Below, in pieces: positions 1 through 64,000 of a stretch of DNA of 64,000 bases. The translations under genes were made by a program, and so were the position numbers. The notes beneath the pieces were generated by a model. It was given only the letters and a program-made list of their open reading frames with translations, was not told where the DNA came from and ran no database searches. How positions within the stretch are numbered: the first letter of the stretch is position 1; every line of letters begins with the position of its first letter. The DNA comes from Macrostomum lignano (Eukaryota), in NCBI GenBank assembly GCA_002269645.1, contig NIVC01003422.1:1-64000 (forward strand), read 5' to 3'.

Positions 1-3000
1 TCATTCAAGCGTCATTTAACAATCATAGAAGCGTCATGTAAACAAGCATAGAGAATGTAAACATCATAGAAGCGTCATGTAAACAATCATCAAGCGTCAT
101 TTAAACAATCATAGAAGCGTCATGTAAACAAGCATAGAAGCGTCATGTAAAAATCATAGAAGCGTCATGTAAACAATCATAGAAGCGTCATGTAAACAAT
201 CATAGAAGCGTCATGTCAAATCATAGAAGCGTCATGTAAACAATCATAGAAGCGTCATGAAACAATCATAGAAGCGTCATGAAACAATCATAGAAGCGTC
301 ATGTAAACATCATAGAAGCGTCATATAAAAAAATCATAGAAGCGTCATGTAAAAATCATAGAAGCGTCATGTAAAGAATCATAGAAGCGTCATGAAACAA
401 TCATAGAAGCGTCATGTAAAAATCATAGAAGCGTCATGTAAACAATCATAGAAGCGTCATGTAAACAATCATAGAAGCGCCATGTAAAAATCATAAAGCG
501 ACATGTAAAAATCATAGAAGCGTCATGTAAAATCATAGAATCGTCCTGCCAAAATCGTAGAAGCGTCATGTAAAAAATCCTTGAAGCGTCATGTAAACAA
601 TCATAGAAGCGTCATGAAACAATCATAGAAGCGTCATGTAAACAATCATAGAAGCGTCATGTAAACAATCTAGAAGCGTCATGTAAACAATCCTGAAGCG
701 TCATGTAAACAATCATAGAAGCGTCATGTAAACAATCCTAGAAGCGTCATGTAAACAATCATTCAAGCGTCATTTAAACAATCATAGAAGCGTCATGTAA
801 ACAATCATTCAAGCGTCATTTAAACAATCATAGAAGCGTCATGTAAACAAGCATAGAAGAATGTAAACAATCATAGAAGCGTCATGTAAACAATCCTAGA
901 AGCGTCATTAAACAATCATAGAAGCGTCATGTAAAAATCATAGAAGCGTCATGTAAAAATCATAGAAGCGTCATGTCAAAATCATAGAAGCGTCATGTAA
1001 ACAATCATAGAAGCGCCATGTAAACAATCATAGAAGCGTCATGTAAAAATCATAGAAGCGTCATGTAAACAATCATAGAAGCGTCATAAAACAATCATAG
1101 AAACGTCATGTAAAAATCATAGAAGCGTCATGTAAACAATCATAGACGCGTCATGTAAACAATCATAGAAGCGTCATGTAAACAATCATAGAAGCGTCAT
1201 GTAAAAATCATAGAAGCGCCATGTAAAAATCATAAAGCGTCATGTAAACAATCATTCAAGCGTCATTTAAACAATCATAGAAGCGTCATGTAAAACAAGC
1301 ATAGAAGAATGTAAACAATCATAGAAGCGTCATGTAAAAATCATAGAAGCGTCATGAAACAATCATAGAAGCGTCATGTAAAAAATCATAAAGCGTCATG
1401 TAAAAATCGTAGAAGCGTCATGTAAAAATCATAGAAGCGTCATGTAAAAATCATAGAAGCGTCATGTAAAAATCATAGAAGCGTCATGTAAAATCGTAGA
1501 ATCGTCCATGCCAAAATCGTAGAAGCGTCATGTAAAAATCATAGAAGCGTCATGTAAAAATCATAGAAGCGTCATGTAAAATCATAGAATCATCTGAAAA
1601 TCTAGAAGCGTCATGTAAAAAATCCTTGAGAAGCGTCATGTAAACAATCATAGAAGCGTCATGAAACAATCATAGAAGCGTCATGTAAACAATCATAGAA
1701 GCGTCATGTAAACAATCCTAGAAGCGTTATGTAAACAATCCTAGAAGCGTCATGTAAACAATCATAGAAGCGTCATGTAAACAATCCTAGAAGCGTCATA
1801 AACAATCATAGAAGCGTCATGTAAACAATCATAGAAGCGTCATGTAAACAATCATAGAAGCGTATGTAAACAATCCTAGAAGCGTCATGTAAACAATCAT
1901 AGAAGCGTCATGTAAACAATCCTAGAAGCGTCATGTAAACAATCATAGAAGCGTCATGTAAACAATCATAGAAGCGCCATGTAAAAATCATAGAAGCATC
2001 ATGTAAACAATCATAGAAGCGTCATAAAAATCATAGAAGCGTTATGTAAAAATGATAGAAGCGTCATATAAAAATCATAGAAGGTCATGTAAACAATCAT
2101 AGAAGCGTCATATAAAAATCATAGAAGCGTCATGTAAACAATCATAGAAGCGTCATGAAACAATCATAGAAGCGTCATGTAAACAATCATAGAAGCGTCA
2201 TGAAACAATCATAGAAGCGTCATGTAAACAATCATAGAAGCGCCATGAAAAAATCATAGAAGCGTCATGTAAACAATCATAGAAGCGTCATGTAAAAATC
2301 ATAGAAGCGTCATATAAAAATCATAGATGCGTCATATAAAAATCATAGAGCGTCATGTAAACAATCATAGAAGCGTCATGTAAACAATCATAGAAGCGTC
2401 ATGTAAACAATCATAGAAGCGTCATGTAAAAAATCATAGAAGCGTCATGTAATGAATCATAGAAGCGTCATGTAAACAATCATAGAAGCGTCATGTAAAC
2501 AATCATAGAAGCGTCATGTAAAAATCATAGAAGCGTCATGTAAAAAATCATAGAAGCGTCATGTAAACAATCATAGAAGCGTCATGTAAAAAATCGTAGA
2601 AGCGTCATTTAAAAATCATAGAAAGCGTTATTTAAAATAATCATAGAAGCGTCATGTAAACAATCAGAGAAGCGTCATGTAAACAATCATAGAAGCGTCA
2701 TGAAACAATCATAGAAGCGTCATGAAACAATCATAGAAGCGTCATGTAAACAATCATAGAAGCGTCATATAAACAATCATAGAAGCGTCATGTAAAAATC
2801 ATAGAAGCGTCATGTAAAGAATCATAGAAGCGTCATGAAACAATCATAGAAGCGTCATGTAAAAATCATAGAAGCGTCATGTAAACAATCATAGAAGCGT
2901 CATGTAAACAATCATAGAAGCGCCATGTAAAAATCATAAAAGCGACATGTAAAAATCATAGAAGCGTCATGTAAAATCATAGAATCGTCTGCAAAATCGT

Positions 3001-5280
3001 AGAAGCGTCATGTAAAAAATCCTTGAAGCGTCATGTAAACAATCATAGAAGCGTCATGAAACAATCATAGAAGCGTCATGTAAACAATCATAGAAGCGTC
3101 ATGTAAACAATCCTAGAAGCGTCATGTAAACAATCCTAGAAGCGTCATGTAAACAATCATAGAAGCGTCATGTAAACAATCCTAGAAGCGTCATGTAAAC
3201 AATCATTCAAGCGTCATTTAAACAATCATAGAAGCGTCATGTAAACAATCATTCAAGCGTCATTTAAACAATCATAGAAGCGTCATGTAAACAAGCATAG
3301 AAGAATGTAAACAATCATAGAAGCGTCATGTAAACAATCCTAGAAGCGTCATTTAAACAATCATAGAAGCGTCATGTAAAAATCATAGAAGCGTCATGTA
3401 AACAATCATAGAAGCGTCATGTCAAAATCATAGAAGCGTCATGTAAACAATCATAGAAGCGCCATGTAAACAATCATAGAAGCGTCATGTAAAAATCATA
3501 GAAGCGTCATGTAAACAATCATAGAAGCGTCATAAAACAATCATAGAAACGTCATGTAAAAATCATAGAAGCGTCATGTAAACAATCATAGACGCGTCAT
3601 GTAAACAATCATAGAAGCGTCATGTAAACAATCATAGAAGCGTCATGTAAACAATCATAGAAGCGCCATGTAAAAATCATAAAGCGTCATGTAAACAATC
3701 ATTCAAGCGTCATTAAACAATCATAGAAGCGTCATGTAAACAAGCATAGAAGAATGTAAACAATCATAGAAGCGTCATGTAAAAATCATAGAAGCGTCAT
3801 GAAACAATCATAGAAGCGTCATGTAAAAAATCATAAAAGCGTCATGTAAAAATCGTAGAAGCGTCATGTAAAAATCATAGAAGCGTCATGTAAAATCATA
3901 GAAGCGTCATGTAAAAATCATAGAAGCGTCATGTAAAATCGTAGAATCGTCCAGCCAAAATCGTAGAAGCGTCATGTAAAAATCATAGAAGCGTCATGTA
4001 AAAATCATAGAAGCGTCATGTAAAATCATAGAATCATCCTGCCAAAATCGTAGAAGCGTCATGTAAAAAATCTTGAAGCGTCATGTAAACAATCATAGAA
4101 GCGTCATGAAACAATCATAGAAGCGTCATGTAAACAATCATAGAAGCGTCATGTAAACAATCCTAGAAGCGTTATGTAAACAATCTAGAAGCGTCATGTA
4201 AACAATCATAGAAGCGTCATGTAAACAATCTAGAAGCGTCATGAAACAATCATAGAAGCGTCATGTAAACAATCATAGAAGCGTCATGTAAACAATCCTA
4301 GAAGCGTTATGTAAACAATCCTAGAAGCGTCATGTAAACAATCATAGAAGCGTCATGTAAACAATCCTAGAAGCGTCATGTAAACAATCATAGAAGCGTC
4401 ATGTAAACAATCATAGAAGCGCCATGTAAAAATCATAGAAGCATCATGTAAACAATCATAGAAGCGTCATATAAAAATCATAGAAGCGTTATGTAAAAAT
4501 GATAGAAGCGTCATATAAAAAATCATAGAAGGGTCATGTAAACAATCATAGAAGCGTCATATAAAAATCATAGAAGCGTCATGTAAACAATCATAGAAGC
4601 GTCATGAAACAATCATAGAAGCGTCATGTAAACAATCATAGAAGCGTCATGAAACAATCATAGAAGCGTCATGTAAACAATCATAGAAGCGCCATGTAAA
4701 AAATCATAGAAGCGTCATGTAAACAATCATAGAAGCGTCATGTAAAAATCATAGAAGCGTCATATAAAAATCATAGAGCGTCATATAAAATCATAGATGC
4801 GTCATGTAAACAATCATAGAAGCGTCATGTAAACAATCATAGAAGCGTCATGTAAACAATCATAGAAGCGTCATGTAAAAAATCATAGAAGCGTCATGTA
4901 ATGAATCATAGAAGCGTCATGTAAACAATCATAGAAGCGTCATGTAAACAATCATAGAAGCGTCATGTAAAAATCATAGAAGCGTCATGTAAAAATCATA
5001 GAAGCGTCATGTAAACAATCATAGAAGCGTCATGTAAAAAATCGTAGAAGCGTCATTTAAAAATCATAGAAAGCGTTATTTAAAATAATCATAGAAGCGT
5101 CATGTAAACAATCAGAGAAGCGTCATGTAAACAATCATAGAAGCGTCATGTAAAAAATCATAGAAGCGTCATGTAAACAATCATAGAAGCGTCAAGAAAA
5201 ATCATAGAAGCGTCATGTAAAAAAAGTCATAGAAGCGTCATGTTAAAATCATAAAGCGTCATGAAAAATCATAGAAGCCT
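1..5280. repeat. Satellite A, 23-bp unit (AATCATAGAAGCGTCATGTAAAC) with a ~2.45-kb higher-order period
   Basis: Continuous tandem array. Rare variant monomers recur 2448 bp apart (GAAAGCGTTATTTAAAATAA at 2621 and 5069). Confidence 0.97.
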
Positions 5281-6196
5281 CATTTAAAAACTAAGGAAAG
5301 TGTCATTTAAAAAATTAAGAAGCATCATGGTAGAATAAAAGAAGCGTCATGTCAGACATGAAGGGTGTCATGTAAAAATAAATGCAGCTATAATGCTGTG
5401 CTGGGGAGAAAAACTGAGACGTTAAGGCTCTCAGAGAATAACTGAGATTACGGGGGGGGTTGCTGAGATGTCAAAGCAAAAGTCAGAAGCTACTTCAAAG
5501 TTCATGTACTTTACTCAATTTTTTTATTACATTCTTTGTTGGCTCGCCACGGGGGGGGTCGCTGATAGAAGAAGAGTCATGTAAAAAATAAAAGTAGCAC
5601 TATGTATACATAAAAGAAAAGTCATGTCGAAGTTAAAAGATTCATTTGGGAATTGCTATGATGTCAAAGCTTGGAGGGAATCGTTACAGTGCTGTGATTC
5701 TTAAAGAAGGAATCACTAAAATGTCAAGGCTTAGGGGAGAAGAATTGCTGAGATTCAAGGCTTTAGGTTGGGTTAAAGTTAGGTTTAGGTCAGGTGTGGG
5801 TTGAGGGTTATATTTTATCGGGTTTCAAGGTTAACGGGGGATTTTTCAGATTTCAAGGTTTATGGAGGCCATCGCTGACATGTCAAGGCTTACGGGGGAA
5901 TAGCTGAGATGTCAAGGCTCACGGGGGTATAAATGAGATTTCAAAGCTAAAGTCAGAAGCTACATGTAAACAATCATGTAAAGTTTATTGAAAACTTTTT
6001 ATTACATTATTTGATGCCTCCTCAGGGGAGGGATCGCTGATAAAAAAAGCGTAATGTAAAAAATAAAAGAAGCTTCATGTCGAAGTTAAGAGATTCATTT
6101 GGGAATCCCTACGATGTCGAGGCTTGCAGGAAATCGCTATAATGCTGTAGCAGTGCTATAATGACTCTTAGAGAGAATTACTGAAATGTCAATGCT

Positions 6197-6258
6197 TTAG
6201 GGTTAGGTTAGGGTTAGGGTTAGGGTTAGGGTTAGGGTTAGGGTTAGGCTAGGGTTAG
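6197..6258 (+). repeat. Interstitial telomeric-type (TTAGGG)n tract, ~10 units
   Basis: Seven perfect TTAGGG units plus TTAGG/CTAGGG variants. A decayed counterpart lies at ~5762-5812. Confidence 0.85.
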
Positions 6259-6968
6259 AAGGTTGACAGATATTTTTAGATTTCCAAGGCTTATTGGGGG
6301 CATTGCTGAGATGTCAAGGGGGGGAGTTGATATGTTAAAGCTTGTGGTGGGGAATTACTGACATGTCAAGGCTTACAAGGTTTGACAGGAGATTTTTTAA
6401 GATTTCAAGGATACATGTAGCTTATTAAAAAAACGTGTAGCGATTGCATTTCTTTGGCTCCCCAACGGGGGGCGTAGATTGCTAGTCCTATATACTAAAA
6501 ATGAGTTGTCTGTATGTATGTGGGTAGGTATGCGATAGATTTCAGAAAAAATGGCTCAACCGATTTTCTTCAAACTTGCACCATTCGATCAGAAATTTTC
6601 CTGGGACGGTACATGCATCTTGGCTAAAAAATTGCTCAATATTAAAGGGATTAAATATTCGAAAAACAGGCTTTTTTGCAAAGGTCAAGCGGCTCTTTCG
6701 ATCTGAAATGCATTGTAAGAATGCTAGAGAAAAAACTGACTGACTGAATTTCAATTCTGATAAAGATTGCATCACAACAAGTTGAAAACAGTGCCAAAGA
6801 AATGCACACACAACTTGATTGAAATTGCGTAACAATATTGCTAACTTAAATTGACACTGATACTGGCTGACTAAGAAATTGATTATGTCATAACTTTTTA
6901 CTCTAACCAACTTGCTGTAAGCATTGAATTATAAGGGCCACAAATCATGTTCGCCAATTGAAAAGAGA

Positions 6969-7031
6969 TAGCATAGATGCGAACAGACTGGACTGCTAAT
7001 GCAGCGACCTGGGTTCCAATCTTAGTGCTGC
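6969..7031 (+). pseudogene. Decayed tRNA-derived segment inside the Helitron
   Basis: A-box-like TAGCATAGATG; anticodon-like arm CTGGA-CTGCTAA-TGCAG; T-arm CTGGG-TTCCAAT-CTTAG. The acceptor stem does not pair. Confidence 0.45.
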
Positions 7032-7519
7032 AAAAAGATTTTTTTATTAAAACACCTTGAAAACACGAAACTGCTAAACATAAAAAAGCACAATGTCAAA
7101 CATAAAAGAGGCACCATGTCAAACATTACATGGGCACCATGTAAAACATATACGTCACTCTATGTCAAACATTAAAGAGCCACCATGTGAAACATAAGAG
7201 TCACCATTTCGAAAATTAAAGAGCCACCACGTCGAACATTAAAGACCCACCATGTCAAACGTAAAAGAGCCACCATGAAGAACATTAAATAGCCACCATG
7301 CCAAACATAAAAGAGCCACTATGTCGAACATTAAAGAGCTAGCATGTCAAACATTAAAGAGCCACCATGTCGAACATAAAAGAGCCGCCATGTAAAACAT
7401 TAAACAGCCACATTGTCAAACATAAAAGAGCCACCATGTAAGACATTTAAGAGCCACCATGTGAAACATTTAAGAGCCACCATGTCAAACCTAAAAGAGC
7501 CACCATGTCGAACATAACA

Positions 7520-8394
7520 TAAGCTGAAATTTGCGCCATTGAGCAGTGTGCCCAGCAACTGTTTCAGGCGAACATTAATAATTTTGACATTAATTTCTAC
7601 ACTGATAGCCAAGCTGCTATTAAGGCCTTAACCACTGAGAATATCTCCGCTGCTACAGTATCTCAATGCCACCGCAGTGTGCAATCTCTCTCAGTCCTTA
7701 ACAGGATTAGAATTATCTGGACACCTGGTCACAGCAACATCCTGGGCAACGAGCTCGCGGACTCTCTCGCCAAGGAGGGCAGCAACCCAGACGGCAACCA
7801 CCGTCTGATGAGGCTACCCACCCCCAGGTCGCAAGTCACCCGCCATATCAACAGGTGGCTCCATCAGCAGCACCAGCTCCACTGGAACAGCTGCACCGAG
7901 TACAGGCAGAGCCGCTCTGCCATGCCTAACCTGAACAGGAAAGTCTCTGATTATCTGATTTCGCTTAACAGAACCGACCTCAGGGAGATGTGCATGGTCC
8001 TAACCGGCCACGGATTCTTCCAGAGACATATATCGTTGCAAACCGGTTGCCCTCCCACCTGTCCCTTCTGTGGCATAGGAGAGGAGACCGCGGAGCATCA
8101 CGTCACCTTCTGCCCTTACTTCAACAAGGCGCGGCACAAATACCTCGGCCACCCCCAGCGGATGGACGAGCTGACCACCGCGGACAATATCCGAGACCTC
8201 CGCGCCTTCGTCCGGGACTCCGGCCGGATGAGGGTCGCCGATGCCTCCACTGCGGACCTGCCGACTACTGGCGGGGACTGGGCGCACCCCCAAGGCTAAT
8301 CCTTGTGCTCTTTTACCTTGGGGTTGCGATAGGGGCCTCGCGGCCTATTCGCGGCGCCTGCGCCCCCCGTCAGTAGTAAGTAAGTAAGTAAGTA
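7520..8394 (+). mobile_element. 5'-truncated non-LTR retrotransposon (I-group, Loa/I-like) with (TAAG)n tail
   Basis: RNase H plus C-terminal CCHC finger ORF, short GC-rich 3'UTR, tail TAGTAAGTAAGTAAGTAAGTA ending at 8394. Flanked by a direct duplication 7290-7519 / 8393-8622. Confidence 0.9.
7523..8299 (+). CDS. C-terminal fragment of LINE ORF2: RNase H domain and CCHC zinc finger
   Basis: The frame is open from 7523, upstream of the track's start: AEICAI...[12 protein letters not shown]...[23 protein letters not shown] (RNase H acidic motifs), then LTGHG...[16 protein letters not shown]. Confidence 0.88.
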
Positions 8395-11300
8395 GCCACC
8401 ATGCCAAACATAAAAGAGCCACTATGTCGAACATTAAAGAGCTAGCATGTCAAACATTAAAGAGCCACCATGTCGAACATAAAAGAGCCGCCATGTAAAA
8501 CATTAAACAGCCACATTGTCAAACATAAAAGAGCCACCATGTAAGACATTTAAGAGCCACCATGTGAAACATTTAAGAGCCACCATGTCAAACCTAAAAG
8601 AGCCACCATGTCGAACATAACAGAGCTACCATGTCAAACATTAAAAAGCCACCATGTCCAACTTAAACGAGCCATTATGTCGTACATTAAAGAGCCACCA
8701 TGTCAAACATTAAACAGCCACCATGTCAAACACAGAAGAGCCACAATGTCAAACATAGATGAGCCACCATGTCAGATATTAAAAAGCCACCGTATCAAAC
8801 ATAAAAGAGTTACCATGTAGAACAAAAAAGAGCCACCATGTCGAACATAAAAGAGCCACCATGTCAAACATAAAAGAGCCAACATGTCAAACCTAAACGA
8901 GCCACCATGTCTAATATTTAAGAGACACCATGTATAAGTGACTTTATGTCAAACATTAAAGAGCCACCATGTCAAGCATAAAAGAGCCACCATGTCAAAC
9001 ATTAAAGAGCCACCATGTCGAACGTTAAAGAGCCACCATGTCAAGCATAAAAGAGCCACCATGTCAAACATTAAAAAGCCATGTCAAACACTAAAGAGCC
9101 ACCATGTCGAAAATAAACGAGCCATTATGTCGTACATTAAAGAGCCACCATGTCGAACATAAAAGAGCCACCATGTCAAACATTAAAGAGCCACCATGTC
9201 AGACATTAAAGAGCCACTATGTCAAACATAAAATAGCCACTATGTCAAACATTAAACAGCCACCATATCGAACACTAAAGAGCCACCATGTCAAACATAT
9301 ATGTGACTCCATGTCAAATATATACGTGACTCCATGTCACACATAAAAGAGCCACCATGTAAAACATATACACATGACTACATAACAAACATTAAACAAC
9401 CATCATGTCGAACATTAAAGAGCCATCATGTCAAAAATTAAAGAGCCACCATGTCAAACATTAAAGACCCACCATGTCAAACATAAAAGAGCCACCATGA
9501 AAAGCATATACGTGACTCCATGCCAAATATATACGTGACTCCATGTCAAACACAGACGTGACTCCATGTGAAACACTAGAGAGCCACCATGTCAAACATT
9601 AAAGAGCCACGATGTCAAACATTTAAGAGCACCATGTTAAACATAAAGGAGCCACCATGTCGAACATTAAAGAGCCACCATTTCAAACATTAAAGAGCCA
9701 TCATTACATTAAGGTGCCACCAGGTCAAACATTAAAGAGCCACCATGTCAAACATTAAAGAGCCACCATGTCGAACATTAAAGAGCCATCATGTCAAACA
9801 TAAAAGAGCCACTATGTCAAACAATAAAGGGACACCATGTCAGACATTAAAAAAAACCCGAATCAAACATAAGAGAGCCACCATGTAGAACATTAAAGAG
9901 CCACCATGTCAAACATAGAAGAGCCACCATGTCAAACATAAAACAGCCACCATGTCAAACATAAAAGAGCCACCATGTCAAACATAAAAGAGCCATCATG
10001 TCAAACATATATGTGACTCCATGTCAAATATATACGTGACTCCATGTCACACATAAAAGAGCCACCATGTAAAACATATACACATGACTACATAACAAAC
10101 ATTAAACAGCCATCATGTCGAACATTAAAGAGCCATCATGTCAAAAATTAAAGAGCCACCATGTCAAACATTAAAGACCCACCATGTCAAACATAAAAGA
10201 GCCACCATGAAAAGCATATACGTGACTCCATGCCAAATATATACGTGACTCCATGTCAAACACAGACGTGACTCCATGTGAAACACTAGAGAGCCACCAT
10301 GTCAAACATTAAAGAGCCACGATGTCAAACATTTAAGAGCACCATGTTAAACATAAAGGAGCCACCATGTCGAACATTAAAGAGCCACCATTTCAAACAT
10401 TAAAGAGCCATCATTACATTAAGGTGCCACCAGGTCAAACATTAAAGAGCCACCATGTCAAACATTAAAGAGCCACCATGTCGAACATTAAAGAGCCATC
10501 ATGTCAAACATAAAAGAGCCACTATGTCAAACAATAAAGGGACACCATGTCAGACATTAAAAAAACCCGAATCAAACATAAGGGAGCCACCATGTCGAAC
10601 ATTAAAGAGCCACCATGTCAAACATAAAAGAGCCACCATGTCAAACATAAAACAGCCACCATGTCAAACATAAAAGAGCCACCATGTCAAACATAAAAGA
10701 GCCATCATGTCAAACATAAAGGAGCCACCATGTCAATCAAAAAAGAGCCACCATGTCAAACTTAAAACAGCCACCATGTCAAACATAAAGGAGCCACCAT
10801 GTCAAACATTAAAGAGCCGCAATGTCAAACATTGAAGAGCCATCATGTCAAACATTGAAGAGCCACCATGTCAAACATTAAAGAGCCACCATGTCGAACA
10901 TTAAAGAGCCACCATGTCCAACATATATGTGACTCCATGTCAAACATTATAGAGCCAGCATGTCAAACATTAAAGTGCTACCATGTCAAACATAGAAGAG
11001 CCACCATGTCGAACAATAACGAGTCACCATGTCAAGTATATTCGTGACTCCATGTCAAACATAAAAGAGCTACCATGAAGAACATTAAAGAGCCACCACG
11101 TAAAACATTAAAGAGCCACCATGTCAAACATAAAAGAGCCATCATGTCAAACATAAAGGAGCCACCATGTCAATCAAAAAAGAGCCACCATGTCAAACAT
11201 AAAGGAGCCACCATGTCAAACATTAAAGAGCCGCAATGTCAAACATTAAAGAGCCATCATGTCGAACAATAAAGAGCCACCATGTCTAACATTAAAGAGC

Positions 11301-12024
11301 CACCATGTCGAACATTAAAGAGCCACCATGTCTAACATTAAAAAGCCACCTTTTTGAACATAAAAGAGCAACCAATGTCGAACATTAAAGAACCACTATG
11401 TCCAACATAAAAGAGCCACCATGTCAAACATAAAAGAGCCATCATGTCAAACATTAAAGAGCCACCATTTCGAACATTAAAGAGCCACCATGTCAAACAG
11501 TAAAGAGCCACCATGTCAAGCAAAAAAGAGCCACCATGTCCAACATAAAAGAGCCACCATGTCAAACATTAAAAGAGCCGCAATGTCAAACATTAAAGAG
11601 CCATCATGTCTAACATTAAAGAGCCACCATGTCGAACATTAAAGAGCCACCATGTCTAACATAAAGAGCCACCATTTCAAACATAAAAGAGCCACCATGT
11701 CAAAAATTAAAGAGCCATAATGTCAAACAGTAAAACGCCACCATGTCAAACAATAAAGAGACACCATGTCAGACATTAAAAAAACCCTGAATCAAACATA
11801 AGAGAGCCACCATGTAGAACATAAAAGAGCCACCATGTCAAACATTAAAGAGCCACCATGTCAAACATTAAAAAGCCACCATGTCAAACATTAAAGAGCC
11901 ACCATGTCAAACATAAAATTTACACAATTTCAAACGTAAAAGTAAGCGTCATGCCAATTTTAAAGGAGCCACTATAGAGCTAAGGAAATTGTAGCACTAG
12001 CTACTTTACTTATTGTATGGTGGA

Positions 12025-12275
12025 TGCTTACTATTTGGGGTGCTTGCTATCTGGGGATGCTTGCGATCTGGGGGATGCTTGCGATCTGGGGGATGCTTGC
12101 TATCTGGGGGATGCTTACTATCTGGGGTCTGGGGGAATGCTTGCTATCTGCGGATGCTTGCTATCTGGGGTTGCTTGCTATCGGGGGGATGCTTGCTACC
12201 TGGGGGATGCTTGCTACCTGGGGGATGCTTGCTATTTTGGGATCGATGCTTGAATGCTGTCTGAGGATGCTTGCT
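12025..12275. repeat. ~19-20-bp minisatellite (GCTTGCTATCTGGGGGGAT) near the Helitron 3' end
   Basis: About 12 tandem variant copies. Confidence 0.85.
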
Positions 12276-15200
12276 GTCTTGGGATGTTTTGTTTTTAGAG
12301 GGAATGTCTGTTGTTGTTTTTTGAAGGCTTTAGTTCGCTGTCTATTTGTTATTTGTAAAGAACAAGGATTCTAACCAGATGTCCCCCATCGGGGGGCGAA
12401 GATTGCTAGTATCTTCCTAAAAAATAAATGCACTAGTACACACTGCTTGCTAAACCAAATCACAAAATATAGTCCACATTAAAAAAGCCCGGTCAATTAG
12501 GAATCAGATGCACACGATAATTGTGTACTTGATTGCCTTTCCGCGCGTGTGCCACTGCTGCCCCCTGCCTGCAATCCACGAAGGTCGTACCAGTCACTTA
12601 CTATCAGAAACGGACGTAAGCCAAAAAATATTCGCAAGGACTGCTACTTAACAAACACAACTGAAATATTCTACGGTATAACTTTCAATGCAAGCTGAAA
12701 CACCTTATACGATCCTCGACTTTCTCGAGCTTCTCAAACAGCTTCACCATAAGCTAGACGATCCCTTGCACTAAAACAGCATGCGCATTTATATAGTGTC
12801 CCGACCCTTAATGCGTACTGTACATCACGTACATGTAGGCCAATGATCCACGGCATTATGGCCAAAGTTACAACGGGAACTTCTAGTGGTATGATGGCTC
12901 ATGGCAACTGAACCTATAAAAAACAACTGGAGTATGTTCAAAAAACAGGTAAAACTAATCGCACAATGTTACTAACAGTAGGTGACCTTGATGAAAACTG
13001 GACGAGCGCTTCATATAATTTTAAGAGTCCTTTATTAATACAATATGCATGTGTACTGTACCTGTATGTTACATGTACAACCAAATTTAAGCATAATCAA
13101 AGGCTTAATTTTTAGATTGATATAAAGAGAATTGATTATTCGATTCGATTATTCACGCAAATATATTAATTGTTTTGAGTTCATATAATACTACGAGAAA
13201 TTACATGCATGATATTCAATTAAGATTTTAGCATGCACATGAAACACATAAGCCACTTTTTTCATAAGTGGCAAATTTTAATTGCAACATTAAAATTAGC
13301 GCTCCATATATCATCATCGGTAAAAATAACGCTTGACCTTCTACTACCGCGAATTTCTGAAATAATAAATTACCCGCGCACTGCAGAACTCGGCAGTGAG
13401 TGTCAGTGCCGAATTTGGCTCAGATCACTCCACTCCTCTGCAGACCAGGCTGTTTACAACAAAGCAGTGTTTTTTTCAAGTGTAAATTTCCAAAAATAAT
13501 TATAGCTAATATTCTTTACATTGTATGAATATGCGAATTCGTCTGCTGATCTTTCCCAGCCCGAATGCGAATCTGACGAAACAAAAATACTTCTGCAACG
13601 AGTCACGTGCAGCAACTACCGATTAGAAAAGTTGAACGCAAAATCTGTCAGCCCCCCTCCGGCTGCACGCGGTGCGCTCACAGCTATTAGACAGCGGGGG
13701 GACTGCACAAGAAACGGTCCAGGCAGCAACCCCAATGGCCCCTAGACCTAGAGAGAGAGCCAAAGCAGTCCCTTAGTTCAATCCTAGTGCTATTTTACAG
13801 CGAAATCAGCTGACCAGAAAGTGAAACGAAAGTTAGGTTGGGGGGGTAGGAAGGTGGGCTGCAGTTTGTTGAGCCACGTGAAGCAAAGTTGCTCTGCTGC
13901 AAAATGTCAGGCCATACGGGGGGAATGGCCGAGAACGATCGTGCGTACTTGGGTACAGGCCCAATCTGTATGCTTATTCAAACCGTTGGCTGCACATTTG
14001 TATTTGCTGCTGCGTGCACAGTATGCGCGCTTATTAACAATAAGGGTAAGGCAGGAGGAAAACACACCATTTCTGTTGCTCTCACCTGACACAAAGGAAA
14101 ATACTCCTTGCATGCAGTCCCTCAGCTCTCTCTACCTACGCAGTGTCTCTTGTCCTTCAGTTAAGCCAAAAGCCGTTTGAACTCATTATACACAATTGTT
14201 GATGGTTGGAAAATTACTAGAGACGATGCTGAATGCTGCAATACACTCTTCTGCAAGATTTTCTTTCGACTCAAAAGCGAAATCATAAATGATAAAATGC
14301 TAATTTAGTGTACAAAGTATTGTAACTACAATGCAATATACATAGACGCTGTTCTCAACAGCTCACTGCATGTATAATCAGAATCAGGGACAAATGCACC
14401 CGGAAACATTAACAACCCAAATGGCGATAAACATCTATACTATCCCCAGGACATTATCCCCAGGGCAGCGGCTTCAGGACAGCGAAATCCAAAGGACAAG
14501 GGCCTCCCTAAACGTGTGACCCCCCAAAGGACAGCGCCCCCTGAAAGAGTGACTCCTTCATAGGACAGCGCCCTCCTAAAAGAGTGGACCCCCCAAAGAA
14601 CAGGGCCTCCCTAAGACAGTGACCCCCCCCTAAAAGAGTGACCTCCCTAAAGGACGCCCCCAAACGAATTTGCCGCCCCCACCATCAAAGCGAACCCAGA
14701 ATTCGGCACTGCTTACAATGAAGCCTAATTAAGAGCCCCTATATATGTAGAAACTGTGTAAATAAAACTAAAAGTCTAGCTGAACTTGCAGGTTCCTCCA
14801 ACGCAACACAGAGGAAACGCGTCATAGATGGATGAGTCACGTACGCGTACAGCTGCTCGTGTGACATCCGGATTGCAATGGAGCTGATTGGGGTTGGGAT
14901 AATTAGCATGCACACTTGCAGAGGGTATACTTTGACGCACACGACAGCGCGGCTTTGTCCTCCAACAGTAAACTGTCAAAACTTCGTCCCGGTCCAGGCA
15001 CGCGTGAACCAGGCATTTCCTGGCTCCCAGGCACCGCACAGAGGGTTTGGTTGGATTTGTCCACTCCGATCGTCAATAAACGACTTGAGCCTCGATAGAT
15101 CCGCCCCCCGCTGCCCTGTCCTCGAGATCCGGAAAAGATTTCGTCATTTTTCAGTCATGCAAACCGCTCGTGTTCACACGCTATGCAGTGCGGAGTAACG

Positions 15201-16897
15201 TGTTCCAGCTTACTGTACATGGGATCTCTGACTTGGCCTGCTCAACCTAACTCAAAACACAAGGTAAATATTTATTGTTTCCGGTCTTTCGAAGAAAGTA
15301 GAAAAAAAGCCCAAATCCACAGGAGGACCCTGGACTTGAAATCCGACGCACTGCGAAATTCCTTGCTTGCATTTGGTATAGAAAAAAAGAGCCAAGGAAC
15401 TGATACACGCGTCTCGAAAATTAACAGGGCTCAGCTTAGAAGTCTGCTGGAGAATGCTGAAGCAACATGAACCCAAATTTGAATTCCATTTCTGAAGTTG
15501 CATTTCATACTTGAACTAGTTTGCTGACAGACACTAGCTGACTCAGCGTCCCAGTATTAATGAACAAGTCAACAACAATGTACTTTTAAATCTACTAGAA
15601 AGCCAACCATTTGGCCTGTCAGATTTCTTATCTTGATTAAATTGAACCCTGGAAACACAGACACACAATCTACCTTCAGCATTATTCTACACTGAAAGAA
15701 AAAACTCAAAATCTTTATCTTTTTTGCATTTGTTTTTCCCAGCAAATTCAGCTGAAGGCTTAGCGGGAAGAGAATGTCAGTAATGTATTTCTTTTTTCAT
15801 TTTATTTTCCTCTTATCTCACGAAAATGGGGGGCCTCGCGATAGGCAAAAACACACATGGTTCCTCAACGGTCAACATAAACGAAAGTTCGAATGGATAA
15901 AATGGGAGGCTCGACTCCTGACAGTAATTAGAGGGTTCAACTTTGCCAAAAAAACCCACGATGACCCCTCATAACAGATAACAAGCAACAGACAGACCAA
16001 ATGCCGCTGTGGTCCCCAAATTAACAAACTCAATTGGCAAACTCAAACAGAATTTGTCAGCAAAAATGCCTTCAAACGAATTCACATTATTTAGCAATGT
16101 TATACGGGAGCTCAGAAGAAAAATGAAAACAGAGATATGATATGAAATGTAACTTAAGTTATTCAGTAGTTAATGACACTGGCTTTTTATAAAATAAACA
16201 ATGACTTAATTCACCAGGATGAAGCACAGAGGCTGATTGGGAGGATGGGAAATACAAAACAGTTTAACTTTAACGAAGCAACCGCCAACAAACCAAATTC
16301 AGACCATGCTGACAATGCTAATAAAAACTGAAAAAATTACTTATTTATATAAGCAGCAAAGGCAAATAATTATATTATTTTACACATTTTAACTTACAAA
16401 AAGGCCTAGCAAAAGTAGCCGACCAATAAAGAATGACAACGGACAAACAGTGAAACTGAAACAGGAGAGTTTCTAAGATTAATAAATGTTATAATCATTA
16501 CCAAGGAGCCACTTCAATGGCACTCCTGCCTTCTTTTCCACTAAGCAAGCCAGTAAATTTTGGGCGATAAAAATGCCAAGTAGTTAGTCCCAAGTTAGAT
16601 TTCGGCTTTAGAAAAGATCTTGTTTATGATTGGGAAAACAGGTGGATCCAAGGGGGGGTTGGGGGTCAAGGAGGTTGGCTGACCTCCATCCCACTAAAAA
16701 AATTAGACCAGCCTCTGATTGGCATAACCTGACTGTTTTTAAGTGATCAAAATAAAGCAACTCTCCCTGTCACTGACAGGATTGCAGATCATGGAAAATA
16801 AGGAAGTTTCAGGTTAGGAGAAGCAAATCATGTAGCAGGGCCAGACACGCTAGTTGGTTAGTTCCAGAGTCTTAAGCCTGCACTGACTGGCTGGCTC

Positions 16898-17233
16898 TCA
16901 GATGTCCATTTCAAACTCAGTGCTGCCGGCAGTCTCTGGCTGCTTCTGAGTTGTAGGCTTGTCACTATTTTTCTTATTGTTATTGTTCTCTTTCTCCTCC
17001 TCAGGACAGGTGACTCCAGGGATGCGGGGCAGGTTGGCTGGCGGAGTCTTGGCCAAGGGGCTGTCACGACGGCTGATTAGAAAATCTCTATCATAGATAA
17101 TGCGAGTGCCACCTGGGGTGGTACTGAAGATGGTACCGCCAGGTGTTTGGGAATAATCACGCGGCATCTGTGAGGTACTGGTGAGACGCACACGCCTGAC
17201 TGGGATGCCATTAGCTTGACCTGCAACACTCAT
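16898..17233 (-). CDS. EIF4EBP: Eukaryotic translation initiation factor 4E-binding protein (4E-BP), 111 aa, single coding exon
   Basis: [27 protein letters not shown] contains the two TP phospho-sites and the YxxxxLΦ eIF4E-binding motif. SPLAKTPP (S65/T70 equivalents) and the C-terminal TOS motif FEMDI are present. Confidence 0.97.
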
Positions 17234-19568
17234 TGCTGCTTTTTTATTGGTTTGTAGAATTGGCTTCTAGAAGAGCTGAGCAATATCCAGCAAATGACAA
17301 TTATTGCTTGAAAATCATAAATTAGATTTTAGGTTTATTAATTAGCAAAGGTTGCAATAAGCATAGTAATAAATTATAATAGGCCTATTAATGTTTCAAA
17401 TGTCTAGATATAAAAGTTTTTAGAAAAGTAAAAAAATAGGACTTGAATTTGAAAAAGGAATAAAATTTATTAAATATGCATTATAATTCTTAATTTTTAT
17501 TTATTGATTAAGGCAATATCCAATAATTAGACCATGGGCATGGTATAATATCTTTGACTTATATTATACATTAAAAAAACAATGCATAATCTAATCTAAG
17601 CAATCTGAGTTTGTAATAGCAAGGCTAAGCCAAGCCAAAGAAGGCTAGGCCAGTTGTCATACTCACAGAGAAAATATCTTTGATACTAAAAATGTACAAT
17701 AATATTGGCCTACTCAAACGAAAATAAAAAAGTCTAAAACTATCACTGTAGTAGATTTTAAGATAAAGCATGAGCTGAATTTTGATGAAAGTGAAAAAAG
17801 TATGTCCCTAGACATATTTTCTAGCCAATACTATATCGTACTGTAATTGTAATAGTAGTGCATAATAGTCTTATTACTCTTATAGACTATAGTCGAAAAT
17901 TATAGGCCTATAGTATTAGTTTTATATAAACAAACTTAAAATAAATGCCATTGGTAAGCTTTAAAAATGCAAAAAATAAATTTATGAAGTAAGTCTTCAA
18001 GCTAAGCGATTAAGTAGAAAGCTTAGAAGAGCAGCAACAACTACGAGTAAAACAGAGATTATCTGCTACCACTACCTTCGTTGTTCATGAGCCGGATATA
18101 TATAAACAACGATCAGCTGTTTCAAGTGTCACGTGTTTTTGTAGAGGTTTGAACGATCACTAGCAAGAGAAAAAACAAATAATTTCATGTGACCATAGTA
18201 AAAAACAGAAAACTAGAAAGATCTTTAAAAATGAAGGCAAAAAATAAAAGTCTTAAGTAAATGTGTGTAAAATACTTTTTTCTTTCTCATTGCACCATAA
18301 CGAACAACTGGCTTGATAGTTACATCTGCTCTGGCCTTAGGTCCTGGTAAAATTCATTAATGAAATGTTGTTACAACCTACACTGCCTAATAGGACCTCT
18401 ACTGTCTAATTTGTAGTCAAAATTTAGATTTAGACCTACAAGTTTAACAAAAAGAAGGCATCTTTCCTTCAAGTTCTAAATTTAAATTTTAGGCATAGTG
18501 TAGGGCCTAGTTAGCCTAGTATATATTGTTTGGCTTGAATTGTCCAATAACAGTAATATATTCTAGAATCTAGGCCTCTAGAATTGTCTAGGTTAGTAGG
18601 CCTAAGTAAGATTATGTTTTGAAAAAAATTAGGCACTTGTCTTGAACTTAAAGTAGCTCTAGTTGAAATAGGCAATGCTAGGCCTAGGGCCTGTAAGTAA
18701 CAAATAGATAACTAAGTAAAAATAGCTTAAGTTCAAGCTATTTTTCAAAGTCAAAGACCCAAAGCTAAGGCATATTATTATTTGTGTAGGCCAAGTGCAA
18801 GTTGCTACTAGAAATTGAATAATAGTAATATATTTTATATAGGTATAGGGGATAGAGATTCAAAGGGGTAGGCCTAAAGATGCTAGAAATAGATAGGCCC
18901 AAGTCTATCTTAGGCCTAGTATCTTTATATTTAGACTAGATTGATAAGTTTATTCTTAGGCCTATTTTTTAATTTTTATATAATGTTTGCCAAAAACTTA
19001 GATTGAAAGATAGGCCTATCCAAACTGACAAAAAAGCAATATGTTTATGTTTATATTGACTAGATTAGGCCTAAAAACACTTGGCTTGATACCTTAAAAA
19101 TGTGTACTTTTATTTTATATGTTATAGCATCTTTAGCTTTTTTATGCCCAAGTCCACTTTAGTTTTGGTTGAGTCTTATTTATTTATTTATTTTACTCTG
19201 AGTCCAAGCTCTTGACTTTAGTTAGTTAGGCTCTTGTGCTCTAGGTTCTAGGTATATTGACAAATAAAATTGTCTATGACTATGACTAAGTTCTTTTGTG
19301 GGCACTAAGATGCAAAATTGCATTGATGGTCCAATTTTAGGATGCAATTTAGATAGTTAGGCCCCTAATATATTATATAGCATCTGTATTACATAAAAAC
19401 CTAGCTTAGTTAGACTTTTTAGGTCTAATTTTAGGATATAACTAGGCCTAGCACATTAACCCATGGGGCATTCAAATTTAAAATTCAAACATTGAGAGTA
19501 TAAAAAATCATTTTTTGAATATTTGCCTACTTCTAAATTGATTGTTTCATTGTTTGCAATTTATATAA

Positions 19569-19831
19569 TATATACTTAGCAACATTGAAAAGTTACCAAT
19601 CTATATGCCAGTAAACAACTTTTCTTAGACTATTCTAAAAAATATATAAGAAAACTAATTGGGTAGCTTCCATCTATTTAACAAAACCCTTGCATACTGT
19701 ACCTCCCACATTTCATTCTTTAACTCATGCCTACTGTTGCGTAGCTAGGTTACATTACTTGCAAAGATGGAAAAGCTTTACCTGCACTCTAAAAAGTGGC
19801 AACTAGACTTTTCAATGTTGCTAAGTATATA
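19569..19831. mobile_element. MITE-like element with 25-bp terminal inverted repeats
   Basis: TATATACTTAGCAACATTGAAAAGT (19569-19593) and its exact reverse complement (19807-19831). TA at both ends is compatible with a Tc1/mariner-type TSD. Confidence 0.55.
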
Positions 19832-21421
19832 AGCACACTATGACACTAAGCCCCCAATGGTGGGCATTCAAGTAAAAAATTCAAACATCAAAAGCATTAA
19901 AAAATGTTATTTAAAAAAGTTTTTTTTTAATTTGAATCAATTTAAATCAATATTTGACCCACTAACAATTGGTAAAAATTTTATATGCCAATTTGCCAAA
20001 TGAATTTGAATCAATTGAACCCATTAGCTATTGTCTCCTAGCTGCAACTGCTCCACCCAGTGTTATATTCATAAAATAAGACAAACAAGATTAAAGCAGT
20101 TTAAGGGGTTGATAAATTCTGGCCAGCTTTTTACCCCCCCCCCCTATGCATCCACTCTTTCATCAACAATAATAAAATTCAACCAACCCTACAAATTGCA
20201 AGACTACTATGCCAATGTTCATAAAACTCCTTTAGCTTAATTGTAGTGAATGATATCCTACACTGTACATTGGCCAAGGAGAGGCCTAAATGGTTAAACT
20301 AAGCAGTTAAATTTAGAAGCAAGGTGCCCATTCAAAGATTTACAAAATTGTTTTTTTGAATATTTGACCCACTTCCCATTTAAATTTATTTTTATTATTA
20401 ATTTACCATTTAAATGTTCTTTTTTCATCAAAAAAAGTTATGCATAATTCCCAAAAAAATCAAATTTTTTAAGCAAATTTTAAAAAGTTGGCCAGATAGT
20501 ACTCAAAAAAATTAATGACAAGCAAATAGACTGACAAACAATGCAAAATTAGTATATAGATTTTGAAAGTCAGGATGCCAACCTAGCTAATTATGCTATA
20601 TAAATTGTAACAAATAATAATAATATTATAATTAAAATGTATAACCAAAACATAAAGACAAGACTTCAAAGGAAAAGAAAGAAAAAAGCAATTAGAAAAA
20701 AGAATTATCAAAATATACAGATATATAGAAACAAAATGGAAGAAAAAGCAAAGCAAAATCAAAGCAAAAAGATTAATACAATGCTAATTATAGTATTAGT
20801 GACTAAGTTGTATAAAGGATTATTAAGTCTAAGCAAGCTGCAAAGCCAAAATTAAAATGCATAGACTAATATAAGCCTTAGCTAAATTTCATAGGTTGCA
20901 ATATATATGACAAACCCCTATAAATAAATTGCTATTAGGCAAGATTATAGTCCTATATCCTATCTCTAGATATTTTTAGAGATGTTTTGCACCTAATAGC
21001 TCTTTGGGAGTTTTTTGATTCAATGCCAATATTGCTACGATTGTTTACCAAGGTTGTTATGAAGTAAAACTTTTATTTTATAAGTATTTTATAGCTAATA
21101 ATAAGTTATAATAGGCTAAGTCTCTATGTAAACCTATTCAGTACCATTAAAATTATCAAAATAAAGCTAGCTTAACTTAAAGTTTTTATGATTATAAAAT
21201 CAACTAATTTGATTTCATATTTCAGAATCATAATAGTGGGATTATAATCCCCATCTTAAGGTATAAGCATATCTAGAGATTAGATGACATCACATCCATA
21301 AATTTTGAAAACCAGTGGGCATACTTGTGAAACATTCTTACTATGCCTAGTACTAAAACTTGTGCAATAAGTCTAGCAATATATATATATATTTTCATTA
21401 ATTTTTCCAAATTCAGCCAAC

Positions 21422-24400
21422 ATGAATGAGCAACAGCTGCTGGGTGACAAAACTCGTTTATTGATAGCAGCAGCTGCTGCTGCTGCAGCTGCTAACAGCG
21501 ACTCAGCTAAGCCAGCCATGTCCCCAGCATCCCAGCTGATGCAGCAGCAGCATCCGCATCCGCAGGCTCATTCGCCAGCACTGAGCGTTGGCAGCGGCGG
21601 AGTTGTTGGCAGCTCAGCGCTGGCCAGTCTGGAGGCGTGGCAGAGCCGGGAGCAGCAGTACAGCTCCCTGCTGTTGAACCAGGCCAAGCACGGTGTGCAG
21701 CAGCAGCAGCTGCATCACCAGCAGCATTTAACTCTGCCTCACAGCGTCAAATCTGAGGCCTCGTCTAACAACAGTTCAGATCGTGAGGCCGACTTTTGTC
21801 CTGCCGGCGGCGGCAGTGGCTCAATGGATTTTGCCCACTCCGGCGGTGTTGGCAGCAGCGGAGATGGTTAGAGTGGAATAATTTTACTACTAGGATAGGC
21901 CCGATTCCTTCGGGATGAACATTAACCGCAGGGAGAAATCTGGGCACCCTGACGCCATATCGTCCCACTCAGGCATATATACATTTGGTAAAACAGCTTT
22001 CTACTTTCAGTTCAGTAGCGAAAAAGAATACATAAGCTATTTTATAAAGATAAAGGCAGCTGAAATGATTTTGATAAGATTAGAAGCCGAAGCGAAGCTT
22101 GCAGGCGTAAACAACTTGCTAATTGGTTCAGCACAAATGTACATTAGCCAGTCCACTAAAATGTACATGGCAGCTTTAGGCTGGAATTCCGAAAAAGCCA
22201 AAGGCAATAAAAATTGGGGCGGGCCGGGGGGTAGTGTGGAAAGGCGCGGTTGGAGGGTTTAAAAATGGTGTAATTAAAGAGGCGGCAATAAATAAGCCTT
22301 TTATTTAAAAATACATTAAAGTGCTTTTGTTTAACTTACTACTGAACTGAAAGTAGTTTACACGCAAATGTGCTGAGTGGCCCATCTAGTTATTTTTTAG
22401 TATCTGTGCACGGAATCGAACCAGGCATCGTGTGGCGCGAGAGCCAGACGCATTTACCGCTGCGCTGCTCCGTCCCTTCGAAATGCCATGATATCGAAAT
22501 TTCCATATCGCGCCCCGCTTTGGCCCCGCCAGGCCTGGGCACAGTCGTCAGAACTCGGCGCCGCAAAGCTGGCCTGCCAGACGACCAGCGAGTGTGCGCG
22601 GTGTGCGCCGAGCCGGCCTCCGGCTACAATTTCGACCGGCTCACCTGCGAGAGTTGCAAAGCGTTTTTTCGTCGGAACGCTTTGAAATCTCGCGAAAAGA
22701 TCAAACCCTGCTCGCGCGGCGGCGGCTGCGACGTGAGCGGCTCGCAGAGGAAGCACTGCCCAACCTGCCGCCTGGAGAAGTGCCTGCTAGTGGGCATGAA
22801 GAAGGAGCTCATTTTGCCCCCAGAGAAGCTGGAGCAGCGGGCCAAACCGAAACGGCGTCTGAAAAACGGCAGCTGCGATGGTGACGCTGTTGGCGGGGCT
22901 GGCGAGCCGCCTCTGCATGTGGCCGGCCAGCGGCATACTCCGGGTAGGCAAATCCCCATGAATAATCGCCCCAAACTCCCCATTAATAATCGCCCCAAAC
23001 TCCCCATTAATAATCGCCCCAAACTCTCTTGAATAATCGCCCCATACTCTCTCGAATAATCGCCCCAGACTCCTATGAATAATCGCCCCAAACTCTCATT
23101 AATAATCGCCCCAAACTCTTGAATAATCGCCCCAAACTCTCTCGAATAATCGCCCCAGACTCCTATGAATAATCGCCCCAAACTCTCTTGAATAATCGCC
23201 CCAAACTCTCTTGAATAATCGCCCCAAACTCTCTCGAATAATCGCCCCAAACTCTCTTGAATAATCGCCCCAAACTCTTGAATAATCGCCCCAAACTCTC
23301 TCGAATAATGGCCCCAGACTCCTATGAATAATCGCCCCAAACTCTCTTGAATAATCGCCCCAAACTCCCCATTAATAATCGCCCTAGGCTCCCCATTAAT
23401 AATCGCCCCAAACTCCCGTGAATAATCGCCCTAGACTCCCATGAATAATCGCCCCAAACTCTCATCAATAATCGCCCTAGACTCCCATAGTAACTGATTA
23501 AAAATTGCTCATAGCTTTCATAAATTTGGCGCCATTTCAGGCCAGCGCCGTTCAATTCAGCGCCAGCGCCAGCTGCCGCAGCACCCCCAGCACCAGTTTG
23601 TGCAGCAGCAGTTGCAGCACCAGCACCAGGCTCCGGCAGCTATTAACGGCGCTTCCTCCGCCTCGGTCGACTTGGATCCGTCGCCATCTTCAGCTGCGTC
23701 GGCGCCAACCGAGCAGCTGACATTGTCGGAGCTGGCAGCGACCTGGGCGGTGGTCAGCGGCGCCGGGCGTCGCTGGGAGACGCAGCTGTCTGGCGCGGAC
23801 AGAGACTGCCTGGCCAATCTGGAGGAGGCCGTCAGCCGGGTGCGGGAGGCCTTGGCAGCTGAGGACTGCGGCCTGCTGACTGGCGCGGACGGCGGCAGTG
23901 GCGTTGGCGGCATCGGTCGACTTGAACAGGCGTTCAACCAGATGGACGCGTGTATCAGGCGGATTATCTCGGTGGTGAAGCTTATACCGAGCTTCTCCGA
24001 GGTTGAGAAGGACTCACAGATACTCATGCTGAAGGTGAGCAGGCGGTCTGTTTAGATTGCTTCAATTTTGTGTTGTTTGGCATCTTTATCATTCAGTAGG
24101 GTGATTTGGGATTTTTTCCTGCAGGGGTCAAGGGATTTTTATCATTCAGACGGGTCAATTAGGATTTTTATGCTTCAGGAGGGTCAATTGGGATTTTTAT
24201 GCTTCAGGAGGGTCAATTGGGATTTTTATCCTTCAGGAGGGTTATTTGTGATTTTCATCCTTCAGGGGGTCATTTGGGATTTTTAATCCTTCGGGAGGGT
24301 CATTTGGGATTTTTGATCCTTCGGGAGGGTCGATTGGGATTTTTGATCCTTCCGGAGGGTCAATTGGGATTTTCATCCTTGAGGAGGGTCAATTAAGATT

Positions 24401-25797
24401 TTCATCCTTCAAGAGGGTCAATTGGGATTTTTATCCTTCAGGAGGGTCAATTGGGATTTTTATCCTTGACGAGGGTCAATTGGGATTTTTATCCTTGACG
24501 AGGGTAAATTGGGATTTTTATCATTCAGACGGGTCATTTGGGATTTTCATGCTTCAGGAGGGTTAATTGGGATTTTTATCCTTCATGAGGGTTATTTGTG
24601 ATTTTCATCCTTCAGGGGGTCATTTGGGATTTTTAATCCTTCGGGAGGGTCATTTGGGATTTTTGATCCTTCGGGAGGGTCGATTGGGATTTTTGATCCT
24701 TCCGGAGGGTCAATTGGGATTTTCATCCTTGAGGAGGGTCAATTAAGATTTTCATCCTTCAAGAGGGTCAATTGGGATTTTTATCCTTCAGGAGGGTCAA
24801 TTGGGATTTTTATCCTTGACGAGGGTCAATTGGGATTTTTATCCTTGACGAGGGTAAATTGGGATTTTTATCATTCAGACGGGTCATTTGGGATTTTCAT
24901 GCTTCAGGAGGGTTAATTGGGATTTTTATCCTTCATGAGGGTAAATTGGGATTTTCATCCTTCAAGGGGTCATTTAGGATTTTTGATCCTTCGGGAGGGT
25001 CAATTGGGATTTTTGATCCTTCGGGAGGGTCAATTGGGATTTTTGATCCTTCGGGAGGGTCAATTGGGATTTTCATCCTTCAGGAGGGTCATTTGGGATT
25101 TTTGATCCTTCGGGAGGGTTAATTGGGACTTTTATCATTCAGGAGGGTCAATTGGGATTTTCATCCTTCAGGAGGGTCAATTGCGATTTTCGTCATGCAG
25201 TCTCAGTGGGTCATTCCGCCTTGATCCTTAAAAGGTGTCATTTTGATATTTTTGTTATTTGAAGGAACTGCAAGTGCTCAGTACTCTCCATACCAGGTGA
25301 ACATATACGGCCTGGTAATCCTGTACTGGTCATTCTTCTGCAAGCCGGCGGCCTCGAGCGGAGTGTCTCTCATGCAGGAGCTGGCCGCGGCCGTCTCCGC
25401 CATCATCTGCTCCAGGCCTGAGGCCAGCGACCTGACCCCGGCTGACCTGGAGCAGTACCAAGCCAACGCTGAGAATGTGTTCGATCAGCTCGACCAGCTC
25501 AGCGGCCAGGATGACTTAGTCAAGATGCTCATGCTGGCATTGAAACTGTTCAATTCTGACACCATGCCAGCCGAGGTTCGCGGCCCAATTGAGGCTGCTC
25601 AATCTTCGTACTCTCGGCTATTAAAGAAATACCTGGCCTGCAAATTCGGCGTACCCGAAGCGATGCGTGCCTATCCAAAACTGCTGCTGACATTTGTTGA
25701 CATGCGCACTGTAGAGAGCAAGATGACGGACTTCACCAAACTGCTGTCTGTTGAATCTTTGAATCCGCTAGTGCGAGAGGTCACGCAGGCTAGCTGA
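21422..25797 (+). CDS. NR1J: Nuclear receptor, NR1J (HR96/DAF-12/NHR-8)-like, ~616 aa; exons 21422-21866, 22533-22943, 23541-24034, 25297-25797
   Basis: C4 zinc fingers CAVC...GYNFDRLTCESCKAFFRR (P-box CESCKA typical of NR1J). LBD signature FSEVEKDSQILMLK and AF-2-like PLVREV. GT-AG boundaries with matching phases (1,1,0); total 1851 nt = 617 codons. The exon 4 acceptor was chosen by LBD register; an alternative AG at 25280-25281 is possible. Confidence 0.9.
22400..22476 (-). pseudogene. tRNA-derived SINE head / decayed tRNA in nuclear receptor intron 1
   Basis: Minus strand: D-arm GCGC-AGCGGTAAAT-GCGT with A-box, perfect B-box GGTTCGATTCC (22412-22422). Anticodon and T stems are imperfect. 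Confidence 0.5.
22960..23490. repeat. 23-25-bp minisatellite (AATAATCGCCCCAAACTCTCTTG) filling NR intron 2
   Basis: Tandem array starting ~17 nt after the donor. Confidence 0.95.
24090..25195. repeat. 29-30-bp minisatellite (GGGATTTTCATCCTTCAGGAGGGTCAATT) filling NR intron 3
   Basis: Tandem array with an internal block duplication. Confidence 0.95.
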
Positions 25798-26374
25798 AAC
25801 TGTTTTCTAAGACCTGTTTTTATCTAATTATCGCTAATTAGCTGACGAGGCGACTATGCTATTGGTTGCTCCCGCCGTTTACCCATTAGCATCAGAGGAA
25901 TTTTGTTGCGCCACAAAAAACTGGCTGATCCAATAATCTAGGGTTTCTTACTATCTCTAGTCTTTTGTTTTGTTCCTTGTTGTTCGTTCTTTTTGCAGTC
26001 ATATTGTCTCCGAATGAATTGTTTGTGTTAATGGTTAAAGTTAATTAATCTTGCCTTAAAATAGCTACATCAAACTGATCAAAAAGTTACTATATTCATT
26101 GCCTCTTGTAGTTTGTTAGCCGTAGTGTTTCAATGCCAGTTTTTTTTCATTTCTCTGTGATACACTGATAGAAAACACGAAAAGCCCCGCTGAGAGAGTA
26201 GAAAGATCTTGACAGAAGTCCGAGAACTTTTTTTGCCAGCAATTAAAAGCCGCCTTTAACTGTTGTTCGCTTTTATGAGTAGATGAGTGACATTGGCTAG
26301 TTCAATCTGTGTGCGTGTTGTCCCCTCTCTCCTTTCACTTCCTTGGATTTTGGCTTTATGACTTCTCCCCTCCT

Positions 26375-26740
26375 GCATTCTCCCCTCCCCACTTCTCTCA
26401 TCTCTTCTCACCCCACTTCTCTCATCTCTTCTCTCTCCACTTCTCTCATCTCTTCTCTCTCCACTTCTCTCATCTCTTCTCTCTCCACTTCTCTCATCTC
26501 TTCTCACCCCACTTCTCTCATCTCTTCTCACCCCACTTCTTTCATCTCTTCTCCCCACTTCTCTCATCTCTTCTCTCTCCACTTCTCTTATCTCTTCTCC
26601 CCACTTCTCTCATCTCTTCTCCCCACTTCTCTCATCTCTTCTCTCTCCACTTCTCTCACCTCTTCTCCCCACTTCTCTCATCTCTTCTCTCCCCACTTCT
26701 CTTACTCTCCCCTACCTGCTTCTCTCTTCACATCTCCCCT
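26375..26740. repeat. 24-bp CT-rich minisatellite (CTCCACTTCTCTCATCTCTTCTCT)
   Basis: Tandem array. Confidence 0.9.
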
Positions 26741-27639
26741 CTGCGCAGCTCCATCATCTTACAGTTTCTATTTAATTCAACAACAGACTTGCTATAAAAA
26801 TCCAATCGCCTTTTGAATATATGTATAAATTCTCTTGGATCATTGTAGAGTTATTATAATTGAGTTCAGTCACCAACACAGACTCTCATTTCATAACTCG
26901 ATACTTTCAATATCTGTTTTTTTGTTTGAGAAGTTTAATTTGCTTTTCAATTTTGTCGCAAATCGAAGAGTAAATGTCCGTCAGACAATGTCTATAAACA
27001 TCTATATCGCAGTTTGTTTTTATTGTAATATTGGCCCAATTCATACTACTCGCACTAAGTAGCAAAGTCAAAGCATTATATTTGTTAGATAGTAGAATTC
27101 GCTTATATTCACAGCCAGTGCTTTGCTTAGTCTTTTTTGTGTCCCCTATCTTTGTTAAACTTTGTTAAAAATAATATTCGTTAACTTACACAAACCCAGC
27201 CCAGTTTACTAGTAGTAGCAAGTCGTGGTTTTTTAGGCATTTTTTTCTTTACTCGTTGTGCATATGCAGTCTTGTGTATGCCGGCTGCAAATTATCATTT
27301 AGCAACCGTCTCTATTGTTATGTCTTGTCTATACTCTATTGGTTGCATATTATATATAGTTAATATTATAGCATTAACTACCTGTAGTATTGACTTGCAA
27401 ATGGATAATGCCCTATTCGTGTTTTGTTAATTGAGTACTCAGACTCCACTGATGAAGCATCGACTGCGCACAGACTATCGGAGTTAAGTTGCTTTAATAT
27501 TGAACTGATTCAGATAGCCGCTATGAGCTTATTAACTGTTGTCTGGCCTTCTCTGTGTCTCTTTGTTAATTTCTGGGATCTGCCAGGTTCCGCCTGAGAG
27601 GAAAAGACTGGGCTTTCTGGTGCGACGCTATCGATAAAT

Positions 27640-28752
27640 AAAGGAATAGAATGGATTGCTAATCTAGCCTACATCGATAAATGCAGGAATAGAATGGATT
27701 GCTAGTCTAGCCTACATTGATAAATGCAGGAATAGAATGGATTGCTAATCTAGCCTACATCAATAAATGCAGGAATAGAATGAATTGCTAATCTAGCCTA
27801 CATCAATAAATGCAGGAATAGAATGGATTGCTAATCTAGCCTACATCAATAAATGCAGGAATAGAATGGATTGCTAATCTAGCCTACATCAATAAATGCA
27901 GGAATAGAATGGATTGCTAATCTAGCCTACATCAATAAATGCAGGAATAGAATGAATTGCTAATCTAGCCTACATCAATAAATTCAGGAATAGAATGGAT
28001 AGCTAATCTAGCCTACATCAATAAATGCAGGAATAGAATGGATTGCTAATCTAGCCTACATCAGTGAAGGAATAGAATGGATTGCTAATCTAGCCTACAT
28101 CAATAAATGCAGGAATAGAATGGATTGCTAATCTAGCCTACATCAATAAATGCAGGAATAGAATGTATTGCTAATCTAGCCTACATCAATAAATGCAGGA
28201 ATAGAATGGATTGCTAATCTAGACTACATCAATAAATGCAGGAATAGAATGGATTGCTAATCTAGCCTACATCAGTGAAGGAATAGAATGGATTGCTAAT
28301 CTAGCCTACATCAATAAATGCAGGAATAGAATGGATTGCTAATCTAGACTACATCAATAAATGCAGGAATAGAATGGATTGCTAATCTAGCCTACATCAG
28401 TGAAGGAATAGAATGGATTGCTAATCTAGCCTACATCAATAAATGCAGGAATAGAATGGATTGCTAATCTAGCCTACATCAGTGAAGGAATAGAATGAAT
28501 TGCTAATCTAGCCTGCATCAGTGATTAAGGAATAGAATGGATTGCTAATCTAGCCTGCATCAGTGAAGGAATAGAATGGATTGCTAATCTAGACTACATC
28601 AATAAATGCAGGAATAGAATGGATTGCTAATCTAGCCTACATCAGTGAAGGAATAGAATGGATTGCTAATCTAGCCTACATCAATAAATTCAGGAATAGA
28701 ATGGATTGCTAATCTAGCCTACATCAGTGAAGGAATAGAATGGATTGCTAAT
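27640..28752. repeat. 43/39-bp minisatellite (AGGAATAGAATGGATTGCTAATCTAGCCTACATCAATAAATGC)
   Basis: Head-to-tail copies of two length variants, with no unique spacers. Confidence 0.95.
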
Positions 28753-29249
28753 CTGATCGCGGCAGCCTGAGTCACTGTTTTTCTCCAAGGTTTACCCGGA
28801 AGCGCTCCCGCAGTCTGCGGTCGTCTCCCTTTGACTTTCCAGCGCTAGCGGCCTGCGGAAAAGTCCAGCCGCTGCTCCGACTAATTAACTCTGCGCGACG
28901 GGATCGCAAATTCCTAGTCTCAGATGGGGATCCAGGCATTGGCCAGCCCCTGGAGCAACTTAATCTGCTGCTAATTGCGCGTGTTTTTCTTTGATCTTGC
29001 CGGCCCGGCCTGTTTTGGTTAAGTTTTTAAGTCTTTACCTGATTAAAATTGATCGGCAACGTACACATGTAGTTGTTGGTGCTGGATTTTAACTCCAAGT
29101 GACGATCCAATTCTCTCCAGAATTAGCCTTTTGAAGGCAAACATTTATTTTGAGTTGGTTAATTTGGTCTCGTATTTATGATCTGCATGAAACTGCTAAT
29201 TAAGAGGGTACTGTTAAGACTGCTGCTGATAAATAGGTGCCGCACAGAG

Positions 29250-29670
29250 AGTGTTCTGCCACTCAAAGAGGGTGCTGCATGCTCAGAGAGGGTGCTGCAT
29301 GCTCAAGGAGGGTGCATGCTCAGAGAGGGCGCTGCATGCTCAGAGAGGGTGCATGCTCAGAGAGGGTGCTGCATGCTCAGAGAGAGTGCTGCATGCTTAG
29401 AGAGGGTGCTACATGCTTAGAGAGGGTGCTAGATGCTAAGAGGGTGCTGCATGCTTAGAGAGGGTGCTGCATGCTCAGAGGGTGCTGCATGCTTAGAGAG
29501 GGTGCTGCATGCTCAGAGGGTGCTGCATGCTTAGAGAGGGTGCTAGATGCTAAGAGGGTGCTGCATGCTTAGAGAGGGTGCTGCATGCTCAGAGGGTGCT
29601 GCATGCTTAGAGAGGGTGCTAGATGCTAAGAGGGTTCTAAATGCTCAGGGAGGGCGCTGCATGCTCAGAA
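29250..29670. repeat. ~20-bp minisatellite (GCTGCATGCTCAGAGAGGGT)
   Basis: Tandem array. Confidence 0.9.
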
Positions 29671-30389
29671 AGGTCCCTTGCTATTCTCGAGACTGCTGCT
29701 TTTATTGGAAATAAACTTTTTACCTTGTAGCGATAGGAAGGCAAAGTCATGCAGAGGGAGCTTCAACAGGGATTATTTATTAACTTTTAATCCCAAAGCA
29801 GATGGACATTTGCAGTGAGAGCCGGCCTTTCACGCAATGTCAATTTTCATGCTTGCTGTCAAGCCCTCAAGGCCGCTTCCGTAGTAGACAAGGAGGTTTT
29901 GGACGCGCGCATCCCGGATTGAAGATCGAGTTTCCGCCCCAGAGACCGCATCTGGAAGTCGTCGCCCCGGCTATGCAACGCAAAAAACAATGATAAAATC
30001 ACTGCTTTGGCGCAGAGCAGGAAATACAGCACTTGAGCGGAAGCAGATTGCTGGCTGGGTGATGCAGCGCACGCTGGAAGGCGGAGGCTGTGACAGCCGC
30101 AAGTCACGCGATTTCAAAATATTTCTCTCCCAGATGCCCCATGAATTTGCCGGATGTTGCGCAGATCCGGTAGATCCTTGCCTAGCTGGCTGCCTTGGTG
30201 ACCCCCGCCACGGATGAGGACACCCACTTGGAGTTCTTATTGGCTTCGGGTTTCTTATGACTGCACAATGATGACTCAGCCTGCTGCATGCAGCAGCAGA
30301 TCGGGGCCTGCTTGAGTGCTTTAAAAATTTTACTGTCAGTTGCACGACTTGATGTTGCTTTTCAGCGTTGCTTTTCTCCCTATCGTCCA

Positions 30390-30950
30390 CTTTTTGTCTC
30401 TATCAATGCATTTGTCTGCTCTCTATGTGTCTCTATCAATGCATTTGTCTGCTCTCTATGTGTCTCTATCAATGCATTTGTCTGCTCTCTATGTGTCTCT
30501 ATCAATGCATTTGTCCACTTTCGCCGTATCTCTATCAAGGTATTTGTCCACTCTGTGTCTTTACAAAGGCATTTGTCCACTTTCTCCGTGTCTCTATCAA
30601 TGCGTTTGTCCACTTTCTCCGTGTCTCTATCAATGCATTTGTCCACTTTCTCTGTGTCTTTTTAAAGGCATTTGTCGACTTTCTCCGTGTCTCTATCAAT
30701 GCATTTGTCCGCTCTCTATGTGTCTCTATCAATGCATTTGTCCACTTTCTCCGTGTCTCTATCAATGCATTTGTCCACTTTCTCTGTGTCTCTATCAATG
30801 CATTTGTCCACTTTCTCCGTGTCTCTATCAATGCATTTGTCCACTTTCTCCGTGTCTCTATCAATGCATTTGTCCGCTCTCTATGTGTCTCTATCAATGC
30901 ATTTGTCCGCTCTCTATGTGTCTCTATCAACGCATTTGTCCACTTTCTTT
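30390..30950. repeat. 33-bp minisatellite (GTCTCTATCAATGCATTTGTCCACTTTCTCCGT)
   Basis: Tandem array. Confidence 0.93.
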
Positions 30951-31549
30951 GTATGTCTTCACAGCATTTTTGCATATCCTGTTCCTTTAGACTCGTAATA
31001 GATCTGGCAAGACCCCATTGCAACTCAGCGTTAAGTTTTATATGTTGAAAAAAGGTTTATCATTTTAGCTAATTAGCATCAGACAGAGACACTTCGGATC
31101 TGATGGCAGTAGGAGCACTTTACCGAGTTATATTTTTCTCAGAGCCAGCAGGCTGTGGGGTGATAACTAGGAACACAGTGAGAAACCCGCAGCCCATATT
31201 GATTGACAGAACAACGCGCTGGATGAGGCTGCTGAGGCTGCAGGGCCAAAGCCTCATCCCGCTCTCACCTCAGTGACTTCACTAAGCCAAGCCTGTCTTT
31301 CAATTGCAAACGAGGACAGCATTAGCACACAACAGGCATGGGGGCTGGGGCCGACTCTGCTCCGGCATAATGAATGCGGATTGCCCGCCACGACCGGCGG
31401 CCCGATTTACGCACTGGTGACGGCGGATTTGGCCAGACTGACTTCATTAGCCTCGTTCAGATGCTGCACTGCGGCTGCGGAGATCGCGCTCAGGGCGTTG
31501 CACTGCATGAGCACCTCAGCAGCCTGGACTTCCCTTGATTTTCGTCTCT

Positions 31550-31930
31550 GCTTCCCTTCATCTCTGTCTCTCCCTTCATCTCCGTCTCTCCCTTCCCTTC
31601 ATGTACGTCTCTCTCCTCCCTTCATCTCCGTCTCTTCCCTCCCTTCATCTCCGTTTCTTCCTTTCTTTCATCTCTATCTCTCCCCTCCCTTCATCTCCGT
31701 CTCTTCCCTCCCTTCATCTCTGTCTCTCACTTCCCTTCATCTCTGTCTCTCACTTCCCTTCATCTCCGTCTCTCACTTCCCTTCATCTCTGTCTCTCACT
31801 TCCCTTCATCTCCGTCTCTCCCCTCCCTTCATCTCCGTCTCTCCCCTCCCTTCATCTCCGTCTCTACCCTCCCTTCATCTCTTTCTCTCACTTCCTTTCA
31901 TCTTCGTCTTTCCCCTCCCTCCTTCTCCGT
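31550..31930. repeat. CT-rich ~24-bp minisatellite (CCTTCATCTCCGTCTCTC core)
   Basis: Tandem array. Confidence 0.85.
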
Positions 31931-32589
31931 CTTGTCCCTCCCCTCCCCTCCCGCTCACGTTCTTATTCTAACTCTCCCTTCCACAGCCTGCTCTGCCATC
32001 TGGCCGTCTTTAGGAGGAAGAAACAAAAAAACAAGAAAGAAGGAGGGAAGCGGCACTGCAGGCACACACTGTACTGAGCATCCTTATCCAGGAGAGAGAG
32101 TTGCAGATCAGCTTCACCACGGCTATCGTGCGGCTCGGTCACGCGCCAAGCACAGATTAATGTTATGTTAATAATCAATGCCGCTGGATGCGGCAGTTCT
32201 CACGTTTCTTTGTTTCTTGATAAATTCTGCCTGGCGATTCTGGCACCCCTCAACACGCGAGAATTCCCACCTGGAAACTGGGCAGCAGGGGAAGCTTTCA
32301 TCGGGCTCTGATTGGCTGGCTTCGCATCGTCCACTAGAAAAAGCCCAAGCTGAATACCAAGCCACTATGATATCGCTCGCTCTCTGTGTGTCTTCTGCCG
32401 CCAAAGAAACAAAAGCAGACAAGAAGCAAAATATCTCCGAGCCGACAACTGCCAGCTGAGCGAGGTCGGACTTGACAACTAAATTCCAGAATCTGATGAG
32501 GAACTGGACAGCACGATATTGACGGTGAGAAACTGTGGCGACATCATTCCTGCTGAGAATCGCTGAGGTCTGTCCTCCATCAGTCGGAG

Positions 32590-32880
32590 CTCAGGAGCTG
32601 CTAGCGGTGACTCCATCTAACCCCATCACCGGTGCTATCCCCTCCGGTGTTACCATCTCACCGGTGCTATCCCCTCTCCGGTGTTACCCTCTCGCCAGTG
32701 CAAACGATGCTAACCCCTTACCGGTGTTATCCCCTCTCCGGTGTTACCCTCTCGCCAGTGCAAACCCCTCACCCGATGCTACCCCTTACCGGTGCTATCC
32801 CCTCTCCGGTGCCACGCCCTTACCGGTGCCTCCCCCTCACCGGTGCCTCCCCCTCACCGGTGCTACCCCTCCCCGGTGCC
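32590..32880. repeat. Degenerate ~17-19-bp repeat (CCGGTGCTATCCCCTCT)
   Basis: Variant tandem copies. Confidence 0.75.
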
Positions 32881-33481
32881 TCAGCGGAATGTTAAAGCCA
32901 ACTCATTCCTTTTCAAGCCCGAGCAGTGAGCAGCGGGCACAATTAACGCACAAATTGACACACAGAACTCCTTTCGTGGCCCAGGGGGCTCGGGTAAGAG
33001 CACGAATGTAAATAGCATTAAAATATTTTTTCATGTCGCGCTTATCACTCAGGCTGATCCGCTCGTATTCCCGACAGGGGAAAGGGGCGAAATCTTCCCT
33101 CCATCCTTCACACCCCATCCGTCCCAGTCGATCAGTCAGGCCAGCGCTCGGTTTAGCAGGGTACTGGGGGATTACCGCTAAGCTCAAACTAAGCTCAGGC
33201 CGCACTGGCAAAGGCAGGAGAATCGCGCCTGGTAAAAAAGAGAAACAGGACTAAAGGATATTTTCCTTTAGTTTCTACTACTGGCTGGCCCAGCTATCAA
33301 TCCGAGCGGATTGCGGATCCCATTAGTGCGGCCGCAGCTGCCCGGCAAGGAATCCCCAAGCGTTCCAGTCGAATTCTTTAGCGAGGGCGTCAAGTTTGCT
33401 CCCTTCTCTAGGGTGCAATGTATAAGGCAATGCAAAAAAGAAGGTTATACTCGTAAACTAGCTCGCAGCATTTAGTTAGTC

Positions 33482-33675
33482 CAGCAGCCACCCCACTCCC
33501 TGCCCTAGTCCTGCAGCCACCCCACTCCCTGCCCCAGTCCTGCAGCCACCCCACTCCCTGCCCCAGTCCTGCAGCCACCCCACTCCCTGCCCCAGTCCAG
33601 CAGCCACCCCACTCCCTGCCCCAGTCCAGCAGCCACCCCACTCCCTGCCCTAGTCCTGTAACCACCCCACTCCCT
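33482..33675. repeat. 29-bp minisatellite (CAGCCACCCCACTCCCTGCCCCAGTCCTG) just upstream of the first AChE coding exon
   Basis: About 6-7 copies, ending just before an acceptor TTTTCCCGCAG (33690). Confidence 0.9.
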
Positions 33676-33728
33676 TGCATTTTCCCGCAGACCCAGCAGA
33701 TGATCGACAGCAGCTCAGCAACAAGAAA

Positions 33729-36700
33729 ATGCTCGCCATCTCCGCAACGTCACCAGCTTCATCAGCTCTTTCATCGTCGCATTCGTCGATACTTCGGCGA
33801 GCATCGAGGAACTCAAGTCTTGGGTCTGGACTGTTTCTGCTGCCGCCGCTGCTGCTGCTGCTTCTGCTTCCGCAACAATGCTCAGCGATGGTGCTCAGAA
33901 GCGACGCCAGAAGCGGCAGCGGCATCGGCAGCGGTGATGGCGGCGACGAGGCTGCCGGACCAAATGGCGCCGAGACGCGACGCACGGTCCTTGGCGACGG
34001 CTCAGTGCTGCTGGGCTACAAGAAGCTAGCCGCTGCCCGCCCAGTCTGGCACTACATGGGCGTGCCGTTCGCCAAGCCGCCTGTCGGACCGCTGCGGTTT
34101 CGCCGCGCCGAGCCGCTGGACGCACCGTTGGGCAGCCAGCAGCGGCCGTTCAAGGCCTTCAACAAGCCGAAGACCTGCTATTATCACCCCATGTACCCCA
34201 GCGGCTACGAGGTGGCGGTGAGCAACTCCTGCATCCCCTGCTTCTCCAGCATCCACTGCATCCCCTGCATCCTCTGCATCCACTGCATCCCCTGCATCCC
34301 CTGCATCTCCTGCATCCCCTGCATCTCCTGCATCCCCTGCTTCTCCAGCATCCACTGCATCTCCAGCATCCACTGCATCTCCAGCATCCACTGCATCCCC
34401 TGCATCTCCTGCATCATTTGATCCACTGCATCCTCCTAAAGCGTTTGAACCCCCAGTTTCATCACTGAAATTCCCCATCATATTCCCCCAGAACAAGGCC
34501 CTAATAATGTGGTGGAACAACACGGAGATGTCCGAGGACTGCCTCTACTTGAACGTGTGGACACCAGCTGAGAGCTCCGGGCAGCCCCTAGCCGTGATGG
34601 TTTGGATATACGGCGGCTCTTTCTGCACCGGCTCGGCCTCACTCGAAGTCTACGACGGAGCCATACTGGCCGCGAAGGGCGGGGTGGTGGTGGTGTCCAT
34701 GCAGTACCGCACCGGCCCGCTTGGCTTCATGATGATGCACGACAGCGAGGCGCCCGGCAACATGGGGCTCACGGATCAGCTGATGGCCATGAAATGGGTC
34801 AACGCCAACATACGGTGGGTCTGTTGTACTGCTACCCCTGCCACCACTTCCGCCAGTAGTTCCAACACTAACCATCTTGCCCCTGCACTACCTCACTCCC
34901 TGCCCCACCTCACTCCCTGCCCCACCTCACTCCCTGCCCCACCTCACTCCCTGCCCCACCTCACTCCCTGCCCCACCTCACTCCCTGCCCCACCTCACTC
35001 CCTGCCCCACCTCACTCCCTGCCCCACCTCACTCCCTGCCCCACCTCACTCCCTGCCCCACCTCACTCCCTGCCCCACCTCACTCCCTGCCCCACCTCAC
35101 TCCCTGCCCCACCTCACTCCCTGTCCCACCTCACTCCCTGCCCCACCTCACTCCCTGTCACCACCCCACTCCCTGCCCCACCTCACTCCCTGCCCCACCT
35201 CACTCCCTGCCCCACCTCACTCCCTGCCCCACCTCACTCCCTGCCCCACCTCACTCCCTGCCCCACCTCACTCAACTCTATACATTAATGTGGCCAAGCA
35301 AACGGCACAAATCCCGCAGAAAATTCGGCGGCGACCCGGACCGAGTGACGCTTTTCGGCGAGTCAGCCGGCGCCGTGTCGGTGAATTTCCACATGATCTC
35401 GCCGTACTCGCAGACTTATTTCCGCCGGGCAATAATGCAGAGCGCCACAGCGGTGGCCTGGTGGGCGGCCGAGAACCGCTACATGGGGGAGCTGCGCGCC
35501 AAGCGTCTGGCTGAATCGGTGGGCTGCTACTACAACGACAAAGACAAGGCGCGCGTTGTTGAATGCCTTCGACATGTCAGCGTGAAGAACATCCAGGAGG
35601 CGGCCGGGCAGACCTCGTTAGACAGGGAGCAGCGACGAAACAACTACGCCATCTACAGGAACAGCAGCGGGCACGAGACCTACATGTACTTCGACCTGCG
35701 ATTTCGGCCGGTGTTTGGCACCGACTTCTTGCCGTACGACCACACTACTGTCATCGAGATGGGCAACTTCAAGAAGACCGACGTGCTGCTTGGTGAGTGT
35801 TGAGCTTGTAAATTTGCTTTGGTCATTGAGCTCGTGGGAATCGGGTGCATGACTGAATGGAAAATTACCCGAACGGAAAATTACCCGAACGGAAAATTAC
35901 CCGAACGGAAAATTACCCGAACGGAAAATTACCCGAACGGAAAATTACCCATAGTTACCCGAACGGAAAATTACCCGAACGGAAAATTACCCGAACGGAA
36001 AATTACCCATAGTTACCCGAACGGAAAATTACCCGAATGGAAAGTTACCCGAAAGGAAAGTTACCCAAAAGGAAAGTTACCCGAATAGAAAGTTACCCGA
36101 AAGGAAAGTTACCCAAATGGAAAGTTACCCGAATGGAAAGTTACCCAAATGGAAAGTTACCCAAATGGAAAGTTACCCGAACGGAAAATTACCCGAACGG
36201 AAAATTACCCGAACGGAAAATTACCCATAGTTACCCGAACGGAAAATTACCCGAATGGAAAGTTACCCGAATGGAAAGTTACCCAAATGGAAAGTTACCC
36301 GAATGGAAAGTTACCCGAATGGAAAGTTACCCAAATGGAAAGTTACCCGAAAGGAAAGTTACCCAAATGGAATGTTACCCGAATAGAAAGTTACCCGAAA
36401 GGAAAGTTACCCAAATGGAAAGTTACCCGAATGGAAAGTTACCCAAATGGAAAGTTACCCGAACGGAAAATTACCCGAACGGAAAATTACCCGAACGGAA
36501 AATTACCCGAATGGAAAGTTACCCGAAAGGAAAGTTACCCAAATGGAAAGTTACCCAAATGGAAAGTTACCCGAATGGAAAGTTACCCAAATGGAAAGTT
36601 ACCCGAAAGGAAAGTTACCCAAATGGAAAGTTACCCGAATAGAAAGTTACCCGAAAGGAAAGTTACCCAAATGGAAAGTTACCCGAATGGAAAGTTACCC

Positions 36701-39700
36701 AAAAGGAAAGTTACCCGAATGGAAAGTTACCCAAATGGAAAGTTACCCGAATGGAAAATTACCCGAACGGAAAATTACCCGAACGGAAAATTACCCGAAC
36801 GGAAAATTACCCGAACAGAAAGTTACCCGAAAGGAAAGTTACCCAAATGGAAAGTTACCCGAATGGAAAGTTACCCAAAAGGAAAGTTACCCGAATGGAA
36901 AGTTACCCAAATGGAAAGTTACCCGAATGGAAAGTTACCTGAATGGAAAGTTACCCAAAAGGAAAGTTACCCGAAAGGAAAGTTACCCGAATGGAAAGTT
37001 ACCCGAATGGAAAGTTACCCGAAAGGAAAGTTACCCGAAAGGAAAGTTACCCAAATGGAAAGTTACCCGAATGGAAAGTTACCCAAATGGAAAGTTACCC
37101 GAATGGAAAGTTACCCGAATGGAAAGTTACCCGAAAGGAAAGTTACCCAAATGGAAAGCTACCAAAATAGAAAGTTACCCAAATGGAAAGTTACCCAAAA
37201 GGAAAGTTACCCGAATGGAAAGTTACCCGAATGGAAAGTTACCCGAATGGAAAGCTACCAAAATAGAAAGTTACCCAAATGGAAAGTTACCCAAAAGGAA
37301 AGTTACCCGAATGGAAAGTTACCCGAATGGAAAGTTACCCGAATGGAAAGTTACCCGAATGGAAAGTTACAATTTCTATTCCAGCTACCTAAACTAACCA
37401 GGTGCCAAATAAAGGCCAGCTAAATTTAGCATTCCGTGTCGCCCCCCCCCATTGGCAAAAAGGAGACGGAAAGACCAGGACAAGAGCCTTCCTTTCTTCA
37501 ATGCCCTTTTCTCCTTCGAAAATAGGCACCCCAGTTCGAATGTCGCCGAACCCGCCCCCCCCCCCAGAACCCTGTCGCTATCCGCCAGTCAGTCCTTGTG
37601 TCAGGTAAAAATTCTAACCAATTTCCATCTCCAACCCGGGTGAACCAACGGGCCATTCTAGGGCTAACAAGAGGACCAACGAATTAAGGAAGAAAATTGG
37701 GAATCCAAATGAATGGTGAAAAAATCTGATTTTTGACGAACTGGCTGGACAAGGCTGTTTGGGAAAGTGCAAACAGGATTTTATTGAGATGAAATTCAAT
37801 CCAATTACTCTAATCAGTCACTCTAATCAGTCACTCTAATCAGTCACTCTAATCAGTCACTCTAATCAGTCACTCTAATCAGTCACTCTAATCAGTCACT
37901 CTAATCAGTCACTCTAATCAGTGACTCCACCAGAGCACTCGCCCTCAAGCTCCCACTAACACAGCCAGCCCCGCCGTCGCCCGCAGGTGTCATGAAGGAC
38001 GAAGGCGTGTTCTGGATCATGTACGCCCTCGCCAGGCTGTTCCTGCAGGACAACAACTGGTCGCTGCCAGCCCACTGGGGTCAGCCGAGGTCACCAGCGG
38101 GCTCCCGGCCGCAGGCATTCGAGCACGACCCCTACAACCTGGTCGCGCAGTACTTCACCCTCAGCAACAACATCAACGACAGGCTGGTGGACTCCGTGGC
38201 CTTCGAATACCAGGTGCCCTCGAAGCAGTTCGGCTTCGAGCACTGGACCAGCGAGGACGTGCTCAACGCATTCGACGATCTGACCAGCGACCGAAGCTTC
38301 AAGTGCCCGACAATGGACTTCGCCGATAATTACACTGACCGGCTGCTAGAGCTGGGAGACAGAGTGCACAAGCTGTGGGTGTACACCTTCAACCACAGGA
38401 CCGAGCAGCTGCCGCTGCCCGCCTGGACCGGAGCGATGCACGGCTACGAGCTGGAGTACATCTTCGGCATGCCGTTCGATGCCGAGTTCCAGCGGAAATT
38501 CTACGCCTTCAGCGACCTGGAGAGAACGCTGAGTGAGGACGTCATCCGGTTCTGGTCGAACTTCGCCAAGACAGGGTGAGTTTTGGGGAGGGTTACAGGA
38601 AGGAGGGCCGCGGTAAGACTCCGAAATAAATAGGAAAGAGGGCAGTTATTGTGGGTGAGCCTCAGGAATAAACAGGAAGGAGGGCAATTATGGTGGGTGA
38701 GCCTCAGGAATAAACAGGAAGGAGGGCAATTATGGTGGGTGAGCCTCAGGAATAAACAGGAAGGAGGGCAATTATGGTGGGTGAGCCTCAGGAATAAACA
38801 GGAAGGAGGGCAATTATGGTGGGTGAGCCTCAGGAATAAACAGGAAGGAGGGCAATTATGGTGGGTGAGCCTCAGGAATAAACAGGAAGGAGGGCAATTA
38901 TGGTGGGTGAGCCTCAGGAATAAACAGGAAGGAGGGCAATGGTGGATGAGCCTCAGAAATAAACAGGAAGGAGGGCAATTATGGTGGGTGAGCCTCAGGA
39001 ATAAACAGGAAGGAGGGCAATGGTGGATGAGCCTCAGGAATAAACAGGAAGGAGGGCAATTATGGTGAGTGAGCCTCGGAAATAAGCAGGAAGGAGGGTA
39101 GCGGTGAATCTCAGAAATAAACAGGAAGGAGGGCAATGGTGGGTGAACCTCAGAAATAAACAGGAAGGAGGGCAGCGGCGACCTCCCAAGAAGGAGAATG
39201 CCTTGATTTCAATCTAGGTGACGGATGCCTTCGAAATGGCAGTGAATAGACCGGTTTAAGGATAAGCTGAGGAAACCTTGGAATCAGTGCGACTGCTTTG
39301 AAGTGGCCCTGCCACTTCATGACAAATTCTGGGTGGTGTGAAATGCTTCTACGCTCCCCCTGTCTATAAACAAAGTATTCTATTGGCAAGCACAAGTGGA
39401 AGTGGGAATACTGAATTGATTTAGATAGTTCTGACGACCTGCTGACAATGTCAAACAACAGGCAGCTAAGTAAGCAGGAGACAATCAATAAGCAGGTGAG
39501 ACGGAGGGATTCAGCTGAGGCCACAGAAATTGATTGAAAGGAAGACAAGGTGAAATAAAGAACTCTTAGTCATTGATTGTCACATTTCTAGCGCACAAAT
39601 ATTTGATGAGTAGTCCCAACCGGGGGTCCTGGGAGGCTGTATCACCTCACCTCCCCTGTTCTCCTATTTAACCTTCAACAATTTTTATTCCCATAGCAAC

Positions 39701-42700
39701 CCAAACCAGGCCGACTCGAACTCTGGACCAGTCAAAGAGGCGTTCATGACCTGGCCGCAATACCGCAGGTACAACAGGTCGCACCTTGTGCTGGACATCA
39801 AGAGGGGCGTGAATTACGAGAAGGGCAGCAACTTGAGAAGGCGGCAGTGCCAGTTCTGGCAGAGGATCGACCGAATCAGGAGGAAGATGATCGAAGAAGG
39901 TGAGAGGGCTTATGGTGCACCCACACTGTCTCTATGGTGCACCCAGCTGTCTCTATGGTGCACCCACACTGTCTCTATGGTGCACCCAGCTGTCTCTATG
40001 GTGCACCCAGCTGTCTCTATGGTGCACCCACACTGTCTCTATGGTGCATCCACACCGTCTCCAAAAGCCAAAATTTCTGTTTTAAGATCCCTGCGATTTG
40101 ATGGCTTAATTGATGGAGCTCAATTACGGTGACAAACGCTCTGCTTCCACAAGCATCTCAACTGCCACATGCAATGAACAAAAGAAACACGCGGCCGCCT
40201 ACGCTATTTAAGGCTTTCGCAACCCGTAAGCTCAGATTTCAAAAACCAGCGGTTGCCGAGTTCTCACGGTTGCTTGACGGCAACACTACGTGACCCCCCC
40301 CCTGTCCCACACGCAGCCAGCTTCCTTCATCTGACTTAGCAGTCTCCGGGTCACGCAGTTGTCCCTTGGAGACTTCAGTCTCTTCTCTCTTCTCTCCATT
40401 CTTCTTTCTTGCCAACCCCCGCCCCTCACCATATCGCTTTACAACGCAAATCTTCGGATTGCTGAATCATCTTTCCTACTGAGCTTCCGATTTCTTAGAA
40501 TGAGGATTTTGCTTTTAATCCGGATCTGCTGAATTTGAATCAAGAATATCTTTTCTCTTTTCAGCCTACTCTGTATCATAATCTGCTTTGTGGAGTCACA
40601 CTGCTCTGTGAGGAGTCACACTGCTCTGCGGGGGAGTCACACTGCTCTGCGGGGGAGTCACACTGCTCTGTGGGGGAGTCACACTGCTCTGTGGGGGAGT
40701 CACACTGCTCTGCGGGGGAGTCACACTGCTCTGCGGGGGAGTCACACTGCTCTGCGGGGGAGTCACACTGCTCTGCAGGGGAGTCACACTGCTCTGCGGG
40801 GGAGTCACACTGCTCTGCGGGGGAGTCACACTGCTCTGCGGGGGAGTCACACTGCTCTGTGGGGGAGTCACACTGCTCTGCGGGGGAGTCACACTGCTCT
40901 GCGGGGGAGTCACACTGCTCTGCGGGGGAGTCACACTGCTCTGCGGGGGAGTCACACTGCTCTGCGGGGGAGTCACACTGCTCTGCGGGGGAGTGACACT
41001 GCTCTGTGGGAGACACATTGGTCTGTGGGGAGTCACACTGGTCTGTGGGGTGTCACACTGGTCTGTGGGGAGTCACACTGGTCTGTGGGAGTCACACTGG
41101 TCTTTGGGAGTCACACTGGTTTAAGTGGAGTCACACTGGTCTTTGGGAGTCACACTGGTTTAAGTGGAGTCACACTGGTTTGGGGAGAGTCACATTGGTC
41201 TGTGGGGAGTCACATTGATATGGGCAATCTGCAATACATATGACAATACATATGATATACTTATTTTTCTATCACATGCGAGCATTACTGAGGTATCTAC
41301 AGAGACAAGAATCCACAGAAAAGAAATTCCAATGCAGGCACAGGCACAAACCCAGGCACACACACAGGCACAAATCTAAGCACAAACACATGCACAGACA
41401 CAGGCACAGACACAGACACACACAGGCACACACAGGCACACACACAGGCACACACACAGGCACACACAGGCACACACACAGGCACACACACAGGCACACA
41501 CACAGGCACACACAGGCACACACACAGACACACACAGGCACACACACAGGCACACATAGGCACACACAGACACACACAGGCACACACAGGCACACACAGG
41601 CACACACAGGCACACACACAGGCACACACAGGCACACACACAGGCACACATAGGCACACACAGACACACACAGGCACACACAGGCACACACAGGCACACA
41701 CACAGACACACACAGGCACACACACAGGCACACACAGGCACACACAGACACACACAGGCACACACACAGGCACACACAGGCACACACAGGCACACACACA
41801 GGCACACACACAGGCACACACAGGCACACACAGACACACACAGGCACACACAGACACACACAGGCACACACAGGCACACACAGACACACACAGACACACA
41901 CAGGCACACACAGGCACACACAGACACACAGGCACACACAGGCACACACAGGCACACACAGGCACACACACAGGCACACACACACACACACACACAGGCA
42001 CACACACAGGCACACACAGACACACTTGTCCCGAACCAAAGTTCACCCAAAGTTTGTTGCGAGGGGAGCACAGGGAAGGGAGTGGCGTTGCGATTGATCC
42101 CATCTCCCTGCCAGAGGGGGGGGGGCAGCTGAGCAAGGCCTGGAGACTCCGTGGCCGCAGCGCCAGTTGCTCAAGTGTGTTATGATCTAAATTTAGATGC
42201 ACACGCGAATATCGATATCGGGAGTTTGCGGTTCGGGCGGATGATGTCCAGCAGCAGGCCGATGCTGGCGTGCCCGTCACCCGCTTCCAACGTGTTTTCA
42301 CTGCTGGCAGCGGCGAGGTGGGGACGGGACTGACGCCCCAAGCAAGCCAGCAGCTCAGACCTTGAGATCAAATCGAGCCCCGACAAGCAGGTCTCGTTTA
42401 GCGCCAGAAAAAAGCATAATGATTTTTTCTAGGGATAAATTTAGAAAAACAGCTGGTGGGAGGCAGGAAAAAACTTCTGAGTAGAAAATGGACGTTAGGC
42501 CAAGAGAGGAGAGAAAAATGAAGACGAAGGAGAGGAGAGGAGAGGAGAGGAGAGGAGAGGAGAGGAGAGGAGAGGAGAGGAGAGGAGAGGAGAGGAGAGG
42601 AGAGGAGAGGAGAGGAGAGGAGAGGAGAGGAGAGGAGAGGAGAGGAGAGGAGAGGAGAGGAGAGGAGAGGAGAGGAGAGGAGAGGAGAGGAGAGGAAAAT

Positions 42701-44691
42701 AGAGGGGAGGAGAGGAAAATAGAGGGGAGGAGAGGAAAATAGAGGGGAGAAGAAGATATTGAGGGAGAAAGATTTCAGAGATAGACAGACTTAGGGGCGC
42801 CCTCATCAGGGGCAGTAAGGTGGCAGGAGTCCAGCAAACAGAGAGAACAGACACACAAAGTCAGAGTTGCAGAGCTGCAGCGGCAGGCAAATTGTGTTTT
42901 CTCGCTCAAATCGAATATCCGAGGGCTGGCCTCCTTCTGTAAGCTCTTTATCCCCCTCTGCTGCAGCGCCCAGGACCAGCCACCCAAACAAGTTGTGTGT
43001 TTTTTCTAGCGCCTCTTCAAGGAAGCACGGCCAGCGTAGCTGTGCGAAACTCGATTTTGTGCTGTGCAGTGCGTGCGCACCGAACTGATGGGCGAACTCA
43101 CTTCAGGGATCCAAAACAGCTTGGAATTGAGAATAGAAAAGCGAAATACTTGTGAAAACTCCCACACTGACTCAAATTGACCTTCTTTAAGAAGACTGTT
43201 GAACCTCCAGATCCTAAATGACCCCCTTTTGAAGGACCGTCAACCCTCCAGATCCTAAATGACCCCCTTTTGAAGGACCGTCAACCCTCCAGATCCTAAA
43301 TGACCCCCTTTTGAAGGACCGTCAACCCTCCAGATCCTAAATGACCCCCTTTTGAAGGACTCTCGATCCTCCAGATCCTAAATGACCCCCTTTCGAACTT
43401 TAGCTCCCCTCAATCTTGAATGACCGCTTTAGCATGCACTTTTAGCCTCCCGGAACCTTAACAATTCCAGTATGAGGGATTTCTCCCGCACTCTATTATC
43501 CTTAGAGATCCTTATTACTGAAAGCTCGGGACAGAAAGCAGCGCCGGACCCAGGGCTCAGAGTTTCCCCAGTCACCTCCCCGCTGAGCAAGTCGATAAAT
43601 TCGAATTTGAAATGTTTGCACTGGAATCGCGTGGGAGTGGGCGGGGAGAGGAGAGACGAGAGAGAGGGGGAAGAGGGGAGTTGCTGGGGCTGGGGGGACT
43701 TGGGGCTGGGGGGGGGACTCGGGGCTGGGCCTTATCAATTGCCGACTGTAATGAAGTGACGAAGCGACTTCCCAGTCTCCCCGAGAGGCTTTCCCAGAAA
43801 GTGAAATAGTTCTCGTCATTATCAACATTGGCCGACTTAATCTGGCGCGTTAAGGGGCACAGGGGGATCAGAGCTGGAGACATGATGAATGTCTGCAAAA
43901 TATCAAATAGACTCGCACAGTTTTATAGCCAGGTATTAAGTATATTATTTTACATGGCCAATATTTGCAGAACAGCTGATGCTAAACCGTTAGCGATAGG
44001 GTTTAAAAAATCACAAAAACTGTCAGATGTGATTTATTGATTGGGAGCTCAAATTTAATTAGAAGACTCTGAGCGGGTAATCGCGGCAACTTCATTGAAG
44101 ATAACTTGGGAGAAATTCCCCTCATGATTTCGGTATCCATGTAAGAAATTCTCCCATGATTTATGTGCAAACTTAACGAAAAATCCCCCCATTCTCATCT
44201 GTCTATCCTTGCGAGAAATTCCCCTTGTTTATCTACGCATCCTTGCGAGAAATTCCCCTTGTTTATCTACGCATCCTTGCGAGAAATTCCCTTTGTTTAT
44301 CTACGCATCCTTGCGAGAAATTCCCCCTTTTTATCTAGGCATCCTTGCAAGAAATTCCCCTTGTTTATCTAAGCATTCTTGCGAGAAATTCCCCTTGTTT
44401 ATCTAAGCATTCTTGCGAGAAATTCCCTTTGTTTATCTACGCATCCTTGCGAGAAATCCCCCTTGTTTATCTACGCATCCTTGCGAGAAATTCCCTTTAT
44501 TTATCTATCTAGGCATCCTTGTGAGAAATTCCTCTTGTTTATCTACGCCTGACCTGTTTGCAGGCAAATGGTGCCCCAAGACGGTTGTCAGCGGATCTGC
44601 TGTCACCGCCGTCACGGCGCCGCCTTCGTGGACACCGGGGCTCGCCGCAGCGGCCTCGACCTGGCTGCTGGTCCTGACCGCGACAGCCTAA
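33729..44691 (+). CDS. ACHE: Acetylcholinesterase / cholinesterase, ~734 aa, probable GPI-anchored form; exons 33729-34217, 34492-34814, 35320-35792, 37987-38575, 39697-39899, 44564-44691
   Basis: Signal peptide ([13 protein letters not shown]); [14 protein letters not shown]; MWW...[10 protein letters not shown]; GESAG (Ser codon 35363); KDEG (Glu codon 38001); [11 protein letters not shown] (His codon 38439); CQFW. The last exon has a Cys, small residues and a hydrophobic tail. Splice phases match (0,2,1,2,1); total 2205 nt = 735 codons. The last exon and the exon-1 donor are less certain. Confidence 0.92.
34228..34435. repeat. 9/18-bp repeat (CATCCCCTG / CATCCACTGCATCTCCAG) in AChE intron 1
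   Basis: Tandem array starting ~10 nt after the donor. Confidence 0.9.
34875..35272. repeat. 18-bp minisatellite (CCTCACTCCCTGCCCCAC) in AChE intron 2
   Basis: About 21 near-identical copies; G-run-rich on the minus strand. Confidence 0.95.
35857..37368. repeat. 16-bp minisatellite (TTACCCGAATGGAAAG) in AChE intron 3
   Basis: About 90 variant copies; explains the long spurious ORFs at 36037-37423. Confidence 0.96.
37805..37925. repeat. 13-bp repeat (CACTCTAATCAGT) x9 before AChE exon 4
   Basis: Perfect tandem copies. Confidence 0.95.
38635..39175. repeat. 42-bp minisatellite (GAGCCTCAGGAATAAACAGGAAGGAGGGCAATTATGGTGGGT) in AChE intron 4
   Basis: About 12 head-to-tail copies, no spacers. 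Confidence 0.95.
39910..40050. repeat. 21-23-bp repeat (GTCTCTATGGTGCACCCAGCT) at the start of AChE intron 5
   Basis: About 6 copies starting ~10 nt after the donor. Confidence 0.9.
40590..41215. repeat. 21-bp minisatellite (GGGGGAGTCACACTGCTCTGC)
   Basis: Tandem array decaying at its 3' end. Confidence 0.95.
41335..42025. repeat. CA-based compound microsatellite (CAGGCACACA / CAGGCACACACA)
   Basis: Tandem array. Confidence 0.95.
42530..42750. repeat. (GGAGA)n pentamer microsatellite
   Basis: Perfect run followed by variants. Confidence 0.95.
43200..43390. repeat. 40-bp repeat (CCTCCAGATCCTAAATGACCCCCTTTTGAAGGACCGTCAA), ~5 copies
   Basis: Tandem copies. Confidence 0.9.
44200..44545. repeat. 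34-35-bp minisatellite (GAGAAATTCCCCTTGTTTATCTACGCATCCTTGC) ending at the acceptor of the last AChE exon
   Basis: About 10 copies. Confidence 0.92.
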
Positions 44692-44924
44692 GCGGCAATC
44701 GGCAGACCACTGCTTTTATTACATAACCCATTTAGACTTATTAATATTATAACTAGGACTAACTTTAAATAGACTTTATCTACAATTTGCTATTTGTTTT
44801 CAGTCTGTCAATTCGATGTTAAGCCTGTTGTCCATTTTGTTGCTTTAGTCCGATGTTTCTTGATATGCAGAGCTCAGAGACTTTTGTACATTAGGTATGT
44901 ACAGTGGGAGATGTAGGGATGCGG

Positions 44925-45428
44925 GAGATGCGGGAGAATAGGGAGATGCTACAGTGGATAATGAGATGCTGCAGTGGATAAGGGAGATGCTACAGTGGAT
45001 AAGGGAGATGCTACAGTGGATAATGAGATGCTGCAGTGGATAAGGGAGATGCTACAGTGGATAGGGGAGATGCTACAGTGGATAGGGGAGATGCTATAGT
45101 GGATAGGGGAGATGCTACAGTGGATAGGGGAGATGCTACAGTGGATAAGGGAGATGTTACAGTGGATAGGGGAGATGCTACAGTGGATAGGGGAGATGCT
45201 ACAGTGGATAGGGGAGATGCTACAGTGGATAGGGGAGATGCTACAGTGGATAGGGGAGATGCTACAGTGGATAGGGGAGATGCTATAGTGGATAGGGGAG
45301 ATGCTATAGTGGATAGGGGAGATGCTATAGTGGATAGGGGAGATGCTACAGTGGATAGGGGAGATGCTACAGTGGATAGGGGAGATGCTACAGTGGATAG
45401 GGGAGATGCTACAGTGGATAGGGGAGAT
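44925..45428. repeat. 21-bp minisatellite (GGATAGGGGAGATGCTACAGT)
   Basis: About 23 copies. Confidence 0.95.
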
Positions 45429-46204
45429 GGTGTGGGGATTGAGTCATAGTAAGTGAGCAGTTAACTTGGCCACACACGCGAATGGCCCAATGGGGACTAA
45501 TAGCATAACTAAATCGAAAAGTAATTAAAAGTGACAGAGAGTGAAATGTCTCCCAAATTAGCTGACAATTTCTCTTCCCTACTTCATCAATCCAGCCACT
45601 CCAGTTCCAAGTACAGAAGCCAATTAAAAATGTATTCGAGAGAAATTACCACCGCTGAGCATCTGGACTGAAGCAAATAATAAAAATGTCGGACTAATAA
45701 TACTACTCACCGATTCGCCTGATCAGTAGTTTAAATGATGAATACTCATTCGTTAATCAATTTCCTGTTAGTTAATCTTTAATTTATTGCTTCTAATAAC
45801 TGTAAATGCCTAGTGATACTATACCAATTTAACTGTAAACTGCCCAAACTGTTAAAAGCTTTTAATTGAAATTCACCTGCCAAAAGCCAAGTCTCCCGCA
45901 GGCCCAGAGCAATCAATTCATGTCCACCCAAAACAGGTGAGGAAACTAGCATTGGCTGGAAAAAATGTTACAATTTATCAATCATCAATATTGGCGAAAT
46001 ATACGAACCAATTAACTATTGCTTCTTTGCAGCTTATTATTCGAAATTTATCAATTTAATATTTCGATTCGCTAATTAACTACTTGATTAGACCAGTAGA
46101 CCACAGAACTTACACAGAATGCTCAATCAGTCTATGTATATGACTCCGAAATGCAAGTTCTGTGCAAGAGACAGAGGATTGACCGATATTACGAGTATAT
46201 ACTG

Positions 46205-47190
46205 AATGTACACGGGGGACAGCGGGGGCTGACTAATGGAATGTACACAAGTGACAGTGGGGGGCTGACTAATACAATGTACAGAAGGGACAGTGGGGGG
46301 CTGACTAATACAATGTACAGAAGGGACAGTGGGGGCTAACTAATACAATGTACAGAAGGGACAGTGGGGGGCTGACTAATACAATGTACAGAAGGGACAG
46401 TGGGGGCTGACTAATACAATGTACAGAAGGGAGAGGGCTGACTAATTCAATGTACAGAAGGGACAGTGGGGGCTGACTAATACAATGTACAGAAGGGACA
46501 GTGGGGAGCTGACTGACTAATACAATGTACAGAAGGGACAGTGGGGGGCTGACTAATACAATGTACAGAAGGGACAGTGGGGGGGCTAACTGATACAATG
46601 TGACGTGTTGGGGGGTTGTCGCTGACTGGCTAGCTATTAAACTTTGACTCATTTTGTACCCTGCTTTCCATGCCAAGCGTGCACCCCACTCATGCGTACA
46701 TAACGTACTTTCTACTCTAAATTTTATCGATAACTCAAATATCGTTTTATACCACTTCGTATTTAAATAACTGAAACTAGCTTTTCTTCGTTGTGATTTT
46801 CTTACTCAGCAAATATATCAGTTCGCTGCATTATCGTTCAAACTAAAACAAGTCTTGTCCGCGTCGCGTCACAATGTACAGAAGGGACAATGGGGGGCTG
46901 ACTAATGGAATGTAAACAAGGGAGAGAGGCTGACTAATATAATACACATGGGAGACAGAGGGGGGTGACTGATAGAATGTACACGGGGACAGAGGGGGGT
47001 GACTAATAGAATGTACACGGAGACAGAGGGGGGAGGGGGGTGACTAAAAGAATGTACACGGAGACAGAGGGGGTGACTAATAGAATGTACACGGGAGACA
47101 GAGGGGGCTGACTAATAGAATGCACACGGGAGACAGAGGGGGGTGACTAATAGAATGTACACGGGGGACAGAGGGGACTGACTAATAGAA
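46205..47190. repeat. ~34-36-bp minisatellite (GACTAATACAATGTACAGAAGGGACAGTGGGGGGCT) split by an insertion
   Basis: Array on both sides of 46601-46871. Confidence 0.9.
46601..46871. mobile_element. Candidate solo LTR, 271 bp
   Basis: TG...CA termini with short inverted ends (TGACG / CGTCA) and a 5-bp TSD CAATG (46596-46600, 46872-46876). Removing the insert and one CAATG restores the minisatellite unit TACAATGTACAG. Confidence 0.7.
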
Positions 47191-47761
47191 TGCACACAAA
47201 GGCATAACCGATGGCCAAGGTTATGTCGACAATAAAACTTCAATTCAATAGTAAATAAAATGAAAAGGTAAGAACTTAGAACACCCCAGCCAGCCGTTAG
47301 AATTTCAGATATTTTTCTACCAAACGGCAGCACACAAAACTGTAAATATAGTGCCAAGAGCATTAAGAGAGAGCCAGAACGGGCACCGTCAAAGCCAAGA
47401 CCGAGGGCCCACCAGGCTCCGGGGTAACTTGTCCATGGATCGATCATTGTAGTTTATTTGAATTTCATATAGTTTCACCGAAAGTCGCGCACAAAATGGA
47501 TCGAGAGTGAATAGCTAGTTAATAGGCAATAAATTAATAAAACAGGCCGACGGGCGGATAAAAAACACACAGACAGACAAAGCATAGCCTGCCTGCACAA
47601 TCAGAAAGTACAATTGAATAAATATGAACTATAGCTTGATTTTACTGGCGGCTTATAAAAATTGTAAAAAAGATCTTTAACAAAACCTACAGGACACAAC
47701 ACACGCAACGATTGTGAGAGTCCTATTACATGATGGACACAACCCTGCACCCCCACTACAA

Positions 47762-48070
47762 CATGATTGGCTGTTGCTCATCAACCTCAAACCCCACACT
47801 GCCACCTGATTGGCTGTTGCTCATCAACCTCAAACCCCACAACCCACACTGCCACCTGATTGGCTGTCGCTCAACAACCTGAAACCGCCACACCTCAAAC
47901 TGCCACCTGATTGGCTGTCGCTCAACAACCTCAAACCCCCACACCCCACACTGCCACCTGATTGGCTGTTGCTCATCAACCTCAAACCCCCACACCCCAC
48001 ACTGCCACCTGATTGGCTGTCGCTCAACAACCTCAAAACCCCCACTGCCACCTGATTGGTCAACCTCAAA
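47762..48070. repeat. ~51-bp minisatellite (CCACCTGATTGGCTGTTGCTCATCAACCTCAAACCCCCACACCCCACACTG)
   Basis: About 6-7 variant copies. Confidence 0.88.
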
Positions 48071-48879
48071 CCCTCATATAAAGCGATTGCGCAATAACTG
48101 ACCCTGGTTAAGCTACAAAAGAACAACAGTACATAAAACTTACTTTGTACAACACAAAGTGGCGGATTCAATCAATATAAATAAAGCAGTTTGTGCGCAA
48201 ATGTGCAGCATATAAAAAAGAGTAAACAAACCGCCTGTGAGCAAAACAGCCAAAAATTCAAGATTAAAACAACTCTTTTTAAAAAACAACGCAAACACAA
48301 CAGTTTAGGTAAAAACAAACAGTATCGTTTAATGAATTTATTATGTGCGTTTGCAACGCACAAAAAGCTGGGAAAAAACTATGGTTAAACATACACGATA
48401 AAATAGCCGCACATGTCCGAACAATATAGACATATATGCGTAGAAACTACTACTTAGTAGCATATATAAAGTCAGCCAGTGTTAAAAGTACATTGAATAC
48501 TTTCTTACCACAATCAGCCGTTCATATATGGACCAAAAGTCTGCTTTTAACTACTCACAGTAGGGCTAAGAGTTGTAGACATTTTCGTATCAAAAATTAA
48601 TTAACTCGAATATTATTGTTAAAGCTAACACTTTTACTGCGAATGTTGTCAAGTGAGCGAAAAATTAACAAGGTAAGAATTAAGCGCAATAAGAAAAACA
48701 GGACGAGTTACCGATAAAAAATATCTGTAAAATAAAACAAACTGGGTTTTAACAGTTCAATTAATCGTCAACAAGAGCAATACAAAACTATTAGTGTAGA
48801 ATTTGGAAATTAAAGCAAAAACACAATCTCAAAGCCGGACACAGCATTTTAAATCCGAAGGGCAGATCCGAAGGACAGG

Positions 48880-49450
48880 ACAGCGGAGGTCAGGAGGGTG
48901 GGGTGGCAGTCCTGAAGGTCAGTAGGGTGGGGTAGCAGTCCTGAAGGTCAGGAGGGTGGGGGTAGCGGAGGTCAGGAGGGTGGGGCAGCAGCCCTGAAGG
49001 TCAGGAGGGTGGGGGCAGCAGTCCTGAAGGTCAGGAGGGTGGGGCAGAAGCCCTGAAGATCAGGAGGGTGGGGGCAGCAGCCCAGGTCAGGAGTGTGGGG
49101 CAGCAGCTTTGAAGGTCAGGAGGGTGGGGCAGCAGCCCTGAAGGTCAGGAGGGTGGGGGCAGCAGCCCAGGTCAGGAGTGTGGGGCAGCAGCTTTGAAGG
49201 TTAGGAGGGTGGGGCAGCAGCTTTGAAGGTCAGGAGGGTGGGGCAGCAGCCCAGAAGGTCAGGAGTGTGGGGTAGCAGTCCTGAAGGTCAGGAGGGTGGG
49301 GGCAGCAGTCCTGAAAGTCAGGAGGGTGGGGCAGCAGCTTTGAAGGTCAGGAGGGTGGGGCAGCAGCCCAGAAGGTCAGGAGTGTGGGGTAGCAGTCCTG
49401 AAGGTCAGTAGGGTGGGGGCAGCAGTCCTGAAAGTCAGGAGGGTGGGGCT
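48880..49450. repeat. ~28-30-bp G-rich minisatellite (CCTGAAGGTCAGGAGGGTGGGGCAGCAG)
   Basis: Variant tandem copies downstream of the PAK stop codon. Confidence 0.9.
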
Positions 49451-50101
49451 TGAAAAACTCGGTAAATTTTAGTTTCCCTACTTGATAAAATGGCCGAATG
49501 CCCTGGCGTAGCAAAAATGGCAAGTTTCCTCAAGTGGCTACTAACGCAAGTAGTATTAATATTAGCGTTTAAAGTTCAGCAAATTTCTTTGATTATAGAA
49601 CAAACAATTAGTGAAAACATCAGAAGAGCAATTCACGAAAGCGAATATCCAGACCCTGCCAGTTAAACTTCTGGATAAAAAGTACATTTCATCAAGAAAA
49701 TCAATAACATATACTTCAATAAATTACTCAGAAATTTCAAATGAAAAATTCCAACTCACAAATATTTAAGTTGGGGAATTCTTTTAATCACTGGAAGCGA
49801 TGGATTTTTTAAAATAAAAAACTAACCAGTTACTTACGTAGAAAGAAAATTTAATTTTTCAAAAGCGCAAGGAAAAAGACACGGGCCGATACAATAATTA
49901 CAGTGGATGATTATACAATTAATAGTACCTCACTGGATACCATTTACAAGTTACAGAAATAGCAATACTGTAACCAACCAGAGGGGCAGAGAGGGGCTTG
50001 TGGGAGGAGCGACCGAATAATGTAAGGCCTGCAGTGAGCAGTGCAATCTCCATTACCGCGCAGTCTTTGTTATAAGCGGCCGGAATAGACAAAGCGCGCA
50101 A

Positions 50102-50422
50102 TCAAGAAGTTTTACCGGTGACCTTCCTGGCAGCCAGGATGTAGTCCTTGAGCTTGGTTAGGGGGCAGGCCTTCTTCAGGAACTGGTGGCTCAGCAGCTC
50201 CGTTGGGGTGGGGCGCTTGGCAATGTCAACGGACAGGCACTTGTCTAGGAAGTCTTTCATTTCTGCCGACATGTTGTCCGGGTCTTTGTAGTCCGGCTTG
50301 CCCTTGGTTTGAATCAGGTAGATCGCCTGGAATCAGGAGTGCGAAAATGCGAGCTTTCTTGCCTTCTGCGAGACGGACAGATAGACAGACACTAAGACAG
50401 ACAGACGACCCTAGGACAGACG

Positions 50423-50472
<50 letters not shown>

Positions 50473-50527
50473 AAGACAGACAGACAGACAGACATGCAGA
50501 CAGACAGACAGACAGAGAGAGACAGAA

Positions 50528-50576
<49 letters not shown>

Positions 50577-50579
50577 CGC

Positions 50580-50636
<57 letters not shown>

Positions 50637-50639
50637 TGC

Positions 50640-50724
<85 letters not shown>

Positions 50725-50747
50725 CGCAGACAGACAGACAGACACGC

Positions 50748-50796
<49 letters not shown>

Positions 50797-50831
50797 TGCA
50801 GACAGACAGACAGACAGACAGACAGACATGC

Positions 50832-50864
<33 letters not shown>

Positions 50865-50867
50865 CGC

Positions 50868-50912
<45 letters not shown>

Positions 50913-50915
50913 TGC

Positions 50916-50974
<59 letters not shown>

Positions 50975-53900
50975 AGCCAAACCTTGATAGGCTGCTCATT
51001 CATGTAGGGCGGCTCGCCGTCAACCATCTCGATGACCATGATACCGAGAGACCAGACGTCAATCTTGTTATTATAACTGACAGTCCTGTTGACAACTTCG
51101 GGTGCCATCCAGTAGGGCGTGCCAACCATGGTCTGCCTGGTGCTGCTGTGGTCGCCCAACTGGGCGCAGAAGCCGAAGTCGGTCAGTTTGACCTCGCCGT
51201 CCATCCCCAGTAGGACATTGTCGGACTTCACGTCGCGATGGATAACGTAGTGCTCGTGCAGAAACTCCAGCGCCTCCAGGCACTCGCGGGTGACGGCTGG
51301 CGGGATTTTAGCGGGCGCAAAGCGAGTTCAGCGGTTAAAACTAGTTGGATAAGAATTTATCCCAAGCTCGTTGAAGCTCAAATCATTTTGATGGTATGAA
51401 AATTTCGAGTTTGTGAAGACTCAAGATTGTGAAGCTTTGAGATTATGAAGCTTTGAGCTTGTGAAGCTTTGAGCTTGTGAAGACTTGAGCTTGTGAAAAC
51501 TCGAGCTTGTGAAGACTCGAGCTTGTGAAAACTCGAGCTTGTGAAGACTCAAGCTTGTGAAGACTCGAGCTTGTGAAGACTCGAGATTGTGAAGCTTTGA
51601 GCTTTGAAGATTTTCATTCTTCTCTAGTGTGAGGATCAAGGGAGGTCAAAGGTCAATAGGAGGTTAAAGCTCAGGAGGTCAAAGGTCAAGGGAGGTTAAA
51701 GGTTAAGGGAGGTCAAAGGTCAAGAGGAGGTTAAAGGTCAAGGGAGGTCAAAGGTCAGGAGAGTCCCAATCTCCTCGAGCTGGTTCTCTGACTGGTAGCC
51801 CAACCAGGAGAACGAATTTGCTTATTTAAGTTAGGCAGACGCGTAAAATGGCTTTTATGTCTCACCGGCAATAATCGGCTCCTGCATCATGGTCTCCGTG
51901 GCAACGTCAGTCAGACTGCCGCCGTCAAGATACTCCATGACTACTAGAAGTTCGGCGCTCTCGCTACGCTGATTAACGCAATAGGACTGGATGTAGTTGA
52001 CAATATTCTTGTGCTGCAGCTTCTTCATGACGGCAATCTCAGTGAGTATCATGTCCCGTTTTGGCTGCTTAGCCAGCTGCATGAATTTTATTGCCACCAG
52101 TTTGCGCGTTTTGCGGTCTCTGGCCAGCTTCACTGTGCCCGATGCCCTGTTTGGTTGGCGCGGAGGGAGCGGCGTTGGATAATAATATTGCCATTGTTTT
52201 TAGGAAACCCGATGCCACAGCTCCAATATAAATATACCTGAATGAATCACTATCTACGAAGCTGAATAAACTCTTATCTGGCCTGATTCCTGAATAAACC
52301 CCAACCCCAAGCCTAAATGAATGAACCCCAATCCTAAGCCTGAATGAAGCCCAATCCCAAGCCTGAATTAATGAGCCCCAATTCCAAGCCTGAATGAATG
52401 AACACCAATCCCTAAAACCTGAATTAATGAACCCCAACCTCAAGCCTGAATGAATGAACCCCAATCCCAAGCCTGAAGGAATGAACCCCAACCCCAAGCC
52501 TGAAGGAATGAACCCCAACCCCAAGCCTGAATGAACCCCAATCCCAAGCCTGAATGAACCCCAATCCCAAGCCTGAATGAATGAACCCCAACCCCAAGCC
52601 TGAATGAACCCCAATCCCAAGCCTGAATGAACCCCAATCCCAAGCCTGAAGGAATGAACCCCAACCCCAAGCCTGAATGAACCCCAATCCCAAGCCTGAA
52701 TGAACCCCAATCCCAAGCCTGAATGAACCCCAATCCCAAGCCTGAAGGAATGAACCCCAATCCCAAGCCTAAATGAATGAACCCCAATCCTAAGCCTGAA
52801 TGAAGCCCAATCCCAAGCCTGAATTAATGAGCCCCAATTCCAAGCCTGAATGAATGAACACCAATCCCTAAAACCTGAATTAATGAACCCCAACCTCAAG
52901 CCTGAATGAATGAACCCCAATCCCAAGCCTGAAGGAATGAACCCCAATCCCAAGCCTGAAGGAATGAACCCCAACCCCAAGCCTGAATGAACCCCAATCC
53001 CAAGCCTGAATGAACCCCAATCCCAAGCCTGAAGGAATGAACCCCAACCCCAAGCCTGAATGAACCCCAATCCCAAGCCTGAATGAACCCCAATCCCAAG
53101 CCTAAATGAATGAACCCCAATCCTAAGCCTGAATGAAGCCCAATCCCAAGCCTGAATTAATGAGCCCCAATTCCAAGCCTGAATGAATGAACACCAATCC
53201 CTAAAACCTGAATTAATGAACCCCAACCTCAAGCCTGAATGAATGAACCCCAATCCCAAGCCTGAAGGAATGAACCCCAATCCCAAGCCTGAAGGAATGA
53301 ACCCCAACCCCAAGCCTGAATGAACCCCAATCCCAAGCCTGAATGAACCCCAATCCCAAGCCTGAAGGAATGAACCCCAACCCCAAGCCTGAATGAACCC
53401 CAATCCCAAGCCTGAATGAACCCCAATCCCAAGCCTGAATGAACCCCAATCCCAAGCCTGAATGAACCCCAATCCCAAGCCTGAATGAACCCCAATCCCA
53501 AGCCTGAAGGAATGAACCCCAACCCCAAGCCTGAATGAACCCCAATCCCAAGCCTGAATGAACCCCAATCCCAAGCCTGAATGAACCCCAATCCCAAGCC
53601 TGAAGGAATGAACCCCAATCCCAAGCCTGAATGAACCCCAATCCCAAGCCTGAATGAATGAACCCCAACCCCAAGCCTGAATGAACCCCAATCCCAAGGC
53701 TGAAGGAATGAACCCCAATCCCAAGGCTGAAGGAATGAACCCCAACCCCAAGCCTGAAGGAATGAACCCCAATCCCAAGCCTGAAGGAATGAACCCCAAT
53801 CCCAAGCCTGAAGGAATGAACCCCAACCCCAAGCCTGAAGGAATGAACCCCAATCCCAAGCCTGAATGAACCCCAACCCCAAGGCTGAAGGAATGAACCC

Positions 53901-56900
53901 CAACCCCAAGCCTGAAGGAATGAACCCCAATCCCAAGCCTGAATGAACCCCAATTCGAATACTTAGCAAGACACTCATACCGAAACGAAAAGCAACCATA
54001 CTTAGATAGACCTAATATATAAGTAAAGACAGCACAATAACTGATAGATGCCAGTGAAGCAGTGTGAAAAACAATTTCAACTAGGCGAAAAGCCGAAAGC
54101 ATTCTGGAAATGAAAGCCGGTTATACCCTTGTACAAAATGACACACAAATACATTGATAGATAGAAGTTATGCAGATACACAGCCGTATGCAATGCAGAC
54201 GATTTGCAGGAAGGCAACTTAAGCCTGCCCAGTAAACACTAAAATCTGAAAAGATTCCTTATCACTGCCAAAATGCACAGTACAGTGGCAGAGAAGAGGA
54301 GAGAGCGACCAAAATCAAGTACATTCAATTTTTGGCCAGGTAGTTTAACTATCAATCCGATTGCACAGCTGCAAGCCATCCGCTGAAACATGATGAACAG
54401 TGTTCTGTTTAGCACCGAAATATTCACAAATATTTCAATCATCTTTCTGTGTTGCCTACTTACTGACGTTTTCAACGTTTTAAGAAAATTTAAACCCTTT
54501 CGACATCTGCTGGGTAAAGGGCGCTGGGTGCCTAAGATTTAATAGATTTGGTAGCTGGATTAGCGAATTTGGTAGCTGGATTAGCGGAGTTGGTAGCTGG
54601 ATTAGCGGAGTTGGTAGCTGGATTAGCGGAGTTGGTAGCTGGATTAGCGGAGTTGGTAGCTGGATTAGCGGAGTTTGTAGCTGGATTAGCGGATTTGGTA
54701 GCTGGATTAGCGGAGTTTGTAGCTGGATTAGCGGAGTTGGTAGCTGGATTAGCGGAGTTGGTAGCTGGATTAGCGGAGTTGGTAGCTGGATTAGCGGATT
54801 TGGTAGCTGGATTAGCGGAGTTTGTAGCTGGATTAGCGGAGTTGGTAGCTGGATTAGCGGATTTGGTAGCTGGATTAGCGGAGTTTGTAGCTGGATTAGC
54901 GGAGTTGGTAGCTGGATTAGCGGAGTTGGTAGCTGGATTAGCGGAGTTGGTAGCTGGATTAGCGGATTTGGTAGCTGGATTAGCGGATTTGGTAGCTGGA
55001 TTAGCGGAGTTGGTAGCTGGATTAGCTGATTTGGTAGCTGGATTAGCGGATTTGGTAGCTGGATTAGCTGATTTGTGGATTGGCAGATTTATGGATTGGC
55101 AGATTTGTGGATTGGCAGATTTGTGGATTGGCAGATTTGCGGATTGGCAGATTTGTGGATTGGCAGATTTAGTGACTGGATTAGCAGATTTGGTGACTGG
55201 ATTAGCAGATTTGGTGGCTGGATTAGCAGATTTGGTAGCTGGGTTGGCAGATTTGGTGGCTGGATTGGCATATTTGGTGACTGGATTGGTAGATTTGGTG
55301 GATGGATTGGCAGATTTGGTAACTGGGTTGGCAGATTTGGTAGCTGGGTTGGCAGATTTGGTGACTCGATTGGCAGATTTGGTAGCTGGATTAGCAGATT
55401 TGGTAGCTGGGTTGGCAGATTTGGTGACTGGATTGGCAGATTTGGTGACTGGATTGGCAGATTTGGTAGCTGGATTAGCAGATTTGGTAGCTGGGTTGGC
55501 AGATTTGGTGACTGGATTGGCAGATTTGGTGACTGGATTGGCAGATTTGGTAGCTGGATTAGCAGATTTGGTAGCTGGGTTGGCAGATTTGGTGACTGGA
55601 TTAGCGGATATGGTAGCTGGGTTGGCAGATTTGGTGACTGGATTGGCAGATTTGGTGACTGGATTGGCAGATTTGGTAGCTGGGTTGGCAGATTTGGTGA
55701 CTGGATTGGCAGATTTGGTAGCTGGATTGGCAGATTTGGCATCTGTATATTTAGACTTTCACAACTGAAAGAGCTTGCAGCTTAAAGAGAAGTTATAAAT
55801 TTTAGTAAACACTTCAATAGGCCTTCCATTTCGCCAGAGCAAAAAGATAGATTAAATAAGGAATTATACAAGGCGCAATAGATCTAAAGCTAAGCTTTAG
55901 ACTGGCTGCGCGCACCGTCAACACAGATAAGATGCATTAGCCAAGTCTGCCAACCTGCTAGCTGACAAATTTAGATTGAAAATCTATTCAAGTGATGGGC
56001 TTAGCCGAAGGAGAGGCGATATCTCGCATTGTACATAATAAAATCTACGAACTTGAAAATAGATAATTAAGTATTTTCAAGGCGCTGCCGTATTCACTTT
56101 CATATTGCATTGTACGCAGAGCAGAGATGGAAAGAGAAACAACAGATAGCGGCCATTGCTCACTGTACACTTCTATACAGTGAATGTGTTATTCATTCCG
56201 TTTAGCAGAAGCAGGCACACCACACAGCCTATTGTGCGTCACTTATGCATACACGAGCTTATGTTGCTAATTATAGAATGCACTTTGTGTTTTTTTTTAT
56301 AAACGTCCTCGAACTCGAACTTGCGACCTCTTAGGATGAGAACATTAACCTCACACGCTCACTCAGGGTGTACACTCTTTGTGGTTTGGGATTTCAGGGA
56401 ATCGAACCAGGGTTGATAATTGAATAGATGCAGCTGACTCACCCGGACCCCAGCTTCTTATTCTCCAGCGAGTAGCTGTCCTCGTAGGCGCCGAATGTCA
56501 GCAGAGACTTCAATTCGCCGTAGAACTCCTCGTCGGTCATCTTCTTTTTTCGATTACGCCGGGTGGCCACCGGTCCGGCAGCTCCACCACCGGCCCCGGC
56601 AGCGTTGCCATGGTGATCAATGCCGGTCGCCGTCGCCGCAGGCGCGGCAGATTTGCCGGCGCCGTCGTGATTCGACGAAGGCGTTGTCGGCGTTTTATTG
56701 CCTGAGGTTGTTGACGAGGAATCGGAGGTTTTGGCGGCGGCGGCGGCGGCCGAGATGGCAGCGGCGGAGGCCGCCGCGGTGGCGGTCTCGTCAACCTGGC
56801 GAGTGGCAGGGGTCGGTGTGTGCGTTGTGACAGGCGCCGGTGAATCGCCCTGCCCGGTCTGCTGTTGCTGCTGCTGCTGCTTCTTGTCTGCAGCTGGCGG

Positions 56901-57275
56901 CGGCGGCGACTGCGGCGGGCTGGGTCCCCGCCCTGTGTCGTTCAGCGCCTCCCTGGAGCCGTTGTAGTCGGTGGCCAAGCCGCTATCGTCGCTGCCAACG
57001 TTCATGTACTTGACGTCGCCTTTAGCCATTTTATTAACATTATCGTTGAACAAGTTGAACGCGTTCACAATCTGCTGCGGATTCTCGCGTCTGGCGTCTG
57101 CATCGAATTCATTCTCTAGCCAGCGCTGCCACATCTCCGGGATGCCACGGAACTCCCCAGTGCTGGGATCAATCTCTATGTGAATGTTCTTTTTGACGTC
57201 TGTGGGCAGGCCGATCTCCATCTGGGAGGCGTCCCTGGCGCTATCCTTCTTTTTGCGGGGACCGAAAATCGGCAT
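50102..57275 (-). CDS. PAK: p21-activated kinase, group I (PAK1/2/3-like), ~550 aa; exons 57275-56443, 52146-51866, 51296-50983, 50326-50102
   Basis: PBD/autoinhibitory region EIGLP...[11 protein letters not shown]...NPQ; kinase motifs [51 protein letters not shown] with matching phases (2,1,0); total 1653 nt = 551 codons. Confidence 0.95.
50375..50973. repeat. (GACA)n microsatellite filling PAK intron 3
   Basis: Long tetranucleotide array. Confidence 0.97.
51410..51608. repeat. 16-bp repeat (GAGCTTGTGAAGACTC) in PAK intron 2
   Basis: About 12 variant copies. Confidence 0.88.
51632..51760. repeat. 17-bp repeat (GGAGGTCAAAGGTCAAG) containing consensus DR1 elements, PAK intron 2
   Basis: AGGTCAAAGGTCA at 51643, 51676, 51710 and 51745, plus variants. 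Confidence 0.85.
52290..53952. repeat. 23/27-bp minisatellite (AACCCCAATCCCAAGCCTGAATG[AAGG]) in PAK intron 1
   Basis: Tandem array with a thrice-repeated variant block (~52311, ~52768, ~53100). Confidence 0.95.
54548..55740. repeat. 21-bp minisatellite (GGATTAGCGGAGTTGGTAGCT grading to GGATTGGCAGATTTGGTGACT) in PAK intron 1
   Basis: Tandem array with a 16-bp-unit interlude at ~55070-55170. Confidence 0.95.
56290..56410 (-). pseudogene. Decayed tRNA/SINE-like fragments near the PAK exon 1 donor
   Basis: Minus strand: B-box GGTTCGATTCC (56399-56409), and further on CTCATCCTAAGAGGTCGCAAGTTCGAG followed by an A-run. Confidence 0.3.
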
Positions 57276-58939
57276 CGCGATGCTGGCATGCAAAGAGAAT
57301 GCGCATCAATAGTTCGATTTTTAGCGATTTCCTTCTGATAGCTCTTTTGAACACATTAGATAGTGGGTTATTGCAGGTAAGAAGGTAATAATTGCAAAAA
57401 TTAATTGATTAGAATATTTTAGCCGCATCTGTTATGACTTGGAGAAAACAGCTTTTGGAAAGCACTCACTTAGTATTGTAATGCAGGACATGCCAAATAA
57501 GTAGTCTAATAATTACACTTTTACAAAAATGCTATAATAATGGCTTAGTGCCAGATTGCATTGCCAACTCACAAAATTGGATGGGTCTATATAATAAATA
57601 CCAAAAAGTACTAAAATACTCTATTAATGTTATTAAAATGTGAATAGTGCAAATATATTTTCAGTTTTTATATTTTTATCAAGCTATACCTGATTCTGAA
57701 TAGATTATATCATTAATGATTGGCTACTATTAGGTTGTAAGACTTTCTATTAAAATAAAATTTAAATGGCATATAAATTTATGCATCTATTTGTTGCAAC
57801 TTTCTTAATCATTTCTTATTTCACCTTCACTTGTCTATGCTTATTCTGCTCTCTCTCTCTCTTTTTTAGTTCAATTTTGTTCTTCTTATCCCTCTCTGTT
57901 GCTACCTTCTGATTGGCTCTCCATTTTTGCCTCTCCTCATTTGCACACTAAACCTATTCTCATCTTATCTAATTGCATTGAAACCCCAAAAATAGCCTTA
58001 AATAGCCTGAAACTATCCTACCTATCTGACTCCTGATAATTTAGTCTGGTCTATTTTAACATTACAAGCAAATGAAATACTGTAAGTAAAATAGTTCACT
58101 CATTTCTCTATACTCAAGATAATAGTTTATAATAGAATATGAGCAATAGTATATATAGATTTGCTTACTTCTTATAGCTGCTTCTAAAATGTTTGTGGTG
58201 TTTATATATAAATTTCTTTCTATTAAATTTACCCTTAACTTTTGAATTTTTTCAATGAAAAACTTAATACTATAAACCATATTATAGTGTTACTATGTAT
58301 ATATTATCATAACCTATTGGAATAAGTTTGAAAAAACTCATGGATGCAAAATATAGACTAAAAGTATAACAAAATAGAGAAGCATAAAATAATGCATTAT
58401 AGCCTGTATATTTTTAGATTTTTCTATATTGCATTAAACCTAAAGCAAAGTTGAGACAGGGTATAAGTTGCACTGCCAATAATGGCATTTGGAATATTTT
58501 TGCTATATAACTAAAGCCATAATATTACTATTGATATCTTTTTAACAAAAATATTATTGGACAAAATCTTATATAAAAATGCCTTTAAAGCAAATTGATT
58601 CATAGATAAAGTCATTTAGTTAAACTTTTAGTAGGGAGTCAAGGACCAATAAGAGTTTTATAACTTGCTAATACATATAAAAAAGGCAAATTTAATTTAA
58701 ATAAAAAGCAGTTTTTTGCAAATGCAATGTAATTATATAAAATAAAAAGCAAATATAAACTACACTGTTTTTTACTTTTTGACTTGAAAAATTAGTCAGT
58801 TCTACTACAAAAAGTCAAGTTCTGCTAAAGGGACTAAAGATAAAATGAATGTTTTCACTTTGAAGGGGAGCTCTCAAGTCTCTGCATCAATTTGGGGACT
58901 TAGCAATAAAGATTTTCAATGCTATCCACATGTACACTA

Positions 58940-59124
58940 CAGAGGCATAGCCAGGAATTTCTTATGGGGGGATATACCAAGGTGAATTTTCTATGGGGGA
59001 TATACCAAGGTCAAAGTGCTATGACAAAGTCAAATGGTAACATGTATAGCAACAAAAGGCAACAAAAAAGTTTTGGTCAGGCTCTTTGGGGAGGGGGATT
59101 ATCCTTCCCCTCCCTACGCCTTTG
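58940..59124. mobile_element. Possible degenerate MITE
   Basis: CAGAGGCATAG...CTACGCCTTTG imperfect inverted ends (9/11 match). No TSD established. Confidence 0.3.
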
Positions 59125-59827
59125 GTACATTATAGTTTGGTAATAAAGGGCTAATGTTAAAATGAATTTTTCATTTTCAATATAGAGAAGCTTTTAATTC
59201 CCTATGGTCAAGGACTTAAACAATAGTTACAAAAGTTTATAACAGCTATAAAAAGTTTATTAGCTATAAATAGGCCTATGGATATAGATACAAATAGGCT
59301 ATAAGAAAATTTTTGTAATGTAGCTACAAATAATAGATATGGGAAAAATTTGGTTATGGCAGAACTCTAACAAAAAGTCATTATAAAATGCAAAGCCAAT
59401 AAAATAAACTTTTTTAATTCTTAATTTTCTAGATATTAGACCTAGTAATAATATATTAGTAAAGTTAGATTATATAATATTAATAAGATTTGGAAAGTTA
59501 TCTTTTAGTTTTTTATTCTATTTGATAAATCTAATTTATCCAAGAAAAAAATCTTAGTAGGTCTATTTTAAAAAACTGATCAAACAAAAAGAAGTTATAA
59601 AACTATTTATAGGCCTATCTTAAATCTTCAATATTTTTATAGTGGGTTAGGGCTTGTGCATAATAAATTTTGATTTATTATAATATTATTATTAGGCACT
59701 GTGATATTTTTTGCCAAAAAAACTTTAATTGTGACTAGAATATTAATAAGATAATTTTTTATTTAACCTATTTATAGGCCTACTCCTTAAAGGCCCTTAA
59801 TATAGTATTTATCTAACTATGCTTTTT

Positions 59828-60333
59828 TGACCATAGTCAGGAAGGTGGCACAGTGTGCACCAGAATAATTTTTTGGGACGATTTGTGCTCCATCTATGCA
59901 CCATCTATGCGCCATTTGTGCACTGTCTGTGCGCCACTCTTCACGAGTAGAGTTTTCTAAGAAAGGCCTTTGTACGAAAAGCCTTTTTAAAATGTTATGC
60001 ATTTTAAACAAACTTAAATTATACCTACAAACAGAGTAATGCCAAATTGATGTTTTTAGTGATAATTTATACTCATTTTATTTATTGTTAATTTTAAAGA
60101 AGCAAAAAGTTTATTACTGACTTTCTAGACTATACAAATCTCCTTTATTTTTACATAAAATTGTTAATTTGCATTACAATTTTCATGCATGTCAGGGACC
60201 TTATGCGCCGTAATTATGCGCCGCATGCGCTAGGGACCTCAGTGTGCGCCACGCTTGTGCGCCAATGTGCGCCGAGACCCTTTGTGTGCGTAGGAATTTT
60301 CCCCCTCAGAGGCCACCTTCCTGACTATGGTCA
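59828..60333. mobile_element. MITE-like element with perfect 22-bp TIRs
   Basis: TGACCATAGTCAGGAAGGTGGC (59828-59849) and its exact reverse complement (60312-60333). Subterminal TGCGCC/TGCACC motifs at both ends. No TSD found. Confidence 0.7.
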
Positions 60334-60339
60334 TATGGA

Positions 60340-60356
60340 TCCTATATACTAAAAAT
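60340..60356 (+). mobile_element. Orphan 5' terminus of the same Helitron-like family
   Basis: A|TCCTATATACTAAAAAT, 17 bp identical to 6486-6502 and preceded by A. Confidence 0.4.
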
Positions 60357-63146
60357 TATATATCTATTGATAAAAATAAATCTAATAGGCCTACTACCAA
60401 AATCGCCAAAACCTTCAGAACAATGCTAAAATAGTCATTCTTAGGCCTAAAATTCATGGGGCTAGGTAGAGCCACAGAGAAACTATAATTTTTTTATTTA
60501 ATTGTTAGTATTACTAATGGCAATGTCTTTAATTCCATTTGCTTCTTGTAGTAGACGAAATATAGCATTAAAAGTTGTTTCCTAACTGGGGACAACAAAG
60601 CTATCTTGTTGAAAAACTATAAAGTGATAATTTTGTCAAAATTTCATCTTATTATTTGCCTAATAAAAGAAAACTCATAATTGTAGACATATATCTTAGA
60701 TATACAGTCATAGATAGAGTATTTTTGTTTTTTTTTTGCCATATATAAAACATTCGGTTTTTATTTTGATCGGATTTTTAGGCCTAATATTTTAATTTTT
60801 AACTTGGTGATACTGATAACTGGCTTATAGGCTAGCTAGCGCAAGTCATAATAATTGATTACATTTAGGATTGATAACGCTGCTGTACAAAAAATGTTAC
60901 ATTGAATAAAATTGTGAAAATGTAAACAAATTCCTGACAATGAGATATTACAATATTACAGGCGCTTTACAGTTTAGAAAAATCAAAACAATGCAGTATA
61001 CAACACGGACGTAAACGTAATCAAATAATTTTTTTCCGGTCTGAACTATTCGAAACAATTTATGGAACTTCATAATTGCAATCGAAATTTAGTTTAAAAA
61101 AACAAAAGTGGCTCTAAAAATGTATGCTTTTTTGTAATTTTTTACCCCTTCCCCCAGTGTCACAAAAAATAAAACAGATAAAGAGTGTTACCTTAAAAAT
61201 GGGCTGGGATGTTACGCGTAGAATTCTTTTACGGATCTGTTACAGGAGATCTTTTGTAGAAAATTGATCTTTTACAGGAAAATATGAAGATTTTAATTGA
61301 GGACTATTAATTAGAAGATAGTATTACAATTCAAGGACTACTTAAGAAACAGTTGTTAAGTAGTCCTTGTATCACAATTGCATCAATCACAGGGAGAAAC
61401 GCAAAGCTCACATTTATATCAATTTTCGTTTCAATTATGCATTGAGAAGTTGTCGTAGCAGTATCTTTGAAGCTTTAACGATCAGTTGATCTTATGAACC
61501 GCTGTACACTCCTGTGAGTGTGTGCCTGTGGTGCTGCATAGTTTGATTCAAAGAGAGACTCTTGTCTCTGGGAACAACGGGGAATTTATTCTATCGGCAT
61601 ATATGAAAAACAGGGTCACACATGCATTTTTACCATACCCATTCAGAATTGCATTGCATATTTATATAATATACAATAGCACGTACATTACTCTTGTGTT
61701 ATGGATGTGCAATGCAGCCGCAGTAAATACGAACGTATGCTGAGTTGGACAAGTCAACATGTAACGGTTAATGATTATAAACAAAAATAAACATATACAT
61801 GTAGAGCTTGAAAAACTGGAACTAGATCAAATCAAATCCTTTGAAGTGGAGAGATCCACCCTTAGTTAAGTTAATTGGTTTTATGTTATAATTAGAAAAT
61901 ATTCATCTTCTCTGAGTGTATAACAGTCGCATTAGCATGTATTAATCTTTCAAAGCCAAGCTTGTCACACGTAACTTATCGCTGGTATAGGTAGCAGGAT
62001 CTCAGACAGTATAAAATCATGTGGGTTTAAAGTCACTACTGACATAATTTGATTAACATACGCATAAAGTGGCAAAATACGAACGCATGAGTGCTAGGCG
62101 TGCAGGATACAACAGGAAGTGCTGGATCCTGTACCCATGACTCATTAGGCAGTTTAATATTGAGGCTGGGAGGAAGCAGAAATGAAATACGATGCCAATC
62201 AAGCCAAATCCATGCCATACATGAATCTAAATTAACCTGCTTTAATTATGCTGGAGGTGTAAGCCGCAGAAGCCCCCTGTAGAATCCATTAATACATGCA
62301 ATTACAGAACCACAGATACTATATAACATAACTATATAGCATATTATATAGTATCTGTGTACAGAACTGATCTTACCCTCACTGAAGCATGCAGTCATTT
62401 CTCACTTAGCTTTTAGACTCCTGTAATTGTCAGGAAGTGTCCTTATCGAGTTATTTCATTGGGAATATTCAATTTTCATCAAGAAGAATTTAAAGTGCAT
62501 CCGGAATTTAAAGTGCATCCGGAGCAATTATACAATAATATTTTGCATACAATACAACTATCGCAAGAGGCCAGGCAAGGCGCAAAGTTCTGCAGCAGAT
62601 TAATAATATATATTCGTTGGCTTCATCTGAACTCCCAGAAGGCTCTCTACTGAGTAACCATGCACCGAAAAGTGCATATATGCTACTCTCAAATTCCATA
62701 AGACGGTCCATATTTTCTACGGGTCAAGCTCTGGCTGATATTCAATCAATGAAATGCATCGATAAAGCGCCAGAGCCTTGTCTGCATTCGGGAGTCGGGT
62801 GCCGAATCCCTGTGCACTCATCCATTATCTGCAGACACAAATATCCCTGTGTCAATAGAGAGCTAGTAGTAGAGGAAATTCCGTGTGGTCTATGGTGAGA
62901 GTACATAGGCCGCGTGTGTTTGCAGGCAGGGGCGGGACTCCACGGAAATTCCGTGTGTGAAGATTTTCATGCATACATAAGAAAGTCTTCCTATGTACTC
63001 ATAAGCACACATTAGTCGAAAACATAGCATCCGGTGATACAGTAACACATGTGCCTCCAATTTTAAGCATTGACTATAACTTTAATCTTGTAATTTGCCT
63101 TTCTGGGAAATGCAGAATGACTCTGAAGGCTAAAAAGTGCCTGGTA

Positions 63147-63752
63147 CCAGCACCAGTACCAGCACCAGTACCAGAACCAGTACCAGCACCAGTACCAGCA
63201 CCAGTACCAGCACCAGTACCAGCACCAGTACCAGTACCAGCACCAGTACCAGAACCAGTACCAGAACCAGTACCAGCACCAGTACCAGTACCAGCACCAG
63301 TACCAGTACCAGTACCAGCACCAGTACCAGAACCAGTACCAGAACCAGTACCAGCACCAGTACCAGCACCAGTACCAGTACCAGCACCAGTACCAGTACC
63401 AGTACCAGAACCAGTACCAGCACCAGTACCAGCACCAGTACCAGTACCAGCACCAGTACCAGTACCAGTACCAGCACCAGTACCAGAACCAGTACCAGAA
63501 CCAGTACCAGCACCAGTACCAGCACCAGTACCAGTACCAGCACCAGTACCAGTACCAGTACCAGCACCAGTACCAGAACCAGTACCAGCACCAGTACTAG
63601 CACCAGTACCAGCACCAGTACCAGTACCAGCACCAGTACCAGTACCAGTACCAGCACCAGTACTAGCACCAGTACCAGCACCAGTACCAGTACCAGTACC
63701 AGCACCAGTACCAGCACCAATACCAGTACCAACACCAGTACCAGGACCAGTA
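63147..63752. repeat. Hexamer repeat (ACCAGT/ACCAGC/ACCAGA)n
   Basis: About 100 units; gives open PV/PA, ST and VL frames. Confidence 0.95.
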
Positions 63753-64000
63753 CAGGACCAGATACTTCAAGCTCTACTTATAGCCTTAAGAATGAATATG
63801 CCCCAGCTATAACAATTTTATCAATGCTTTTTATGCATGGAATAGATTTTTTATTGGTCCACAGAAGGGCCTTCAAGGCTTCCTATATATGAATTGAGAA
63901 CAAAATGTGAACGTGATAATATAGATTATCAAATAGTGACTGAATGCGCAGAATTTGCACACTCTGCACGAGACAACATCTGGTAGGAGATGATACCATT

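Follow-up and report, generated by a model that had tools for sequence, protein, structure and literature searches.

In a 64,000-nucleotide stretch of the Macrostomum lignano genome (contig NIVC01003422.1, positions 1 to 64,000; hereafter the window), a fragment of a non-LTR retrotransposon separates two identical 230-bp blocks of a 23-bp satellite. We consider it highly probable that a young M. lignano LINE inserted here very recently by target-primed reverse transcription and thereby created a target-site duplication of 228–230 bp, adding ten monomers to the array. Here, we describe the blocks, the insert and its junctions, weigh other ways in which this arrangement could have come about, and compare the event with known long target duplications.

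Identical satellite blocks flank the insert

Pairwise comparison within the 64-kb window showed that the left block (block A, 7290–7519) and the right block (8393–8622), both on the forward strand, agree at 230/230 positions. The match is a maximal exact one, as the outer bases differ on both sides, and the blocks leave no gap around the insert: the left block runs up to 7519, the insert occupies 7520 to 8392, and 8393 is the first base of the right block. The whole structure of block, insert and block spans 1.33 kb. Monomer parsing resolved block A into exactly ten 23-bp monomers, and both copies carry the private monomer variants GAGCTAGCATG, GAGCCGCCATG and CAGCCACATTG. Identity, shared variants and exact abutment had been proposed by eye in a sequence-only reading of this DNA, and each is confirmed here. 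An independent recurrence of the block, which that reading had named as evidence against itself, is absent: no exact 40-mer of block A occurs elsewhere in the 64 kb. The match between the blocks is far beyond chance: the in-register neighbour to the right of block A reaches just 81% identity with it, no 40-mer of it recurs in the rest of the window, and the best other pair of 230-bp windows in the array scores 214/230 (setting aside an unrelated 710-bp duplication).

The surrounding array, with a unit of about GAGCCACCATGTCAAACATTAAA and given without strand, was delimited by TRF and monomer parsing. Its left end lies upstream of block A (7076–7289) and the remainder continues in phase with the end of block A (8623–11918); TRF itself returned two rows, 7076–7515 and 8394–11918, with period 23 only. 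Deleting the insert and one block yields an in-phase array by monomer parsing. In this reconstructed empty-site array, identity by offset revealed no 230-bp higher-order period; self-identity declines steadily with offset, with a sole peak at 710. The same array holds an insert-free, near-perfect tandem duplication (9287–9996 and 9997–10705, period 710) with a 456-bp exact run, and multi-monomer duplications therefore arise in it without any LINE. A higher-order repeat as the source of the two blocks is ruled out by the lack of 230-bp periodicity and by the single TRF period of 23; the copies do not follow each other head to tail with a recurring block period, but have 873 bp of LINE sequence between them. 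No tRNA or SINE features were found near the array.

The insert is a 5'-truncated LINE with a defined 3' end

The insert (7520–8392, 873 bp) is GC-rich, at 52–65% compared with 35–41% in the satellite. On the evidence of GC content, translation, Pfam and identity to M. lignano gene models, 7521–8392 on the forward strand is a 5'-truncated non-LTR retrotransposon fragment. It holds an open C-terminal part of ORF2 (7523–8299, forward strand), which runs for 258 codons to a TAA stop without an internal stop. The first part of this frame (7523–7783, forward strand) encodes the C-terminal half of an RNase H domain, covering profile positions 45–140 of 141 (Pfam PF00075, RNase_H; E=1.2e-7, 32.4 bits against a cut-off of 25.8). 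Further downstream, a Cys/His motif (8048–8125, forward strand) gives a weak zf-RVT match that falls below the cut-off (PF13966, E=0.059) and is invariant between the window and the protein P0001. Judged from its sequence, the insert is the 5'-truncated 3' end of a LINE with half an RNase H domain and a Cys/His C-terminal region.

The encoded protein is 100% identical to the M. lignano protein P0019 over 169 aa and 99% identical to P0002, and has 12,124 homologues. Full-length relatives carry Exo_endo_phos_2, RVT_1 and RNase_H domains in proteins of about 1,200–1,280 aa; the window copy, which enters the RNase H profile at position 45, begins at the equivalent of about residue 980 in relatives approximately 1,235 aa long. 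Only 872–873 nt of the element were copied or retained; the truncation point lies within the RNase H domain, 1 nt away from a Gln codon. The insert combines coding sequence homologous to ORF2, 5' truncation, a defined 3' terminus whose simple-repeat tail, (TAAG)4, abuts the target, and a direct target duplication that abuts both ends and is atypical in length. blastn and tblastn detected no further copies of the element in the window.

An RNase H domain C-terminal to reverse transcriptase, together with an APE endonuclease, is the mark of RNase H-bearing APE LINEs; the APE and RT parts, and with them the order APE endonuclease, RT, RNase H, are read from the relatives only, as the window copy is truncated. 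In eight relatives Pfam detected only Exo_endo_phos(_2), RVT_1 and RNase_H; the UniRef M. lignano models of the family are without RT. The element had been described as an RNase H-bearing member of the I group. Its RNase H is clear from the PF00075 match, and I-group membership is plausible because the relatives show this domain order. The RTE clade is ruled out by the RNase H domain and by the separate ORF1 of relatives, as in L002, which has two ORFs. Nor does the element qualify as a Dualen, since Pfam detects no restriction-like endonuclease in the eight relatives, the window copy itself being truncated.

Among related elements, L001 shows 62% amino acid identity. No duplication is detectable in the flanks of L001, L002 and L003, which at 114–230 bp are too short to be informative. 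L001 and L003 lie in unrelated flanks, giving no support to satellite-specific targeting. Exact-protein look-ups of P0002 and of three variants of the window ORF returned no matches; metagenome scans by protein pattern and by the conserved 3' terminus, and a scan of viral contigs, yielded no family copies, and a literature search on M. lignano non-LTR elements found nothing relevant.

Downstream of the stop codon, the 3' UTR (8300–8376, forward strand) aligns to L001 up to the tail. RNAalifold on the 3' UTRs of the window copy, L001 and L003 (three sequences) predicted a stem-loop of 18 pairs, 3 of them compensatory. Single-sequence folding was no better than shuffles (z about −0.9), and the three-sequence comparison alone suggests a conserved 3' UTR stem-loop in these related elements. 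The (TAAG)4 tail (8377–8392, forward strand) follows directly; L001 has the same 3' terminus, ...CCCCCGTCAGTAGTAAGTAAG, and the conserved terminus of the family reads ...CCCCCGTCAG(TAG)(TAAG)n.

At the 3' junction the tail and the target overlap by 2 nt (microhomology TA): as the sequence-only reading had noted, TA at 8393–8394 continues the tail and could be tail or target, and the duplication made by the insertion is therefore 228–230 bp. The 5' junction carries a single T (7520, forward strand), a 1-nt filler or a substitution, where the family has C; P0019 and P0021 have the Gln codon CAA before AEICAI, and the window reads TAA GCT GAA. A 3' or 5' transduction is ruled out, as nothing but the tail separates the 3' UTR from the right block and block A is unique. 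Taken together, the uniqueness of the block, the lack of a 230-bp higher-order repeat, the in-phase empty site and the 3' microhomology mean that the flanks behave as a target-site duplication. The insertion is very recent, because the two blocks show 0 differences in 230 bp and the reading frame is intact.

Origin of the duplication

The earlier proposal of a LINE insertion with a target-site duplication of about 230 bp has held in every test within the window and is the best reading of the locus, on the premise that the array carried a single block A beforehand. The bottom strand would have been nicked opposite 7289/7290 (within 2 nt), and the nicked 3' end, ...GGCTA-3', would have paired with UA of the RNA tail, (UAAG)n, to serve as primer for the cDNA, giving the right junction tail|TAGCC. 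The top strand would then have been broken 228–230 bp downstream, after ...CATAACA (CATAACA^GAGC), and its 3' end joined to the end of the cDNA through one filler base (T), without clear microhomology. Fill-in of the two single-stranded copies of the ten intervening monomers would have produced two perfect copies, lengthening the array by the insert and ten monomers. As the source of the far-off second break, a remote nick of the kind suggested for long L1 target duplications is the most likely; an alternative is that the reciprocal end was captured after extension on the sister chromatid or homologue. The sequence does not separate a remote nick, second-strand mis-priming and repair synthesis from the reciprocal end.

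Several points count against this explanation. Multi-monomer duplications form in this array without a LINE, strand breaks some 230 bp apart call for extensive unwinding or additional repair synthesis, and the I factor, the best-known RNase H-bearing LINE, makes target duplications of about 10–14 bp. As one of two options, next to widely staggered cuts, the sequence-only reading had suggested that second-strand synthesis mis-primed exactly ten satellite units away. Block A is indeed ten monomers long, yet the point is weak: with a 2-nt ambiguity at the junction, a whole number of monomers has a chance of 1/23 to 3/23, and the length does not by itself support register-dependent mis-priming.

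The strongest competitor, itself distinctly unlikely, is an assembly artefact, in which the duplication or the placement of the insert stems from a mis-assembled repetitive and possibly heterozygous or polyploid satellite locus. With so many repeats in the M. lignano genome, its satellite arrays are difficult to assemble, and a duplication created by the assembly would likewise be perfectly identical. However, the 1.33-kb structure is short enough for single long reads to span, and its normal LINE junctions, at which a 5'-truncated copy with its natural 3' end and tail abuts both flanks exactly, are unexpected from an overlap-based mis-join.

Still less probable is a pre-existing tandem pair of ten-monomer blocks, generated by unequal exchange or slippage, whose junction was later hit by the LINE with a target duplication of 0–2 bp. 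The insert-free duplication at 9287–9996 and 9997–10705 documents that near-perfect tandem duplications do arise in this array, and the TA overlap permits so short a target duplication. Such an insertion must nonetheless have struck one phosphodiester bond (within 1 nt) of approximately 3,700 in the array, with odds in the region of 1 in 1,000; the duplication and the insertion must both have been recent enough to leave 0 differences, and there is no sign that the junction ACA|TAG is a preferred target. We give equally little credence to DNA-level template switching of the FoSTeS/MMBIR type, in which synthesis departed from the array at 7519, took 873 bp of a genomic LINE copy as template and resumed 230 bp behind without any retrotransposition: it yields insertions flanked by duplications with short microhomology or filler at the junctions, like the TA and the 1-nt filler here, but the copied segment stops exactly at the element's natural 3' terminus and tail, as in L001, which is expected of an RNA-templated copy and a coincidence for a DNA switch.

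Comparison with known long target duplications

Insertion through target-primed reverse transcription with a long duplication makes the event in the window a rare, already documented outcome of LINE integration and another example of a known phenomenon. As a single event it is a curiosity that calls for no new mechanism. It does supply a clean germline case from nature in which a LINE, on integrating, doubled a target of hundreds of base pairs, with private satellite monomer variants that render both junctions readable to the base; within the satellite, the by-product of integration is a gain of ten monomers. We think it quite unlikely that target duplications of hundreds of base pairs are a regular trait of this LINE family or of its satellite insertions, perhaps in whole-monomer steps, which would come from both strand breaks being phased by the monomer sequence. 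If long duplications were typical of the family, retrotransposition would repeatedly drive the growth of satellite arrays in this repeat-rich genome, and the family would offer a natural system for studying second-strand cleavage.

The view that RTE elements are the main known source of very long target duplications does not agree with the literature consulted: RTE duplications are mostly 7–15 bp (PMC6007223), and long ones occur in L1, Dualen and R9. To these few LINEs with target duplications of >100 bp an RNase H-bearing flatworm element is now added. In human L1, target duplications of >100 bp make up as much as 10% of events in HeLa cells and reach 5.3 kb in NER-deficient cells (PMC5223499, where Gilbert 2002/2005 and Symer 2002 are cited for long L1 target duplications), and small tandem duplications with L1 at the junction have been described as large target duplications (bioRxiv 10.1101/2024.12.14.628481). 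Both L1 and the window element (the latter judged from its relatives) are LINEs with an APE-type endonuclease, and in both a 5'-truncated insert keeps its 3' tail intact where priming took place and is abutted at both ends by a direct target duplication of hundreds of base pairs. They differ in clade, the window element bearing RNase H and a microsatellite tail in place of the poly(A) of L1, and in setting, cultured human cells or tumours versus a 23-bp satellite target in the flatworm germline.

In Chlamydomonas, de novo insertions of Dualen-4b_cRei come with duplications whose median is 900 bp, and the target duplications of R9 in bdelloid rotifers measure 126 bp (PMC9977147). Like the window element, these non-LTR elements are flanked by target duplications of >100 bp; in contrast, the long duplication is a regular trait of their families, whereas one copy is seen here, and they use or include a restriction-like endonuclease, whereas Pfam finds nothing beyond APE, RT and RNase H in relatives of the window element.

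Satellite higher-order repeats and unequal exchange share with the window event an integer gain of monomers (10) and perfect identity, and the array has its own LINE-free example with a 710-bp period; they differ in that foreign DNA lies here exactly at the junction of the copies and that the array lacks 230-bp periodicity. The I factor and other RNase H-bearing APE LINEs (I, LOA, Tad1, Nimb and related clades) resemble the window element in having RNase H after RT and a Cys/His motif close to the C-terminus, in often being truncated at the 5' end, and in having two ORFs, the last seen in the relative L002. They also share a short-unit repeat tail, which is (TAA)n in the I factor, (TAAG)n here and (ATG)n in L003. 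What sets the window element apart from the I factor is the length of the target duplication, about 10–14 bp in the I factor and 228–230 bp here.

A perfect ten-monomer duplication in a 23-bp satellite array

The two satellite blocks that adjoin the insert, at 7290–7519 and 8393–8622, are identical at 230 of 230 positions, as the sequence-only reading had claimed, and contain all of the private monomer variants it listed. The match is maximal, the outer neighbouring bases differing at both ends, and monomer parsing gives a length of exactly ten 23-bp monomers, the first of which is a rare variant, TAGCC (two occurrences in the array versus 83 of GAGCCAC). This perfect 230-bp copy is not the array's own behaviour: the in-register right neighbour is only 81% identical to the block, the block does not recur apart from the insert and none of its exact 40-mers was found elsewhere in the 64-kb window, and the best pair of 230-bp windows in the array, with an unrelated duplication at 9287–10705 set aside, matches at 214 of 230 positions.

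By comparing identity with offset, we found no 230-bp higher-order period in the array; identity drops monotonically from 0.775 at an offset of 23 to 0.495 at 230. The sole additional peak, at 710, corresponds to a LINE-free, near-perfect tandem duplication within the same 23-bp array (9287–9996 and 9997–10705), whose period of 710 shifts to 709 through one 1-bp indel and which contains an exact run of 456 bp (9400–9855 = 10110–10565). Here the array itself recently duplicated a multi-monomer block, with no LINE needed.

The array (7076–11918, unit AGCCACCATGTCAAACATTAAAG) is related to a second 23-bp satellite array at 7–5352 (unit AAGCGTCATGTAAACAATCATAG), and in the interval 5352–7076 between them lie about ten interstitial TTAGGG telomere-type repeats (6197–6258) flanked by short degenerate 29-bp repeats. 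Some 35 different minisatellite arrays, with units of 4–350 bp and each ~0.1–1.7 kb long, follow one another across 22959–55739. The spacers between them are unique and a few hundred bp long, and self-BLAST found no dispersed repeats among them. This satellite-rich window apparently also holds host genes, judging from an uninterrupted minus-strand ORF for an eIF4E-binding protein (16898–17233; Pfam eIF_4EBP, E=1e-41) and a minus-strand ORF with a P21-Rho-binding domain (56439–57293; E=2e-9).

Identity and ends of the inserted element

The insert occupies 873 bp (7520–8392) and has a GC content of 52–65%, versus 35–41% in the satellite. Its frame 0 is open over 258 codons (7523–8296) up to a stop at 8297–8299, and the encoded protein contains the C-terminal two-thirds of the RNase H domain previously attributed to the element (Pfam, E=1.2e-7, above the curated cut-off), together with a weak zf-RVT-like Cys/His motif (Pfam). 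Identities of 100% over 169 aa to the M. lignano UniRef model P0019 and of 99% to the model P0002 point to a young LINE family. With an exhaustive profile search we found 12,124 homologues, and six of the eight checked are full-length proteins of ~1,200–1,280 aa in the order APE endonuclease, RT, RNase H; the window copy is therefore a strongly 5'-truncated LINE on the plus strand. One relative, at locus L002, has a separate ORF1 upstream. The RTE clade was ruled out because the insert contains RNase H; the copy, which has no RT, may belong to I, Nimb, LOA, Tad1 or another clade. In the M. lignano UniRef models of this LINE family (P0002–P0007, P0019 and P0021), the RNase H region follows straight on from an endonuclease/linker region and the RT domain is missing (RVT_1 is absent in P0002 and P0006); either gene prediction may have spliced out the RT, or RT-less, internally deleted derivatives may be abundant in the genome.

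Beyond the stop codon lie a 77-bp 3' UTR and a (TAAG)4 tail at 8377–8392. L001, a metagenome contig with a relative of 62% aa identity, shares the terminus ...CCCCCGTCAGTAGTAAGTAAG, so that on its right side the insert ends at the element's natural 3' terminus; the related locus L003 has a similar UTR but carries an (ATG)n tail in place of the (TAAG)n of L001 and the window. The three UTRs have a common putative stem-loop (window 8306–8372, L001 1026–1094, L003 5094–5160) with three compensatory pairs, kept between elements of at most 62% aa identity. Single-sequence folds of the 3' UTR were not significant, and n=3 sequences constitute weak evidence for this structure. A conserved stem-loop with differing tail repeats suggests that the RT may recognize the 3' end specifically.

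The 3' junction reads ...TAAGTAAG/TAGCCACC, where TA is assignable to tail or target, and the duplication made by insertion is therefore 228–230 bp. At the left block TAGCC stands in normal array context (AACATTAAA/TAGCC), so its T is a genuine target variant. The 5' junction reads ...CATAACA/T/AAGCTGAAATT, with no clear microhomology. Its T, at position 7520, corresponds to a C in the family: in M. lignano copies the protein reads ...SVFQAEICAI, and the first codon is CAA (Gln) in the element versus TAA in the window, so this T is either a substitution or a non-templated filler of 1 nt. Removing the insert and one block yields a perfectly phased array, ...AACATAACA/GAGCTACC....

Origin of the duplication

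We consider it likely that, as first proposed, a LINE inserted with a ~230-bp target duplication and thereby enlarged the satellite by ten monomers. The 1.33-kb structure has every feature of a genuine insertion, which makes an assembly artefact very unlikely. A block already present in tandem, into whose junction the LINE landed later, is conceivable because the LINE-free 710-bp-period duplication reveals that the array copies multi-monomer blocks itself; exactly hitting that junction, however, has a chance of order 1 in 1,000 within the array, and we regard this history as highly improbable. A DNA-level template switch is just as implausible, since the end of the copied segment coincides exactly with the natural 3' terminus of the element.

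For the LINE insertion, the evidence best supports target-primed reverse transcription of the ordinary kind, but with a second-strand break lying unusually far away. The bottom strand would be nicked at the left edge of the block, where its ...GGCTA-3' end would pair with UA in the (UAAG)n tail to prime cDNA synthesis extending only into the RNase H region; the top strand would end 228–230 bp downstream and be joined to the cDNA via one filler base, followed by fill-in of both single-stranded block copies. The exact duplication, both junctions and the point of truncation are observed directly; the sequence of steps and the source of the second break are inferred. As to the second break, a distal, unrelated nick has been proposed for long L1 target duplications (PMC5223499), and the window sequence fits this origin, though not exclusively. 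Mis-priming exactly 10 units away, suggested by the sequence-only reading, is not needed. Given the 2-nt ambiguity, chance alone would give an in-register length in ~4–13% of cases, and the two break-site sequences, each taken on its own strand, show no resemblance. The flanks of the related loci L001, L002 and L003 are too short to reveal target duplications. A family-wide or satellite-phased habit of long target duplications seems unlikely.

Relation to known long target duplications

Target duplications are usually 5–25 bp long. Among L1 insertions, duplications >100 bp account for up to 10% of HeLa events, and NER-deficient cells show a median of 1,495 bp with lengths of up to 5.3 kb (PMC5223499); at de novo insertions of Dualen-4b_cRei the median length is 900 bp, and rotifer R9 produces a duplication of 126 bp (PMC9977147). 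The earlier statement that very long duplications are known mainly from RTE elements is inaccurate, as those of the RTE clade are mostly 7–15 bp (Ichiyanagi and Okada 2008, cited in PMC6007223). We found no published description of M. lignano non-LTR elements or of the target duplications they make. The window case is one more instance of something that LINE integration is already known to produce, if rarely, rather than a new kind of mechanism.
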